Under the pieces are notes generated by a model. The model had not been told where the DNA came from and did no database searches. It saw only the letters and a program-made list of their open reading frames with translations. From Bdellovibrionota bacterium (GTDB lineage Bacteria; Bdellovibrionota_C; UBA2361; JAAYZI01), in NCBI GenBank assembly GCA_050950765.1, contig JBMNIF010000002.1, positions 96,001 to 160,000 of the forward strand: a stretch of 64,000 bases of DNA, in the 5' to 3' direction. Made by a program: the position numbers and the translations under genes. Numbering within the stretch: position 1 is the stretch's first letter; every line of letters starts with the position of its first letter. Positions 1-64,000 of this stretch are shown here, one piece after another.

Positions 1-1160
1 ACGGGCTGATACTGCAAAACGAGTCAGCTAGATTTTGACGGAGGTTAAAAATTTGGTGCCACCCTTCAGAAGCTCCCCCACCTTTTAGGGACGATTAAGC
101 GGGCTGATACTAAAAAACGAAGTAGCTAGACCTAGACGGGGGTAAAAAGTGGGTGTCCTAATTGGCAGCTAATAATATCAGTATGTTAGTAAAAGCCCTG
201 CATTCGGCAGTTTTGGTGCCACCCTTCAGGGACGTTAAAAAACTGGTGCCACCCTTCTTTTTTGCCGCTTTGACGGCTTGGGCGACTGGATAAATTTGGT
301 GCCACCCTTTAGGGACCGCAGGACGGGCGCGATTGCAGAATGGGATCGGCTAGGTCTGTACGGAGGTTAAAAATTTGGTGCCACCCTTCAGAAGCTCCCC
401 CACCTTTTAGGGACGATTAAGCGGGCTGATACTAAAAAACGAAGTAGCTAGACCTAGACGGGGGTAAAAAGTGGGTGTCCTAATTGGCAGCTAATAATAT
501 CAGTATGTTAGTAAAAGCCCTGCATTCGGCAGTTTTGGTGCCACCCTTCAGGGACGATCGAACGGGCTGTGACTACAAAACGAATCGGTTAGGTTTTCAC
601 GGAGGTTAAAAATTTGGTGCCACCCTTCTTTTTTGCCGCTTTGACGGCTTAAGCGACTGGACGTGGCAGTTTTGGTGCCACCCAACAGGGACGATAGAAC
701 GGGCTAAAACTACAAGACGAAGCAGCTAGATCTCTACGGGGGTCAAAAATCTGGTGCCACCCTTCAGGGACAGCAGAGCGGGCTGTAACTACAAAACGAA
801 TCGGTTAGGTCTGTACGGAGGTTAAAAATTTGGTGCCACCCTTCAGAAGCTCCCCCACCTTTTAGGGACGATTAAGCGGGCTGATACTAAAAAACGAAGT
901 AGCTAGACCTAGACGGGGGTAAAAAGTGGGTGTCCTAATTGGCAGCTAATAATATCAGGATGTTAGCAGAAGCTTAGGATTCGACGGTTTTGGTGCCACC
1001 CTTTAGGGACGGCTGAACGGGCTGCAACTGCAAAACGAATCGGTTAGATCTGGACGGGATGAATTTACCACCACCTACTAGAGACGCTTGAGCGGGCTGA
1101 TATTAAAAAGCAAGTTGGTTAGATTTTGACGGAGGTTAAAAATTTGGTGCCACCCTTCAG
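1..1160. repeat. Mosaic repeat cluster with GGTGCCACCC core (basic unit about 79 bp; REP/BIME-like)
   Basis: 12 GGTGCCACCC cores starting at 55, 215, 245, 298, 377, 537, 616, 674, 753, 832, 992 and 1146. Spacings of 79 and 160 bp recur. A long block recurs at about 40, 362 and 818. Runs off the window start. Confidence 0.9.
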
Positions 1161-1174
1161 TGACACCACTAAGG

Positions 1175-2767
1175 TTATCTTACATTTTTAAAATATACGT
1201 GAGCTTCTTGAACATCACTTAGTCTTCTGTATCTTCCACTCCATTCAGGATCTTTCCAGCTAATCTTGCTATCAACGATCATCACATCGTAGCTATTCTT
1301 CCTTTTTTCAGGTTCCTTAGTGTGCTCATATCCCAACACACTGTAATGCCTAAGGTAATACGGAAGGGGCCAATAGCTGCCAACTCCGATCAATATGCGT
1401 GGATTCGGCACCTTCTTTCGATAATTATCAATCATCTCCACAATATCAATCATTCCTTGCGAAGTATGGGTATAAGAGTACGGATTTTTATCCCCATACG
1501 GATATTTAAAGTTATATTTCCACGTTAGAAAGATTGAAATTAAAATAGCGGGGATAATGCAAAGACTCCCAATCGCAACTCCTTTAACTTTGACAACTTG
1601 TGCCAACAACCAAGCCAAAGCTATTATCAAGGGATAGGTGATATTTATCACAAGCCACGGTGTCTTGTAGTCAACATAAGAATAGACAAGGAGCGCTGAC
1701 AAGCCCCACACCAAACAAAACCTAAAAAATGAAGTATCACCCAAAGGACACCTATCAGAAGTAGAGCTTCTGATCGTTGTAAATTTTGCAAAAACACGTC
1801 TCCCATATTTTAACAGAAATCCGATAAGGGGAATAATCACGATCAACACCAACTGGAATTCAGTCCTAGTTACAGTCTTAAGATGTATTTTTTCACCGAG
1901 ATCTAGATCAAAAAGATTCGCCATCAACTCTCGCGGCTCAGGACCGAAAAGCATCTCACAGTAATACCAAAACGATTTAAAGTGTCCGACATCACTGGTA
2001 TTACGTCCAACCCACTGCGGAACCGCTAAAAACATCTCTCGCAATCCACCCATCCAACGGAATCCGCCCGTAAAGATTAAAACTATTATAAAAGACATCA
2101 ATAAAAGAGAGGCTAAGATGTGTTGCCACTGCTGCTGCATCTTATAAAAAGACTTTCGATAACCACCTAGCGACAAAAAAGCCAAACCCACACAGAAAAG
2201 TGTTATAATAAAAGTTTCTTTTGTCGCAATAAGTAACGCCGCAGCCATCCCTATCTGATAGATAGTGCTAACCTTCCCAGAACGCCACCACCCATATAAA
2301 CTAAAAGCTAACCAAGCCCCCGCCACTAAAAATAACGTTTCGTGAATAGCGTACCGTGAATAAAAAACTAAACTACTTGAAAACGCCACTAATGTTGCTG
2401 CTAAAAGAACAAAGCACTTCCCCTCATAACGCCTTAACGGAATCAGGAGTAAGATTAAAAAGATCCCCGCTATAATTGCAGAAGAGCGCACTCCCAACTC
2501 CGAATCACCGAAAACATTGGGACCTGTTAAAAAGGTTGAGAGATAAAAATAGCTCGGACCGTGATAATTTTCATGGGAATACTTATAGTAACCTTCACTT
2601 CGGACGTCTTTAAAGAAAAAGTAATTTACACCTTCATCGTTATGCAGTGGGCGCAGATCAATATGATAAACCCTAATCGCTAACGCTGCGCAGATAATAC
2701 CCCCCAGAACGATCCAAAACAGATGCGGTTTTAGTTTATAAAAAAAATCTCTCATCGTGAAATCCAA
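1175..2767 (-). CDS. GT-C fold membrane glycosyltransferase (TIGR03663/PMT-like)
   Basis: 530 aa, multiple TM segments; RPLHNDEGVN...YHGP N-terminal loop and SRYAIHE motif typical of the family. Confidence 0.75.
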   Translation of the reverse strand: MDFTMRDFFYKLKPHLFWIVLGGIICAALAIRVYHIDLRPLHNDEGVNYFFFKDVRSEGYYKYSHENYHGPSYFYLSTFLTGPNVFGDSELGVRSSAIIAGIFLILLLIPLRRYEGKCFVLLAATLVAFSSSLVFYSRYAIHETLFLVAGAWLAFSLYGWWRSGKVSTIYQIGMAAALLIATKETFIITLFCVGLAFLSLGGYRKSFYKMQQQWQHILASLLLMSFIIVLIFTGGFRWMGGLREMFLAVPQWVGRNTSDVGHFKSFWYYCEMLFGPEPRELMANLFDLDLGEKIHLKTVTRTEFQLVLIVIIPLIGFLLKYGRRVFAKFTTIRSSTSDRCPLGDTSFFRFCLVWGLSALLVYSYVDYKTPWLVINITYPLIIALAWLLAQVVKVKGVAIGSLCIIPAILISIFLTWKYNFKYPYGDKNPYSYTHTSQGMIDIVEMIDNYRKKVPNPRILIGVGSYWPLPYYLRHYSVLGYEHTKEPEKRKNSYDVMIVDSKISWKDPEWSGRYRRLSDVQEAHVYFKNVR

Positions 2768-3045
2768 AACAAGTTAACCGCCACAGATGGTAACTGTTGA
2801 AGCATCATTCAGACAAGAGATTCTTTTCCGATCAGAATGGAACGGGGAGTATTGATCACTTACATTTTTATTAAGTAATATCGGCAAAAAAAAGACACCT
2901 AAACCTAACTTCTGAACTTAGACAATCCCCCTTCTTAATATTTCAAAAAGGTAAGTTTTTATAATGGAGAAGTTTACTCGGAGGTCAGGCACCTAAATAA
3001 AGATACCTCTACTTATAAAAACTAAATACTTATAAAAGCCAAAAG

Positions 3046-3780
3046 TTAAAAAACGCCATTCAATAACTGCGCCGCCTCACTACACAAGAACCACGTCACA
3101 CGATCATTTGCACCTTTATATAACGTTGCAGGAAGCTCTTGGGCTGTGTCTTCACCACTTAAAACTCGTTGCACGATTTCGGCTTTATCCCGTCCTTTAA
3201 CTAAAATTAAGATACGTCTACCGTTAAATAAGACGTGCGGTGTTAATGTGATTCGGTCGATACCTTCATGCTCCACAGCACACGCAATAGATTCTCGATC
3301 ATGCACAACGGTTGAATCAGGAAACGCCGACGCAATATGTCCATCCGATCCAACGCCGAGTAAAACAACATCAAAAACCGGCGTATCACCATCTTTCAAC
3401 TGAAAAAAATCTTTAATGTCTTGCGTATATGTAGCAGCTGCCGCTTGTGGATTCGCTACCGTTGTATCTATACGGTGTATATTGGCTTCCGGACACCTTT
3501 TATGAACCAACAACGTTTCACTCACCATCCTGAAATTTGTATTATCCCACTTATCATCACCGATAAATAGATGTACTTTATCCCACGGAATATCCTGCTC
3601 ATGCGGTGGTCGTGCTAACAATCGATAAACTGCACTCGGAGTACTCCCCCCAGAAAGCACTAAAGAACATTGACCGCGCTCCTCAACACTTTCAAGAATC
3701 GAAGCAACTATTTCATCAGCAACTACACCGGCAAAGGTACCAGGCTCTACAGTTTCTATTTTAGCATTAGCATTTGCCAT
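3046..3780 (-). CDS. pgl: 6-phosphogluconolactonase
   Basis: LSGGSTP, LLGVGSDGHIAS, RITLT motifs. Confidence 0.9.
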   Translation of the reverse strand: MANANAKIETVEPGTFAGVVADEIVASILESVEERGQCSLVLSGGSTPSAVYRLLARPPHEQDIPWDKVHLFIGDDKWDNTNFRMVSETLLVHKRCPEANIHRIDTTVANPQAAAATYTQDIKDFFQLKDGDTPVFDVVLLGVGSDGHIASAFPDSTVVHDRESIACAVEHEGIDRITLTPHVLFNGRRILILVKGRDKAEIVQRVLSGEDTAQELPATLYKGANDRVTWFLCSEAAQLLNGVF

Positions 3781-3919
3781 CGTAACAATTCCAAAAATGA
3801 TCCAACACCAAAAGTGACAGATACCGCGTACTTCCCTACTTCTAGATAACTATACCTAATATACTTTTTATTTGATAGACTTATTTATTTTGTCATCATT
3901 ATAACTGATATGCAGCTAA

Positions 3920-4738
3920 CTATTTATTTTCAGAAGATATTTTCGGAACATCAGTCGATCCTGGATATGTAAAAATCCCACGTTTTCTATTCCGATAATA
4001 TTTATACGTCGTAGTAATGCAGTGCCAAGCGTACGCCATCCCATTTACATGGCATATTTCATCGCCATAATAGGTCGGGATCGGTTTTTCAACTATGCGC
4101 ATCCCCCGCTCTGCTAAAGCCAAAATAATCTGCGTATCAAAATGCCAAGTATTGGTAAAAGACTGGAATGGGATCTTCTTCAAAGCTGCGGTGCTATAAA
4201 GACGGTAGCCAGAATGATATTCAGAGAGCTTCTGCCCCGAAAACTTATTTTGTATCCCCGTTAAGATCTTATTCCCAACATATTTATAAAGCGGCATGCC
4301 TCCTGATAAAGCCCTATTTGGAACAGACATACGAGATCCAAAAACCATATCAGCTTCATCATCAATCAACGGCTGCAAGAGATCCCCTAAAATTTCAGGG
4401 GCATACTGTCCATCTCCATGTAATAAAGCAACGATATCAAAACCTTTATCGATCGCATATTGGTATCCAACTTTCTGATTGCCGCCATACCCTTGATTCT
4501 TTTCATTTACATGAACCGTCAGTTTTTCAATATTCTTTTCGTGCTTGTATCCCAACGCTGCATAGTAAGAGTTATCAGTGCTGCAATCATCAATCACAAA
4601 GATCTCTTCTACCTTATCATAAACATCAGCGGGAATACGCTCTATGGTTTTGGTCAGAAGATTAACAGCGTTATAATTTATAACGAAAATACCGATGCGC
4701 GGGGTTGCTTTTTTTACTGTTCCTTCAACATTACTCAT
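3920..4738 (-). CDS. GT2 glycosyltransferase, polyprenol-phosphate sugar synthase (DPM1-like)
   Basis: IDDCSTD, NQGYGGNQKVGY, HGDGQY, GSR, HSGYR, PIPTYYGDE motifs. Confidence 0.85.
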   Translation of the reverse strand: MSNVEGTVKKATPRIGIFVINYNAVNLLTKTIERIPADVYDKVEEIFVIDDCSTDNSYYAALGYKHEKNIEKLTVHVNEKNQGYGGNQKVGYQYAIDKGFDIVALLHGDGQYAPEILGDLLQPLIDDEADMVFGSRMSVPNRALSGGMPLYKYVGNKILTGIQNKFSGQKLSEYHSGYRLYSTAALKKIPFQSFTNTWHFDTQIILALAERGMRIVEKPIPTYYGDEICHVNGMAYAWHCITTTYKYYRNRKRGIFTYPGSTDVPKISSENK

Positions 4739-6135
4739 AAGACTCTCCTAATTTTTGCCAGCAGATCATAACCCGCGGCAGCAGTAATTTCAACACTAAC
4801 GAACGATCCTGCACGAACTTTCGTTATATCAATCTCAGAATCGTTAATAATAACTGATCCATCGACCTCAGGCGCTTGAAAACGTGTCCGCCCGACAAGT
4901 AATAGATCAGTCTCCTCATGCGTGCCATCAATTAAAACATCGAATTCTTTACCTATCAAGTCAGCATACTTACGTTTTAACACTTTCTGCTGGGCTAACA
5001 TAAGCCGTTTTCTGCGTGCTGTCTTGATCTTTTTAGGCACTTGATCAGAAAACTTCGCAGCAGGCACCCCTTCTTCTGCAGAAAATGCAAACACCCCCAC
5101 ACTGTCAAAATGTCCTTCACTAACGAATTCCTCCAACTCTGCAAAATCACTCTCTGTTTCTCCTGGAAAACCAACAATAAACGTTGTTCTAAGGTGAATT
5201 TGCGGATATTTCGCTCTGACCCATTCAACCAGTTTGCGTGGGGCGTACTTCCCGACAGGTCTATTCATATGCTTAAGTACACTTTCACTGGCGTGTTGTA
5301 AAGGCACATCAAAATATTCGCAAATTGATGGCAAGCCAGCTACAACATCCAACAACTCTTCAGTAACTCCGACAGGATACGCATAAAGTAAGCGCACCCA
5401 CGGCACAGATCCGCCAGCATCAATCTTACGCAACAGCTCCGCCAATGAAATTTCGTTATTATCCACCCCATAGGCAGTTAAATCCTGCCCAATTAAATTA
5501 ATCTCTTTTACACCCTGCGCTCCCAACGCTTCAATTTCAGAGAGTAACGAACTTGAAGATCGGCTCCTAATCGTCCCCTTAATGGCAGGTATCATACAAA
5601 AAGCACACGGTCTGTTGCAGCCATCAGCGATCTTTACATAAGCCGTATGATTACCAGATGAAAGGATTCTCGGCATAGTGTGGTCATATAAAAAAGGTGC
5701 TTCTGCTTTTTCATAACTTAACCCCGCTAAAACCTCCGGCAATTTTAAAACTTCATCAGTAGAGAGAAAGGCATCCGCTTCCGGAAGTAACTCCTGTAAT
5801 TTTTCAGCTCCGTAACGGGAAACCATACACCCTGCTACAACAAGTTTTTTTAATCTCCCTTCCTGCTTAAAATCAGCAGCATCCAAAACCGCATCGATGC
5901 TCTCTTTAATGGCATCTTCCAAAAAACCGCAGGTATTAACCACGATATAATCAGCCTTTGAGGGGTCTGAAACACCTTCATAACCAGCATTAACAACACA
6001 ACCTAGAAAGACTTCTGAATCAACCTGATTCTTAGCACACCCCAACGTTACGCAAGCAACTTTCCCGCGACTTTTTCCTGAGGACGGCTTAACATTAAAA
6101 GCGATCGGATTTTCTGATACTATATTTAAAGACAT
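4735..6135 (-). CDS. rimO: Ribosomal protein S12 methylthiotransferase RimO
   Basis: LGCAKNQVDSE, NTCGF, radical SAM CNRPCAFC, C-terminal QAPEVDG TRAM domain. Confidence 0.95.
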   Translation of the reverse strand: MSLNIVSENPIAFNVKPSSGKSRGKVACVTLGCAKNQVDSEVFLGCVVNAGYEGVSDPSKADYIVVNTCGFLEDAIKESIDAVLDAADFKQEGRLKKLVVAGCMVSRYGAEKLQELLPEADAFLSTDEVLKLPEVLAGLSYEKAEAPFLYDHTMPRILSSGNHTAYVKIADGCNRPCAFCMIPAIKGTIRSRSSSSLLSEIEALGAQGVKEINLIGQDLTAYGVDNNEISLAELLRKIDAGGSVPWVRLLYAYPVGVTEELLDVVAGLPSICEYFDVPLQHASESVLKHMNRPVGKYAPRKLVEWVRAKYPQIHLRTTFIVGFPGETESDFAELEEFVSEGHFDSVGVFAFSAEEGVPAAKFSDQVPKKIKTARRKRLMLAQQKVLKRKYADLIGKEFDVLIDGTHEETDLLLVGRTRFQAPEVDGSVIINDSEIDITKVRAGSFVSVEITAAAGYDLLAKIRRVL

Positions 6136-6216
6136 AAGAAGCCTTCTATTTATAAACTACACTCTACTCTCGAATACTATTACAAGGTGACAGAACAAGC
6201 AAAGAGTGGTGTTAAA

Positions 6217-7248
6217 TTACTCCACTATAACGCGCCTACCTTTTTGAAAAATCGTCGCATAAGCGCCATCCAACTTCCACTTAAAAGAGTGCATAGAATC
6301 TCCATACCCGATCGGCATACGGGGTAACGCCGTTAACGCCGTTAAATGCTCCTTATGAACGTGCCCCAACCTAGTAGTACAAGCTAAATTAAAGCCTGCT
6401 GCCTCTACGGCTTTAAACTCTCTTTGCGTAGCGTGTGCACGGTTTCCAAAAGGGTATGAAAAATACTTTAAAGTTTTACCTATTTTATCTTCCAGAAAGG
6501 TCTTCGCCTGAGATATCTCTTTTTCCAACTCTGCATCAGAACAGAGCGAGAGGTTCTGATGGGTCTCTGTATGCGCCCCCACCGTAATTAAGGGAGAGCT
6601 TGAAAGTTTCTTGACCTCCTCCCATGTCAACGGCTTAGCCTCACTCGCCGCCATTTCAGGCATCTCTTCTGCAAGAATTTTAAGTATCTCCAAGCGCTCT
6701 TTGGGGGTTGATCCCTTGATCATGGAATTTAATTTATTATAAGCAAGGTGTTTCTCATGAATTGAAGCTAAAGGAAATTTATAATCTATCCCCTGCCTAA
6801 AAAATTGTAGCTCGTTAGCAACTTTTATACGTCCTTCCACCTCATACCACCACATCAACCTCTGCTGCTCAACGGATGAAATAGTTAAAAAAATCGTTGC
6901 AGGGATACGATATTTTTCAAGTAACGGAAGCATCAACTCCAAGTTATCACGATAGCCATCATCAAAGGTAATTAAAACTGCATTTTCAGGAACCCTTCTT
7001 TCTAAAAAAGAGTGATAAAAATCATCCATTGCAAGGCAATTATAATTTTCCGCTAAAAACTTAAGTTGATCCTCAAAATTATCAACAGAAACCGCCAAAG
7101 GAAGATTAGGACAGAACTCCCCCTCTCTCGGTTTAAAATCCGTCAACCTATGATACATCAAAATGGTCGCTTCACCTCGATAGTACCGTCTAATCCTCAA
7201 CGGGACAGCAGAGAATACCCCCCTTTTCACAATACTTTTTAGGCTCAC
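6217..7248 (-). CDS. Polysaccharide deacetylase (CE4)
   Basis: ILMYHR, ITFDDGYRDN, GAHTETH, FSYPFG motifs. Confidence 0.9.
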   Translation of the reverse strand: MSLKSIVKRGVFSAVPLRIRRYYRGEATILMYHRLTDFKPREGEFCPNLPLAVSVDNFEDQLKFLAENYNCLAMDDFYHSFLERRVPENAVLITFDDGYRDNLELMLPLLEKYRIPATIFLTISSVEQQRLMWWYEVEGRIKVANELQFFRQGIDYKFPLASIHEKHLAYNKLNSMIKGSTPKERLEILKILAEEMPEMAASEAKPLTWEEVKKLSSSPLITVGAHTETHQNLSLCSDAELEKEISQAKTFLEDKIGKTLKYFSYPFGNRAHATQREFKAVEAAGFNLACTTRLGHVHKEHLTALTALPRMPIGYGDSMHSFKWKLDGAYATIFQKGRRVIVE

Positions 7249-7261
7249 AATTATTTATCCC

Positions 7262-8533
7262 CTACTTTTTTTGAAGCTCTTCTAAAAAAATACAAAACTT
7301 ATCAGCTGCACGGTGCAGATCAAACCTCTCACGCAATTTATAAAAAGCACATTCACCGATCTTTACTACATCACCACAATTAAAGCTAAGCAAAAACTCA
7401 ACCCACTCCTCTCTACTCTCTACACAACAGAAGCTCTCTTTATCTTTCAGATCTAAACCTGCCGCCACCCCCAAAGCCGTCCCGATACAGGCGCGTCCGT
7501 AACTCGCTGCCTCAATCACTTTAACACGAGTACCTGAACCGTAAAAAACGGGCACAATCACACCACAACTCTCTTCATATAAAACGGTGAGATCGTCAAC
7601 TCTTCCAAGAAAATCAATCTCAGGTAGATATGAAAACCGTTTTAACCAAGCGCCATCTCCACTACCAACTATCTTTAAATGCAAATCAGTACGCTCTTCT
7701 GAAACTTCTCCCCAAACATTTTCAAGAAACCAACTTAACCCTTCCTTATTAGGTAACCAATCAAGCCGTCCCACAAAGAGTAAATTAACCTTAGCTTTAT
7801 AAGTAAAGGGGAGGATCTTGGAGAAATTACGTCCGATCGGCACAACTACACTTCGTGAACACGGTGCGATCTTTTTAAAAGATGAGATATCTTCTGCACT
7901 AACAGCCGCAACACCATCAAAACACTCCAGAACACTTCTTTCAAAACGTTTCACAAGTAACGCCTGAAAAAAGAGAAAAGCTTTCAAGAGAGGATTTTTT
8001 TCCTGTTTAAATCTCTGTATCCAGAGATCGCTTTCACAATTTTGTGCTCGATAAATCAAACGGATATCTTCCTTTAAATATCTGCGATAACCCCCATTTT
8101 TTATGGAATATGCGGCTGCGTGTAAACCCTCATGCACAATAGTATTCCAAGAGAAGTTCTGATCCTGCATTGAAGATTCAATTTTTTCAGGAAGGTTACC
8201 CTCGTTTAAAAGCACCTTTGTAGAAAGTGAGATATCTGGTGCACCATATTTTGCAAAAGTAATCGGCAAAAAAGGAGTTTTTAAAAATGTCTTTAAAAGT
8301 GCACGTTTTGAGGGCAAAGTAGCCTCTCGTCTTATCACAAAAATATTGCGTAGACCTAATTTATCTCTAGCTTCTTCAAGATCTATTTTTTCATCAGATC
8401 CTGCAAAAGCCAAGAGATCCACAACCACATTTTTTTTCGTCACCCCTTCTAGTAAAGCGCAAGTAGCCACACGGGAGCCGTCCTGCATCGGTAAAGGCCA
8501 TTTTGGAACTATCCATAATATTCTATCTTGCAT
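7262..8533 (-). CDS. GT4 glycosyltransferase
   Basis: FVGRLDWLPNKEGL, GSGTRVKVIEA motifs. Confidence 0.85.
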   Translation of the reverse strand: MQDRILWIVPKWPLPMQDGSRVATCALLEGVTKKNVVVDLLAFAGSDEKIDLEEARDKLGLRNIFVIRREATLPSKRALLKTFLKTPFLPITFAKYGAPDISLSTKVLLNEGNLPEKIESSMQDQNFSWNTIVHEGLHAAAYSIKNGGYRRYLKEDIRLIYRAQNCESDLWIQRFKQEKNPLLKAFLFFQALLVKRFERSVLECFDGVAAVSAEDISSFKKIAPCSRSVVVPIGRNFSKILPFTYKAKVNLLFVGRLDWLPNKEGLSWFLENVWGEVSEERTDLHLKIVGSGDGAWLKRFSYLPEIDFLGRVDDLTVLYEESCGVIVPVFYGSGTRVKVIEAASYGRACIGTALGVAAGLDLKDKESFCCVESREEWVEFLLSFNCGDVVKIGECAFYKLRERFDLHRAADKFCIFLEELQKK

Positions 8534-8576
8534 CTTTTTAAGAATTTATAAATCAACAATACGCTTTTAATTTATC

Positions 8577-10037
8577 TCAAAAAGCCATCCTACGCCTTCT
8601 CTGTTTAGGACGATACTTCACACCTTGAGCCTCCGAAATAGAGAAAATTCTATACCCCACTAAAACTAAAGCAAATAAGATATACGGCAAGAAGAGATAG
8701 GTATGAGATAAAAAGCTCATCATAATTCCATAACCAACCATAGCTAAAAAGAACGCTGCTCGAGCGTGACGCATCCTCCACGCCTTTCCTAGTACGGAGA
8801 AGAAGAACGCTAAAAAGAGCACCAAACCTGGTAAACCTGCCTCTGCCATAACTAAAACCCAACTGGAATGAGCAGTTCTCTCTCCGTATTCACTAAAGTC
8901 AGAGGTGAACTCTTCGTAACGCTTCGGATAATTACCCAACCCCACTCCCCAGACAGGATTAGACTTTAACATCTTCAAACCGGTAATCGCATAATTGATC
9001 CTAGAAAAACTTGAACCCCTCAGATCTGATGCTGAACGAGATGTCATCATCAAAGTAAGGAGCAACACTACAACTAGCACCCCTCCTAAGATAAGACGTG
9101 TTAACGTTATCCTATAAGTGATTAAGAAATGAACTCCCACCATCGCTGCTAAAGCCAACTTGGCAGAACGAGAATCAGCTAAAATAATCCCGTAAAGAAG
9201 GAAGATCAACGTCACCAGAATCGGTATCCACGTATAGGTAAACCTTTTTTGTAACGGGAAGAAGAGAAAAGGTAACACCATCACAATAGTTGCTGCTAAA
9301 TCATTAGCATTTCCGAAGAGCTTGCCACCCATTAAACGCTCTCCCGTTAAAAGCGCCTTCGTATAAACTTCAGCAGAGATGACCATCCCCAGCACCGCGA
9401 TAATCAGCGACACCTCGACTAGCCTTAAGTCTGAACGATCGTGTACGGAGTTGAAGATTAAGAAGAACAGTACAAATATGGGGATAAATCTCTCAAGAAA
9501 AAATCGAGTTCCTTCCTGAACGCCGCCTCCTAAAATAGCAGCGATAAACGCCCACCCTAAAAAGAGCATAAACAGTAGACAAGATCCGTTCCATATAATT
9601 TTAAATTTACCAACCCTAAAGTTGAAAATTAACCACGACACAAAACAGAGCGCAGCTAAGCCCTTAGGTAAAATTGTTATGATTGCCGTATCAGGCAGAT
9701 ACTCCCACGGTCTTAAAATAAGATTTAATAAGAAAAAAGAGACAGAGATAACGGGATGAACCAAAGAAACAACCACCCCACAACCTAAACTCATCGCTAA
9801 GATTAACTTATCAAAACTCCCTACTTTCATCAGCACGATAAAAGCCACACAAGATACGATCGTTAAAAGCGATAAAAAAACGAAGGGTACCGTTCGGAAT
9901 CTCCCCCATTTATGAGAAACTACAATCCGTTCCCATATAAAAAAATAAAAATTGCAGACCCCCAACAACATAAAAAGCGCCATCAAAAGCACTCCCCACG
10001 GAGCATCTACCATACTGAGATTCTGCACGTCTTCCAT
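8577..10037 (-). CDS. O-antigen ligase/Wzy-type polysaccharide polymerase
   Basis: Many TM segments; GNANDLA, SR, NPVWGVGLG, TAHSSW motifs (Wzy_C-like). Confidence 0.85.
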   Translation of the reverse strand: MEDVQNLSMVDAPWGVLLMALFMLLGVCNFYFFIWERIVVSHKWGRFRTVPFVFLSLLTIVSCVAFIVLMKVGSFDKLILAMSLGCGVVVSLVHPVISVSFFLLNLILRPWEYLPDTAIITILPKGLAALCFVSWLIFNFRVGKFKIIWNGSCLLFMLFLGWAFIAAILGGGVQEGTRFFLERFIPIFVLFFLIFNSVHDRSDLRLVEVSLIIAVLGMVISAEVYTKALLTGERLMGGKLFGNANDLAATIVMVLPFLFFPLQKRFTYTWIPILVTLIFLLYGIILADSRSAKLALAAMVGVHFLITYRITLTRLILGGVLVVVLLLTLMMTSRSASDLRGSSFSRINYAITGLKMLKSNPVWGVGLGNYPKRYEEFTSDFSEYGERTAHSSWVLVMAEAGLPGLVLFLAFFFSVLGKAWRMRHARAAFFLAMVGYGIMMSFLSHTYLFLPYILFALVLVGYRIFSISEAQGVKYRPKQRRRRMAF

Positions 10038-10116
10038 TACTTTAACTATCTTTTGTATTCGAGATATTCAATAATTTATTTCAACAACTACTTCTGAAGA
10101 ACAGGAGTCAATGCTC

Positions 10117-11316
10117 TTAATTACCATCTGACGACTCAAAAGTATCAGACGGTTTCGGCAATAATTTTCTCCCCCTTCTTGTATCGACACTATCCAATAA
10201 GATCAACTCCTGAGCGATAACAGGATCGTATGGGAGCTCTCCCAAGAGCGGCATATCAAGTTGATCAGAGATATAGTACGGCGATATAAATGTCCCTCGT
10301 TTAAACTCCAAGAACGCCACAACTATCGCAGATAAGAGCATTCCAACCATTGCGCCAAACGCTATAAAGATTAATTTATTAGGGAATACTGGACTAGCAG
10401 GTAAAGCTGGTTGTTCTGTAATTGAAAAATACGAGACATTACCCCTATTTTTTTCAATATCAAGCACAATATCGATATTAGTAATCTTTTTAAGTAATTC
10501 ATCATATACTTCGCGCACAGGTTTTTGAGCAGAGTCTGCTAAAAACATCGCCGCAGTTGTGTTATCTTTTGCAACTTCCTGTGGCTGAGGCAGCGCCTGA
10601 TAACGCTCCCTTAATATCTTCGCCTTAGCACGTAGCCTCTGAACCTCCGGATGCTTGTCCGTAAAGTGTTGCAGTAATAGCGCGATATCACCCTCTATCT
10701 TTTCTAACTCTTTTTTTACCTTAACTACATTACGAGAGGGTCCACTTTCTTCAGAATCTGCCAACACCTTTCCCAGCCGTATGATATGATTTTCAATAGC
10801 TGCACGGGTAGAAAGCAATGTGTCATTACGTTGCTTTATAACCACCTTTTCCATCTGCTTTATAACAGCTTTTGTCATATCCAAAGCTTTCTGCCTATCA
10901 CCTGCTACAACGGAAACTTGAAAGGCATTCGCTCCAATTCCAAAAAGATCGATCCTCTTAAGCAACTTCTCTCGCTCAAGAGCGTGCTGCTCTCTCGAGA
11001 CTCCACCGGAGAACTCTCCAAAATCTTTACCAAAATCATCAATAAACTCTAAGGTTAAGGCCTGCTGTAAGAGAGCTTGTCTTTGCCCCTTTAATTCACT
11101 TGGATCATAGACATCGGTAATTAAACTATTTACTAACGGATTCTGAAAATAACTAGCTTGAATGCTGATAACACCTTTAGACTTATACCGCTTCGGCAGA
11201 ACATAAGTTAAAGCCGTTGCGATGCCGATACAAAATCCGGAGATCAAGAAGATAGTCCAGAAATTTCTCAACAGGAGTGCAAATATGTCGCGAAAATCTA
11301 TTGTCTGCTCGTCCAT
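10117..11316 (-). CDS. Polysaccharide co-polymerase (Wzz/Wzc N-terminal, GNVR-like)
   Basis: Two TM helices flanking a coiled coil; FTDKHPEV, PASPVFPN, LDMPLLGELP. Confidence 0.85.
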   Translation of the reverse strand: MDEQTIDFRDIFALLLRNFWTIFLISGFCIGIATALTYVLPKRYKSKGVISIQASYFQNPLVNSLITDVYDPSELKGQRQALLQQALTLEFIDDFGKDFGEFSGGVSREQHALEREKLLKRIDLFGIGANAFQVSVVAGDRQKALDMTKAVIKQMEKVVIKQRNDTLLSTRAAIENHIIRLGKVLADSEESGPSRNVVKVKKELEKIEGDIALLLQHFTDKHPEVQRLRAKAKILRERYQALPQPQEVAKDNTTAAMFLADSAQKPVREVYDELLKKITNIDIVLDIEKNRGNVSYFSITEQPALPASPVFPNKLIFIAFGAMVGMLLSAIVVAFLEFKRGTFISPYYISDQLDMPLLGELPYDPVIAQELILLDSVDTRRGRKLLPKPSDTFESSDGN

Positions 11317-11972
11317 CCGCCCATCACTCCTGCATTATAAACAGCACCTAAGGGACGGATCCCGTATCGGTGCAATTTACCGGTTACTCTTCTGACCGAA
11401 GATCTATCCAAGGACTTGGGAGATGTAATTAAAATTGAAGCATCAACATGTTGAGCCACAATAACCGGATCCACCAAATCATCATTCAGATCCGACATCG
11501 CACAAGTATCAACGAACACAATATCGTAACTATCTGCGAACTTATCAATATAAGAGGAGATCTGAAAATCCGGACTAATTGCACGCCGATCCATTAAATC
11601 AGACCTCGCTGTAATCAGATCAATACGGCACGACTCTCCAAGCTCATATTTATTAAGCCTAACGGGTAAGTGAATCCCAATAATAGATTTTAATAAGGTA
11701 TTACCACTTTTTGATTGAGGAACTGTGTTTACAACAAGAACCCTCCCCGGTAAAAAACGCGCATAAGCTAACGCCAAAGCCGCCGTAAAAAAAGTTTTTC
11801 CCTCCTTCGGATACTCACTTAAAATAGCCAAACTCCGAAAATTTCTACTAGCTTGAGCAGTTAAAATCTGATTAATCAATCGTTTTATCTCGGTACGTTT
11901 GATAAAAGAATTCAAGGATTCAATGATCCCTTTATTCTCATCATCAACAATTCCGACATCAAATCTTTTCAT
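11298..11972 (-). CDS. BY-kinase domain (CpsD/Wzc C-terminal-like), separately encoded
   Basis: Walker A SEYPKEGKT, Walker B YDIVFVDT, GAVYN; overlaps the co-polymerase start. Confidence 0.8.
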   Translation of the reverse strand: MKRFDVGIVDDENKGIIESLNSFIKRTEIKRLINQILTAQASRNFRSLAILSEYPKEGKTFFTAALALAYARFLPGRVLVVNTVPQSKSGNTLLKSIIGIHLPVRLNKYELGESCRIDLITARSDLMDRRAISPDFQISSYIDKFADSYDIVFVDTCAMSDLNDDLVDPVIVAQHVDASILITSPKSLDRSSVRRVTGKLHRYGIRPLGAVYNAGVMGGWTSRQ

Positions 11973-11984
11973 CAGATTTCCTTT

Positions 11985-13025
11985 CTACAATGCCGCTCCC
12001 GCAATCACGCTGGTCGCCAGAGCGCCAACCACGGATGTGAAGTTTGAAATCAAGTTCTTCGGCTTTTCCACATGTACTACTATAATATCACCACCGTAAA
12101 TGGGAGGAATCTTATTGACATCTTTCATCTTAAAAAAGATTGATTCTCTTCCGTTTGCAGTAACCCTGATAATCTCTAAATTATTAAGGTCGGCGTTGTC
12201 TTTCGGGCCACCAGCTTTGGAAAGATAAAAGAAGAAATCAGAATCATTTTCATAGATATACTCACCAGGGGAGCCGACCTGCCCAAGGATCTGCACATAA
12301 TTTTTCCCAGCAGCACTTGCAGAAGTTGCATCAGCACCCTCACTCTGGAAAAAGACTTTATCACCACCACGCCAAGCAGGAATTAGCCCTTGAGCTCCCG
12401 CATAATATTCTGAAAGGCGCACCAAACGAGAAGAGCCTTCCTGATTAATGTTAATATATTTTGCAGCATACTCTCCTGTATTGCCCTGCATTAAAACTAA
12501 ACCTCCCGCACTTGCAATCAATTCGTCGATCGTACTGTTATCTTTCATCAAAAAACGCCCTGGTTTAACTACTAAACCACCAACCTCTACATAACGATCT
12601 CTTTCTGCTATGGAGATCGTCAGATCGGGAGTTCCTACAAAATAAGGGCGATAGGCATCAGTAATCCTCTTCTTCAACTCAGGAAAAGAGATCCCTCCAG
12701 CATTAACCGTAACATCATAAGGAAGTTCTAAGCGACCATCAAAATCAACGCGATATTTTCCCTTTAAACTCTTATCATCTTCTGTGCTGATCTTAATCAA
12801 GAATCCAGGGGCGATCTCATCCTTTAAGCGCTGAGCAGGCAAGGCAGCTACGGGTGTCTTGCTTGCAGCGTTATTAACTCGCTGCGTATTTCTGGCGATA
12901 GCGCGTTCCACCTCTAAATCACTTTGAGTTGATTCTTTATTTAAAGAACACGCCGAAAAGGAAAAAACCACCAATATAAAAAGAGCACATGTGGTGCACT
13001 TCTTTATCGTTTTTGCTATCTTCAT
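11985..13025 (-). CDS. Polysaccharide export lipoprotein (Wza/OPX with SLBB domains)
   Basis: Lipobox FSAC, VDFDGRLELPY, two SLBB repeats (GLVVKPG; GQVGSPG). Start moved to ATG 13025 after a GGGGA RBS. Confidence 0.85.
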   Translation of the reverse strand: MKIAKTIKKCTTCALFILVVFSFSACSLNKESTQSDLEVERAIARNTQRVNNAASKTPVAALPAQRLKDEIAPGFLIKISTEDDKSLKGKYRVDFDGRLELPYDVTVNAGGISFPELKKRITDAYRPYFVGTPDLTISIAERDRYVEVGGLVVKPGRFLMKDNSTIDELIASAGGLVLMQGNTGEYAAKYININQEGSSRLVRLSEYYAGAQGLIPAWRGGDKVFFQSEGADATSASAAGKNYVQILGQVGSPGEYIYENDSDFFFYLSKAGGPKDNADLNNLEIIRVTANGRESIFFKMKDVNKIPPIYGGDIIVVHVEKPKNLISNFTSVVGALATSVIAGAAL

Positions 13026-13273
13026 TATCCCCCTCTGAAAGTTACGCAAAAAAGTAATCAGTTCCAAAAAAACATAATATTATCTACAAAATAACAACTT
13101 CGCCGCACACATCGTCGACGTTTTTTTCCTCCTTCTGTTTTTTAAACTCAACTATAAAATATCAAACGTTCTATAAATTTTATAATTGTATTACTTTTTC
13201 GTCTGAAACCAATCAAAGCTAAATAATCTTTTGCTTCACAACTTAATGGAGAACTTAATAATATAGTTATTAA

Positions 13274-14425
13274 TTACGATATTTTACTATATATTGTAGT
13301 CAAATTTCTTAGCCATTGTACACCACTGAAGGTATCTTTGACCCGTTCTTGAAATTTAATAGCAAACTGTTCTCTAAAATGCGGATCAGAGATCATCTTT
13401 GCTAATCGTTTTGCCATCTTATTCTCAGGATCAGTAGGAGAAACTAAAGCCGTCTCTTCATCCCAATTAATCAGATCACAAATCCCATCAACTGCCGTAC
13501 AAAAAACAGGAGTCCCTGCCCAAGCAGCTTCAAGTAAATTAATAGGCAATCCCTCCGCATCCGACATCGAAAAAAGGAGATCGAAGCCCGCCATTTCAGA
13601 ACCGAGTTTCTGTCGATACCCCATCCACCGTAAATGCTTTGCAATTCCGAGATCGTTAGCTAACTGTTTTAAGGGATATTCGTAGTTACCCTTTCCGAAA
13701 ATAAGCAGAACCCACTCGGGCACGCCCTCTATCTCCATCAGTGATTTTAGCACCTTAAAAATACGATCCAGCCCCTTCTCAGAAGAAATTCGTCCAGCAT
13801 ATCCTAGAATAAGTGTACCTTCTTTTATTCCAAGATTAGTTATCCCCCATTTTTCACGAACTTCAGTAGCCGCACCCTCTCTCTCTTCAGGTCTAATTAA
13901 AGCTCTATCTACCCCGTTAAGGTGCAAGAATACCTTCTCTTCAGGCAAGCCCCGTTTTATCAATAACTCTCTATCACTACTACAAACCGCAAGCACACCA
14001 TCGTATTGCGGTAAAATACAGTGCACATAAAACTGCTCCAGTAATTTGATCTTCCAGCCACGTCGCGCACGCACACCGTGGTGCGTTGAAACAAGTTTCG
14101 GCGCACAATCTTTTAATTTTTTTACCGCCCAAAGGGTATAGGCAGAAGCTTTAACATCGTGCGCATGAAGTATCTGCGGTTTTATCTCTTCTAAAAGATC
14201 CCTTAACGTCTTAATAGCACCCCTATCAAAACGACTTCTTACAATAATCTCATGTACCGTTAATCCGAACTGACGTGCATATTCAACAGGGGCACGTCCC
14301 TCCTCTCCCTTCCTCGCTTCAGTTAATATGATTACTTGAACTGGCTGCCCTAACTTAGGAAGCGCTGGAATGACCAACGTTTCTGGACCACTTACAATAG
14401 ATGAATTAAAAACATGAACTATCAT
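13274..14425 (-). CDS. GT4 glycosyltransferase
   Basis: HAHD, GRISSEKG, EGLPINLLEA. Confidence 0.9.
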   Translation of the reverse strand: MIVHVFNSSIVSGPETLVIPALPKLGQPVQVIILTEARKGEEGRAPVEYARQFGLTVHEIIVRSRFDRGAIKTLRDLLEEIKPQILHAHDVKASAYTLWAVKKLKDCAPKLVSTHHGVRARRGWKIKLLEQFYVHCILPQYDGVLAVCSSDRELLIKRGLPEEKVFLHLNGVDRALIRPEEREGAATEVREKWGITNLGIKEGTLILGYAGRISSEKGLDRIFKVLKSLMEIEGVPEWVLLIFGKGNYEYPLKQLANDLGIAKHLRWMGYRQKLGSEMAGFDLLFSMSDAEGLPINLLEAAWAGTPVFCTAVDGICDLINWDEETALVSPTDPENKMAKRLAKMISDPHFREQFAIKFQERVKDTFSGVQWLRNLTTIYSKIS

Positions 14426-14518
14426 TAACTATCTATAACTAAAGTTCTTACAATTGAACAACAACTTTTTACGTTTAAAAACGTTCCGTAAACACAAAGG
14501 TAAAATTACGTCCAACGC

Positions 14519-15271
14519 TTAAAGGTGCTCCGTTAATATAAAGGTAAAATTACGTCCAACGCTTTTCTGATCCCGTCGGTATGAATTATAGTGCGGATCT
14601 TCTACCGTACAGATCCCGCAATTGTGTAAGGTAGCCTCTCTCGTAACGTCGTATACTTGTGTTGTAATAGCTTTAAACATATCTACATAATAGTGTTTGT
14701 CATCATTACCAGCACAGGAAAACTCAACACCGATAGCTGATCTAACATCATCCATAACTTCAAAACACTTTGCACAGATATGCGGCCCAACCACAACCTG
14801 CACTGCTTTATCGGCGCTCTCTTTTAAAACTGCCTCAACTGCCTTTTTTACAATCCCAGATGCCACACCACGCCACCCTGCATGCACAAGTGCTAAACGG
14901 GAACTCCCCTTTATAATTACAGGTAAACAATCTGCTGTACGAATGATCGCTAAAAACGGTACCTGCTGTTTTTGATTAAAGACAAAGGCATCGCCGTTAA
15001 GTTTCTTTCCTGATAAAACACCTTGTCTGATCTTTTCTATCCCGCACTTATCAACATCTATCACATCAGAGCTATGAATTTGATTAAGCTCCAAAGAGAT
15101 ATCTGTTTTAAAGATGGCGCTAAGATCCTCACGCAGAGTAGCATCTTCCGCACCTCCCTGATAACGCCCTAAAAAACCGTGTACAACCCCACTCTCTACT
15201 AAAGGTTGTGAAAAGTAATGGGGGATCCCCTTTTTTAAAAAAGTATCAGCAACAATTTTAATATCGATCAT
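14519..15271 (-). CDS. pgeF: PgeF/YfiH (laccase-domain) family protein
   Basis: QIHS, TADCLPV, HAGWRG, GPHICAKCFEV, SYRR; adjacent to rluD. Confidence 0.9.
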   Translation of the reverse strand: MIDIKIVADTFLKKGIPHYFSQPLVESGVVHGFLGRYQGGAEDATLREDLSAIFKTDISLELNQIHSSDVIDVDKCGIEKIRQGVLSGKKLNGDAFVFNQKQQVPFLAIIRTADCLPVIIKGSSRLALVHAGWRGVASGIVKKAVEAVLKESADKAVQVVVGPHICAKCFEVMDDVRSAIGVEFSCAGNDDKHYYVDMFKAITTQVYDVTREATLHNCGICTVEDPHYNSYRRDQKSVGRNFTFILTEHL

Positions 15272-15296
15272 CTAACTCTCTTACATTTATAAAAAG

Positions 15297-16274
15297 CTAC
15301 GGAGAAAAGCTCCTAAAAGTCGTCAATAAATCTTCAAAATCAGTAGGGAGTTGAGCCTCTATCAGTAACGGTTTATGAGTTAACGGATGTTCAAACTCAA
15401 CTTTTTTAGCATGTAACGCCTGCCTACCGAAACGATCCGCTGCCCTTTTTAATTCTAGCGGTAGACCACTAGTATCTCCATACAAACGGTCTCCTATTAA
15501 CGGCGAGTTAAGATAATCCATATGGACACGGATCTGATGGGTACGCCCTGTTTTTAAAACAACATCCAGTAGAGTAGCATAGGCTAAACTTTCTAACCTC
15601 TGCCAAGAAGTGATCGCCTCCTTTCCACCATCAGGCAAGACCGCCATCTTACGCCAATTCTTAGGATGTCGTCCCATCCTAGTTATAACCTCACCAGAAT
15701 CTTCGATCTGAACTGGACGCTTAGCTCGTGGAGTTGTAAAAACCAACGCTGCATAAGTCTTTTTTATCCTTCTTTCAGCAAATAACGCCACCAGCGCTGT
15801 TTGCATTTCAACATTTTTAGCTACAAGGACAACCCCTGTCGTATCTTTATCGAGTCGATGCACAATTCCAGAGCGCGGCGGAAGGTGCCTACCTTGAAAA
15901 TAGTGACACAATCCATTTAAAAGAGTCGGTACTTGTGGACCCGCCCCTGGGTGCATACTTAATCCCGCCTGCTTATTAATTGCTAAGAGATCATCATCTT
16001 CATATAAGATATCAAGGGGGATCGCTAGCGGTTTAGGCTCCGATAAATTCATCACTGGAACGTTTATCGTTACCACCTGATTATCTTTTAGAATAGTTCC
16101 CGCTTTTAAAACTTTTTTCTGATCAAGTGTCACACGTCCGGCTTCTATCCAATTTTTTAATTGAGAACGTGACAACGAAGAGAGCTCCGTTTCATCACTA
16201 AAATAATCCAACAACGCTAAATCCAGACGCTCTCCACCGACAGTGACATTAAAAGATCGAAATTCATCACTCAT
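15297..16274 (-). CDS. rluD: RluA-family 23S rRNA pseudouridine synthase (RluD-like)
   Basis: S4 domain, HRLDKDTTG, TGRTHQIRVH, RQALHA. Confidence 0.9.
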   Translation of the reverse strand: MSDEFRSFNVTVGGERLDLALLDYFSDETELSSLSRSQLKNWIEAGRVTLDQKKVLKAGTILKDNQVVTINVPVMNLSEPKPLAIPLDILYEDDDLLAINKQAGLSMHPGAGPQVPTLLNGLCHYFQGRHLPPRSGIVHRLDKDTTGVVLVAKNVEMQTALVALFAERRIKKTYAALVFTTPRAKRPVQIEDSGEVITRMGRHPKNWRKMAVLPDGGKEAITSWQRLESLAYATLLDVVLKTGRTHQIRVHMDYLNSPLIGDRLYGDTSGLPLELKRAADRFGRQALHAKKVEFEHPLTHKPLLIEAQLPTDFEDLLTTFRSFSP

Positions 16275-16285
16275 ATCTCTTTTAT

Positions 16286-17242
16286 TTATCTTGCTAAGAA
16301 AAACTTTTTTGCTCTTTCTAGGTCAATCTTGATCTGCCTTTTTAACTCTTCCTGATCTGCAAAAGCCACTTCATCTCTAAGCCGATCTAAAAATTCAACC
16401 TGAATTCTTTTAGAATACAGATTAAGTACCTTATCTGTCAAAAAGTGTGTCTCAACACTCCTTAACTCTCTTTTAAAAGTTGGGCAAAATCCGATGTTAG
16501 TAATTGAATCATACGTTTCGCCAAGAAAGTGACTTTGCGTTAAATAAACACCATCACGTGGAACGATCTGTTCATTCTCTTTTAAATTAGCTGTTGGGAA
16601 ACCTATTTTCTGCCCGACCTGCTCTCCACTAACTACATACGAATCAAGTATAAAGTTCCTTCCAAGTAACGGCTTAACATCTTTTACAGCACCTGTCCTA
16701 AGTAAACCACGTATCCTCTCTGAACTGATACGCATATCATCTACCAAGATCTGCGAGACAACACTTAAAGAGCGTCCTAATTCCGCAAATTTTTTACTAA
16801 GAAAAGGCACATCTCCTTCTCTGCCATAACCAAAGGCAGCATCCTCCCCTACCACCAAAGTTTCAACATTTAACTCATTGATTAAAACTTTATTAATAAA
16901 ATCAAGAGCAGTACAACGACTAAATGCCGGTGTAAAATGCACCATATATAGGATATCTATCCCATATTCAGACAAGATCTCTAAACGTTGCCTCAAGGAA
17001 GTGATAAGTTTTAAATGTGGATTTTTTCCCAGCACGACAGCTGGATGAGGATGAAAACTGATAGCTATCGAGGTTGCTTTTTCCCCAGCATCACAATACT
17101 TATTTTTGATCTCTAATACTCTGGACAACAACGCTAAGTGCCCTAAGTGTAAACCATCAAAGCTACCTATCGTTGCCACAACGGGCGTACCTATTTGAGG
17201 TAATCTGGTTGTTCCTCTGACTACTAACGTTTGTACCATCAA
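16286..17242 (-). CDS. ribF: Riboflavin kinase/FAD synthetase
   Basis: GSFDGLHLGH, ISSERIR, GFPTAN, VETH. Confidence 0.95.
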   Translation of the reverse strand: MMVQTLVVRGTTRLPQIGTPVVATIGSFDGLHLGHLALLSRVLEIKNKYCDAGEKATSIAISFHPHPAVVLGKNPHLKLITSLRQRLEILSEYGIDILYMVHFTPAFSRCTALDFINKVLINELNVETLVVGEDAAFGYGREGDVPFLSKKFAELGRSLSVVSQILVDDMRISSERIRGLLRTGAVKDVKPLLGRNFILDSYVVSGEQVGQKIGFPTANLKENEQIVPRDGVYLTQSHFLGETYDSITNIGFCPTFKRELRSVETHFLTDKVLNLYSKRIQVEFLDRLRDEVAFADQEELKRQIKIDLERAKKFFLAR

Positions 17243-17252
17243 TCAAAGCGCA

Positions 17253-17969
17253 CTAACGCAGATCTGCTAACCTTTGTTTAGCCTGCTCTGCCTCAACTGA
17301 CTGAGGATAATCATTGATTAATTTTCTAAAGGTTAGATCTGCTGTTCTCGAATCGCCCATTCTAATAAAAACAGATCCTTGACGTAACAGAGCAAGAGCC
17401 TTGCGTGTTTGCCCTGTTGGCATTGCAACTATCGCTCCGTAAGTCTCAAGCGCTCTTCTATTATCACCCAACCCTTCAAGAGCAACACCACGCCAGAAAA
17501 GCAGGTGTACAGAACCTTCTGCGCTACCGTTTCTGTCATAAGCTTCTTGTAAAAGCGGCAAAGCATCTTGGAAACGACCGTCTCTAATAAGTTGCAGAGC
17601 TGACATAAAGGTCTTCCCTACCTCTGTATTAGGAAGGGTGGCGGCGTAAGCCTCATCCTCATTTAACGTCGCAACAGGAACTATTGCAGGGGGGTCTTTT
17701 TTAATTAGACTATTAACATTATCAGTTAACGCTGTCGGGCTTCCGCCTAGCTGGGCACGTTGAAGATACTCTAAGTTCTCAACACGCCCAACCAGACCCC
17801 GTAATTCATTACGAATTGACTCCAATTCACTCGTTTGCTCAGCTTGAAACGTACGAACATCAGACATAGATCTCTGCACCCGATTTAAATCGTTCTTAAC
17901 GTCACGCCCAGAATTTGTGCAAGACGAAAGAGGTAACAATAAGATGAGAAGAAAACTATACTTTTTCAT
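17253..17969 (-). CDS. cpoB: Tol-Pal TPR lipoprotein CpoB/YbgF
   Basis: Lipobox, coiled coil and TPR; directly downstream of pal. Confidence 0.8.
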   Translation of the reverse strand: MKKYSFLLILLLPLSSCTNSGRDVKNDLNRVQRSMSDVRTFQAEQTSELESIRNELRGLVGRVENLEYLQRAQLGGSPTALTDNVNSLIKKDPPAIVPVATLNEDEAYAATLPNTEVGKTFMSALQLIRDGRFQDALPLLQEAYDRNGSAEGSVHLLFWRGVALEGLGDNRRALETYGAIVAMPTGQTRKALALLRQGSVFIRMGDSRTADLTFRKLINDYPQSVEAEQAKQRLADLR

Positions 17970-18004
17970 ACAAGCTAAGATCCCGATGACTTTAAAATCA
18001 ACTC

Positions 18005-18448
18005 TTACTTAACTACGAAGTGATCTCTTCTATTCTTTGCCCATGCTTCTTCAGTGTGTGCAGGATCAAGAGGAAGATCTTCACCATAACTAATTGTGCT
18101 CATACGAGAAGCATCAACTCCAAGAGAGATGAGATACTCCATCGCGGAATTGGCACGACGAGATCCAAGTGCCATGTTGTACTCATTGGTTCCACGCTCA
18201 TCGCAATGTCCCTCAATGGTAACACTCGCTTCCGGATTAGCCTTTAACCACTCGGCATGAGCTTGTAAGGTCTCTTTTGATTTATCACACAAAGAATATG
18301 AGTCAAAAGCAAAGAAGATATCTTCCAAAACAGATTCTTCACCAGCTACTGGAATAGCAGCATCATCAGCAATTTCACGAGTACGGCATGAGCAGCCAGA
18401 TACGGCGAACAAGCACAATACGATGAAAACAAATTTTAACGTACGCAT
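18005..18448 (-). CDS. pal: Peptidoglycan-associated lipoprotein Pal
   Basis: IEGHCDERGTNEYNMALG, SYGE, NRR. Start reassigned to ATG 18448 (AGGAG RBS, lipobox VSGC). Confidence 0.95.
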   Translation of the reverse strand: MRTLKFVFIVLCLFAVSGCSCRTREIADDAAIPVAGEESVLEDIFFAFDSYSLCDKSKETLQAHAEWLKANPEASVTIEGHCDERGTNEYNMALGSRRANSAMEYLISLGVDASRMSTISYGEDLPLDPAHTEEAWAKNRRDHFVVK

Positions 18449-18712
18449 AACAATTCTCCTAATGCTAAAAAGCCCGGTGTGGCGATCTTTCTCGTCACAT
18501 CGGAGCCAAAAATCTCTCACCGATAGCCACTTAGATCTACCTTCTAAAAAACTAAGGTTTAACTAACAAGATCTTGAGCGACTCAGGTAAACGGGGAAAC
18601 AATCCTTCTAACTTTCTAATACTTTAGATTTGCATAAGAATCAACAACTCTTATGAAATTTTATTATCTTTTTACGTTTTTTTTATGACGAAGAAGGAAC
18701 TTCTCTCGTAAA

Positions 18713-20011
18713 TCAACGCACCACAGGTCCCCAAGCCGGTTCTGTATCACTACCATGCCCATGCGTGAGTTGGGTGATATTACCACCGTCATTACGCATC
18801 ATAGCGATGTTAAAGCCTGCCTTACGTCCAAAAGTCGAAGCAAAAACTAGATACCTCCCATCGGGAGACCAGTCCGGATCTTCATTATCACCATATGAAG
18901 TAAGTTGCAAAGCGTTCATCCCTGTTACATCAGAGACAAACACCTGAAACGCCCCATCAGCTCTACACACATACGCTATCTTATCTCCTTTTGGCGACCA
19001 AGCAGGAGAAGTGCAATAAGATGAGGTCACGTAACTGATACGCTTAACGTTAGATCCATCACTATTCATAATATATATCTGCGGACTACCAGCTCTATCA
19101 GAACAGAAAGTAATTTTAGAACCATCAGGGGAGTAATCGGGAGAAACATCGATAGCACGCGACCCACTTGTTAACTTTCTCAAGATACTTCCGCTACGAT
19201 TCATCATAACGATATCAGATTCTCTTCCCACAGAACGTGAAAGTAAGATATTCCTTCCATCTGGAGTATACACAGCACCGATCTCTAAGGCGCTCCCCCT
19301 CGTCAACCTCTGAATACGACGATTTGCTGGATTTAAAGCGTATACCTCCGGCACCCTATCTCTATAAGTCGTGTAAAGCAGCTCCGTTCCAAATTGATTC
19401 CACGATGCAGAGATCGCCAGCCCCTTATCATTTGTAAGTTGTCTGACATTACTCCCATCCATATCCATTACGAACAGCTCTTTAAAACGTCCGACTTTAC
19501 CAGAAAACACGATCTGACTTCCAAAAACCCCCTCTTCTCCAGTGAAAAACTTCAGAATTTCATTAGCAAATTTATGAGCCATGCTTCGTATCTGAGCAGG
19601 CTCTCCAACATACTCCTTCCCGAGCACTACACGTTGCCTCTGCACATCATGCAAAAAGAGGGAGACTCGAACATTAGCATTAGCCACCTCAACAACGCCC
19701 TTCACCAACCCTTCAACCCCGATCACGCTCCAATCAGAATAGGCAAATCCTTCCGGCCCATCACACTTACCAGGTGTCTCAATAAAAGAATTAGGATTTA
19801 AGATCTCAAAATATCCGGAGAGCTTAAGGTCTTTCGCTATAACTTGTGGAATTTCCTTAGCAGCGGGGCTATCGCCACCTTTTAAACATAACTGTGGCAA
19901 CGCGATCGGATACAATCGTCCAGCTCCCTGCACATTCAATCTAGTCTGCGCAAAAGCAGAAACAGGGAAGATAAAGCACACCAAAAAAACCAAAGATAAT
20001 AACTTTTTCAT
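18713..20011 (-). CDS. tolB: TolB beta-propeller
   Basis: PD40 repeats (SPAWSPKG, DPDWSPDG), signal peptide, operon position. Confidence 0.95.
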   Translation of the reverse strand: MKKLLSLVFLVCFIFPVSAFAQTRLNVQGAGRLYPIALPQLCLKGGDSPAAKEIPQVIAKDLKLSGYFEILNPNSFIETPGKCDGPEGFAYSDWSVIGVEGLVKGVVEVANANVRVSLFLHDVQRQRVVLGKEYVGEPAQIRSMAHKFANEILKFFTGEEGVFGSQIVFSGKVGRFKELFVMDMDGSNVRQLTNDKGLAISASWNQFGTELLYTTYRDRVPEVYALNPANRRIQRLTRGSALEIGAVYTPDGRNILLSRSVGRESDIVMMNRSGSILRKLTSGSRAIDVSPDYSPDGSKITFCSDRAGSPQIYIMNSDGSNVKRISYVTSSYCTSPAWSPKGDKIAYVCRADGAFQVFVSDVTGMNALQLTSYGDNEDPDWSPDGRYLVFASTFGRKAGFNIAMMRNDGGNITQLTHGHGSDTEPAWGPVVR

Positions 20012-20103
20012 AATCTTTTATTCCGTACTTAAAAAAGAGACCTTACGGCAAAACCCTCTCTCATTTGTATCAAGATGAAAGATGCGAGGAAAGAGATTAA
20101 CCG

Positions 20104-21144
20104 CTATGAAGCTGGGTTAAAATCTATCTCTACATATTTAAAATCATCATAAAACTGCTGCGGAGGTATCGGCACAGGGCTGGCCTTACTCACAGCACGC
20201 ACTACCGACTGATCAAAAAGCGCATTTCCAGAAGAAGCAGACATCTTAATATCGCTTATGACACCGCTGGGGCTTATCCTAAACTTAACAACAGCCTGTA
20301 ACTGAGAAGCAGGTTGATGCCACTTCCACCCTTTCCTAACGTGCGTTTCTAGCTGCTCTTTGTATATAAACCACTCCGGCGGACGCAACACACCGCCCCC
20401 CATACCACTTCCACCACGACCATCGCCACCAAAGCCGTAACCTCCTGCATCAGTCGATGGTCCAAGATAACGTTGCATCGCCTGTTGATAGCCACGATCT
20501 ATATCGGCAGAGCTCATCCCTCTACCAGATCCTCCTCCGCCGCCACCACCAGTACCACTGGTAGAGCCCGCTGTTTTATTACCCCCTGTCGTCTTCCCTT
20601 GAGCCCCTTTTGTAGGCTTTTCCTCTGTTTTTTTAGGTGGCGCAGCTACTGCCTGCTTCTTTTCCGCCTCTTTTGGAGGCTCTTTTTTAGGCTCAACTTT
20701 TTTTTCTCCCTTTTTTTCTTCCTTTTTGTTTTTATCCGCTAAGGAAACTTCAGCATCCTCGTCTGCCACCTCCGGCTTTTTAGTCTCAACTTTAGGAGCT
20801 TCTTTTTTTGTAGGTTCAGCTGGCTTTTCAACTTTTACAGGTTCAGCACCTTTTTCTCCGCCCCCTTCCCCTTTCGATCCTTTTGACCCTCCCGCACTTG
20901 TTTTTTTAGGAGGAGCGATAGGAGTTTTTTGATTACCGATGGGGATCTGGTTAATCCCCCCTAACAGATTACTGCTCTCCATCGTAACCGAATAAATAAT
21001 TCGCGGAGATTCCTTTTCTTCTGAAAGATGAACCCCAAAGATCATCACATAAAACAGTAATCCGTGCAAAGTCAAAGATATGACGAACGCTATTTTTGTG
21101 AAATCATCATTTCTGGCGGCAGTAACTACCATCTTTATACTCAA
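20104..21144 (-). CDS. tolA: TolA/TonB-like energy transducer
   Basis: N-terminal TM with SLTLH, K/E/P/G-rich linker, TonB_2 C-terminus; between tolR and tolB. Confidence 0.8.
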   Translation of the reverse strand: MSIKMVVTAARNDDFTKIAFVISLTLHGLLFYVMIFGVHLSEEKESPRIIYSVTMESSNLLGGINQIPIGNQKTPIAPPKKTSAGGSKGSKGEGGGEKGAEPVKVEKPAEPTKKEAPKVETKKPEVADEDAEVSLADKNKKEEKKGEKKVEPKKEPPKEAEKKQAVAAPPKKTEEKPTKGAQGKTTGGNKTAGSTSGTGGGGGGGSGRGMSSADIDRGYQQAMQRYLGPSTDAGGYGFGGDGRGGSGMGGGVLRPPEWFIYKEQLETHVRKGWKWHQPASQLQAVVKFRISPSGVISDIKMSASSGNALFDQSVVRAVSKASPVPIPPQQFYDDFKYVEIDFNPAS

Positions 21145-21150
21145 CCAAAA

Positions 21151-21621
21151 CTATTTTTTAGTATTAACACCCTTTTTATCATCTTTTTCGGATCGTTTGG
21201 CTGAACTAACAGGTGCCGAAACCAATCCAATCTGAGTCACACCACCTTGGTGCAGCTCCCCCATCACCTCCATAACTCGACCGTACTGCAGATCAGTATC
21301 AGCTTTAATATAAACTTTCCTTTCAGCAGCTGGTCTCGCCTTTAATATCGCATTAATCTTCTCTGATATGGCTGACAGCTCGATCTTATTTCCACTTCCG
21401 ATATAGACATCACCGGCAACATCAATAGACACTACGACCTGCTCGTCCGTCCCTTGCAAAGCTGCGGTAGTTGCTTTCGGTAAATTAACATCAACCCCCT
21501 GTTGCAACATCGGAGCAGTCACCATAAAGATCACCAACAACACCAACATTACATCAACTAACGGTGTCACATTAATATTAGCAACAGGCCCACTTTGAGA
21601 GTTATGTTTAGATCCTGCCAT
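21151..21621 (-). CDS. tolR: TolR
   Basis: INVTPLVDVMLVLLVIFMVTAP. Confidence 0.9.
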   Translation of the reverse strand: MAGSKHNSQSGPVANINVTPLVDVMLVLLVIFMVTAPMLQQGVDVNLPKATTAALQGTDEQVVVSIDVAGDVYIGSGNKIELSAISEKINAILKARPAAERKVYIKADTDLQYGRVMEVMGELHQGGVTQIGLVSAPVSSAKRSEKDDKKGVNTKK

Positions 21622-21670
21622 CTTCTTATCACCTTAAAAGATACGAAAAACCAATTTCAAGAGGGATAAA

Positions 21671-22381
21671 TTATACAAAAAAGCGCGCTGCGATACTGAT
21701 AAATTCAGAGCTAAAACTCGTCATTAAATCTTTAAAATTCTTCACCTCTACAACGAAGAAATTATACGCAATAGCAGCAGGGATAGCCGCAGCCAAACCG
21801 ATAGCAGTAGCAATTAAAGCTTCCGAGATACCAGGTGCGACCGCTTCAAGAGTTGTAGCAACTCCGCCCTTACCAAGTCCAAGAAAAGCATCCATAATTC
21901 CCCAAACGGTTCCGAACAACCCGATAAACGGTGCAGCACTCGCCACAGTCGCTAAGAAGGTAACCCCTTTTTCAAGACGCACACCCTCTTCAATCTCAGC
22001 TCTATTAAGCGACATCTGTAAAATATCGATCTCTCCAAAACGAGCACTCCCCGCCTCTCTCTCCTCTCTCTCTTCTCTCTCTTTGATTAGGTCACCCAAC
22101 GTTTTATAGCCACTATTAAAAACGTGCGACAACGGTGTTGATAAGAGGCGTCTAGTGGCACCATCTATCTGAGAGAGATTACGACTCTCCCAAAAGATCT
22201 GACTAAAAGCTTCAGTTTCTTTCTTTGCCTTTCTGAACTGCAAAAGTTTCGCTATCGTGATAGTCCAACTCCATAAAGATAACAAAACTAAGATAATCAG
22301 AACCGCAGTAACAACGGGTCCTGAATTCGCAACCATATCAAGGATGCCTTCTTCTTGTACTATAGCTATAGTTTCGTCCAT
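21671..22381 (-). CDS. tolQ: TolQ
   Basis: APFIGLFGTVWGIM, VAPGISEALIATAIGL; start approximate. Confidence 0.9.
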   Translation of the reverse strand: MDETIAIVQEEGILDMVANSGPVVTAVLIILVLLSLWSWTITIAKLLQFRKAKKETEAFSQIFWESRNLSQIDGATRRLLSTPLSHVFNSGYKTLGDLIKEREEREEREAGSARFGEIDILQMSLNRAEIEEGVRLEKGVTFLATVASAAPFIGLFGTVWGIMDAFLGLGKGGVATTLEAVAPGISEALIATAIGLAAAIPAAIAYNFFVVEVKNFKDLMTSFSSEFISIAARFFV

Positions 22382-22874
22382 TGCCTCACCATGACACAAC
22401 TGCATAACCATTCAATATTCAACACACAATTCAACACACAGAAACAGAAGGAATTTGAGGAAAAACTCATTGAACAGATATACAAAATTAAAAAACAAAA
22501 AAAGCATCTAACTGCGCTCTCTTTTAAAAAGCTTTTAAAACGAACTTTTAAAACGCTTCCAACACAAAGCATCAGCAGTTGACACTTATGTAATAATATT
22601 ACACACCAACAAAAACAGCACCAGATCTAAGAGGAAGATTATGTGAAAAAATCTACTATTTTAAAAGCTTGACGACAGAGATAGTGTCAAGCACAATCCA
22701 CCCTGTGCGTAACCATTCAAGTCTCTTTTAACAATCCAAGTCATTGGGAGAAGTAAAGCACAGGATAAAACACGGCGTTTTAAGGCATCACTTATCAGAT
22801 ATAAGTGAACTTTCAGATAAAATGCTCCGTTTTTCCAAAGAGTGGAGATAATCTTAAAATTAACGAGGTAAAAC

Positions 22875-23630
22875 ATGAACAGTAAGAAATTAGTAGTTGG
22901 AAATTGGAAAATGAATCTTGTTCCCAAAGAAGCCAAAGAGTTAGTTACTCAGATTGCCAATGCATACAACAACAATCTAAAAAAGGCGGAAGTTTGGGTA
23001 ACTCCTCCTGCGCTTGATATTCCAGCCGTAGCAGAAGTTTTAAACGGAACAACTATCAGGTACGGCTCTCAAAACGCATATTTTGAAGATAGTGGCGCTT
23101 TTACTGGGGAACTTTCTATCCCGATGCTTTCAGAATTAGGCGCAAGCTTCGCCATCGTAGGACATTCAGAGCGTCGTCACATCTTCGGAGAATCTAACGA
23201 ACAGGTAGCACAACGCGCCGTCGGACTTCTTAAGAAGAGCTTTACTACCATCCTCTGTGTTGGAGAGATGCTTCCAGATCGTGAAGCAGGACGAACCAAC
23301 GCCGTACTGGAAGCGCAACTGACCCCTGTTTTAAATAACATTGACGCTTCTTCGTTAACAAACTTGGTTATCGCTTACGAACCTGTTTGGGCTATCGGAA
23401 CTGGCAAGGTGGCAACGATCAAAGAGATCGAAGATGCTCACGCCTTTATCGATCAAACGTGTCGCAAAGCACTTAAAGAGTGTCCGCCGATCCTGTATGG
23501 CGGAAGTGTTAAGCCTAACAATTTTGCAGAGATTATCGCAGTACCACGTGTTAGTGGTGCTTTAGTTGGTGGAGCTAGCCTCTCTTTTGAGTCCTTCAAG
23601 GCTTTAATAGATATCGCCGAGCAACACTAA
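22875..23630 (+). CDS. tpiA: Triosephosphate isomerase
   Basis: GNWKMN, GHSERR, AYEPVWAIGTG, LYGGSV. Confidence 0.97.
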   Translation: MNSKKLVVGNWKMNLVPKEAKELVTQIANAYNNNLKKAEVWVTPPALDIPAVAEVLNGTTIRYGSQNAYFEDSGAFTGELSIPMLSELGASFAIVGHSERRHIFGESNEQVAQRAVGLLKKSFTTILCVGEMLPDREAGRTNAVLEAQLTPVLNNIDASSLTNLVIAYEPVWAIGTGKVATIKEIEDAHAFIDQTCRKALKECPPILYGGSVKPNNFAEIIAVPRVSGALVGGASLSFESFKALIDIAEQH

Positions 23631-23640
23631 AATATTATAT

Positions 23641-23684
23641 ATAGCGCCCGTTATTATCATCTCAAGATAAATAACGGGCACTAT
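23641..23684. terminator. Hairpin between convergent genes
   Basis: gcccgttat...ataacgggc inverted repeat after the tpiA stop. Confidence 0.6.
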
Positions 23685-23712
23685 TAGACACGACAACAGC
23701 AGAGACTTAATT

Positions 23713-25029
23713 TTAATACTCAACGAATCCGGAGTTATCTCCGCTAGTAATAAACCCTCCGGAACTTTTCTTCTCTAACGAATCTTCAGAGACTTTAAAG
23801 AGTGTATCAACGCGATGTTTGGAGCTTTTAGTTGCTGCTATCCAGAACACGAATTGACTTCTATTAGCGTCGTATCTCCACCGTCTAAGATTGTAGGCAT
23901 GTGAGAAACGGTATAACTTTGTGGCAACATCACCATTTTTATTTTCTACCCTTAAGGTATAAAGCCCCTCAACAGGTCCCTTCCTCAATTCAAAGTTAAA
24001 AGCTGTTTTTTCCTTATTAAGTGGCTTTAACGACAGGTCACGCAAAAGCACACCATTGTGATAAACAGAGATCCTTACAATATCCTTACCTTCCAAGACA
24101 CCTTTAAAACGTAACGCCGCCTTCTCTTTAGCTCCTCTTCTCCCACTTTGTTGATTGCGTCGTGATTGTCTGACATTAGCAGGCACCAAGATCTCTACAC
24201 TTCTTAATTCCAGCGGCGGTTGATATTGTGGTCTAGCAGCAAGTTTAAACCGCTCTGCAGCACTACGCCCCAATATCGGAGTGATCGATATCTCTGCCCA
24301 TTCACTAAATCTCTCTCTACCGACACGTTCTCTTATAAAAGCACGCGTTACCTCCATATCCAGATATTCAAGGTACAAGACAGCATCCAACGCCGATAAA
24401 TTTTTCTTCCCACCACTCAAAATAACATCGATACCACCGATAAAATTGTACAACGAATACTTTGAAGCAACGTATCTCGCAGAAAGTGAGTTTGCTAAAT
24501 CACGCGCAGCTACACGAGCATTCCCGAGAATTTCGGCGACATCCTCACCTTTTAAAAGCTCCCACGAAACACTCTCCATCGGAATGAGGGGTTGCAACCC
24601 CCTTCTAGCTTTAGCTGAATCTTTTGCAGTAGACTTACCTGACTGTTTTAATTTTTTTTCAGATTGTTCAGTAGCGGTTTCTTCTACGTGACCGGAATCA
24701 ATTAAGTAAGAATATTGTGTCAATTTCTTATCGGAAGAGATCGAGCCATCAGTGATAGGTAATTGATCCACGACACCAACTACACCACCCTTAGCCTCCT
24801 TCTCTTTTTTCTTAGTCTTTACTTTTTTTGTCTTCCGCAGATCTTCTTTAGTTTCAGACAAACCATCCAAAGTTATAACCTGTTCACCGAGATCACTATC
24901 AAAATCCCCCGCTTCATCAATGTCTGAACCGATAAAATCAGGCACAAAAATAATCGCAAGAACAATAACGATAACGACAACAGGTAAAAACCAGTTATTA
25001 CTTTTAAAATCGACGAGATCCAGAGCCAT
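23713..25029 (-). CDS. Hypothetical membrane-anchored protein
   Basis: 438-aa ORF with N-terminal TM, charged linker and beta-rich C-terminus; no family recognised. Confidence 0.7.
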   Translation of the reverse strand: MALDLVDFKSNNWFLPVVVIVIVLAIIFVPDFIGSDIDEAGDFDSDLGEQVITLDGLSETKEDLRKTKKVKTKKKEKEAKGGVVGVVDQLPITDGSISSDKKLTQYSYLIDSGHVEETATEQSEKKLKQSGKSTAKDSAKARRGLQPLIPMESVSWELLKGEDVAEILGNARVAARDLANSLSARYVASKYSLYNFIGGIDVILSGGKKNLSALDAVLYLEYLDMEVTRAFIRERVGRERFSEWAEISITPILGRSAAERFKLAARPQYQPPLELRSVEILVPANVRQSRRNQQSGRRGAKEKAALRFKGVLEGKDIVRISVYHNGVLLRDLSLKPLNKEKTAFNFELRKGPVEGLYTLRVENKNGDVATKLYRFSHAYNLRRWRYDANRSQFVFWIAATKSSKHRVDTLFKVSEDSLEKKSSGGFITSGDNSGFVEY

Positions 25030-25217
25030 ATCCTTTACACCCTAAATAGAAACAGAAACTCAAAGAAAAATAAGGTATCCTCCAGCTTCGATTGTAACAA
25101 GATTTCGAAAGATAATCATTCTATGTTATTAAGATTTAACCTCCGAATGATATCTTAGAATAAAAATTATCAGATATTTCCTGCTGAAACACCCCTCTAA
25201 AAAGCAATCTATTGATT

Positions 25218-26204
25218 TTATTGCTTAAAAATACGCTTCAGATCTTCACTATCACCTAAATATCGAGCTCCTTTATGCATAATAATCTCTTTTGACATTC
25301 TGGCAGCCCGCATTCCTGACTCTTTCGGAGTATAACCGTGTGAAACTCCGTATAAATAACTACCGGCAAAAGCATCTCCCGCCCCTGTTAAATCGACGGG
25401 CGTGCAAGGAAACGCCGGAATCAACAACTGTGCGCCGTCACAACAGATATAAGCTCCTTCAGCACCGACTGTAACTACCGTATTCGGGACGATATCAGCC
25501 ATAAAATCAACAGCTTGCTGCACGGAATCAACTCCTGCGTAAGCTTGTGCTTCCGCTTCATTAGCAAATACCAGTTCGGATCTGGTGAGAACCTCTCCTA
25601 ATGCAGCGTGGTGATTTTCAACGATCGGCACGGCAGAGGTCGTGACGGCGACTTTCGTACCGTTTTTTTTCGCAATATCTAAAGCTTTTTCGATGGCAGC
25701 AACTGCAACTTCGCCACCTGAAAAAAGATATCCCTCTATAAATAACCACTCGGAAGCAGCGATACACTCCTCTTTAATATGCGTAACGTTAAATTCTTCC
25801 GCCGCTCCTAAACAGATCCTCATTGTACGCTCAGCGTCAGGAGAAATTAACGAGATACAACACCCTGTTGATAGTGGTGAGGTAACATCAGCCCCCAACA
25901 CCACACCATAACTTTTAAAATCATTTGCAAAGTGTTTTCCTAATTTATCATCTCCAAGACTCGCCAAGAAAACACCTTTCCCCCCTAATTGCGCAAAGAT
26001 CAGTAAGGAATTAGCTACGGAACCTCCACTTACTAAAACCTGATCTCTATCGGCAAATTTCTTTGTTACCGCTTCGACTTCATCTTGATTTATAACTCCC
26101 CAACTCCCTTTAGCCCAACCCAAGTCGGCAAGCTCTGCATCAGAAACCTCTATCAAGATATCAACAACACCGTTCCCCATAGCACAAAGATCAAGCCTTT
26201 TCAC
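25218..26204 (-). CDS. PfkB-family adenosine/inosine kinase
   Basis: SGGSVAN, DAERTM, FANEAEA, DLTGAGDAFAG. Confidence 0.9.
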   Translation of the reverse strand: MKRLDLCAMGNGVVDILIEVSDAELADLGWAKGSWGVINQDEVEAVTKKFADRDQVLVSGGSVANSLLIFAQLGGKGVFLASLGDDKLGKHFANDFKSYGVVLGADVTSPLSTGCCISLISPDAERTMRICLGAAEEFNVTHIKEECIAASEWLFIEGYLFSGGEVAVAAIEKALDIAKKNGTKVAVTTSAVPIVENHHAALGEVLTRSELVFANEAEAQAYAGVDSVQQAVDFMADIVPNTVVTVGAEGAYICCDGAQLLIPAFPCTPVDLTGAGDAFAGSYLYGVSHGYTPKESGMRAARMSKEIIMHKGARYLGDSEDLKRIFKQ

Positions 26205-26305
26205 TGCAATTCTCCCTTCAATTAGTCATTTATTATAACAGCCACCTATTTTTTTAGACCTTAAAAAACCAAACACCTCACTCGGTCACACCATACTATA
26301 TATAT

Positions 26306-26686
26306 TTAATTCTTCTCTTCAGAGCTACCGTCAGTTACTATATGAAATTTAAAGGTATGAACCTCATGCTCCTCACCTCGCCATGGAATAAAAACCCCCT
26401 CTTCATACTTCAAACTTAACGTAACATCATCACCATAGCGCCGAATTACAAGGTCATTTTCAGTGGCAGGAATATCACCGTTCCTTAAATGAGTCCTCAA
26501 TTTACTCCTAATCTCTCGATCAGAAAAATTACTTCCAACCCTTGCTAACTGCTCCATCTGATTTGCCAACTCAAGATGATAGTACCAGATCGGCACCACT
26601 TGATTCGCTATAAATAACGTTGCAGCGATAATCACGCCAAATACAAGAAGGGTCAATTTCCCAATACCAGAGTCATTTCTTAACAT
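26306..26686 (-). CDS. Small membrane protein (DUF4845-like, pilin-like N-terminus)
   Basis: Short basic leader, then G and a hydrophobic helix; family inferred from overall pattern only. Confidence 0.5.
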   Translation of the reverse strand: MLRNDSGIGKLTLLVFGVIIAATLFIANQVVPIWYYHLELANQMEQLARVGSNFSDREIRSKLRTHLRNGDIPATENDLVIRRYGDDVTLSLKYEEGVFIPWRGEEHEVHTFKFHIVTDGSSEEKN

Positions 26687-26784
26687 AAGGATAACCTTTA
26701 ATTTTATAACACCTGAATATTATGTTACCGCATTCATGTCACCCAACGGTATAAAAATCAAGTTTTTTCCTCCTTTAACATTCT

Positions 26785-27010
26785 CCCTTCTTTCATAGAA
26801 CGGATCCTCATCTAAATATTACCACTTACTTTGAAATCTCTTCCCCTTTTTCCTCCCCTAACTCCATCCCTTCTTTCATAACACGGATCCTCATCTAAAT
26901 ATTACCACTTACTCTAAAACCTCTTCCCCTTTTTCCTCCTCTATACTCCATCCCTTCTTTCATAACACGGACAATTACCTATGTTACCACTTGCTCTAAA
27001 ACCCCTTCCT
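26785..27010. repeat. Intergenic tandem repeat, period about 84 bp, about 2.7 copies
   Basis: cccttctttcata...acgga...ttaccactt recurs at about 26785, 26868 and 26953. Confidence 0.8.
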
Positions 27011-27138
27011 CTTCCATAGCACGGATGATAATTTATCCTTATTACTATATCGAAACGGAAAGAACGGCTTTTAAAGGGGAGCGATCTCGTCTATTCTTCA
27101 TCGATAGAAAGGGCATTGATAGGAAAGGAGAACAAGTT

Positions 27139-27576
27139 ATGTTCAACTACATAAAGAACTTATATCTAAGGATCTCAAAAACATTACTCCCCGACGATCT
27201 ACCCCTTCTATTACGTCGCAAAGTACGCTCTCAACTTATTGTAGCTCTCGGTTTTACACTCCTCGGGATCGGCAACATCACCTTTGGGCATATAAAATGT
27301 ACTCAATACAAAGATATCTTAGCTCAAACCACACTTGAGCTTACTCCGCCAACAGAAACACCTAAAAAATTTAATTCCTTAATTTTTTCAACCTCAGTTG
27401 ATGTCACAAAACAGAATAAATATCTTAATCGGATCCATAGTCGTATCGATTTTTATACGATCGTAGTCCAAGCCGGAGCAACATTTATTATCATCGCTAT
27501 CACCCTCTTGATCTTAGCTCGTATAAATGTCCACTCTTTTTCTCAAGACACCCTTAAATCTGAGAACGTATCATGA
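27139..27576 (+). CDS. Hypothetical two-TM membrane protein
   Basis: ATG 27139 after an AAGGAG RBS; overlaps the next gene by 4 nt. Confidence 0.65.
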   Translation: MFNYIKNLYLRISKTLLPDDLPLLLRRKVRSQLIVALGFTLLGIGNITFGHIKCTQYKDILAQTTLELTPPTETPKKFNSLIFSTSVDVTKQNKYLNRIHSRIDFYTIVVQAGATFIIIAITLLILARINVHSFSQDTLKSENVS

Positions 27577-28322
27577 CAAGATCAATTACACAGAAAAGTG
27601 CTTCTTTACTTTTGCTTCCTTTCCAGATGATTCAGGCACTTTTTAAAATTTTTACCACCCCCCGTCTTCTTCTCCCCCTACTGGTTCCATACCTAATCGG
27701 AGCCGCTACTTTTATAACCACTCTGTGGCTAGGGGTTGATTATAGGAACGATTTGGCGGCACTAATTGTTTCTCCAGAATCTTGGTGGTATCAGATCTTA
27801 AGTTGGCTTGCTGTCGTCATATCTTTTTTTATCAGCACCCTTATCTCCATCGTCGTTATTTTACTGATTGCAGAAACTTTCATAGAGTTTTTCCTTACAA
27901 AAGCCTTCCCCCTATACGGCTTTACCTTTCCAGATACCCCCTTTTCATTAAAGGCTCTCACCACTTCAACGTTAGCTGCTTTAGGCAATGATTTTAAACG
28001 TATCATAATGATTATTATTCTAACTGTGATAACCATTATCTGTAGCTTCATACCTATTTTATTATTTATACCCCCTATAATAACAGCTTTTTTAGCAGGT
28101 TTTGATCTATTCAACCTCTCACTTAACATCTTAGAAATGCCCTTTAAAGAGCGCCGCCGTTTAATCAGAACTCACCTAATTGAAGTGATCTCACTCGGTG
28201 CCACCCTACTACTTTTTTTATTGATTCCGTTAGGGGGTATCCTGTTTTTCCCAGCAGCGTACCTAGTCGCCTTAAAACGACTTTCTGTTTGGGAAGAGAT
28301 GCAGCCTTACAAAAACTCTTAG
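27573..28322 (+). CDS. EI24/CysZ-like membrane protein
   Basis: Hydrophobic pattern resembling CysZ/EI24. Confidence 0.6.
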   Translation: MTRSITQKSASLLLLPFQMIQALFKIFTTPRLLLPLLVPYLIGAATFITTLWLGVDYRNDLAALIVSPESWWYQILSWLAVVISFFISTLISIVVILLIAETFIEFFLTKAFPLYGFTFPDTPFSLKALTTSTLAALGNDFKRIIMIIILTVITIICSFIPILLFIPPIITAFLAGFDLFNLSLNILEMPFKERRRLIRTHLIEVISLGATLLLFLLIPLGGILFFPAAYLVALKRLSVWEEMQPYKNS

Positions 28323-28400
28323 TTTTTTCGGTATTTAATTCAAAGATAAATAAGATATAACTAAAAGTTGTTTTGGTATTTAATTCAAAATAAATCTTTA

Positions 28401-28596
28401 GTTACATTTTAGATAAAAGATGTTAGCTTTTTTAAGTTGTAGAAGCTCTGTTTGAAGAAGAAAAGCTTATTTATGATCTGTTACATCTTAGGTAAAAGGT
28501 GTTAGCTTTTTTAAAGTTGTATAAGCTACGTTTGCAGAAGAAAAGCCTATTTATGATCTGTTACATCTTAGGTAAAAGGTGTTAACTTTTTTAAGT
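28401..28596. repeat. Intergenic tandem repeat, period 79-80 bp, about 2.5 copies
   Basis: gttacat(t/c)ttag(a/g)taaaag starts at 28401, 28480 and 28560. Confidence 0.85.
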
Positions 28597-28650
28597 GTGA
28601 ATGATGGAGCTGTATAAATCAGCTTTTTACTGATTGTTTAAGGGAGTTAT

Positions 28651-29706
28651 ATGAATAGTTATAAGATTGCCGTACTTCCAGGGGATGGTACCGGCCCTGA
28701 AGTTATAGAAGAAGCTATAAAGGTATTAGAAGCCGCCGAAAAAAAGTTCGGATTTAAATGTGATAAACAGTATTACGATTTCGGTGGAGAACGTTATCTG
28801 AAAAGTGGTCATATCTTGGATGATAGTGACGTTGAGGATCTACGTGGATATTCAGCGATCTTACTAGGTGCCATCGGACATCCAGAAGTTAAACCAGGGA
28901 TCCTTGAAAAAGGTATCTTATTAAAATTGCGCTTTGCGCTTGATCAATACATCAACTTGCGTCCGATTAAACTTTATAAGGCAGATTTCTGTCCATTAAA
29001 AGACAAAACTCCTGATGATATTGATTTTGTTGTAGTACGAGAGAATTCGGAAGGGCTATATACCGGCATGGGTGAGTTTAGAGATAAAGGAACGGCTAAT
29101 GAGGTTGCCATCCAGACTTCATACAACACCCGTAAGGGGGTGGAGCGTTGTTTACGTTACGCCTTTGAGTTTTGTCGTAAGCGCAATAAGAGAAAAACCT
29201 TAACCCTTTGTGGAAAGACAAACGTCTTAACTTACGCTTTTGATCTTTGGAAGAGAGTTTTTGACGAGCTTGCCGCAGAATATTCGGATATCAAAACTGA
29301 TTATATGCATGTTGATGCTGCAACGATGTGGTTCGTTAAGAATCCTGAGTGGTTTGATGTAATTGTTACTGACAATATGTTCGGCGACATCATCACCGAT
29401 CTCGGTGCAATGATTCAGGGCGGTATGGGCATTGCCGCTGGTGGCAATATCAATCCGCAAGGCGTTTCAATGTTTGAACCGATCGGTGGTAGCGCTCCTA
29501 AATATACAGGTCAGAACGTGATCAATCCGTTAGCAGCTATCTCTGCCGTTAGTATGATGTTAGAGACACTTGGAGAGGGTGAAGCAGCAGCAGCCATAGA
29601 AAAATCAGTTATCGATCTTGTAAACACCAAAGTTAAATCCCTTAGCGCTGGTAAGATGGGGTATGGGACTAAAGAGATCGGCGATCTAGTCGTTAAAGGT
29701 CTATAA
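28651..29706 (+). CDS. leuB: 3-isopropylmalate dehydrogenase
   Basis: [36 protein letters not shown]; no other leu genes nearby. Confidence 0.85.
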
Positions 29707-29719
29707 ACCTTTAACTAAA

Positions 29720-29755
29720 ACAGCTGCACGCTCTTCAATAAAAACGTGCAGCTGT
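29720..29755. terminator. Hairpin downstream of leuB
   Basis: acagctgcacg / cgtgcagctgt perfect 11-bp inverted repeat. Confidence 0.7.
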
Positions 29756-30041
29756 ACAGACGCTACTATTTCTTTTCTATAATATCAGCTAGCTCGAGCC
29801 GCGCCTTTTCTGACTTCCTAGCCTGGACAGTTTTTTAAAGCTTCGCTTTTAAAAAACTTCCCCACTACATAATAAATAAAAACCGATATCCCAACACTCT
29901 TAGGGTCGACAGACTTCGGAAGTCAGACGCTACTATTTCTTTTCTATAACCTAAATTCCGCAATTTTTATCTTTTCTCCATTCCAGAAATAAGCCACCGT
30001 ATTTTTTATTGATATTTTAGTTAGTTATATATTTTTCTATA

Positions 30042-30069
30042 TTGACATTTCCTGTTTGTATGGTATGAT
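30042..30069 (+). promoter_or_regulatory. sigma70 promoter of the transposase
   Basis: TTGACA, 16 bp spacer, TATGAT with extended TG; GGGAGG RBS follows. Confidence 0.65.
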
Positions 30070-30097
30070 TGCCCTATACATATTAGGGAGGTTTTTT

Positions 30098-31712
30098 ATG
30101 AAAAAAAATAACTAAAAAAGTTGACTTACCAGATAGGCAAATTGCTCGTAAGAAAAACAAAAATGGGACTACTTATATCTATTACAGGATGAACTTTCGT
30201 CGTGAAAACGGAGAGCCTACGTTTGATGAAATAGGTATAGGGAAGCTAGATGAAAGCGGTAAGAAATTAATTCCTAATAGAAATTACTATGATTTGTTTC
30301 CAGATGATTCTAATAGATATGTTATTAGCAATAAATCTTTTGGTCTTACTTATGTTTTAAATAAGATTGTAAAAGATTTAAGGTTAGACAAGACATTGCT
30401 TTCAATTTTTGGAAATGACACATACGAGATTTTAACTTTAGCGTTTTATATTCTAGCAAATGGAAATGTAGTATCACATGCTTCAAGTTGGATAGATGAT
30501 AGTGTCTTACCATATGAAATTTCTGAATTAACAAGTCAAAAAATAAGTCGTCTTTTTGAACGTATTGACTACGAGAAAAGACTTAATTTTTTTAAGAAAT
30601 GGACGAAGCGATATTTAGCTCAAGAATGTTGGTATTATGACGTAACTTCCATATCTTCTTATAGTAAAAAAATAAGCATATTGGAGTTTGGCTATAATAG
30701 GGATATGGATAAATTGCCGCAAATAAATATAGGTATGTGCTACGGCTCTACAACGAAGCTTCCTTTATTCTATCAAGTTTATAATGGCAGCATTACAGAT
30801 AAGACATATTTTAGTTTTCTTTTAAGAGACTTTCCATTTATTAGTCTTAATAATCGTATTAACCTTGTTACGGATCAAGGTTTTGTGACGCAAGATAATT
30901 TAGCGGAAGTAGCAAATGAAGAAGGGCAAAAGTTTGGACTACTTTGTCCTTTGCCACTATATTGGAATGACGCTAAAAGAATATTAGAAAATCACACTGC
31001 ACTTATTAAGCAAGATGCTAATTATATAAAAGGAACCTCTACTTTTGGTTGTTCTGTAATAGATACTGTTATGGGACAACCTGTAAAGATTTATGTTTAT
31101 TACAATATGGGAAAGGCGCCATATGAGATAGTTCAATTTTACGAGAAAATTTCTAGAATGGAAGAAGAGTTAGAAGAACTGAAAAAATTAAAATACTCTT
31201 TGCTGGATCGTAAAAAATATAGGAAATATTTTGATATTAAAATAAATGAAGATGGTTTCACTTATGAAAAAAAATCAGAAGCTATAGATGAATACTTGAG
31301 AAATTGTGGCTTCTTAATTTTGATTGGTATTGGTTGTGATTCAAATCCGAGTGAAGCACTTTTTCGTTATCGTCAAAAAGATGTAATTGAAAAACAATTT
31401 TTCCAGCTAAAAAATGAAATTGATTTTAGAAGACTTAAAACACATAATCTTCAAACCACAGAAGGAAAACTTTTTGTTGGATTTTTAGCTCTTATACTTA
31501 GAAGTTATATTCTTAATTTACTTAAAAATGATACAAGGCAAAAAAAGTTTAATATACCTGATGTCATTAAAGAGCTTCAAAAAATTAAAGTTATAGAAAC
31601 TAAAAATGGCAGTAAATTAATGGTTCCGTTAACAAAAAAACAAAAGGATATTTTGAAAATTTTCAATATTGAAGAAGATGACTTTCTAAAAAGTATTTTT
31701 AAGAAAAAGTAA
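30098..31712 (+). CDS. IS1634-family DDE transposase (extra A in an A8 run right after the ATG)
   Basis: YYDVTS, GYNRD...LPQIN, VTDQGF, YRQKDVIEKQF...K motifs. ATG 30098 is out of frame with the 30189-31712 ORF by one A. Confidence 0.8.
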
Positions 31713-32101
31713 GATTATACCGCTCGAAAGCTACCTTTAAAAACACGTTTGTATGGTATAATTTCGCGGGAATTCAGGTTATAATATCAGCTAGCTCGAG
31801 TCGCGCCTTTTCTGACTTCCTAGCCTGGACAGTTTTTTAAAGCTTCGCTTTTAAAAAACTTCCCCACTACACAATAAATAAAAACCGATATCCCAACACT
31901 CTTAGGGTCGACAGACTTCGGAAGTCAGACGCTACTATTTCTTTTCTATAATATCAGCTAGCTCGAGTCGCGCCTTTTCTGACTTCCTAGCCTGGACAGT
32001 TTTTTAAAGCTTCGCTTTTAAAAAACTTCCCCACTACACAATAAATAAAAACCGATATCCCAACACTCTTAGGGTCGACAGACTTCGGAAGTCAGACGCT
32101 A

Positions 32102-34123
32102 CTATTTCTTTTCTATAATATCAGCCAGCTCGAGTCGCGCCTTTTCCCAAACATCAGGATCAGTGGACCAACTGATATCTGTAACGACCCAAGTGGGGTC
32201 TTGCGGATCTGAGACACCGTATTCCCAGAGTGTTTTCGGAACCACTCTTGAAACAATCTCTTGTACCTTTTTAGGGTTTTTAGCAGCAGCCAATGTTAAA
32301 TAATCAACATCCTGCAAACCGCGCCGCCAATGTTTTAGGCGTAAGCTGGCGATAGGTCCCTCTATATTATAAGAGCTTGCTGGAAAGACTCGGTCTGTTC
32401 CAGGATAAAAAAGCACCCCATCTCCGTTACCGTAATTCCAACCGGTCTCACCTATGACAGGATCCACCTTTGTTTTACCGCCGAAAGTGTGTGCCTCTTT
32501 AAAAACATCACTCTCACCTGTTCCGCCTTGAAAGTTATTGTAATAAGTGGACTCCCAGTAAAACCATCTTTCGATACCGTGCTTATACTGAGCCCACGCC
32601 AACTCTCTCAAAGCCACACCATCATCCTCAATCATAAAGGAACCACTTAGCGGACGACTCCCGTTATAGAACCACAACTTACCATTTTTTTTGTTCCGAT
32701 AATATTTCTGAGTTTTTTCCCACTCTGCTGGAATACCGAGACCTCCAGTTGTGCAAGCGATATCCAGAGATGGCATCTTTTTAGCGGCTTCAATAGCAGG
32801 TGCTGTGGCAAAGGTTAATAAATTACGTCCGATACCGGAGTGCTCTTTAAAGGAACGCGCCAACTCCTCTATTTTAGGATAATCAATTGATTCATCTATC
32901 AGATAGAGAAAATATTCAGTTTGTGGAGAATTTTTAGCAAACCACTTTGCCCAATTATCTGCACGTTTCATACGATGAGATTTTTCTCCCCAATCCCATT
33001 TGCCATAAGTTCCGATTGAAAAGACACCATTTCCAACACCGATCCCAGGACCGTTATAACCGGCTTCATTTTTAAAGAGCGATCCGTTTAGGCGCGGAAT
33101 CCAAACGTCAATAGGGGCGTCCTCTTTATGCACCCCTTCATTATCATCAATCATAGAGATCTTATGACGATGCGCCATCTGAAAATGGCGATCGCGAATT
33201 TTCTCAAGTTTAGTGAGGTTAGCAGCACCTTCGTGCCAAGTCTTCCCTAAATACCTCTTAGCGATATCTGAATATCCGAGATACAACATAGTCTTAGCTG
33301 ACGGGGTATCTGGCAGGGTAAAGTTTCTAACACTTAACGCAACAGGGATCTCTTTTATTACACTATTATTTTGTAAAATCTTAAAACTACCGTTATAGGT
33401 ATCTGCTGGAGTATTTTTCGGGATGAAGATATCAACCCAGACGCTTTGACTATTTCCTTTTTTAATATTTAGTGTTCCAAAAACCTCTTGTGGCACTGCG
33501 ATATCGGGATAAGCCTTGTCGTGATCGGGTCTACTTTTCCAGTCCCCCGTCCCTTTTTTCCCTTCATGTGGTCTACGGAATCTTTCCGGCACATGTCTTT
33601 CATCATAATAGTTTTCATAAGCGATTAAACTTAAACCTTTTATCGGAAGGTAGCGCACTATAAATATCTCGATATTTCTTCCGTTATAATCGAAGATATC
33701 AGCAGCGCTCTGTGTTTTTTTAACACTATCAGAAAATTTAGATTTTGTTGCTAGTGGTGATGCATTCGAGATCCTAAGACCCGCTTTATTACTAAGCGTA
33801 TCAAATTGAAATGTTAAACCGTTTAGATCAGTAGTAGGTGCTTCGATTATTAAGTTAAATGAGATAACTTCATTTTTCCCACCGAAAAGACTCACCTTCT
33901 TCCCATCCCAGAGGAAGTTTAAGATCTTTTCTTCACCTTTTTGAGATAACGGCAGGTCTTGTTGCGGAACTTTTTTCTCTCCGTTATTAACCCAGACCTT
34001 CAGTGGTGTAGCTTCTTTTGCTAACGCCTCTTTTACGGATACCTGTTCCGGAACACCATTTTCCATAATATAGCAGATCCCTATAAGAGCACCTACTATA
34101 AAGAGCGTTAAAGATTTCTTCAT
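32102..34123 (-). CDS. Exported DUF4091/GH123-like putative glycoside hydrolase
   Basis: N-terminal anchor; YLIDE, NGDGVLFYPG, PIASLRLKHWRRGLQD C-terminal signature. Confidence 0.75.
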   Translation of the reverse strand: MKKSLTLFIVGALIGICYIMENGVPEQVSVKEALAKEATPLKVWVNNGEKKVPQQDLPLSQKGEEKILNFLWDGKKVSLFGGKNEVISFNLIIEAPTTDLNGLTFQFDTLSNKAGLRISNASPLATKSKFSDSVKKTQSAADIFDYNGRNIEIFIVRYLPIKGLSLIAYENYYDERHVPERFRRPHEGKKGTGDWKSRPDHDKAYPDIAVPQEVFGTLNIKKGNSQSVWVDIFIPKNTPADTYNGSFKILQNNSVIKEIPVALSVRNFTLPDTPSAKTMLYLGYSDIAKRYLGKTWHEGAANLTKLEKIRDRHFQMAHRHKISMIDDNEGVHKEDAPIDVWIPRLNGSLFKNEAGYNGPGIGVGNGVFSIGTYGKWDWGEKSHRMKRADNWAKWFAKNSPQTEYFLYLIDESIDYPKIEELARSFKEHSGIGRNLLTFATAPAIEAAKKMPSLDIACTTGGLGIPAEWEKTQKYYRNKKNGKLWFYNGSRPLSGSFMIEDDGVALRELAWAQYKHGIERWFYWESTYYNNFQGGTGESDVFKEAHTFGGKTKVDPVIGETGWNYGNGDGVLFYPGTDRVFPASSYNIEGPIASLRLKHWRRGLQDVDYLTLAAAKNPKKVQEIVSRVVPKTLWEYGVSDPQDPTWVVTDISWSTDPDVWEKARLELADIIEKK

Positions 34124-34537
34124 ACTACTCCCCTTTTTTTAGTCTTATCATGCTGCACGGAAAATATTTCGCTCGGTCGCACCTCACGCAGCACCTGCAA
34201 CCGAAGCAAAACCTATCACTTCACTTAACCTCTAAGTGTAGGTACTTTTTTCTTTTTAGAACACCCACTTTTAGCTAAATTTTTAGTTTCCGCTAACATT
34301 TTGATGTTATTAAACTATTACAAGGTTAAATTCCACCCGCCTCATTACAAAGCGCTCGATAAAGATGGGCGGGGCCTTATTTACTATACTTTCTCTCACC
34401 ATTCTTATTTTTACGGGCGCATTTTCACAACACCTTTTTCAAGCTTGAAACTTTTAAAGAGATAGGGCGCACAACCTTTTTTTGCACTTTTTCTCTAAAT
34501 AGCTGCTGAAGTGAAATACTTATGCACAAACATAATA

Positions 34538-35875
34538 TTATAAATATCCTAAGCTTTTTAATTCTCTTATCTGTTTTTTATTAAACTCAATCTGTGGCTT
34601 ATCGTTATCAGTTTGTAATTCTACTTTATTGGAAAAATCCATCATCTCTTTTTTCAGAAGTTCTATCCTAGTTTGGTAACTTCCCTCATTTATAAGATCA
34701 TTTTCTTCTAAAGGATCTAAACTAAGATCATAAAACTCATAAGTATTAGTCTTTCTATCTAAAATCAATTTATCTAATTTTTTAATTATGGCAATTTTAT
34801 CTACATTTCTAATTTTTTGCGCAGATTTAAACGAGACCTCTGCAAAAACAGAACGTGAGGCAGGGATCTCTTTTGTTTTTATTAAATCGATCCCCAAAAG
34901 TGGGGAGCTTTCGTTGAAGAGACCTAAAATAGTGGGAAGGATATCTATCTGAGAAACATTACCGCGAATAACTTTATGACTTAAATTTTTTGCCCTGATT
35001 AATAATGGAACATGCATTAGTTCGTTATAAAGAGAACGGGTGTGTCCTATCCAACCTCTATCTAAAAGCTCCTCTCCGTGGTCTGCCGTAAAAATAATAA
35101 TGGTATTATCCAGCAATTTTGAGTCTTCAAGATATCTGTATAGACGCAACAAAGCACGTTCTGTAAAAGTTATTTCTTCGTGATAGAGGGCGTTTAATTG
35201 AATTTTATCAGTTTGAGTAAAGGTAGAAGATTTTCTAACAGCAACTATATCTACATCGCCTGAAAAAACGCCTTTATAGTTTGGGTCTGTATAGTAGATA
35301 TCAGAATGATCCTTGTAATTTATATGTGGATCAAAATAATGAGCGAACATAAAAAAAGGCTTTTTTGGATCTCTTGCTTTTAAAAATGAAATGACCTCAT
35401 CTGTAACAAGGTCACCAACTATAGTATTGTGCTGATCTTTTTTATTGACGTTTTTACAAATTTGAAAATCTTTCGTTATTCCACTGGATCTATTAATAAT
35501 CGAACTCGAGATTACAGACATACTTTGGTATCCCTTTGTCTGTAAATAGTTAGGAATCGTCTTGATATTATCTGCTAGGACACTACTCATCTTTGTTACA
35601 CCATGATCCCTTGGATATAACCCCGTTAAAATGGTTGCTACGCTAGGTTTTGTCCATGAAGAAGCAGCATAACTATCACGAAAAATCCAACTATTTGGTG
35701 AGATTGTCTTTAAAAATTCGCTTTCGATTGTAATTTCTGAGTTATACAAAGGCAGATGCTTTGCAGCTAAAGTATCTACAACTATCAAAAGAATATTAGG
35801 ATCTTGTTGAGCCTTTTTTGTGCAAGAAGTAAACGCAAATAACAAAACTACTGCCGCAACAAAGAATTTACGCAT
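34538..35875 (-). CDS. Sulfatase-like lipoprotein (alkaline phosphatase superfamily)
   Basis: Lipobox FTSC, PNILLIVVDTL, WTKPS...LTG (Thr in place of the CxPxR Cys), HYFDPH, TADHGE, LKSLGYL. Confidence 0.85.
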   Translation of the reverse strand: MRKFFVAAVVLLFAFTSCTKKAQQDPNILLIVVDTLAAKHLPLYNSEITIESEFLKTISPNSWIFRDSYAASSWTKPSVATILTGLYPRDHGVTKMSSVLADNIKTIPNYLQTKGYQSMSVISSSIINRSSGITKDFQICKNVNKKDQHNTIVGDLVTDEVISFLKARDPKKPFFMFAHYFDPHINYKDHSDIYYTDPNYKGVFSGDVDIVAVRKSSTFTQTDKIQLNALYHEEITFTERALLRLYRYLEDSKLLDNTIIIFTADHGEELLDRGWIGHTRSLYNELMHVPLLIRAKNLSHKVIRGNVSQIDILPTILGLFNESSPLLGIDLIKTKEIPASRSVFAEVSFKSAQKIRNVDKIAIIKKLDKLILDRKTNTYEFYDLSLDPLEENDLINEGSYQTRIELLKKEMMDFSNKVELQTDNDKPQIEFNKKQIRELKSLGYL

Positions 35876-35940
35876 AAATATACCCTTTATGATAAATCTA
35901 AAAGGTAAATAATATGCCGAGATTATATTCTGTCAAATTC

Positions 35941-35973
35941 ATTTCAATCCACGCGCTTCGTAAGAAGCGCGAC
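35941..35973 (-). CRISPR. Solitary type I-C CRISPR repeat
   Basis: Minus strand GTCGCGCTTCTTACGAAGCGCGTGGATTGAAAT: 5' GTCGC, 8-bp stem, 3' GTGGATTGAAAT, the layout of I-C repeats. Confidence 0.8.
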
Positions 35974-36037
35974 AGTAAAATCATTAGATAAAAAGCATTT
36001 TACTTTTTTTATCCTTAATGATTTTTATTACATCTTC

Positions 36038-36143
36038 TAGACTATAATATTTCAGGCTTCCCAGTTCAATATCCATTATTCCTTCAATCTGATGCCTCAA
36101 AGTGGCGAACTCTGCTGTAATAATCACGCACTAAAAATATAGA
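36038..36143 (-). pseudogene. cas2: Fragment of a type I-C cas2
   Basis: Hand translation: SIF/(frameshift)*CVIITAEFATLRHQIEGIMDIELGSLKYYSL, resembling the I-C Cas2 pattern SVFEC...F..L...L..I.D...DSLR.Y.L; lies upstream of the lone I-C repeat on the same strand. Confidence 0.6.
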
Positions 36144-36158
36144 TTAAGTTAATCTATA
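36138..36158. terminator. AT-rich palindrome at the trailer end of the V-A array
   Basis: tatagattaa-g-ttaatctata. Confidence 0.4.
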
Positions 36159-36463
36159 ATTACATTCCCCCTTTTTCATTTTTAATAAGGAGCATATCTA
36201 CAATAGTAGAAATTTAAATAAGACCTTAAACTCGCACCTCGCGTGAGGTGCGTGGATTATCTACAATAGTAGAAATTTAAATAAGGTCTTAAACTAACAT
36301 AGCGCTATCTAGCCCACTGATATCTACAATAGTAGAAATTTAAATAAGGTCTTAAACAGATATAAATATCTGGAACTGTGCTGGTTCAGCGTGAAATGGA
36401 CATTTGAGGTGCTGAAAAAAGCTACTATAATAGCCTGAGTGATATTAACTAATGGGGTGAATA

Positions 36464-36769
36464 ATGGGAAAACATTTTAGTGCAGAAGATAAGGTTAAGA
36501 TACTGAAGGAGCATTTATTAGGAAATAAGCCGTTATCGAGTTTATGCGATAAATACGGCGTACACATTAGTACATTTTATGAATGGCAGAAGCTATTATT
36601 TGAGGGAGCTATCCAAATTTTTGAGCGGAATAAAAATGGTAGGAAAGAAGAAAAGAAGCAAGCTGAACGGATAGATATTTTGGAGAAGAAGCTAACGAAG
36701 AAGGATTCTGCGCTAGCGGAGCTTTTGGGGCTTCATATAGATTTAAAAAAAAAGCTTGGGGAGCTTTAA
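36464..36769 (+). CDS. IS3 OrfA (HTH plus leucine zipper)
   Basis: FSAEDKVKIL...CDKYGVHISTFYEW; ends at an A9G slippery run (36745-36754) overlapping an AAAGCT/AGCTTT hairpin. Confidence 0.85.
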   Translation: MGKHFSAEDKVKILKEHLLGNKPLSSLCDKYGVHISTFYEWQKLLFEGAIQIFERNKNGRKEEKKQAERIDILEKKLTKKDSALAELLGLHIDLKKKLGEL

Positions 36770-36804
36770 CGAAGCGTTGGGTTGAGCCACAAATACGAGA
36801 TGAG

Positions 36805-37767
36805 GTGATAGATTTTGTACATGAATGGCAAGAGAAATCAGAAATGAAGCGGGAGATGTTTATAAAGAGGTTAGGGATAACACGGAGCAAGTACTATGCT
36901 TGGGAAAAACATTACGGTAAAGAGAACTTTCATAACGGGCTAATTCCGAGAGATTACTGGCTATTACCCAGTGAAAGGGAGGCTATTATTAAGTATTATT
37001 TAGAGCACTCAAGAGTAGGTTATCGAGCATTAACATACATGATGCTTGACGCAGATGTTGTGGCAGTATCCCCTGCGACGACCTATAGAGTATTGAAAAG
37101 TGCTGGCTTAATGCGTTGCTGGAATGGTTTAAAAAGCAAGAAAGGGACAGGATTTGAACAACCACTTAACCCGCATGAACATTGGCATACGGATGTTTCA
37201 TATATCAATATTTGTGGCACATTTTACTATTTTATTGGAGTTTTGGATGGATGTAGTCGGTATTTAGTTGCATGGGACATTAGAGAATCGATGAAAGAAA
37301 TAGATATTGAAGTAGTATTACAAAAGGCTAGAGAAAGTTTTCCAGACGCAAGACCGCGAATTATTTCAGATAACGGTTCAGCCTATATTTCAAAAGAGTT
37401 TAAGAATTTTATAAAGATATCTGGTATGACTCACGTCAAGACATCACCGTTCTATCCACAATCGAACGGTAAGATGGAGAGATTTAATGGGACATTAAAA
37501 GTAGAAGCGATACGACCTAACACTCCAGTATCACTTGATGATGCGAAAACTATAGTGAGTAAGTTTGTCGAAGAATATAACAATCAGCGGTTACATTGTG
37601 CGCTAGGTTATATAACACCAAATGATAGATTGAATAACAAGCAAGAGGAGATATTTAGAGCTCGAGACAGCAAATTGGAAGCTGCTAGAGCACATCGCAA
37701 GTTAGTAAGAGAGGGGTACCCCTCTCTTACTAACTACAACATTGAACAACAAGCTCAGGTGTGTTAA
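36805..37767 (+). CDS. IS3 OrfB DDE transposase (fused to OrfA by -1 frameshift)
   Basis: WHTDVSY, ISDNGSAY, SNGKMERFNGTLK. Confidence 0.92.
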   Translation: MIDFVHEWQEKSEMKREMFIKRLGITRSKYYAWEKHYGKENFHNGLIPRDYWLLPSEREAIIKYYLEHSRVGYRALTYMMLDADVVAVSPATTYRVLKSAGLMRCWNGLKSKKGTGFEQPLNPHEHWHTDVSYINICGTFYYFIGVLDGCSRYLVAWDIRESMKEIDIEVVLQKARESFPDARPRIISDNGSAYISKEFKNFIKISGMTHVKTSPFYPQSNGKMERFNGTLKVEAIRPNTPVSLDDAKTIVSKFVEEYNNQRLHCALGYITPNDRLNNKQEEIFRARDSKLEAARAHRKLVREGYPSLTNYNIEQQAQVC

Positions 37768-38209
37768 CTAGGGTTTTGTGGCATGACAAAAGTCCATTTC
37801 CATCAGAGGCAGAACAGAACCACGATATATCTACAATAGTAGAAATTTAAATAAGGTCTTAAACATTCCGAAAAGTACTCCCACAACCTTATCTACAATA
37901 GTAGAAATTTAAATAAGGTCTTAAACACCTATGAGGACGGATCTTATAGTTTTATCTACAATAGTAGAAATTTAAATAAGGTCTTAAACGTTAGTTATTA
38001 TTCGAGGCAAAGGTAAAATCTACAATAGTAGAAATTTAAATAAGGTCTTAAACTAGTTATTCTAATAATAATTTAATCTTATCTACAATAGTAGAAATTT
38101 AAATAAGGTCTTAAACGATAAATCGCAGAGTTAAAACAGCCCGATCTACAATAGTAGAAATTTAAATAAGGTGATCTACAATAGTAGAAATTTAAATAAG
38201 GTCTTAAAC

Positions 38210-38334
38210 CCTTACGGTTAATAACCTTATCTTTTTTGTATGATTTTTACCAGAAAAACCACTTTTTTTGCCAAATTTAGTCAATTTAAGACCTTATTTT
38301 TCACATTTCCAAAATTAAGACTGAGGTTTGCATC
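38210..38334 (-). promoter_or_regulatory. CRISPR leader
   Basis: AT-rich gap between the cas2 stop and the first repeat; contains a 15-nt inverted copy of the repeat 5' end. Confidence 0.75.
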
Positions 38335-38610
38335 TCAATCTACGACCAGTATGTCAGCATTTTCATTTTCTGCATAGCCCCAACGTGTGATTTTACAATT
38401 TTGACTAGTTTCTATTATTATTACACTATCTGTTTGGCTAAATCGTTTTTCAAAATTATTCGTTATTTCATTCATTATATTATCAAGCAAACGTTTGCTA
38501 TTCTTTATTTTAAATACTGAATATTGCAGTCGATAACCAAATTTTTTTAGATACTTTGAAAAATGAGTTCGCAATTTATTATCTTGTATGTCATAACTAA
38601 TTATTATCAT
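38335..38610 (-). CDS. cas2: Cas2
   Basis: IISYDI, RLQYSVF. Confidence 0.95.
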   Translation of the reverse strand: MIIISYDIQDNKLRTHFSKYLKKFGYRLQYSVFKIKNSKRLLDNIMNEITNNFEKRFSQTDSVIIIETSQNCKITRWGYAENENADILVVD

Positions 38611-39574
38611 AAGAAATCACCGCTTTTGGAAATGTATCTATATCCTTCCCCTTCATAAACCATCTGTAATATTGCTGAATATAATCAAATATAATTGTCC
38701 TGTTTTTTACTATTTCTTCTAAGATTAAAATTATAAATTTTCTACTATCCTCCCAGCTTAAATTATATTGATAGTTATTAATAATAAACTTATAATTTTT
38801 TGCCTGCCCAAGATTTATAATTTTTCTTATTTTATAATCAATAATCGGTCTAAATGGCTCTATTATATCACACACTAAAGACTTTCTCTTATAAAACTCT
38901 TTGTGCAGGTTCCCTTTATAAACATCAAATCCGTAGATATTTAATATTGCTTCCAAATAATTAAACAAAACAGTATAGCCGATATCTAATAATAAATTTA
39001 TCTTATCCCTTTTTATCCTCGGCTGTCTGCCATGCCACTCAAAGTCTTTAAATAAACGATTAAAATATACCTTAGCCCCAACTCCCTCATATCCCATTAT
39101 CTCATAAGAAGTAATTTTAGCATTATTTTTGATTTCTTTAATCAGTTCTTCTAAATTTTTTATTCCATCAAAAACACTCTTATCTCTTAATTTTTTTAAT
39201 ATAAATACCTGATTTTCAATCTTATTTATTATAATTTGTTTTGCAATTTCAGTTTCATTTATATTTGTATATTGCTTCTTTCTTAATAGAGTATTGCCTT
39301 CAAGCGAAAAATTAATTGTTGAATACACTTTAAAACTTGCTGAAAATAAAACAATTGAAAAACCAAATTTTTTACTTCGTAGTATTATTCCTGAAGTAAG
39401 AGTTATTCCCCCCACAACAAACACAGCAAATAGCCTATAACAACTAAGTTGTACTTTTATCTTTTTATCTGAATCCGTTATTACTATATTATCATTCTTA
39501 AATGATATTTTATCACCATCTTGAGGAAAAACTAAAATAACCTTCTTTTCTATAAAATCAGGCTTTGTTAACAC
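38597..39574 (-). CDS. cas1: Type V-A Cas1
   Basis: MGYEGVGAKVYF, NLLLDIGY, GNLH, SLVCDIIEPFR. Confidence 0.95.
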   Translation of the reverse strand: MLTKPDFIEKKVILVFPQDGDKISFKNDNIVITDSDKKIKVQLSCYRLFAVFVVGGITLTSGIILRSKKFGFSIVLFSASFKVYSTINFSLEGNTLLRKKQYTNINETEIAKQIIINKIENQVFILKKLRDKSVFDGIKNLEELIKEIKNNAKITSYEIMGYEGVGAKVYFNRLFKDFEWHGRQPRIKRDKINLLLDIGYTVLFNYLEAILNIYGFDVYKGNLHKEFYKRKSLVCDIIEPFRPIIDYKIRKIINLGQAKNYKFIINNYQYNLSWEDSRKFIILILEEIVKNRTIIFDYIQQYYRWFMKGKDIDTFPKAVISYDNN

Positions 39575-40128
39575 ATCAAACTCCTGTCACAAGCAGGTTC
39601 ATATATACATTTTTTACATTTTTCCACATTTGTTTGCTGAAAATTTTCCATATTAAATTCATGTATTTCTTTAATGAGCGCCTTAAAACGATTATCCATA
39701 ATAAGATCATCTCTAGGTAATAAAATGTCGTAATTTTTATTATCTTTCAAACTATGGAATCTGATTTTTTTAACATCATAGCCCATTTCTGAAAGTGCAT
39801 AATATTGTGCATAAACTTGAAAAATATATCCGTCATATATGGTAGTAATTTTATTTTTCCTCTCCGTTAAAATGCCTTTGTCTATATCAAAAACATCTAT
39901 TTTCCCCCGTATCCCAAAAGTTTGAGAATAAACATCAATCCCTTGCAATATATTTTTTTTATCTGAATAAGAGCTCTTATCAATTGTTTTATGTGCATTC
40001 ATGCCGTCAATTTGGCAAGTTGATTGATAAAGATTTTTATCTAATGCCCCGTATAATTTATGAAAATAGATTGATACAGGACAAAAGATAAAATCATTTA
40101 AATAAGAGATAAGGATAATTTCTTCCAT
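39568..40128 (-). CDS. cas4: Type V-A Cas4
   Basis: NDFIFCP, GKIDVFD, ERK, QVYAQ, CKKCIYEPAC. Confidence 0.95.
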   Translation of the reverse strand: MEEIILISYLNDFIFCPVSIYFHKLYGALDKNLYQSTCQIDGMNAHKTIDKSSYSDKKNILQGIDVYSQTFGIRGKIDVFDIDKGILTERKNKITTIYDGYIFQVYAQYYALSEMGYDVKKIRFHSLKDNKNYDILLPRDDLIMDNRFKALIKEIHEFNMENFQQTNVEKCKKCIYEPACDRSLMC

Positions 40129-40130
40129 TT

Positions 40131-43100
40131 TTAGGCTTTATCTAATCCTTGTACATAAGAAAGCCACTCTTGTTTATTTATGGCAAAATTAACTTTCCTT
40201 CCAGTTGATTCTCTAATTCTTTCTAATATCATCAATCCTTTTCGTGCAATATTATAAGCGCCATTTGCATCCGCATCTAACGGTAAGTTTTTATCTTGTT
40301 TCCTTGAATCATAAAATTCTCCAGACTTATTTTTCACAGGAGACAAAATATAATCTTCTCTTGAATTTGTTATACTATTTCTTAACTGTAATAGTAACTT
40401 AAATAAAGAATAAAATCCTAAGTAACCATCCTTTTCTTTTGTCGCACTAAAAAATTTCGCTTTTTCATTTTGGAGTATACCTTCTTTTATACGGCTTAAG
40501 TCTATCTCATATCTTTTAAATAATTCTTTAAACTCATCTGTTAAATTTATTTCTTCATTATCCCAATTACTATTTTTTTCTGGATTCCTAAAAGAACGGA
40601 CTCTTTCTCCATAAGAACAAAGAGTCCACTCATCTCTTATTCCATAGCTTCCGCCTGTAAAATTAGAATATTTGAATATAAATTCAAAATAATTTTCTTC
40701 TTCGTTATATCTTATATCATCAAATTTTTCGATAAAACTTTTATCAACTTTTTTTAAATCAAATAAATTTACAAAGCCTGTTGTCGGGTCAATCTTGCTT
40801 GTGCACCAAGCAGGAATATAAAAAATGACTCCATTTTGTGCACCTTTAGAATCAGGCTTTGCAAGTTGATAAGCATTTAGTATACCGCCTTGATCTTTTT
40901 TATTAGCAACATCCTTACTTATAAGATAAGATAATTTATTTACAAGCATTGTTTCAAATTTATCATAAACCTGTTTTTCAACTTTTTTTCGAGAATTTTT
41001 AAATCCTCCACTTAAGTCTTCAAGCACAATTATTGCATTATATTTAAGCATAAGCTTAACAATCTTATGAACAACTTGGCTCATATAACCTTCTTTGAGC
41101 TCTTTTATTGTTTCAATTTGATCCCAGCTTTTCCTTGCCTCATCCCTATCTTTTTCTTTTTTATTAAGCGCTGCACGATAATCTGTTTCATATGTAACTC
41201 CATTATATTCATTAACTATATTATTAAGGGAGCACTGTTCAACAATTTCACCTTCTGAATTAATAACAGATAAATAAATTAAATGTCTTTCCCCTCTGTC
41301 TATCCCTATAAGATAAATATCTTTGTTTGCTTTTAAACTATCGTTAACAATTTCATTAATATTATTAAATCCTTTACATTTAAAATTCATCGCCACAGGA
41401 ACATGAAATAAAAATTTATCTACTGAATAGCGCCTATCTTTTATTAAATCATATTCAAACTTACTTTCTTTTTTTGGATTTTTTTCATTTTTGTTTGGAA
41501 TAGGTTCATTAGCTGGATGTGTAATTTTTGCCTCTATACTTTTTTTCCGATAAAAAATTTCTGCTTGACCATTTAATTTATAGACGACATCTTTTAAATT
41601 ATCTTCATCAAATAAGGCTTTCCAATACATTGTATGCAAATTAGGTTTTCCCTTACTGTATTCTGAAAAATCCTTATTGTAGATTTTAAATAGATACAAT
41701 TTCCCATCATTAACTAATTGATCTATATAACCTGCAGAGATGTTTTTAAAATTTATTTTATACCCTTGTTGCTCAACTTCTTTATAAAATTGGCTTATAT
41801 CTTCATATGAAGATGTTTCACTAAATCTAAAATTAAATTTTTTCCAATCATCATGTTTTTCAATAGATCTTTTAAAAAAATCTATTAATTCATGACAAAA
41901 ATCTATATCAAATTTCTCCCCCTTTTTATGACACCCGTCTTGATATTTCTCTAATAATTCAACAGATGGATTAAAATTTTCTCTTCCCTTCTCAGATGAA
42001 ATAAAAACTTTCGGCAACATTTTATTAGCACCAGGTAATAGTTTATACTCCATCTTTTTATAGCTGTTTTTTTGATCTAGTTCTTCCCCTATTTCACTAA
42101 AAATTCCCCTATCCCTACTATCTATAATGCCCAAATAATAAATTCCGTTTCTTTCAAATATCGTGCATGAATTGTCTTTTTCTTTATTTAAATCCCATCC
42201 ATCTAAAAGAGTAGGGTTTTTAAAGTTAAGCTTCATCTTCTCAGTCGAATACGGTTTTTGAGTTAAATAATTTCTCACCTTATTATAAAGAGGAATTATT
42301 TCTTTCAAATCGTCGTATCTCAATAATTCATAAAAATTATTATCAGTTTCTATCTCTTCAACTTTCGGGACTAAAAGTTTTACAAAGTCGTGAAGCTCTT
42401 TTAAATTATCAAGAAAATTTTTAATTATATTTTTTTTAGCTCCATCTTTAACTAAATTTTTTAATCCTTCTCCATAATCTTCATTTTGAATTTCATCAAA
42501 CTTTTTATAAGCCTCCTCTATTCCTGATTTAATGCTTTTTATAACTGACCCATTTGGTTCAGTTTCACAAACCATATCGCTAGTTAAATGCTCTTCAAAA
42601 TATTTTATAAGCTTCTCTTTATTTTCTTTATCATATCTCAAGACGAGGCTTTCAAGGTATTCAACAGATAATACTTTATCTTTCTTTAAGCACTTTCCTC
42701 GCTCTGCAATATATTTTTCAGAATCGATATTTTTATTTTTCCCTGTATAATTTTCATTATATTCCCTTTCTCTTAGACTATTGAGATAGCTCCAATCGTT
42801 ATAAATCTTCTTTGATATATTTGTTAAGGACTCAGCATTAATATAAATTTTACTTAACTCAAAATCTCTTATATTTTTAAATGCATAAACAAGTCCTTTG
42901 TTCTCATTACTAAAAAGTAGATCATTAATTTTGATATAGTAATCTTGGATCTCTTTTATCAACTGTTCATCATCTTCAATCTTATCAATTTTAAATGAAG
43001 CTGTATTTGTATCACTTAGTATCTGTTTATATAAAAGTTTTAATTTAGGGAGTTTTTTACTTTTATCTTCTTGTTGATTTTGATTATGTAAATTTACAAG

Positions 43101-43907
43101 CTCATTTATTCCTTGAATTTTCTTATTCCCTTCTTCAGTTTTTCCAGAAATCGCAAGATTATAATTTTCTATCTGATCTTGTGTAAGGATATCTTTATAT
43201 TTTTCTACAACACTAAATAATTCATCTGTATTTAAGCTTAAATTTCTTTCTATTTTATCCTTAATTTCTGGAATTGCTTCTTTTATTTTTTCAAAATATT
43301 TTATATTTTTTATAAAAGTTGGTAAATTTTGATCGATCAATCTAAATGATATGGCTGTAGATTTATCTTCTTTTGAATAAAAATTTTCTCTATTCTTATT
43401 ATAACCTGTAAAATATGTTGTGAATTTATTAAATATTTCTATATCACTTAATACTTCTTTATCCTCGGCGTAAAAAACTTTTAGATAAGAATTGATGATC
43501 TCTTTACCAAACAGCCCTTTATATTCATCATCCTCTGTAAAACTTTCAGAAATCATTGTGCGTAACTTTTCTTTAACTTTATTAAGAGGCGAATCTTCTT
43601 TATTACTTTTATTTTTACTCTGTGTATCTGTTTTTAAAGTTTCTATATATTCTTTTTCATATTCTTTTAATAAACCAGCAAAAGCATCGTTGCTATTTAA
43701 TTTTTTCAAACATCTATCTATAAAAATTTTATGATACTCATCACAATATTTTTTAACGACTTTAAACTTTTCTGCTTTTAGCTCATCTTCTTCTAGAATA
43801 TTTTTCTCAAAATATTCTTTCGTTCTGCCTTGCGGCTGCAATTCAAATCTCAATGTTTTTGAAACTTGGTATAAATTGTGCATTTCATCAAATAATTTTT
43901 TACTCAT
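40131..43907 (-). CDS. cas12a: Cas12a (Cpf1), 1258 aa, catalytic motifs intact
   Basis: YQVSKTLRFEL, YKLLPGANKMLPKV, RuvC IGIDRGERHL / VLEDL / DADANGAYNIARKG, RNase region THPANEPIPNKN. Confidence 0.98.
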   Translation of the reverse strand: MSKKLFDEMHNLYQVSKTLRFELQPQGRTKEYFEKNILEEDELKAEKFKVVKKYCDEYHKIFIDRCLKKLNSNDAFAGLLKEYEKEYIETLKTDTQSKNKSNKEDSPLNKVKEKLRTMISESFTEDDEYKGLFGKEIINSYLKVFYAEDKEVLSDIEIFNKFTTYFTGYNKNRENFYSKEDKSTAISFRLIDQNLPTFIKNIKYFEKIKEAIPEIKDKIERNLSLNTDELFSVVEKYKDILTQDQIENYNLAISGKTEEGNKKIQGINELVNLHNQNQQEDKSKKLPKLKLLYKQILSDTNTASFKIDKIEDDEQLIKEIQDYYIKINDLLFSNENKGLVYAFKNIRDFELSKIYINAESLTNISKKIYNDWSYLNSLREREYNENYTGKNKNIDSEKYIAERGKCLKKDKVLSVEYLESLVLRYDKENKEKLIKYFEEHLTSDMVCETEPNGSVIKSIKSGIEEAYKKFDEIQNEDYGEGLKNLVKDGAKKNIIKNFLDNLKELHDFVKLLVPKVEEIETDNNFYELLRYDDLKEIIPLYNKVRNYLTQKPYSTEKMKLNFKNPTLLDGWDLNKEKDNSCTIFERNGIYYLGIIDSRDRGIFSEIGEELDQKNSYKKMEYKLLPGANKMLPKVFISSEKGRENFNPSVELLEKYQDGCHKKGEKFDIDFCHELIDFFKRSIEKHDDWKKFNFRFSETSSYEDISQFYKEVEQQGYKINFKNISAGYIDQLVNDGKLYLFKIYNKDFSEYSKGKPNLHTMYWKALFDEDNLKDVVYKLNGQAEIFYRKKSIEAKITHPANEPIPNKNEKNPKKESKFEYDLIKDRRYSVDKFLFHVPVAMNFKCKGFNNINEIVNDSLKANKDIYLIGIDRGERHLIYLSVINSEGEIVEQCSLNNIVNEYNGVTYETDYRAALNKKEKDRDEARKSWDQIETIKELKEGYMSQVVHKIVKLMLKYNAIIVLEDLSGGFKNSRKKVEKQVYDKFETMLVNKLSYLISKDVANKKDQGGILNAYQLAKPDSKGAQNGVIFYIPAWCTSKIDPTTGFVNLFDLKKVDKSFIEKFDDIRYNEEENYFEFIFKYSNFTGGSYGIRDEWTLCSYGERVRSFRNPEKNSNWDNEEINLTDEFKELFKRYEIDLSRIKEGILQNEKAKFFSATKEKDGYLGFYSLFKLLLQLRNSITNSREDYILSPVKNKSGEFYDSRKQDKNLPLDADANGAYNIARKGLMILERIRESTGRKVNFAINKQEWLSYVQGLDKA

Positions 43908-44105
43908 ATCTTTACCTCTTTTAAATTCTTGCCATTAAGAAGCTTGTTTTTTAAGATTATATTGGCACCTTTTATAAGACATGAAAACCTAATAAATTCG
44001 CTTTATCTAAGGTAGTATAGAGGAGAATATCAGCCTTGCAAAAGTTTGCTTCTCTTTCCCACCGTCTGTGCTATCTTAACTCCCTAACCTCTTAAGGATC
44101 GGTTT

Positions 44106-44693
44106 ATGCAAAATATCTTGGAGCTTTCAAAACAAAATCAGCGCCGTGCTTATGAAGTGATAGAAGAAAGCGGCGTTTTTAGTGCTTGGCAAAGTATCGG
44201 TGCAGAAGTGCAGATAGTTGGTTCTTTGCGAATGGGACTCTTAATGAAACATAGAGATATCGATCTTCAGATCTATACAGACCCACTGATAATTTCAGAA
44301 AGCTTCTCCGTTATAAGTAAATTGGCTGAAAATCCCGCCTTCAAAGAAGTAATATACAGAAATATGATTAGCCCCACAGAAGACTACCTTGAATGGCACG
44401 CTTATTACTTGGATAAAAATAACGCCCTCTGGCAACTAGATATGATCCACTTTTTAAAAGGCTCTAAATATTACGGCTATTTTGAAAATGTTGCAGACAG
44501 AATAAAAGCCGTCCTCACAGAAGAAACAAAAAATACCATCTTACGCTTAAAATACGAAACTCCCGAAAATGAAAAGATCTTGGGGCTCGAATACTATCAA
44601 GCCGTTATCAAAGATAACGTGCAAACTTATCAGGATTTTACAGAGTGGCGGAAGAATCACAATATAGATGAGATCGCAACTTGGGTGCCGTAA
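44106..44693 (+). CDS. Nucleotidyltransferase-fold protein
   Basis: GS...DID (VGSLRMGLLMKHRDIDL) and a third Asp (WQLDM): Pol-beta NTase signature. Confidence 0.7.
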   Translation: MQNILELSKQNQRRAYEVIEESGVFSAWQSIGAEVQIVGSLRMGLLMKHRDIDLQIYTDPLIISESFSVISKLAENPAFKEVIYRNMISPTEDYLEWHAYYLDKNNALWQLDMIHFLKGSKYYGYFENVADRIKAVLTEETKNTILRLKYETPENEKILGLEYYQAVIKDNVQTYQDFTEWRKNHNIDEIATWVP

Positions 44694-44780
44694 GCCACTC
44701 CACCTAAAAAACAACTCCAAAAAATTATACCTACACTTTAACCAATCTAGTAACTACCTCATCTCCTAACTCTTAAGCCC

Positions 44781-44985
44781 AAACACCTTTTTCCTAAACT
44801 ACAAAACACCCCTCCATTAGTTGAAACACTTTTTTCCTTAACTACAAAACACTTCTCCATCAGTTAAGACACTTTTCCCCTAAACTACAAAACACCCCTC
44901 CATCAGTTGAGAAACTTTTTTCCTAAAAAGCTTCTAGCTAAGAGATAACACCATTAAACATTTTTTTCCTAAAAAGCTTCTAGCA
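44781..44985. repeat. Intergenic tandem repeat, period about 43 bp
   Basis: Three copies of ttcctaaactacaaaacac...ctccat.agtt, then two copies of tttttcctaaaaagcttctagc. Confidence 0.75.
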
Positions 44986-45118
44986 GAAGGGACAACACAA
45001 AATTCCGCCGCTCACACACAGTGCTACCTATCTCTCTTAATGTCGTGTTACTAAAAAAGGTCTTAAAACTTACTTACAAAGGTCTTCTTAAAAAACCGCC
45101 TCAAAGGGGCGACACAGA

Positions 45119-47737
45119 TCACTTATAACAATCCTCATAAGCCTTACACATCCTCTCCACACTATACAAAGTAGCGCCCCACTCCGCATTCTCTGCAGCA
45201 CTTTGTAATAGCTTTGGATAAGAAGCTTCTAAAGATTTAACAATACTCTCAACACACTCCGCCCCTTGCTGCGGATCTTCAAGGCTATAAAGGGAAGCAT
45301 GCGATCTTAAAAACTCATGCCCGACTATCTCGGATAAAACAACAGGTAAGCCTGCTGCTACCGCCTCTAACGGCCCAAGTGGATGCCCTTCAAAAGTTGA
45401 GCTTGAAACAAAGATATCTGCAGCTTGACACCACTTTTGCGGCACCAATGTCTTACCGGAAAAGAAAACGTGCTCAGAAGAAAGACCCGCTTGCGCCTGT
45501 TTTTTTACATCAGCGGCAAAGTCAGTCCAGTTATCAGGGCCAACAAAGATTAAAGCCGTTTTTTGTCTAACCTCTTCTGATAAACTCCACCATAATTTCA
45601 AAGTCTCATGCTGCCCTTTTTCCGAACTAATTCTAGCTACATTTATAATCCACAACAGATCTTGAACAGTACGCAGTTTTTCTGCCACGTCAGGCTTGAG
45701 CGTATCCAAAAGAGCCGCTCTGATCTCTCTTTTTTCATTTAAGTCCTGCGGCAACGGATAAAAATCAATACCGTTCTCTATAATTTTTATCTTTTTAGTA
45801 GGCACCCCTATTTTTTCATAATATTTCTTAGTGCCTTCAGAAACAACGACCAGTTCATCAACAAAAAGACTAAAAATCCTACTATACAACCTGTGCTTTC
45901 TATCTTTATCAAAACCAACGAAGCTGTGTTGCGTATGAACAACCTTAACACGTCTCGGACAAAACAGCTTTGCCAATGTTGCATAGATCATGGCGTTCAG
46001 ATCATGCGAGTGCAAAACGTTAATCCTTTCACGCAAAATTTTTCGAACCAATCTAAAAACAGTTCTACAAGAGAAACCTTCCCTCTTTTGTAGCAGATCA
46101 AGCTTAATTCCTGCTGCTTCAAATTCAGGAACTAACCCAACTTCATTGCCATTTAACTTATCATAAGCGAAAACAGAGACTTCAAAACCGTTTTTACCAT
46201 TAATATTCTTTGCCAGTGCCAAGACAACTCGCTCTAAACCGCCGATCCATAAATTTTGGCAGACCATTACAACACGTTTTGTTTCATCTAAATGCTTCAT
46301 CGGAAGCTTCCATATAACTAAAGACACAAAATAAAATAATGCAAACAAAGGACCGCAGACAATACCCCAAACAACAGAGGCAGGAAAAGTTTTCCCAAAT
46401 AAAACAATGTCTGTAAAAAACTCCTTCAGATACACCACTATCACAGATAAAACGATGCAAATTATTATGTTATGCGCTAACGGACGAAGTGAACAATATT
46501 CCCGCACCTTCCAACCTGTACTTTTCCCCGCATACCATAAACCATAGAGACGCATTAAGGCACGCACAACTAAAGACGCTATCAAGGCACCATAAGCCGC
46601 CCAGCCCCAAGCAAAAAATGAGCACAACAGTAAGGATAAGCCAGAGAAAAAGACAAAGTTCCACAAGATCCAACGTCCTTGTCCACGTGCTCTCGGTATT
46701 AAGTCATTCGGAAAGATTAGGAGGAAATAACCGATTGCAGAAAATCTAAGATAGCCGACAGCGGCGTGATACTGCGCAGGAAACAGAAGATCGATGATGC
46801 TATCCGCAAAAACAGATATCCCAAAAAAAGCAGGAACTAAAATTATCGCCAACTGCTCCATCGTGGCATAATGTATCGCCGCAGCTGCTGGATAATTTTT
46901 CAGAGCCATTGCTTTTGAGATCTCAGGCAACATCACTCTAGCTACCGAATATTCATACATAAAGAGCGGCGCAATCGCTAACGATCCGACAGCATAAATG
47001 GCGAAATCACTTTTTGTAAGAAACTGAGAGAGTATAAATTGATCAGCATAATTGATTAAAATAGATAAAAGCCCTGCAACAGAAACGGGAAAGGCGTAAC
47101 GATAGATCGCTTTGAAAGTTTTTTTATTCCAGATAAGTCGTGATAGGTGTAATTTATAAGCAGAACAGTAACCGATAACTGTTTTTACTGAAACAGTCGT
47201 AACCTGTGCAATAAAAACTGCAGTAACTGTTTTATAATTCCACGCTGCAAAAACGATCGTTGCCGTTCTAAGCACTTCAAACAACGCATAGAAGATACCG
47301 CCACGCCACCCCCTGCCAACACTAATAGCACCTTCTTCAAAAAACCTACCTGCTGTTTCTCCTAAAACTGCAACACCCAGCAACATTACATGCTCGACCT
47401 TCAGATCAAGCCACGTAGCTATCGGAACGGCAAAAACCGATACAAGCACCATTAAAAATAGTCCCTGTAAAAGGATTAGCCATGAGGTCATCTGAATCGA
47501 TCGGCGACCCTCTTGCCCCTGCCCCGCCCAATACGACAATCCGTTTATCAGTCCAGTTGTCATAGACACACCTGGAACTAACAATAGATAAAGGAAGAAA
47601 ATTTTATATACTCCGAAGCTGTCAGGATCTAAAACTCGCGCCAGAACGATGGGCAGCAACACATTAAATAATGAGGCGCAACTCGATAGAATTGAGACCG
47701 GCCAATGATTGCGTATTTTCGGTGCATCTTCTGACAT
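45119..47737 (-). CDS. Wzx-type flippase fused to a GT4 glycosyltransferase
   Basis: N-terminal about 480 aa MOP/Wzx multi-TM; C-terminal GGLERVV, HSHD, ARISSEKG, EGHPLGPLEA. Confidence 0.85.
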   Translation of the reverse strand: MSEDAPKIRNHWPVSILSSCASLFNVLLPIVLARVLDPDSFGVYKIFFLYLLLVPGVSMTTGLINGLSYWAGQGQEGRRSIQMTSWLILLQGLFLMVLVSVFAVPIATWLDLKVEHVMLLGVAVLGETAGRFFEEGAISVGRGWRGGIFYALFEVLRTATIVFAAWNYKTVTAVFIAQVTTVSVKTVIGYCSAYKLHLSRLIWNKKTFKAIYRYAFPVSVAGLLSILINYADQFILSQFLTKSDFAIYAVGSLAIAPLFMYEYSVARVMLPEISKAMALKNYPAAAAIHYATMEQLAIILVPAFFGISVFADSIIDLLFPAQYHAAVGYLRFSAIGYFLLIFPNDLIPRARGQGRWILWNFVFFSGLSLLLCSFFAWGWAAYGALIASLVVRALMRLYGLWYAGKSTGWKVREYCSLRPLAHNIIICIVLSVIVVYLKEFFTDIVLFGKTFPASVVWGIVCGPLFALFYFVSLVIWKLPMKHLDETKRVVMVCQNLWIGGLERVVLALAKNINGKNGFEVSVFAYDKLNGNEVGLVPEFEAAGIKLDLLQKREGFSCRTVFRLVRKILRERINVLHSHDLNAMIYATLAKLFCPRRVKVVHTQHSFVGFDKDRKHRLYSRIFSLFVDELVVVSEGTKKYYEKIGVPTKKIKIIENGIDFYPLPQDLNEKREIRAALLDTLKPDVAEKLRTVQDLLWIINVARISSEKGQHETLKLWWSLSEEVRQKTALIFVGPDNWTDFAADVKKQAQAGLSSEHVFFSGKTLVPQKWCQAADIFVSSSTFEGHPLGPLEAVAAGLPVVLSEIVGHEFLRSHASLYSLEDPQQGAECVESIVKSLEASYPKLLQSAAENAEWGATLYSVERMCKAYEDCYK

Positions 47738-47744
47738 AAAATAC

Positions 47745-48527
47745 TTACAATAATTTTTTTAAATCAATCTCTGTAAAGGCGATATATCCCGCACGAACGA
47801 TCTGACCATCTGTTTGCGGATCCGTGTCTTCAAAATATCTACTAAGTTGATGTTTAAAACCGTTATCTACCTTCTTGAAACACCGTCCTAAAACCGACTT
47901 CCCTATCTTGGCTTGTACTATTTTTAATTCAGAAGCAGCCTGATCTGGAATATTAAAGCTCCACGTGCGTGACACCACACCGTCAAAATGTGGGAAATCC
48001 TCCCTACTTTTAAGAAACTCCCAGATCTTATCTAACGCTTTTGGCACTTCTGAAAAAAGATGATCCCGCTCCTGTCTTGATAAATTAGCGCTCTTTACCC
48101 GTCTATATTTATCCGAATCAAAAAAACATTGAGAGATAGCAACTCCTGTAATTGAAGGGTTCATCAAATTAGCGTGCAACGCCGCCCCAACTGTGCCGGA
48201 GCTTGCTACGAAACCTAGCCCCGTATTCTCTCCACAATTTACACCAGAGATTACAAAATCAGGTTTATCCTGAAAAAGGTTATGCACACCCCAATCCACA
48301 CAATCAGCAGGAGTTCCATCAATCAAGATAGCCTTACAACCGGAGACCTCCCCCTCTTGCAGATGAATCACGCCGTGCCCACTCATAGAAGTCCCTCGCC
48401 AACTCTGCTCTTTGGCAGGAACTGCAATCTGCAGATCGCTAATCCAAGTCTGTTCTTTCAGATTAGCAACTAAGATCTGAAATAATAACGCATTATACCC
48501 ATCATCATTGGTCAGTAAAATTTTCAT
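47745..48527 (-). CDS. surE: SurE-family nucleotidase
   Basis: ILLTNDDG, GTPADCV, SGVNCGEN, SGTVGAA. Confidence 0.9.
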   Translation of the reverse strand: MKILLTNDDGYNALLFQILVANLKEQTWISDLQIAVPAKEQSWRGTSMSGHGVIHLQEGEVSGCKAILIDGTPADCVDWGVHNLFQDKPDFVISGVNCGENTGLGFVASSGTVGAALHANLMNPSITGVAISQCFFDSDKYRRVKSANLSRQERDHLFSEVPKALDKIWEFLKSREDFPHFDGVVSRTWSFNIPDQAASELKIVQAKIGKSVLGRCFKKVDNGFKHQLSRYFEDTDPQTDGQIVRAGYIAFTEIDLKKLL

Positions 48528-48677
48528 AAATAAACAAACTCACAAATCTATTTAAAAAATAATATTATTCCGATGATATTACTTTTTTATGCACTTTTAA
48601 AAGTGCTTAACTTTTTTCATGATTTTTACACGGATCTTAAGTGGTTTTAAGTAGATTAGAGGATCAAACGAGCCGAC

Positions 48678-50063
48678 TTAAATAGATTCAATCTCAAGTT
48701 TTAAGACCTCACCTTCTGAATGAGTTTCACTATCATGAGATCTTTTATCTCCCAAAATAGCCACAAGAAACGTCTTCACAAGGATAACGATATCTAGATA
48801 CGGTGTCATCCGTTTAATATAGTAGAGGTCAAACTCCAATTTTGTCTTTGATTGCTCCACCGTTGAAGCGTAACCAGAACAAACTTGTGCCCACCCTGAA
48901 ATTCCAGGACGCACCAGTGTGCGCATCTTAAAGAGCGGAATATCATTTTTTAGTTTAGCATACATCTCCGGTCTTTCAGGACGTGGTCCGAAAAAACTCA
49001 TTTCACAACGGATTACGTTAATCAGTTGCGGCAGCTCATCCAATTTATTTCTCCGCAAAATCGCCCCTATGCGTGTTACCCTAGCGTCATCATTACCGAG
49101 ACTCCACTGCGGACCATTAGCTTCAGCATCTGTTCGCATTGAACGAAATTTTATTAACGTAAAAGGTTTCCCTAAATATCCTGTTCTAAGTTGTTTATAA
49201 AAAACAGGACCGGGGCTAGACTTCTTTATCAAAAAAGCGATCACTAAAAACACGGGGGAAAGAAGTAGCAACATTATCACAGCAATAATCGGCTCTAATA
49301 ATATCTTAGCTCTTCTGTACCCTTTCAGTAATGTTGTCTGTTTTGTTGCTTCCAATATAAACGCCCACTGATCGGTATGATCCAAACGCACGCGTCCCGT
49401 AATGTCAGCTTCAAGATTTTGAAAGTCAACCACGGGGATACCTTCAAGATGAGCTCGCACTAAAACTCCATCAACATCAAAATTACCAACGGCAGTACGC
49501 GAAATAACAATTAAGCTGATCTCATGGGCAGTGCCGTTTAAAAAGGCTCTACGTAGATCATTACACGTTAAAAACTCTAAATTCTTTGCATAATTATTTT
49601 CAGTAATATCCGCTATAATCTGTTCTCTTTCCGCAGGTAAAACATCTAGAACGATCTTACGTTTTTTAAGATTTTTAAAGGTACTTCCGTAACAGAAATC
49701 GGCTGCATAAGATATTATTCCGATCACAAAGGAAGCGAGTACAATGCGCACCTCTGAACAGATGCTGAAATCAAAGACGTAATCAAATAATTCATACAAT
49801 GCAAACGTTGCAAGAGAGGAAACTAAAGCAACTATTGTAATATCGCCTTTTCGCGGACGCGGACGTAAAGAGTGAAAATATCCTAATTCTCTTAAAAAAA
49901 AGATTGTGGTTAAGGCAGCTATCAAAGAAAAGGTAACACGAACCTGTACCGCAACATCCGTGCAGACAGGTCCTGCAATGGCAAACAACAACCACGACGA
50001 GAGCAACACTGTTGAAAAGCAATGACTCGAACGTAAATCAGATTTAAAACCACTAAGCTTCAT
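48678..50063 (-). CDS. Priming undecaprenyl-phosphate glycosyl-1-phosphate transferase
   Basis: KFRSM, DARVTRIG, DELPQL, GPRPE, RPGISGWAQV. Confidence 0.92.
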   Translation of the reverse strand: MKLSGFKSDLRSSHCFSTVLLSSWLLFAIAGPVCTDVAVQVRVTFSLIAALTTIFFLRELGYFHSLRPRPRKGDITIVALVSSLATFALYELFDYVFDFSICSEVRIVLASFVIGIISYAADFCYGSTFKNLKKRKIVLDVLPAEREQIIADITENNYAKNLEFLTCNDLRRAFLNGTAHEISLIVISRTAVGNFDVDGVLVRAHLEGIPVVDFQNLEADITGRVRLDHTDQWAFILEATKQTTLLKGYRRAKILLEPIIAVIMLLLLSPVFLVIAFLIKKSSPGPVFYKQLRTGYLGKPFTLIKFRSMRTDAEANGPQWSLGNDDARVTRIGAILRRNKLDELPQLINVIRCEMSFFGPRPERPEMYAKLKNDIPLFKMRTLVRPGISGWAQVCSGYASTVEQSKTKLEFDLYYIKRMTPYLDIVILVKTFLVAILGDKRSHDSETHSEGEVLKLEIESI

Positions 50064-51214
50064 TACCAGCTCCCTTTTTCCTTGCTTACTAGGAAATATG
50101 GCACAAGCAGAGAGGCTATAAACGCCTCAAAGACCCCTTTTAGCGGTCTGAGTTGTAATGCTAATATCGTGGAAACCACCGTTATAATTACTAAATACAT
50201 CGGAGGAATCCCCCATTCACAAAACAACAGAAATAAAATCAAAAGCGCCACCAAAATCCCGTACCCCCAAAAGAGGCGTATAACACGACGCATCATTAGG
50301 GAAAGGACGACGCTATTACCACCTTCTGCACAAACGTATCGTAAGAAGAAGCGTAACCACTCCACATTTCCGCGAACTAATCTTAACCTTCGTGCAAATT
50401 CCCGTTTGAGAGGCGGTTGCCGAGTATCATCATAAACTATCAAATTCGCACAATATTTCAATCTAAATTGAGGATTCTGGCACCTAACCGCCATAGGTAA
50501 AACAACATCATCATTCAGCCAGTCTTGATCAGAAAGCAACCTAAACGCCTCTTTTAACACATCTTTTCGATACGCTACGGTGGCACCGTGTGAAGAAACA
50601 GGACCGCCTGCATAATTTTCTAAATTCTTCAGCGACCTTTCTAACTTCCAAGAGATTTTTTCAGCGATTCCAGCATAAGTCTTACAATATGTAGGAAAAA
50701 TTCCTACAAGATCCGGCTCTGCTACGGCGGTTTTTAACAGATTGCTAAGTAGGTCTTCCTGCCAACGCACACCGACATCTGCAAAAACGATCCAATCTGC
50801 CTCTTCTGCCTTTTGCACTAACTCTTTAAGAGTCTTCCATTTTCCATGTCTCGTTTTTAATTCGAGCACTTCAACCTCAAACCCCTTAACAATGGTAAGG
50901 GTATTATCCGTACAATTATCAGTAGCTACACAAACAGAGAATGTAGTGTCTTTAAAAACCGACTTAGCTACTTTAACACTACTAAGGATACTCTCTAACG
51001 TCCCTGCGATACCCTGTTCCTCGTTATGGGCAGGGATTAAAATAGAAACATTACGTAATACAACGTTGCTATTCTTTATTTCTCTATTTTTAATCTCCCC
51101 TTTTTTTATTCTGTAAAGAAACGTCGCTACTAACGGAAAGCAGGCAGTTGAAAGAAAAATAAAAAAAATCCCGTAAAGCAAAAACAGTATGATAAAGAAA
51201 TTTAAGTGCCCCAC
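50063..51214 (-). CDS. GT2 membrane glycosyltransferase
   Basis: LIPAHNEE, DNCTD, FAD, NDD, RRLR. Confidence 0.85.
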   Translation of the reverse strand: MGHLNFFIILFLLYGIFFIFLSTACFPLVATFLYRIKKGEIKNREIKNSNVVLRNVSILIPAHNEEQGIAGTLESILSSVKVAKSVFKDTTFSVCVATDNCTDNTLTIVKGFEVEVLELKTRHGKWKTLKELVQKAEEADWIVFADVGVRWQEDLLSNLLKTAVAEPDLVGIFPTYCKTYAGIAEKISWKLERSLKNLENYAGGPVSSHGATVAYRKDVLKEAFRLLSDQDWLNDDVVLPMAVRCQNPQFRLKYCANLIVYDDTRQPPLKREFARRLRLVRGNVEWLRFFLRYVCAEGGNSVVLSLMMRRVIRLFWGYGILVALLILFLLFCEWGIPPMYLVIITVVSTILALQLRPLKGVFEAFIASLLVPYFLVSKEKGSW

Positions 51215-51494
51215 TTCAACACCACTCCGCTAAAAGACCAAATAAGATCTCTTATTTTTATCTCGTAACATTATTCATAATATATTCGGCTAATAGCACC
51301 ACCTTCGACTCTAAATAAAAAAAATCATTTATAAAACAGGAATTTAAGCCATAGCTATATCCTGCTAATTTTATTGATATTTAAACAAAGAAAAGCAGAA
51401 CACAAATTATCTACTAAAGGAAAAGTGTAAAATATACCGATTTAGCACTCACGGAAGCAACAAAACCTAAATCTTTAGATGGGGGGATGAACTC

Positions 51495-53231
51495 ATGCAA
51501 GAAGTAGTAAAAGAATCGAACTACAAACCACGTCAGGAACATTTTATCGGAAGTGTTTTTCAAGTTGGGCTATCATCAATTCAATTTTCTTTCAGTAGCC
51601 TTTCCAACAGTAATAAAAATTCTGAAAACAGAGAAACTCCTTTGACAATACCGACTGATGTCGGTGTTGGTGATTACGTGGTTATTGCCTGCCTAAACCA
51701 CTCCACTTTGGGCCAGATCACAGATATGCAGATCAAGGCTACCTCCACTTCAAACGGAAAGCAGGCTTTACCTATCGCAACCGTCGAACTTTTTGCGAGT
51801 ATGAGTTACGCCGATGGTATGATATCATCCGGAATTAAGGGATCTCCAAAATTATCCGCTCGTGTTTATGTAGCACCTCCGGAACTAATTCAAAGAATCA
51901 CAACAAGTAACTATCAACGCCCCGATGAGGTACAAGATGTTTTGCTAGAAGTCGGTGCTTTGCCCAACCAAGAAGAGACACCCCTCTTCTTCTCTCCCGA
52001 CAGCCTCTTTGGTCGTCATCTCGCCATCGTCGGCACCACAGGTTCCGGTAAAAGCTGGTCCATTGCACGTATTCTGCAAGAAACAGCGAAATTTAACTCT
52101 AAAGTTATTCTGTTTGATGCTAGTGGAGAGTTTTCAGATATGCCTAAAGGAACGATCCACGTCTCAATCGGTTTAGATCCAGATCCACCGAAACACGTCT
52201 ATCAGGTCTCCGTCCCCTATACAGAACTACGCGAAAGTGACCTTTTTGCGATATTTAAACCTACCGGACGAAGTCAATTTCCGAAGTTAAGACAAGCTAT
52301 AAAAAGTTTAAAGTTGGCAAAGCTTGCACCACACATCGCCATCGATGGTCTCATTATAAAAGCACACCGCACAAAACTTGATTACGAAGAGGAGTACCGT
52401 CGCTTTGCTGCTGAACTTGAATCACCTACGGCTAATTTTAACATTCACTGTTTGTCAGAGCAGATTGAAAATGAATGTGTCAATCCGCAACGGAGTCAGT
52501 TGGAAACAGGTACTTGGGGAGGACCCAACAGCGAAGATTTCTCCGATTGTGTACCACTCATCAACCGCATTAACGATATTATACACTCTCCCAACCTATC
52601 CCCCATCTTTAATCCAGGTAAGAAACATTCCCTCTTCACAGTCATCAAGCACTTTTTAACTGATGATTCTCAACGTATTTTACGAATCTCCCTGCAATAC
52701 CTCTCTTTTGATCATAATGCACGTGAGATTATCGCTAATGCTATCGGAAGACACCTTTTGGAGATCGCTCGTAGCGGTTTCTTTAGGCAGCAACCTTTAC
52801 TCGTTGTAGTTGATGAAGCACATCAATTCTTAAATGATAATATCTTAACGGGTGGACATTTCCCCCTTGATTCATTCGGTTTTATTGCAAAAGAAGGGCG
52901 TAAATACGCTATCAATATCTGCTTAGCAACTCAACGTCCTCGCGATATTCCAGAAGGGGTAATAAGTCAGATGGGCACCTTAATAGTCCATAGACTAATC
53001 AATGACCACGATAGACAACTGATAGAACGCGCCTCTGCTTCTATGGATCACAACACGGCAGAGAGTATCCCTGTGCTCGCTCCAGGTGATGCTATTATTC
53101 TAGGTGTTAACTTCCCCATCCCACTTTTAATGAAGATTACACCACCACAAAATAGACCAAACTCCAGAGGCCCTGAATATCAAAAGTTCTGGAGAAAAAC
53201 TAAACCCGAAGTAAAAACAGAGTTGGAGTAG
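51495..53231 (+). CDS. HerA/DUF87-family ATPase with N-terminal HAS-barrel
   Basis: HLAIVGTTGSGKS, FDASGEF, VVDEAH, KEGRKY, ATQRP, HRLIN. Confidence 0.85.
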   Translation: MQEVVKESNYKPRQEHFIGSVFQVGLSSIQFSFSSLSNSNKNSENRETPLTIPTDVGVGDYVVIACLNHSTLGQITDMQIKATSTSNGKQALPIATVELFASMSYADGMISSGIKGSPKLSARVYVAPPELIQRITTSNYQRPDEVQDVLLEVGALPNQEETPLFFSPDSLFGRHLAIVGTTGSGKSWSIARILQETAKFNSKVILFDASGEFSDMPKGTIHVSIGLDPDPPKHVYQVSVPYTELRESDLFAIFKPTGRSQFPKLRQAIKSLKLAKLAPHIAIDGLIIKAHRTKLDYEEEYRRFAAELESPTANFNIHCLSEQIENECVNPQRSQLETGTWGGPNSEDFSDCVPLINRINDIIHSPNLSPIFNPGKKHSLFTVIKHFLTDDSQRILRISLQYLSFDHNAREIIANAIGRHLLEIARSGFFRQQPLLVVVDEAHQFLNDNILTGGHFPLDSFGFIAKEGRKYAINICLATQRPRDIPEGVISQMGTLIVHRLINDHDRQLIERASASMDHNTAESIPVLAPGDAIILGVNFPIPLLMKITPPQNRPNSRGPEYQKFWRKTKPEVKTELE

Positions 53232-53234
53232 CCT

Positions 53235-53770
53235 GCTTTTTTACCTCCGTAAAGATCTAGCTAGTTTTGTCTTCAGTTACAGCCCGTCCTAGCGGCACTG
53301 GTGGGTGGCACCAAATTCGCCAAACCGTCAAAGCGGCAAAAAAGAAGGGTGGCACCAAATTCGCCAAATGCCAAGCTTTTGCTAACATCTTAATATTATT
53401 GACTATTGTAAATTTAGAGTCTTGTAGCACTGAAGGGTGGCACCAGCGTCTAGCAATTAGGACACCCCCCTTTAACTGAAGGGTGGCACCAAATTCATCC
53501 AGTCGCCCAAGCCGTCAAAGCGGCAAAAAAGAAGGGTGGCACCAAATTCGCCAAATGCTAAACTTTTGCTAACATCTTGATATTATTGACTATCCTAATT
53601 TTAGAGTCTTGTAGCACTGAAGGGTGGCACCAAATTCGCCAAATTCGCCAAATCCAAAATCTGCCCAAACTGGTGGGTGGCACCAATTTTTTAACCTCCG
53701 TAAAGATCTAGCTGGCTCTGTCTTCAGTCGCAGCCCGCTCAACCGTTACTGGTGGGTGGCGCCAGAACTG
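53235..53770. repeat. Second GGTGCCACCC mosaic repeat cluster (inverted relative to 1-1160)
   Basis: GGGTGGCACC at 53303, 53347, 53435, 53481, 53534, 53622 and 53675, variant at 53754; shares modules such as ccgtcaaagcggcaaaaaagaa and ttttaacctccgt with the first locus. Confidence 0.9.
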
Positions 53771-56700
53771 CCACTTTTTTTACCTTTCAACTTTTCAATA
53801 ATATAAAAAGAGCACGGGATAACAAAGATAGCGATAAATGATGCTGCTAACATACCTGCAATAACCGTAGTTCCCAAGATCTGCCTTGAAATAGCACCCG
53901 CTCCAGAAGCTATCGCTAGCGGTACACACCCCAATATAAAAGCAAAAGATGTCATTAGAATAGGTCTTAAGCGTAACGATGCTGCTGTTAAGGCTGCATC
54001 CAAAATTGATTTACCGGATTCCTTCTCTGCTTTGGCATATTCAACGATCAAAATGGCGTTCTTAGCAGCTAAACCGATTAAAACCACCATCCCGATCTGA
54101 GCATAAAGATTATTTTCCATTGCACGCAACCACAAGCCGAAGAACGCTCCGAAGATCGCAATAGGGATCCCTAACAAAACGCTAAACGGCAGAGACCAAC
54201 TTTCATACAAAGCCGCTAGTAGTAGAAAAACAAAGAAGAATGAGAAGGCGTAAATCATCACAGGTGAAATACCTTCTTGAGCTTCTTTTTCCTGGAATGA
54301 CATACCTGAATAATCAAAACCCATTCCATCATTAGGATCTATTGCCTCTTTAAAAACCTCCTCAAGCGCTTGCATAACTTGAGTTGAAGTATATCCCGCA
54401 TTCGGCATAGCATTAATTTGCGCGCTTCTGTAAAGATTGTGTCTTAATGTAAACTCAGGTCCATACTTCATTTCAGATTTACTAATAGCAGAGAGTGGCA
54501 CCGCCTCGCCCGCACCATTACGCACATAAAAGTGGTTAAGGTGTTTTATATCAGTACGGTACTCACCTGCCGCTTGCAGATAAACCTGCCACTGTCGACC
54601 GAACTCATTATAATAGTTAATCATTGAACCGCCCATAAAGACCTGCAACGTTTGATAGACCTGCGTTAGATCTATCCCCTGTTTAAGGACTTTATCTCTA
54701 TCAATAGTTGTAAAGATCTGCGGAACTTTGGCAGCTAACGTTGTGCTGATATGTTTAATTTCCGGACGTTTTTCAGCAGCTGCTAAAAACTTAGCCGTCC
54801 TATCAGCAAGAAAGTCTATATCTTTACCGGCGCGGTCTTCTAACAACATAGTAACACCACTGGAAGAACCGATCCCTGGGATAGCAGGTGGCGAAAACGC
54901 CAGCGCACTGCTTAGATGCCACTTTTTCTGAAATTTCAACAAGCCGCTATTAACCGTTTTAAGGATAGCATTATATTTTTCCTCACGATCCTTGCGCTCC
55001 CCCCATTCTTTCAGAGATATAAAATAAAATCCGGCGTATGTACTACTAACGCCACTAAGCATGCTGAAACCTCTAACGGCAGTGACATACTCAACACCTG
55101 GAACATTAACCAAAAACTCTTCAACCTCTTTTGAAACCTCTTCCGTCCTCTGTAATGATGATGCTGGTGGTAGCATCATATTAACAAAGAAATAACCTTG
55201 ATCTTCTTCAGGTAAAAATCCAGGAGATAAACGAGAATTTAAAAATCCAGCACCACCCCCTAATAATGCTATCAATAAGAGCGCCAGAACACTCCTTCTA
55301 ATCAAGATATGACAAACATTAACGTAGCCGTTTGTCACCACACCAAAACACCTATTAAACCAAGCAAAAAACTTCGCTAACACCCCGTGATCTTCTTTTT
55401 TAGGACGAAGTAGGAGCACTGCTAAAGCGGGGCTAAGTGTCAACGCATTAAAAGCAGACAAGAGGGTGGAAACAGAGATCGTCACAGCAAATTGCTGATA
55501 AAGCCTTCCTGTAATGCCTGGAATAAAAATAGTTGGAACAAATACAGATACAAGAATCAAAGCGATAGCGACAACTGGCCCTGAAACCGCATTCATCGCT
55601 TTAAGAGTCGCATCCTTAGGCGAAAGCCCTTCTTCGATATTCTTCTCAACAGCTTCAACCACCACAATAGCATCATCAACAACAATACCGATGGCTAACA
55701 CCAACCCAAAAAGAGAGAGGGTATTTACTGAAAATCCAAACAATGGAAACACAGCAAAGGTACCAATTAACGAGACGGGCACCGCTAGCAACGGAATCAG
55801 TGTAGCTCTAAAACTTTGCAGAAAGATAAATACCACAAAGATGACCAAGAGGATCGCTTCAAAGAGGGTGGTCTTTATCTCTTTTAAACCTTCAGTAATT
55901 GCTAAGGTCGTATCAAGTGGAATGTAATATTTAACGCCATCAGGAAATTTGTAATTTTTAAGAAACTCTCTGATCTTTTTTGCAGATTCTACCGCATTAG
56001 TTCCAGGGAGTTGATAGAGAGCAATAGTTGCTGCCGTCTCTCCATTTAGATTGCTTGAGATATTATACGCTTGAGCACCACGCTCTATGGATGCCACATC
56101 TTTAAGCCGTACAACGGAACCGTCCTCTTTGGCTCTGATAATAATATCCTCAAACTCTGCACTACTAACTAAACGCCCCTGTGTGCGTAACGTATAAGTA
56201 TTCTGCTGTCCTTCAGGAACAGGTTCCGCACCAACCGACCCAACAGGATTAACTTTATTTTGAGATTTTACCGCCGACATCACTTCAGAAACAGTTATAT
56301 TATAACGTGCCAAATCATTCGGTCTTAACCAGATACGCATGGCGTATTGCCCTGCTCCGAAAACAGAGATCTGCCCTACCCCAGGTATACGTAACAAGGC
56401 ATCGTTTAAGAAAATAAAGGCGTGGTTGGCTAAAAAATTACTATCAATCTGCTTATTATTTTTATCGGCAGACACTAATGAAATAAGCATCAACGGCGAT
56501 GAGGTCGACTTAACTACTGAGACACCGTAATTCGTAACGTCTGACGGCAACATTGAAGTAGCTTGTCCTTGTCGCATCTGAGTAAGAAGCTGGTCAGTAT
56601 TAGGATCACTCCCGATAGCAAAATTAACCTTCATGCTCATTCTGCCATCATTTGAATTTAACGATTCCACATAATTCATGTGGTCAACACCACTAATCTG

Positions 56701-56901
56701 CTGCTCAATCGGAGTTGCAACAGATTGCTCAACCGTTAAAGCATCAGCTCCAACGTAAAATGTTGAAACATTAATCTCCGGCGGCACAATATCAGGATAC
56801 TGCGCAACAGGCAGCTGCACATAAGAAACAATACCCGCTAGAACCACGATAATTGAAATAACCATGGCGACGATCGGGCGATTGATAAAAAATTTAGACA
56901 T
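53746..56901 (-). CDS. RND efflux permease (HAE1/AcrB-like)
   Basis: [44 protein letters not shown]. Confidence 0.95.
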
Positions 56902-56934
56902 ACCTTAATTCCACGCTAACTAAATCTAAAAATT

Positions 56935-57050
56935 TTTTTCCTCTACTACTACTAAAAACAGATCGGTAAAAAACCTCCTTTCCTCTATTACTGTTAAAAA
57001 TTAAACGACAAAAAACTCTCTTTTCCCTCTACTACTGTTAAAAACAGAGT
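56935..57050. repeat. Short tandem repeat, period 42-44 bp, between the RND genes
   Basis: cctcta(c/t)tact...taaaaa at 56940, 56982 and 57026. Confidence 0.65.
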
Positions 57051-57072
57051 GATTAAAAAAGAGGCGCTGCTT

Positions 57073-58221
57073 CTATTGTGCCTTAGCACCTTCGGTATCT
57101 TCTACAACCTCCACCTTCATACCGGCTGCAATATTTCTAACACCGTCAACAATTACCCTATCCTCCGGCTGCAACCCCTCTTTTATGATCTGCATATCTT
57201 CAAAGGTATCCCCCTTTACCACCGTTTTTACAGAAACTGTGCCATCAGATTCGACCACAGGAATTTGAAAGATCCCTTGCACCTCTGAGATAACTTTTTT
57301 TGGAACGAGCATGGAGTTCTTCTCAGTTTTCACAACGGCGTGCACCCGTGCATACATTCCAGGACGCAATATATGATCCTTATTGGGGAAAAGTGCCGCT
57401 ACCTTCAACGTGCCTGTATTAGGATCGATCTGTCTATCTGCGAAAGCGAATAAACCTGTTTCGGGATACTCAACATCTCCTGCCAAGATAAGTTTTAACT
57501 TAATCCTTTCTTTATTAGGTTTCCCCGTAGCAGCCTCTTTATCCAAAACTGTTTTAAGGTATTGCTGTTCAGTAATAGGAATATAAACCCTGACCGGATC
57601 CATCGAAGAGACAGTTGTTAATTCTGCACTAGCGATACTTCCAACCAGATCTCCGATCTGTGCCTTTGCAACTCCCGCTAAACCATCAATGGGCGCGACA
57701 ACTTTAGTAAAATCTAGATTAAGTTGTGCTGCATCAACAGCTGCCTTAGCCGCTGTTACCTGTGCTGAGCTACTCTGCTCTGCTCCTTTAGCATTATCAA
57801 GATCCCTTTTACTAACGGCGTTAATTTCAGCTAAGGGAGTGATCTTTTCCAGATCAGCTTTAGCAGCCATCCAAACAGCTTCTGCTTTTTTATACTCGCT
57901 TTGCGCTTTTTCAAGAGCAGCTTGAAAAGGACGTGGATCAATCTCAAAGAGCACCTCCCCTTTTTTTACGAAGCTGCCCTCCTTATAATTTTGCTTAATC
58001 AGATACCCCTCAACCTGCGCTCGAATCGTGGCGTTAGTATTACCCTCAATAGTTGCCATCCACTCCGCCTCAATCGGCACATCTTTAACGATAACTTTTT
58101 GTACTTTTACCTTAGGAAGTTCCAGCGATACCTCTTTATCTTCTGAACACGATACTAAAGAAAATAAGGCAGCACTAAAAAATACCACCTTTACACACCC
58201 TAAGTAACTATCACCCAACAT
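57073..58221 (-). CDS. RND periplasmic adaptor (MFP) lipoprotein
   Basis: Lipobox LVSC, lipoyl GSFVKKGEVLFEID, APIDG, DPNTGT, LRPGMY. Confidence 0.93.
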   Translation of the reverse strand: MLGDSYLGCVKVVFFSAALFSLVSCSEDKEVSLELPKVKVQKVIVKDVPIEAEWMATIEGNTNATIRAQVEGYLIKQNYKEGSFVKKGEVLFEIDPRPFQAALEKAQSEYKKAEAVWMAAKADLEKITPLAEINAVSKRDLDNAKGAEQSSSAQVTAAKAAVDAAQLNLDFTKVVAPIDGLAGVAKAQIGDLVGSIASAELTTVSSMDPVRVYIPITEQQYLKTVLDKEAATGKPNKERIKLKLILAGDVEYPETGLFAFADRQIDPNTGTLKVAALFPNKDHILRPGMYARVHAVVKTEKNSMLVPKKVISEVQGIFQIPVVESDGTVSVKTVVKGDTFEDMQIIKEGLQPEDRVIVDGVRNIAAGMKVEVVEDTEGAKAQ

Positions 58222-58477
58222 AGTTTCCCCCCGATAGATCAAAACAAGGTAGAGATCCTCACAACTTTTGACGGTTTATAACAACATCTCAACTTTCGGG
58301 ATAGTAAAAAAATCGTGTTTCGATGAGAAGTTACAATTGTCGAGGAGGAAAATAGTATATTGCCGAAAGTGGCGCTGCATGCTACTCATGCTGCTAAGCA
58401 GCAAGGTGTTTATCTTATCGAATTTCGTCTATTACTTAGCTTTGCTTTTTCTTTTTTGTTTTTTAAAGAGGTTCATC

Positions 58478-60352
58478 ATGCGTAGTCGTATTTATTTATC
58501 TATCCCAAAGAATCTTTTATTAATCGGCGCTGTCTCTCTTTTTTCACTCTCCTCAGCTAACGCTATTACCCTTGAAAAGTGGGAGACACCTTACAATATA
58601 AACCCACTTGAAATTCAGGATAAGGTTAGCGGTTCCCCCATTGAGAGGCAACAAGGAATCGCAAGTAGTACCTCAATAGGAAACGCCAGACGCACCTATA
58701 TAAAGAAAACAGCAGGTGAAGCTGGCGATTCTTTAAAGGTAAATATCCAACAAGGTCAATTTAGTCACAGTTTAGATTCCAACGTAACAGGTACTTCACA
58801 AACGATCTGGGACGGCACCTCTGCACCAAACGGTACGGTCGTAGACCATACCGGTTTTAATGGAATTGACTTCACTTTAGACGGTGGTAACGCTATTATT
58901 TTAAATATTACGAACACTGATCTTATCCTAAATACTGGTAAAATCGTTTTAAGTGTTTATACCACTACTGGAGATAGGTTTGATTATACCTTTTCTACGG
59001 TTGATGCCCAAAATTATGTTGATAATGATAATAACAATAAAACGTTTTTCTTGACCATACCGTTTACTGAATTCGCGTTAACATCCGGAACAAATGCAAC
59101 AGCAGCTGATTTTAAAAAGGTAGGTGCTATATCTCTTACAGTTGACGGAGAAAGCTCAGATCTTGATGTAACACTTACCTCTTTAACAACTAACGGCAGT
59201 TGCACAAATTTTGTTCCAACAGCGCCGTACGTTATGGGTCACGCTTCAGAAGAGGCAAAAAATAAAGGTGAGGCGATGATCTGTTGCTTAGAAACAGATC
59301 TCGATCAATGTGGTATCTGTGGTGGAGATGACAGCAGTTGTTCAGATTGTCGTGGCATACCGAATGGTGACTGGACACTGGATGCTTGCAGAAAGTGTTT
59401 AGCGCCAGATGATCCAACAAGAGATACTAACTGCACTGATTGTGCTGGGATCCCTAACGGTTTCACGAAAAAAGACCTTTGTGGCGAATGTGAACTTAAT
59501 CCTGATGGCTCCCCCAATCCGAACTATAATACGATGAATTGCTGGACTAAGGATTGCAAAGGAGTACCAGGGGGAGGTGCTTGGATTGATGCCTGCGGAG
59601 TTTGTAACGGAGACGGCTGGTCTTGTAGGGATTGCGCTGGAACGATTGCAGGAACAGCAAAAGTTGATGATTGTGGTGTTTGTGATGGAGGAAATAAGGC
59701 AAAAGATAAGTGCGGTGTCTGTTTCGGTGATAATAAATCTTGTGCAGATTGTGCCGGTCAGCCTTATGGTAAATTTAAATTAGATGATTGCGGTGTCTGC
59801 CTTGACCCGTATTCTCCAGAGTGGAACACGGGAGCAAGCGTTTTTGGTTGTTCAGTTCAAACGAATGCTGCTCAGTTGGATGATGTAGATAAATGGATCA
59901 CTCAACAGAGAAAGCAATTAAGTAAGATGTTAAGAAATAAGAGCGACTGCCGAACGGATAAAAGGAAAAGACGACTTAATTCAAAAGCCCTCTCTGTCTT
60001 AAGGAGTGCTAGAGCAACTATCAAAAATTATCCCATAACTGTTACCTCTTGCTCAAATGCCTCTGATGAGTATTGTGTAACGTCTTCACTGGCGGCAGAT
60101 AATTCCTCACTAACAGATGCCTCAGAAGACCTCTTAAAACAGACCAGAGCAGCTATTAGGGCGAGGAAGAGGTGTATTGCGAATAGTAAAACTCCGTGCG
60201 AAAGAGTGGAGGGTTGTTTAGATCGTTTGAAAAAACGGCTGGCGCTACTAAGGCGTGATAGAAGGGATTCTAGAGAGCTGCGCGACAACTCTTTAGTCAG
60301 TATCAGTAACTTACCTTATGAGAACCACTATTGTTCTTGTATTAAAAAATAA
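58478..60352 (+). CDS. Secreted protein with DxCGVCxGD cysteine-rich repeats
   Basis: ATG 58478 after AAGAGG; signal peptide; beta-rich N-domain; repeated D.CG(V/I)C.G motifs; basic helical C-terminus. Confidence 0.8.
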   Translation: MRSRIYLSIPKNLLLIGAVSLFSLSSANAITLEKWETPYNINPLEIQDKVSGSPIERQQGIASSTSIGNARRTYIKKTAGEAGDSLKVNIQQGQFSHSLDSNVTGTSQTIWDGTSAPNGTVVDHTGFNGIDFTLDGGNAIILNITNTDLILNTGKIVLSVYTTTGDRFDYTFSTVDAQNYVDNDNNNKTFFLTIPFTEFALTSGTNATAADFKKVGAISLTVDGESSDLDVTLTSLTTNGSCTNFVPTAPYVMGHASEEAKNKGEAMICCLETDLDQCGICGGDDSSCSDCRGIPNGDWTLDACRKCLAPDDPTRDTNCTDCAGIPNGFTKKDLCGECELNPDGSPNPNYNTMNCWTKDCKGVPGGGAWIDACGVCNGDGWSCRDCAGTIAGTAKVDDCGVCDGGNKAKDKCGVCFGDNKSCADCAGQPYGKFKLDDCGVCLDPYSPEWNTGASVFGCSVQTNAAQLDDVDKWITQQRKQLSKMLRNKSDCRTDKRKRRLNSKALSVLRSARATIKNYPITVTSCSNASDEYCVTSSLAADNSSLTDASEDLLKQTRAAIRARKRCIANSKTPCERVEGCLDRLKKRLALLRRDRRDSRELRDNSLVSISNLPYENHYCSCIKK

Positions 60353-60379
60353 CTCTTTATTCCTTATAAATATTTTTCT

Positions 60380-60409
60380 AAAGGAGCTTCTTAGGAAGCT
60401 CCTTTTTTT
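60380..60409 (+). terminator. Rho-independent terminator
   Basis: aaaggagcttc-ttag-gaagctccttt followed by a T run. Confidence 0.85.
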
Positions 60410-60499
60410 ACCATTCTTTTACCAATAGTAAGGTGTATAGTTTAAAAACTTAAGAGAGGCTAGTGAGGTAGAGAGCTTCTTTTAGCAACTTATATTATT

Positions 60500-63400
60500 T
60501 TAAAACTCAAGCCAGTATCCAAGATCTTCATATATTTTTATACGATCAGGTTGCTGCAAAGCATTAAAGAACCTTACTCCCAAAGCTGGATTAATTCCTC
60601 GCGGTTTATTGAGATAACGAGAGATCGCGCCGTTTATCTGCGCAACAAAACAAGAACTATCTTCTATATTACTGATATAATCGGTAGCAACGTCAGCCAA
60701 AAACCTGATAGGGATCTCCAACGTTTTACAGGTAATAGACGTATGCAATATATTAAGTCTATCGATCCGCTCCTGAACGGAGGCTTCCGAAAAGGTTGGA
60801 TCGTTATTAATTGTCGCATAAGCATAATCAACCCCGTGCTCTTTAGCTAGCCAGATAGAATCAAGTAAATAGATAGCCTCTCTAAAAAGTTTTCTCTGAT
60901 CGGTACGTGCAGCGACATTACTTATAAGGGTATTAAAAAAGCCTTCGGCTTTAGCAGCCTCTCTTTCAATATCTGCAACAAGGAGCTTTACACCTACCCT
61001 TTTAATTCCATCCAGAGATCCTTCTGCACACCTTCTAAAATCATAGTTTTCATTGATAGCCTCTGTAAGTTGATATTCAGAATAGATCGGCTTTAAAAAT
61101 TGTTGCCTCTTAGATTCGACTTTTCTCTTAATAGCATTAAAATTTTCTTCAAAAGACGTTAAAAACCAAGCCTCAACCTCCTTTGCCTTTTCTGTACCCA
61201 GCATAAGCTCCGTTTTTTTTACTAACGCGGCTAGATGTACCCCATATAAAGGAGCATCAAAGTTCAAAGGTAAACTAACACGTTCCAGAGAAAAGGCTGA
61301 AGTCGGATAGGTAAAACAGGCATCAATAGGATTGCCGTCGCTATCGAATTTATCTACTATCTCATCAAGAGTTTCAAAGAATTTCCTTCTTGCCGCTATA
61401 TTTGTAGCTGCAAGCTTTCCTAACATAATAGCGTAACTAGAAAAGAATTCTTCAGAAGGTGCAACATCAGAGAGTAGCTGCATCCTACCTAGCGCCTTGC
61501 CGTTTACATAATTTCTTAATATAAACGGCACCTCTTCTATTTTCGCATCACCGATCGGAAGGTTTTCAAAGATACTTTCTGAACAACGCGCCCCAAGTTC
61601 ACTCATAAACCACTTCTGCCATTTAAAAAAAGTTTTACACAACTCCTCTTGGCGTTCTGCAGAGCCAGAAGACATATCGCGATACTTTTTAAAAGAAGCT
61701 CCAGATTGTGAAAATTGTCTACCCCACAATGCTTTAGGTTGCGCACTCCCCGTCCCATACTGCACAACGAATGACATCCTTTCAGGATACCAATATTTTT
61801 TCACAAATTCAGGATCAGGGTCTCTTAAGGAATAACGTTCTGGGAAAGTAGCAACAAACGACCAATCTAGATCAGGATGTCTTTCAAGAACCATATTTTG
61901 CAAGCGCTCTACCTTCGGATTGATATCTTCTGGAAAGATATATTCTCGCTGATACCACTCCTTTGTATTTTTATCTTTCCAATAAATTGTGGTGTCCTCA
62001 GAACCGTCTCCGACCTCATGGCGCACAAGGTAGTACCTATGCCCATTATACATAATAAGCTCTGCTTTATTTAGATCGGAAGGCTTCTCGAACCCTAAGG
62101 GGCGCATCCCCAGATGTACTTTACCATTATCATCTCGCCAGCCGATAAAACCGCACTTCTCTACTTTATGTCTTCCTGTCAACTCTGACGGCAGGCTACT
62201 TAACGCCGTTTCTCTATTAAGCCCACGGTTAATAGCATATTGGATAGTTACCCATTGTTCATTTTGCGGATCATTTTCCCAAAATATTTCAGCTGTATTT
62301 TTACGATAGGTTTCAATAAAACCTTTCAGGGCGGTAAAGACTTTATCTTTTTTCTCGCTCCATTCATTTTCCGCGATACTTTGCGCAAGGTTATTGACCT
62401 GCACTAATTTTTCAAAGAGGCTTTTTAAAACACTTTCATTAGTTTCTCTGAAATATTGCCCATCTTTATCTTTTGCAACTACCAACAACTCAAAGTTTGA
62501 AGTTCCTACTGTATTCTTTTTTCTACCACAAGCTAACTCTTCAAGCCTTTTCAGGAAGAGCTCTCTATCATCACTAACTTCCTGTAACTTCGCAAAGGTA
62601 GTCAACGTCATCAAACGCTCATGTGTGGCAGCAACATAAAAGACTTCATTTCCACCTTCCGTAATAAAAAGATCTTTTTCAAGCGCCCTGCGAGCAGCAT
62701 CAATATCTTCTACAAAAAAGTTGGGGGCTTTATCCAACATTCCAATCTTACGCAGCTCTTTAAGATTTTCCGGACTTCCTTCAAAAGCCACGTCCACGTC
62801 GTTAATCCCCATAGACTGCACTAATTCAACAGCTGCTACTAATTTCTCCAAAGTTTTTTTCTGGTGCTTGGGGTCTCTTCCCATAACAGCGCTAAGCACT
62901 AATTTTCCGCCGACGATCCAAGCTCGCACACGACTTTCAATAATATCGTTTTTAAACTCTTCGGATAACTCGATACTGGAAATTCTTTTTGACAGTTCAG
63001 TAAGATCGCCATCGTAGGAAGGCTTTAATCGCTCCATCAATCTTTCATGTAGCTCATCTGTTAGATGTTTAATCCTTTCAAGTAATAGTAGATCATGAAT
63101 CGCTGGCGGTTGAAGATCTATACCTCGACAAGCGTTCTGGTCGACATAGATATTAACCAAGCGCCGCTCCTCGAGGCTACCTTCCAAGCACCGCTCCTCG
63201 GGGCTACCTTCTTGATTCGAAGTAAATCCGTAAGATCTCTGCCCGTTACGCAATTCGTTCTCAACTTCTTTAACACACTTAGCTAAGATTTTTTCAAATG
63301 CTTCGTTTTGTGAAGCGGTATATTTTTTAGGATCGGGGTTTTGAGTTTTGTTTAGTCGAAAGCTTGTATTCAGATTTATTGAACCTTGATCTACTACTGG

Positions 63401-63568
63401 AGGTTTGAGCACCTCTTGAGATAGGGACACTGTGCTGCCAGAGCTTGGATTCTGATTTACTGGAGGTACTGGTACCCCTTGAAATGAGGGATCTTCGCCT
63501 CTAGAGCTTAGATTCGGATCTGAGATAGCCGCCCTCATTTTTAGACACTCCATAGAAAAGCACCGCAA
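60500..63568 (-). CDS. Large hypothetical protein
   Basis: 1022-aa ORF; low-complexity N-terminus; no family recognised; start uncertain. Confidence 0.75.
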   Translation of the reverse strand: MRCFSMECLKMRAAISDPNLSSRGEDPSFQGVPVPPVNQNPSSGSTVSLSQEVLKPPVVDQGSINLNTSFRLNKTQNPDPKKYTASQNEAFEKILAKCVKEVENELRNGQRSYGFTSNQEGSPEERCLEGSLEERRLVNIYVDQNACRGIDLQPPAIHDLLLLERIKHLTDELHERLMERLKPSYDGDLTELSKRISSIELSEEFKNDIIESRVRAWIVGGKLVLSAVMGRDPKHQKKTLEKLVAAVELVQSMGINDVDVAFEGSPENLKELRKIGMLDKAPNFFVEDIDAARRALEKDLFITEGGNEVFYVAATHERLMTLTTFAKLQEVSDDRELFLKRLEELACGRKKNTVGTSNFELLVVAKDKDGQYFRETNESVLKSLFEKLVQVNNLAQSIAENEWSEKKDKVFTALKGFIETYRKNTAEIFWENDPQNEQWVTIQYAINRGLNRETALSSLPSELTGRHKVEKCGFIGWRDDNGKVHLGMRPLGFEKPSDLNKAELIMYNGHRYYLVRHEVGDGSEDTTIYWKDKNTKEWYQREYIFPEDINPKVERLQNMVLERHPDLDWSFVATFPERYSLRDPDPEFVKKYWYPERMSFVVQYGTGSAQPKALWGRQFSQSGASFKKYRDMSSGSAERQEELCKTFFKWQKWFMSELGARCSESIFENLPIGDAKIEEVPFILRNYVNGKALGRMQLLSDVAPSEEFFSSYAIMLGKLAATNIAARRKFFETLDEIVDKFDSDGNPIDACFTYPTSAFSLERVSLPLNFDAPLYGVHLAALVKKTELMLGTEKAKEVEAWFLTSFEENFNAIKRKVESKRQQFLKPIYSEYQLTEAINENYDFRRCAEGSLDGIKRVGVKLLVADIEREAAKAEGFFNTLISNVAARTDQRKLFREAIYLLDSIWLAKEHGVDYAYATINNDPTFSEASVQERIDRLNILHTSITCKTLEIPIRFLADVATDYISNIEDSSCFVAQINGAISRYLNKPRGINPALGVRFFNALQQPDRIKIYEDLGYWLEF

Positions 63569-63764
63569 GCACGGTGTACTACAAACTTACATCGCTGCAA
63601 GAAGCGACGATATAATACACTATTTTCTAATCTTTAGACCAGTTTTAGCACGGATAATCTTATGATATCGAATAAACTCTCCATTATCTGTTATCTATTT
63701 TTAAAGAAATGATAGTTATTGATTGTTTCTTTAATGTTGCAACAACGTTAGGTATTTACTTAGT

Positions 63765-64000
63765 TTATTTGGACGCACTCCATTTGCGTTGCAATCTTTC
63801 CAAAGCGCCGCCATAAGTCTGCTCAACTTGGTCTATAATTTGAGCTAATGTAAATTGTCCATCTTCGTCAAGGGTATTAGGGTGTGGCAGATACGCCAAG
63901 ATGCTAAAGGTGATCTCTTTTTCATTAACGAGGTACTTAGCAGCCTTCGACATCTTTTTAGCGAGCGCTATTATGTCAAAGGGGTAATAGTTCTCAACGG
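63765..64000 (-). CDS. 3' end of a hypothetical gene running off the window
   Basis: Frame of the 63765-63953 ORF stays open to position 64000. Confidence 0.55.
   Translation of the reverse strand, partial: VENYYPFDIIALAKKMSKAAKYLVNEKEITFSILAYLPHPNTLDEDGQFTLAQIIDQVEQTYGGALERLQRKWSASK

What the first reader, a model, noticed from the sequence alone, without database searches (positions are those of the whole stretch)
35941..36143. Relic type I-C locus (cas2 fragment plus one repeat) abutting the V-A array
Seen: a disrupted frame resembling the C-terminal half of I-C Cas2 (36038-36143, with stop and frameshift at the SVFEC motif). About 65 bp downstream on the same strand is a single I-C repeat, giving the canonical cas2-leader-repeat order. 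The surviving repeat has the TTTC PAM and a 9-nt seed match (AATCCACGC) to the V-A guide, then 8 mismatches. Inference: V-A replaced a I-C system at this site and only a non-cleavable repeat variant survived. Alternatives: Cas12a binds here without cutting, 66 bp upstream of the sulfatase start (possible repression), or the repeat acts as a solitary repeat unit like the RNA anti-CRISPRs.
Basis: partly seen in the sequence, partly recalled or inferred. Interest (0 to 1): 0.78.

Follow-up and report, generated by a model that had tools for sequence, protein, structure and literature searches.

The report
Type I-C CRISPR stump beside Cas12a array
A broken piece of a cas2 gene and one surviving repeat are the leftovers of a type I-C CRISPR system, lying just behind a foreign Cas12a CRISPR locus whose oldest guide was itself copied from a type I-C repeat, which hints that one CRISPR system once aimed at another.

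Summary
On the minus strand, 36142..36029 is a fragment of a I-C-type cas2 (positions 37-74 of a ~97-residue profile I built from 20 I-C Cas2 proteins). A TAG stop sits where the E of SVFEC should be. At 35973..35941 lies a single, structurally perfect I-C repeat, the only one in the 2.64 Mb genome. No I-C effector genes remain. The stump abuts the trailer of an IS-split type V-A locus that looks foreign: cas genes are 26-28% GC against 40% for the genome, and Cas12a was found in 1 of 110 genomes of the phylum. The oldest V-A spacer (36258..36232) is the body of a I-C repeat, one mismatch from real repeats, with its TTTC PAM supplied by the repeat's GAAA end. It differs from the local repeat at 8 positions, including two compensatory stem pairs, so it was not copied from the surviving repeat. 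Ten metagenome loci (five V-A repeat groups) carry similar repeat-derived spacers, always at the trailer end, but 0 of 9 V-A arrays sampled without that bias do. Best reading: a non-functional deletion scar of a I-C locus. Its loss was possibly driven by Cas12a self-targeting of I-C repeats. Regulatory and RNA anti-CRISPR readings are poorly supported.

The parts
35941..35973 (-). Solitary type I-C CRISPR repeat, GTCGCGCTTCTTACGAAGCGCGTGGATTGAAAT, with a perfect 7-bp stem and a 4-nt loop
   Evidence: It is unique in the genome. It is present in diverged strains, with 35955 G>A in runs X10 and X13.
35942..35972 (+). Protospacer-like site for the last V-A spacer: TTTC PAM (35942-35945), a 9-nt seed match, then 8 mismatches in 18 positions
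   Evidence: (pair I4, 27 nt, 70% complementary), and direct reading.
35909..35936 (-). Sigma-70-like promoter TTGACA-16-TATTAT in front of the sulfatase gene, starting 5 nt after the repeat
   Evidence: 11 of 12 matches. This is a consensus match only.
35974..36028 (-). AT-rich (16% GC) stretch between the cas2 fragment and the repeat; its last 7 nt, TTTTACT, resemble I-C leader ends
   Evidence: Overall leader likeness is not significant (301 of 500 shuffles reach it).
36029..36142 (-). Pseudogene fragment of a I-C-type cas2 (profile positions 37-74 of about 97), with an in-frame TAG at 36133..36131
   Evidence: The strains in X10 and X13 read CAG at the stop and V for I at 36124..36122.
36196..36231 (-). 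Terminal V-A repeat (variant GGTC in place of GACC)
36232..36258 (-). Oldest V-A spacer, AATCCACGCACCTCACGCGAGGTGCGA: the reverse complement of a I-C repeat body
   Evidence: It is 1 mismatch from the repeats of 11 of 64 loci, and its hairpin is intact.
36259..36357 (-). Two V-A repeats and one spacer (trailer-side part of the array)
36377..37824 (+). IS3-family insertion sequence (orfA 36464-36769, orfB 36805-37767) inside a V-A spacer
   Evidence: Contigs break at 36377 and read depth is high there. The right end is inferred from the inverted repeat I read.
37829..38209 (-). Leader-side part of the V-A array (6 full repeats plus a truncated copy at 38173..38144)
38335..43907 (-). V-A cas operon: cas12a 43907..40131, cas4 40128..39568, cas1 39574..38597, cas2 38610..38335
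   Evidence: GC is 0.26-0.28.
34538..35875 (-). Sulfatase gene downstream of the stump

Best explanation
The feature is a deletion scar of a type I-C CRISPR-Cas locus and has no present function.

SHOWN.
- About 38 codons from the middle of a I-C-type cas2 survive, stopped by TAG.
- One intact I-C repeat survives. It keeps a leader-type upstream junction and is followed directly by non-CRISPR DNA (the sulfatase promoter). This is what an array looks like after collapsing to one repeat.
- The cas2 3' end and most of the leader are missing.
- No I-C effector genes are left in the genome.
- The scar lies directly behind the trailer of a compositionally foreign V-A locus.
- The oldest V-A spacer is a PAM-correct copy of a I-C repeat of another sequence variant.

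INFERRED.
- A I-C system and the incoming Cas12a system once met, either in this lineage or in the donor.
- Every I-C repeat carries a built-in Cas12a PAM, because GAAA(C/T) reads (G/A)TTTC on the other strand.
- A guide taken from a I-C repeat would therefore cut every unit of a matching array.
- Cells would survive by deleting the array and the cas genes.
- The remaining repeat has 8 mismatches to the guide and is not a substrate.
- The V-A cassette now occupies the site.
For: - Cas2 fragment: custom profile rank 2 of 103,489 ORFs, E=0.068. None of 5000 shuffles reaches the score. The match is collinear with I-C Cas2 residues 41-77 in 10 of 20 proteins at blastp E<=0.003, and it is not collinear with the genome's own V-A Cas2. 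The read-through match rises to 18.3 bits.
- Repeat: it fits the I-C pattern and is unique in the genome.
- Leader-type junction: TTTTACT is within 1 mismatch of TTTTGCT. The same holds for 12 of 33 real leaders but only 2 of 1036 internal spacer ends.
- No Cas8c, Cas7 or other I-C protein match in the genome.
- V-A looks foreign: GC is 0.26-0.28 against 0.40, and Cas12a was found in 1 of 110 genomes of the phylum. I-C Cas8c occurs in 4 of 91 genomes of the order.
- Spacer: 26 of 27 positions identical to the repeats of 11 of 64 I-C loci. It starts exactly after the TTTC.
- Array collapse to one repeat is seen directly for the V-A array in a diverged strain (run X13, one contig joining 38174 to 36182).
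- Swaps of CRISPR type that leave a stump: L094/L099 and L091/L096/L098.
- Repeat-derived spacers sit at the last or second-last unit, or after a solitary V-A repeat, in 10 of 10 metagenome loci falling into 5 repeat groups.
Against: - The curated Cas2 profiles do not see the fragment, and its genome-wide E-value is only 0.068.
- The spacer differs from the surviving repeat at 8 of 27 positions, including two compensatory pairs, so a direct link between this spacer and this locus is not shown.
- No exact source of the spacer was found (0 of 64 loci identical; 0 viral contigs match the pattern).
- No strain with an intact I-C locus at this site appeared among the four runs laid.
- No relative shares the gene neighbourhood.
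- The 60 nt upstream of the repeat are not leader-like overall (301 of 500 shuffles reach the score).
- Repeat-derived trailer spacers are uncommon. They occur in 0 of 9 V-A arrays taken without that bias: 8 distinct trailers from 401 genomes of one family, plus one plasmid.
- I-C repeats also occur on viral contigs, as 19 arrays and 17 hairpin-bearing solitary copies among 80 loci read. A mobile element could therefore be the spacer's source.
- The PAM of this particular Cas12a was not tested. Two other spacers found no protospacer.
Confidence: 0.6

Rival explanations
1. Relic and spacer are unrelated. The I-C locus decayed or was deleted for ordinary reasons. Separately, the V-A system took its I-C-repeat spacer from an invading mobile element that carried I-C repeats, such as a phage solitary repeat unit, a mini-array or a plasmid-borne I-C system. 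Alternatively, the V-A system brought the spacer along from its donor.
For: The spacer and the local repeat belong to different repeat variants (8 mismatches). Viral contigs do carry I-C repeats: 19 arrays, and 17 of 61 single hits with the GTCGC hairpin. A I-C RNA anti-CRISPR on a prophage is described in passages of PMC10651486. Similar spacers occur in V-A arrays with no visible I-C relic nearby.
Against: This would place two independent I-C-derived sequences within 300 bp of each other in a genome with no other I-C trace. No viral contig matches the spacer's repeat family (0 hits). The trailer-end position in 10 of 10 loci is not predicted by ongoing phage targeting.
Confidence: 0.25
2. 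The Cas12a complex carrying the last spacer binds the relic without cutting, using the TTTC PAM and a 9-10 nt seed. It thereby represses the adjacent sulfatase promoter, in the manner of CreR-type guides.
For: The PAM and seed lie 5 nt upstream of a TTGACA -35 box, 66 nt before the start codon. CreR of Moraxella bovoculi targets a TTTA-flanked site next to the -35 element of the cas12a promoter (passages of bioRxiv 10.1101/2023.03.10.532045). Strains X10 and X13 have a 10-nt match.
Against: The match is just the conserved I-C 3' handle, so it is expected from common descent. Only 9-10 contiguous pairs are present, and stable Cas12a binding is recalled (not tested here) to need about 15 or more. 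The guide is an ordinary full-length spacer in a normal array, not a degenerate mini-array. The X13 strain has lost the spacer altogether while keeping the relic and the sulfatase gene.
Confidence: 0.05
3. The solitary repeat is a working solitary repeat unit: either an RNA anti-CRISPR or a crRNA-like regulator that uses I-C Cascade.
For: The hairpin and the 11-nt handle are intact. The polymorphism at 35955 keeps the stem pair (G-C against G-U). Such units exist in I-C loci and on phages (passages of bioRxiv 10.1101/2024.12.27.630466; passages of PMC10651486).
Against: No Cas5c, Cas7 or Cas8c is present in the genome to process or use it. The setting is chromosomal and fixed across strains, not on a mobile element. 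One pair-preserving transition is not evidence of selection.
Confidence: 0.03
4. The hairpin serves only as a terminator or insulator between read-through from the V-A array and the sulfatase promoter.
For: The hairpin is stable (-15 to -16 kcal/mol for the 61-nt context, z about -3) and sits between the two transcription units.
Against: There is no T-run after the stem on either strand, and the scan found 0 terminator-like sites. The sequence is explained in full by I-C repeat ancestry.
Confidence: 0.04

Closest known systems
Degenerate or lost CRISPR-Cas loci that leave orphan repeats and cas pseudogene fragments
   Same: A truncated cas gene plus a single repeat, no effector genes, and presence across strains as a neutral scar.
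   Different: Here the scar abuts another CRISPR type whose oldest spacer is derived from the lost type's repeat.
Self-targeting spacers and CRISPR-driven genome deletion (for example Vercoe et al. 2013, recalled and not read here; PMC7708048 and PMC10810201 seen only in search listings)
   Same: A spacer whose target would lie in the host chromosome, and survival through loss of the target.
   Different: The target is the repeat of another CRISPR type, so it is multi-copy by nature. The causal link is inferred, not shown.
CreR / crRNA-like regulatory guides of V-A systems (bioRxiv 10.1101/2023.03.10.532045, passages; bioRxiv 10.1101/2024.10.29.618823, abstract, passages and section 6)
   Same: A Cas12a guide with a PAM-flanked partial match next to a -35 box. 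In the metagenome loci, several repeat-derived units keep only the 13-20 PAM-proximal nt and follow degenerate V-A repeats.
   Different: Known V-A CreR genes lie upstream of the cas operon and target the cas12a promoter. These units lie at the array trailer and match repeats of other CRISPR types. The window's spacer is full length.
Solitary repeat units / RNA anti-CRISPRs, including RacrIC1 (PMC10651486, passages), and I-C crRNA-like RNAs of CRISPR-supervised immune systems (bioRxiv 10.1101/2024.12.27.630466, passages)
   Same: A single I-C repeat with an intact hairpin and handle.
   Different: The repeat is chromosomal, next to a cas2 pseudogene, in a genome without I-C Cas proteins.

Membership tests
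Type I-C CRISPR repeat | 32-33 nt unit with GTCGC at the 5' end, an internal palindromic stem with a 4-nt loop, and the 3' handle (G)TGGATTGAAA(C/T) | tested here: met
   It fits the pattern of 64 real I-C array loci. The stem has 7 perfect pairs.
Type I-C CRISPR repeat | Occurs as a tandem array with spacers | tested here: not met
   There is a single copy in the whole genome.
Type I-C CRISPR-Cas locus | Signature genes cas8c (Csd1), cas7 (Csd2), cas5, cas3 | tested here: not met
   PF09709 and PF05107 give no match in the genome at E<=10. tblastn with a relative's I-C proteins finds nothing beyond a Cas1 cross-hit to the V-A cas1 gene and one unrelated non-Cas locus.
Cas2 (I-C-associated) | Sequence match to Cas2 profiles | tested here: inconclusive
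   Curated profiles give no hit. The I-C-specific profile gives E=0.068 genome-wide at rank 2, none of 5000 shuffles reaches the score, and read-through gives 18.3 bits.
Cas2 (I-C-associated) | Full-length open frame of about 97 residues including the N-terminal strand | tested here: not met
   Only profile positions 37-74 align. There is an in-frame TAG, and the N-terminal 36 and C-terminal 23 positions are absent.
Type V-A CRISPR-Cas | Cas12a with RuvC, Nuc, REC and PI domains; cas4-cas1-cas2; 36-nt repeats ending in TCTACT-N3-GTAGAT | tested here: met
CreR-type regulatory guide (V-A) | Degenerate mini-array near the cas promoter whose spacer part partly matches a PAM-flanked site in the promoter it represses | tested here: inconclusive
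   A PAM plus 9-nt match lies next to a -35 box. However, the guide is a normal array spacer and the target is not the cas12a promoter. Binding was not testable here.
RNA anti-CRISPR (Racr) / solitary repeat unit | Encoded on a virus or plasmid and mimics the repeat of a Cas system present in the host | tested here: not met
   The context is chromosomal and fixed in strains from several studies. No I-C Cas proteins are present.

The most novel reading that the evidence does not exclude
Incoming Cas12a systems can acquire, among their first spacers, the repeats of resident type I arrays. Every such repeat carries a built-in TTTC PAM through the shared ATTGAAA(C/T) handle. The Cas12a system thereby shreds or evicts the resident array and takes over the site. 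The repeat-derived spacers at V-A trailer ends (this window plus 10 metagenome loci in 5 repeat groups, some also aimed at a 30-nt I-B-like repeat family) would be the fossils of this conflict between CRISPR systems. A variant of the same reading is that they are long-kept guides against mobile elements that carry solitary repeat units.
Probability: 0.3. Interest if true: 0.8.

Novelty: new variant of a known kind. Interest (0 to 1): 0.55.

Why it matters
A CRISPR stump on its own is ordinary genome decay. What is unusual is the pairing. A Cas12a array's oldest guide was copied from the repeat of another CRISPR type, and it lies beside the wreck of that type. The same kind of guide recurs at the trailer end of unrelated Cas12a arrays. 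If the link is causal, CRISPR systems compete by targeting each other's arrays. That would help explain why some CRISPR types rarely coexist and how CRISPR cassettes replace each other at one chromosomal site. My five full-text searches found no paper describing spacers derived from another CRISPR type's repeats. That library holds only open PubMed Central papers and bioRxiv.

Tried and rejected
- Rfam scan of 35700-38400: only a sub-threshold CRISPR-DR9 hit on the repeat (15.6 bits, E=8.8).
- Synteny in relatives: 41 genomes searched with the sulfatase protein.
- Exact source of the spacer or of the solitary repeat: not found in genome contigs (nearest 1 and 4 mismatches) or in viral contigs.
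- Protospacers for two other V-A spacers in viral contigs: none, so this Cas12a's PAM was not confirmed.
- Overall leader homology of the 60 nt upstream of the repeat: not significant.
- Other I-C gene relics in the window or genome, sought by tblastn with a relative's I-C proteins: none.
- RNA evidence: no RNA holder was listed by the look-up of sequencing runs, so expression of the relic or of the last crRNA could not be examined.
- An X8 contig with a loose end at 36021 could not be resolved.
- Plasmid collection searched with Cas12a: a single distant hit, whose array has no repeat-derived trailer spacer.
- Attempt to search the metagenome records behind L091-L097 for I-C arrays or cas12a: these records are not held.
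- Atlas look-up of a housekeeping protein gave no usable taxonomy.
- Earlier notes of this scan held nothing on this locus.
- The idea that the trailer units form a universal V-A module was dropped after the sample of 0 of 9 arrays.

Full report
LAYOUT. Read on the minus strand, the window holds a complete type V-A locus.
- cas12a lies at 43907..40131, with all Cas12a domains.
- cas4, cas1 and cas2 run down to 38335.
- The array has 36-nt repeats, GTTTAAGACCTTATTTAAATTTCTACTATTGTAGAT.
- An IS3-family element (about 36377-37824) is inserted in a spacer and splits the array. Six full repeats plus a truncated copy lie on the leader side. Three repeats lie on the trailer side (36357..36196).
- The last repeat is a variant (GGTC for GACC).
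- Behind the trailer come 53 nt of unassigned DNA, the finding (36142..35941), a sigma-70-like promoter, and a sulfatase gene (35875..34538).

THE REPEAT. 35973..35941 reads GTCGCGCTTCTTACGAAGCGCGTGGATTGAAAT. I scanned genome contigs with a pattern that covers both this sequence and the last V-A spacer. It found 64 stretches, almost all tandem I-C arrays in named bacteria. Their repeats share GTCGC, a 7-bp stem, a 4-nt loop and GCGTGGATTGAAA(T/C). The solitary copy has every conserved position and a perfect stem. It is 4 mismatches from the nearest real repeats (6 of 64 loci) and is the only copy in the 2.64 Mb genome.

The 7 nt before it, TTTTACT, are within one mismatch of TTTTGCT. The same is true of 12 of 33 real I-C leaders but of only 2 of 1036 distinct internal spacer ends. 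It therefore looks like the leader-proximal repeat. The longer upstream stretch is not leader-like (301 of 500 shuffles reach the score).

THE CAS2 FRAGMENT. Pfam and NCBIfam Cas2 models do not detect it, either as a protein or in a six-frame search of the genome. I therefore took the Cas2 proteins encoded beside 23 of the I-C arrays (20 distinct) and built a profile. I then searched all 103,489 stop-to-stop ORFs of at least 15 residues in the genome.
- The ORF 36130..35987 came second (E=0.068, 16.1 bits). It was just behind the real V-A Cas2, and nothing else scored better than E=8.
- The match covers profile positions 41-74.
- None of 5000 shuffles of the fragment reaches its score.
- It aligns collinearly with residues 41-77 of I-C Cas2 proteins. 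The best are 36-39% identical, with tblastn E=1.8e-5 against the small locus set.
- It does not align collinearly with the genome's own V-A Cas2.
- With X at the stop codon, the alignment extends to LYF-X-C against SVFE(V/C), covering positions 37-74 at 18.3 bits.

In real loci, 33-34 residues run from the DSL motif to the stop, and a leader of 136-344 nt then precedes the first repeat. Here only 55 nt separate the last aligned codon from the repeat. The cas2 3' end and most of the leader have therefore been deleted.

WHAT IS MISSING. Cas8c (PF09709) and Cas7 (PF05107) give no match in the genome. The I-C proteins of a relative find nothing but a Cas1 cross-hit to the V-A cas1. The second Cas2 of the genome belongs to a type II locus elsewhere on the contig.

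THE V-A SPACER. The oldest spacer (36258..36232) reads AATCCACGCACCTCACGCGAGGTGCGA in crRNA sense.
- Its reverse complement is the body of a I-C repeat, one loop mismatch from the repeats of 11 of 64 loci.
- It begins exactly after the position where the repeat's GAAA(T/C) end reads (A/G)TTTC. That is the usual Cas12a PAM (TTTV; recalled from the literature and not tested for this enzyme, since searches found no protospacers).
- This precise boundary argues for a normal PAM-guided acquisition rather than a recombination accident.
- Against the local repeat the guide has the PAM, 9 matched seed positions and then 8 mismatches.
- Four of the eight mismatches are two compensatory stem pairs and four lie in the loop. 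The spacer therefore comes from another I-C repeat variant, not from a sibling of the surviving repeat.

IS THE V-A LOCUS A NEWCOMER? Its genes have 26-28% GC, against 40% for the genome and 38-42% for the DNA beyond cas12a. Cas12a was found in 1 of 110 genomes of the phylum that are at least 80% complete, and that one is this genome. I-C Cas8c occurs in 4 of 91 genomes of the order. The cas2 fragment has 36% GC, but 114 nt is too short to assign it to either side.

POPULATIONS. Seventeen runs hold at least half of the sampled words of this stretch; the 20 holders, from digesters, bioreactors, wastewater and a landfill, come from 14 studies. I laid the contigs of four of them on the window.
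- The relic is present in a near-identical strain (X3, 0 differences over 35908-36286).
- It is also present in strains about 1.4% diverged (X10, X13).
- The diverged strains read CAG instead of the TAG stop (36133) and V instead of I at the next-but-one codon, which is closer to Cas2.
- They also carry 35955 G>A. This turns one stem pair from G-C into G-U and lengthens the seed match to 10 nt.
- The density of differences in the relic is like that in the sulfatase gene, so nothing argues for constraint.
- One X13 contig joins 38174 to 36182. In that strain the whole V-A array, the IS and the I-C-derived spacer are replaced by a single repeat.
- That is a directly observed example of the array collapse inferred for the I-C stump.

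A WIDER PATTERN. I scanned metagenome contigs for a V-A repeat end followed by AATCCACGC. This gave 10 loci, which fall into five groups by V-A repeat sequence.
- In all 10 loci the I-C-derived unit is the last or second-last unit of the array (arrays of 7, 15, 25, 41 and 80 repeats) or follows a solitary V-A repeat.
- Most keep 13-20 PAM-proximal nt of the I-C repeat and then diverge. My search pattern fixed the first 9 nt, so this polarity may be partly an artefact.
- Neighbouring units carry the reverse complement of other repeats, again starting right after TTTC.
- One of these matches 20 nt of GTATTAATCGTACCTTTATGGAATTGAAAT. That sequence forms real arrays and also occurs as solitary copies on many phage contigs.
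- Another matches the repeat of an array that occupies the same chromosomal site in a related genome. L094 has a 41-repeat V-A array there and L099 has about 21 repeats of another type. Both end in the same degenerate V-A unit, and their flanks are 89-93% identical.
- In L098 a type II locus and its array precede the same V-A trailer module that ends the V-A arrays of L091 and L096.

The pattern is not general, however. In 401 genomes of one family I found 10 V-A arrays, and the 8 distinct visible trailers carry no such spacer. Nor does the array of a Butyrivibrio plasmid. That gives 0 of 9 in all.

READING. The stump is a real and probably functionless scar of a I-C locus.
- A solitary-repeat function needs I-C Cas proteins or a mobile-element setting, and neither is present.
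- The hairpin has no T-run.
- Cas12a-guided repression of the sulfatase promoter has the right geometry. It rests, however, on a 9-10 nt match that common descent explains, and one strain has lost the guide while keeping the relic.
- The proposed history is inferred: Cas12a acquired a guide from a I-C repeat, every unit of a matching array became a target, and cells survived by deletion.
- The main weakness is that the guide and the surviving repeat belong to different variants.
- A mobile-element source of the spacer is a serious rival, because I-C repeats occur on viral contigs as 19 arrays and 17 hairpin-bearing single copies.

LITERATURE.
- V-A CreR guides lie upstream of the cas operon and target the cas12a promoter (bioRxiv 10.1101/2023.03.10.532045; passages).
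- Viral CRISPR-like regulatory RNAs mimic them (bioRxiv 10.1101/2024.10.29.618823; abstract, passages and section 6).
- I-C solitary repeat units regulate defence genes through Cascade (bioRxiv 10.1101/2024.12.27.630466; passages).
- Phage solitary repeat units act as RNA anti-CRISPRs, including a I-C one (PMC10651486; passages).
- None of these passages, and none of five searches, describes spacers taken from the repeats of another CRISPR type.
- Supplements were not opened and might list such cases.

Noticed in passing
window 36377-37824: An IS3-family insertion sequence (orfA and orfB on the + strand) sits inside a V-A spacer and cuts the array in two. Its read depth is about six times that of the flanks in run X3, so it is multi-copy. 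A strain in run X13 lacks it at this site.
   Followed up: partly
window 38144-38209: The first V-A repeat is followed directly by a truncated 30-nt copy of the repeat with no spacer between them. The leader also holds an inverted partial repeat at 38285-38299.
   Followed up: no
window 36196-36231: The terminal V-A repeat differs from the consensus by GACC to GGTC. This is the reverse complement of the same four bases, so it could be a 4-nt inversion or two substitutions.
   Followed up: no
L003 9205-14129 (G000:C2:1221204-1226128): A second CRISPR-Cas locus of type II layout: a 1071-aa ORF at the Cas9 position (not itself scanned), a 295-aa ORF at the cas1 position (not scanned), a cas2 that hits TIGR01573, and an array of about 7.6 units with period 67.
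   Followed up: partly
L085 6300-7260 (G008, same order): The I-C array of a relative has leader-side units only 48 nt long (spacers of about 15 nt) before normal 65-70 nt units.
   Followed up: no
L101-L125 (viral contigs): About 22 large phage contigs, mostly from one sample, each carry a single copy of the 30-nt CRISPR repeat ...AATCGTACCTTTATGGAATTGAAA in a conserved context. They are candidate solitary repeat units (RNA anti-CRISPRs).
   Followed up: partly
L094 1-2640 and L099 100-1760: The same chromosomal site holds a 41-repeat V-A array in one genome and a roughly 21-repeat array of another type (GTTTGTGACCCGCATATAGGGGATTGAAAC) in a genome about 90% identical. Both end in one shared degenerate V-A unit. 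In L099 a small ORF of about 83 codons lies between the two.
   Followed up: partly
window 51495-53231: A HerA-type ATPase (DUF87) matches a PADLOC HerA model at E=2.4e-142. It may belong to a defence system, but its partner gene was not examined.
   Followed up: no
window 44106-44693: A 195-aa ORF between cas12a and the glycosyltransferase genes has no Pfam or PADLOC match.
   Followed up: partly
L090 901-937: An abiF RNA motif (Rfam RF03085, 45.1 bits, above the gathering score) lies about 265 nt beyond the V-A trailer. An AbiH gene lies on the same record upstream of the array (L092).
   Followed up: no
L003 16106-16821: A cluster of 79-86 nt tandem repeats (TGGTGCCACCC...) lies downstream of the type II locus.
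   Followed up: no

Follow-up and report, generated by a model that had tools for sequence, protein, structure and literature searches.

The oldest spacer in a type V-A CRISPR array matches a type I-C CRISPR repeat at a putative Cas12a PAM

CRISPR systems are usually viewed as defences against phages and plasmids. What, then, does it mean when the repeat of one CRISPR type turns up as a spacer in the array of another? This question is raised by a 64,000-nucleotide stretch of DNA from a Bdellovibrionota bacterium, which we call the window in the following and number from its first letter. On its minus strand it encodes a complete type V-A locus, consisting of cas12a, cas4, cas1, cas2, a leader and an array, and the leader-distal spacer of this array reads as part of a type I-C repeat. 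We consider it probable that the locus captured this spacer from an I-C repeat with its own Cas4-Cas1-Cas2 proteins, that it thereby gained a guide with multiple target copies, and that the spacer is now a fossil.

The effector gene, cas12a (40131–43907, minus strand), encodes a protein of 1258 residues with REC1, REC2, PI, RuvC and Nuc domains. It matches the Pfam families RuvC_1 (2.4e-91), REC1, NUC, cas_Cpf1_2nd and Cpf1_PI-like, and aligns end to end with the solved structures of Fn and Lb Cas12a (E about 1e-270). The adaptation genes lie on the same strand: cas4 (39568–40128), cas1 (38597–39574) and cas2 (38335–38610; 45 bits). Cas4 and Cas1 score above the cut-offs of cas4_PREFRAN (221 bits, cut-off 70) and cas1_PREFRAN (359 bits, cut-off 300), which are NCBI models for type V; given these matches, a hybrid locus with a V-A effector placed on a I-C adaptation module and array was rejected. 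Cas12a occurs in just one of 124 genomes of the phylum, that of the window, and the locus, perhaps together with its oldest spacer, may therefore have arrived by horizontal transfer.

The array (36196–38209, minus strand) comprises nine full repeats and a truncated one, together with eight spacers of 27, 27, 19+8 (split by an insertion sequence, IS), 26, 27, 28, 27 and 27 nt, with a mode of 27 nt; V-A spacers of Fn are, in the accessible part of the source, mostly 27–29 bp long (PMC13034035). Read on the minus strand, the 36-nt repeat has the Cas12a handle (...AATTTCTACTATTGTAGAT) at its 3′ end, a stem-loop of the form TCTAC-loop-GTAGAT, with the guide located 3′ of it. The leader region (about 38210–38334, minus strand) was assigned from its position between cas2 and the first repeat; since the gene positions place the leader at the cas2 side, the spacer at 36232–36258 is the leader-distal and hence the oldest one.

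Within the sixth spacer sits an IS3-family element (36377–37816, plus strand, 1440 bp) with HTH_Tnp_1 and rve reading frames (36464–36769 and 36805–37767) and a 4-bp duplication, GAAC; further copies of this IS are present in the genome, and its 24–25-nt end recurs with 100% identity at four other sites. The element cuts off the three oldest repeats from the leader and may block transcription of the unit formed by the oldest spacer, and no strong outward promoter was seen near this unit in a promoter scan. The unit thus stranded downstream of the element occupies the trailer end, which is the most deletion-protected position of the array. At the leader end (38144–38209, minus strand), only 1 nt, and no spacer, separates a full repeat from a following one that is 7 nt short at its start; this anomaly may stem from an aberrant integration or be the scar of a deletion. 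For the other seven spacers, protospacers were found neither in plasmids nor in the genome itself, and phages yielded only weak or repeat-driven matches.

The oldest spacer (36232–36258, guide on the minus strand) reads TCGCACCTCGCGTGAGGTGCGTGGATT on the plus strand, which corresponds to positions 2–28 of a I-C repeat; in the sense of the crRNA, the guide starts with AATCCACGCACCTC.... It has the modal length of 27 nt and lies, in a regular 63-nt period, between two V-A repeats: a regular one (36259–36294, minus strand), which supplies the crRNA handle for this guide, and the terminal one (36196–36231, minus strand), which retains an intact handle and is a 2-nt variant that reads GGTC on the minus strand where the others have GACC. 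The 5′ part of this variant exactly complements the 5′ part of the preceding repeat, and in the RNA fold predicted for 36196–36294 (−35 kcal/mol, z = −6.9), a 10-bp helix encloses the last handle together with the I-C hairpin.

The guide contains a hairpin that may impair Cas12a loading or R-loop formation. Folding of the spacer reproduces this hairpin, which an earlier note, made from the letters of the stretch, had described at the trailer end: its 8-bp stem is closed by a loop of 4 nt, the folding energy is −14.9 kcal/mol (z = −5.1), and none of 200 shuffled sequences folds as well. Rfam returned no match for the spacer, a role of the hairpin as a terminator was discarded after a terminator scan of the region showed none there, and our literature search, subscription journals aside, found no paper on guide structure.

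The spacer unit is real and not an assembly artefact, since a contig from an independent digester metagenome study (run X4) covers 35700–36286 with no differences; this also answers the concern about a chimera that had been voiced at the outset. Moreover, 14 studies of digesters, bioreactors and related habitats together provide 20 public runs in which the stretch 35880–36376 is present, including three runs that may be the source of the window DNA. None of these runs is listed with RNA data.

Where else does this sequence occur? We scanned one genome per species for the pattern GTCGCACCTC-NNNN-GAGGTGCGTGGATTGAAA(T/C), in which the four loop bases were left free, and obtained 47 loci with arrays of such repeats. 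In 11 of them, distributed over six assemblies (Enterococcus, Ca. Egerieisoma, Marasmitruncus, and MAGs of Acidaminococcaceae, Akkermansia and Cloacimonadota), the repeats are identical to the spacer at 26 of 27 positions, a match that, judged by sequence comparison, is beyond chance. These arrays are of type I-C, since Cas8c is encoded, with scores above the cut-off, in all five genomes tested, in several of them within a few kb of the arrays. The spacer also fits the general form of the I-C repeat, which consists of GTCGC, a GC-rich stem of 7–8 bp, a 4-nt loop, the second half of the stem and GTGGATTGAAA(T/C).

The proposal that the spacer equals positions 2–28 of a I-C repeat is thereby borne out in real repeats from six assemblies. 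The search of repeats and genomes with the spacer, which had been suggested with it, retrieved these 26/27 arrays but no exact repeat: the GCGT loop of the spacer occurs in none of the 47 loci, and no exact 27/27 protospacer was found, the best match being 26/27 in the species genomes, with none in viral contigs and only partial ones in plasmids.

The boundaries of the match speak for the way in which the spacer was acquired. TTTV is reportedly the PAM of Cas12a. In nearly all I-C copies among the matches listed, the matched part is preceded by G and followed by GAAA(T/C), which on the reverse strand places TTTC directly before the guide. This TTTC, found before the matching 27-mer in I-C repeats as well as at 35942–35945 of the window, fits the TTTV rule and would, by analogy, be a PAM for the Cas12a of the window. 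The I-C repeat has no other TTTV on its two strands, and the first base of the guide is the base after this one, as acquisition by Cas4, Cas1 and Cas2 in a Cas12a system would lead one to expect; by our estimate, a boundary flush with the PAM would arise in about 1 in 28 of the offsets and strands that give a mostly repeat-derived 27-mer. The PAM-dependent acquisition from a I-C array that the earlier note had envisaged agrees with this boundary, and capture from such an array at a PAM-consistent site is well supported.

The identity of the sequence, its boundaries, the repeats on either side, the type of the locus and the occurrence of the stretch in independent samples are observed. We favour the following course of events, in which the acquisition route, the PAM preference of this Cas12a, the expression of the unit, the cleavage and the identity of the source replicon are what we infer. 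The Cas4-Cas1-Cas2 proteins of the locus would have taken up a piece of a I-C repeat and trimmed it flush to the reverse-strand TTTC. The repeat of the source array would have read GTCGCACCTC-GCGT-GAGGTGCGTGGATTGAAA(T/C), which differs from a divergent I-C remnant located 259 bp away (see below). If transcribed and processed, the unit would yield a crRNA with a handle of 19–20 nt followed by AATCCACGCACCTC..., and this crRNA would direct Cas12a to cut all repeats of a matching I-C array, be it on a plasmid, on an ICE or in a formerly resident array. Such a multi-copy guide would not be easy to evade by single point mutations. The logic of one guide for every repeat seems to follow directly from the letters of the spacer, and a function of the guide against I-C arrays is plausible. 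Today, the unit would be the fossil of a past clash with a I-C-bearing replicon; we favour this reading because the genome contains no full target, the unit lies behind the IS, and the hairpin may weaken the guide.

A mobile element as the source, one of two origins proposed in the earlier note, gains credit from the fact that I-C arrays travel on plasmids, as evident from a Bacillus cereus plasmid that carries cas3-cas5c-cas8c-cas7c (with cas5c, cas8c and cas7c annotated) and arrays of similar repeats, but no array with an exact match was found in plasmids. Within the phylum, the spacer occurs, at up to three mismatches, in one of 124 genomes, namely the window genome itself, and in none of the other 123, while any I-C repeat of the general form is present in 4 of 124, the window genome included. 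Together with the single occurrence of Cas12a, these counts indicate that both V-A and I-C systems are sporadic arrivals in this phylum.

The second proposed origin, a former array of the host, leads to the region downstream of the V-A trailer. A lone I-C repeat (35941–35973, minus strand), the sole one in the genome, lies 259 bp from the spacer, runs forward on the minus strand, and is thus in tandem orientation with the V-A array. The guide matches it at 19 of 27 positions, with TTTC at 35942–35945 (plus strand) followed by an unbroken PAM-proximal match of 9 nt; the eight mismatches consist of two compensated stem pairs and the four loop bases. These values reproduce the count, the compensatory stem differences and the TTTC that were reported initially. 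The repeat is the only PAM-bearing partial site for the guide in the genome. Cas12a is sensitive to mismatches, and cleavage at this site would therefore be unlikely. Rfam yields only a sub-threshold match of the repeat to CRISPR-DR9 (15.6 bits, gathering score 45). The repeat is the remnant of a real I-C array, since run X7 shows two copies of it separated by a 33-nt spacer, whereas the window and X4 have one repeat. The site is accordingly a shrinking orphan array in tandem downstream of the V-A array, and the genome (2.64 Mb, 94% complete) contains no cas8c.

Runs X12 and X13 contain related strains whose flank differs at nine of 481 nt. In these strains, a G>A change at 35955 brings the I-C repeat one step nearer to the guide (20/27). 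In their contig, position 36182 is joined to 38174 via 14 nt, and the V-A array is reduced to a single repeat, with neither spacers nor the IS; this one-repeat allele may be ancestral or the product of a collapse.

Directly downstream of the lone repeat, 5 nt past its end, lies a strong sigma-70-like promoter match (35909–35936, minus strand; TTGACA, 16 nt, TATTAT; 11/12), which faces a sulfatase gene (34538–35875) and is located upstream of it. The partial PAM-bearing site of the guide hence adjoins a promoter-like match of the sulfatase gene and not the promoter of a cas gene, where regulatory crRNA-like guides (CreR or scaRNA-like) typically pair. A Cas12a parked on the TTTC and the 9-nt seed site would cover the upstream edge of this promoter match.

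Could the spacer, then, have been an accident of autoimmunity? It might have been taken from a I-C array that resided directly downstream and collapsed, either accompanied by self-cutting or with tolerance once the I-C cas genes were lost, and it would never have served in defence. The tandem remnant next to the V-A trailer, its polymorphism (one repeat in the window and X4, two with a spacer in X7), the 20/27 variant of X12 and X13 and the missing cas8c are all in keeping with such a course. Likewise, decaying I-C arrays can mix repeat variants, including compensated ones, as on the B. cereus plasmid, and in a metagenomic pair of loci described below (L061/L067), an array at the allelic position has a repeat to which a V-A guide corresponds at 21 of 25 positions. 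However, 8 of the 27 positions, in two compensated stem pairs and the whole loop, distinguish the surviving repeat from the spacer; the host's former array as a source gains some support from the remnant, but the sequence of that remnant argues against it. Furthermore, I-C repeats of the guide type were not found in the other 123 genomes of the phylum, and with Cas12a in one of 124 genomes, the locus, perhaps along with its oldest spacer, may have been acquired by transfer. We thus regard an autoimmune origin as unlikely and retain capture from the repeat of a I-C array that the guide could match in full.

Capture as a one-off event does not predict that similar guides recur at the trailer ends of V-A arrays in other lineages. 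In 241 million metagenome records, a search for V-A handles with AATCCAC(G/T)C directly behind them, a pattern that forces the first nine bases of the guide, retrieved 11 loci. In ten of these, the guide continues with AATCCACGC[A/G]CCC, a loop and a decayed second half of the stem, whereas the eleventh (L063) is an ordinary mid-array spacer. The ten I-C-like loci, which are known from their arrays and flanks alone, represent at least five lineages as judged from these flanks. All seven that have an array (L057, L058, L059, L060, L061, L062 and L064) carry the guide after the last or second-last handle; of the others, L065 and L067 are single units and L066 is a mini-array of two units without a V-A array. 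Companion guides that start with AATTCC... or AATCCCC... stand beside the I-C-like guides. In L059 (1–1130), the V-A array is an orphan with no cas2 upstream, and its first repeat is cut where a fragment resembling the start of a transposase gene abuts.

L061 and L067 are allelic contigs, with downstream flanks identical at 357 of 398 positions and unrelated upstream flanks. In L061, the V-A array contains more than 20 spacers, and its second-last guide matches the other-type repeat of L067 at 21 of 25 positions, after GTTTC. In L067, the V-A array is replaced by an array of this other type with 30-nt repeats, of which 17 exact copies were seen, about 310 bp from the lone V-A unit.

In the PAM-distal halves of the ten guides, we count about 2–4 changes per 7–9 positions, mostly G>A by our reading, while none of the ten shows a change at the four unforced positions that follow the searched 9-mer. 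This pattern suggests either selection on the seed or ascertainment bias, and as evidence for conservation it is only suggestive, because the search pattern required the first nine bases. A survey of V-A arrays had been recommended in the earlier note. Of 401 evenly sampled Bacteroidales genomes, 15 encode Cas12a; in 15 regions from this sample, none of 250 guides starts with AATCCAC, and only one starts with AAT(C/T)C. In a second order, the motif was found in none of 401 genomes.

One way to account for this recurrence would be that V-A loci keep, at their trailer ends, guides against the conserved 3′ region of class 1 repeats, with which Cas12a would bind rival or co-resident arrays; decayed guides would only bind, intact ones would cut, and the unit of the window would be an intact case. 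Such a role is suggested by the ten of 11 loci that continue I-C-like, by the guide's place after the last or second-last handle in seven of seven arrays alongside three stand-alone units, and by the spread over at least five lineages with unrelated flanks. The companion guides, one of them with its 21/25 match to another array type after GTTTC, and the four intact positions past the searched 9-mer next to changed PAM-distal halves point in the same direction. Yet most of the apparent seed conservation stems from the intact 9-nt start that the search demanded, such guides are rare, as seen from the 250 Bacteroidales guides and the 401 genomes of the other order, and no target array is tied to any of the loci except in L061/L067. 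Moreover, old trailer-end spacers are known to persist without function, and the guide in the window is a full-length match and not one confined to the seed. This makes a conserved guide function of this kind quite improbable for the window.

For the window, we thus return to capture by the V-A locus itself. The stem of its guide, ACCTC/GAGGT, is perfectly paired and differs from the ACCC/GGGT of the metagenome guides, which indicates a separate capture and not drift from the others. Nevertheless, a one-off capture is not the whole story, because other V-A arrays likewise have I-C-like guides at their old ends; across lineages, they could go back to one ancient acquisition at the trailer end or to several founding acquisitions.

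Finally, that the unit is no spacer at all, but a chance look-alike, an assembly chimera or a joint left by recombination between V-A and I-C arrays, is very hard to maintain: the region is indeed rearranged, with a lone I-C repeat nearby and an IS in the array, but the sequence matches many real I-C repeats at 26 of 27 positions, is flanked by V-A repeats on both sides at the 63-nt period, has a PAM-flush boundary, and is found identically in an independent contig, with the surrounding stretch present in 20 runs from 14 studies, three of them possible sources.

How does the spacer compare with known cases in which CRISPR systems meet one another? To our knowledge, the only spacers described as directed at other CRISPR systems are anti-cas spacers, which are said to occur in the residual I-F arrays of E. 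coli. For these residual I-F ('Ypest') arrays, it has been proposed that their anti-cas spacers bar or disable incoming CRISPR-Cas elements (Touchon and Rocha, 2010, PMC2886076). Going by the accessible portions of this work, they are the closest parallel, as they are likewise aimed at another CRISPR-Cas system and likewise reside in old, short or residual arrays. By contrast, they match cas genes of the same subtype and stand in arrays without cas genes, whereas the spacer in the window matches a I-C repeat and belongs to a V-A locus with complete cas genes. It therefore does not share the defining property of anti-cas spacers, a match to a cas gene of an absent cognate system, and, unlike them, it would find a target in each repeat of the rival array.

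Self-targeting spacers and the resulting CRISPR autoimmunity have reportedly been described as well. Like the spacer in the window, such spacers are non-viral and possibly of chromosomal source, and loss or mutation of either the target or the spacer is expected; here, however, the source is a CRISPR repeat with a PAM in its conserved 3′ handle, and no full target is left.

Conserved solitary repeats are also a frequent feature of V-A loci; most of them lie upstream of cas12a, and no conserved pattern of targeting is reported for them (Shmakov et al., 2023, preprint, PMC10120712). In the accessible sections of this preprint, crRNA-like mini-arrays resemble the metagenome and window units in their degenerate repeats at the edges of loci and in guides that pair partially, but the guide in the window is a full-length match between two handle-bearing repeats; these sections make no mention of guides that resemble I-C repeats.

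A further relative is found in the RNA anti-CRISPRs of phages (Racrs), which are solitary repeat units (Camara-Wilpert et al., 2023, PMC10651486). As far as the available parts of that report go, they likewise turn CRISPR repeat sequence against a CRISPR system, although Racrs are decoy repeats of the system that they inhibit, whereas in the window the repeat of one system is stored as the guide of another. Methanosarcina virus MetMV (L119, 14855–14886) carries one intergenic copy of the 3′ part of the V-A repeat with an exact handle, and a hairpin with a T run lies about 60 nt beyond it; by analogy, this unit would be a solitary repeat of the kind proposed as RNA anti-CRISPR. The crAss-like phages cr55_1 and cr1_1 have a weaker match to the V-A repeat inside a reading frame.

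Searches of the full-text literature, subscription journals aside, returned no description of spacers that originate from, or are directed at, repeats belonging to a different CRISPR system. What is new here is the presence of one CRISPR type's repeat as a spacer in another, and the recurrence of I-C-like guides at the ends of V-A arrays. Pipelines that assign targets to spacers commonly discard matches within arrays, and spacers that target repeats may be under-reported for this reason.

The implications may extend beyond this locus. Judging from their sequence, class 1 repeats that end in ...GGATTGAAA(C/T) carry a reverse-strand TTTC, which would be a ready PAM for Cas12a; through this conserved 3′ handle, whole families of arrays would be structurally exposed to V-A systems. 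It is conceivable, though doubtful, that some V-A systems keep guides against such repeats at their old end, with intact guides shredding the targeted array and decayed ones binding it and blocking its transcription. If true, this would constitute a layer of conflict or cross-regulation between CRISPR systems and could explain repeat-derived guides as the founding spacers of several V-A arrays. With a guide equal to a repeat, a competing immune system, or the mobile element that carries it, would be eliminated or silenced, and evasion by single mutations would be hard, because every repeat of the array is a target. If the recurrence at trailer ends is real, it would also bear on how arrays are founded and on why one CRISPR type replaces another in genomes.
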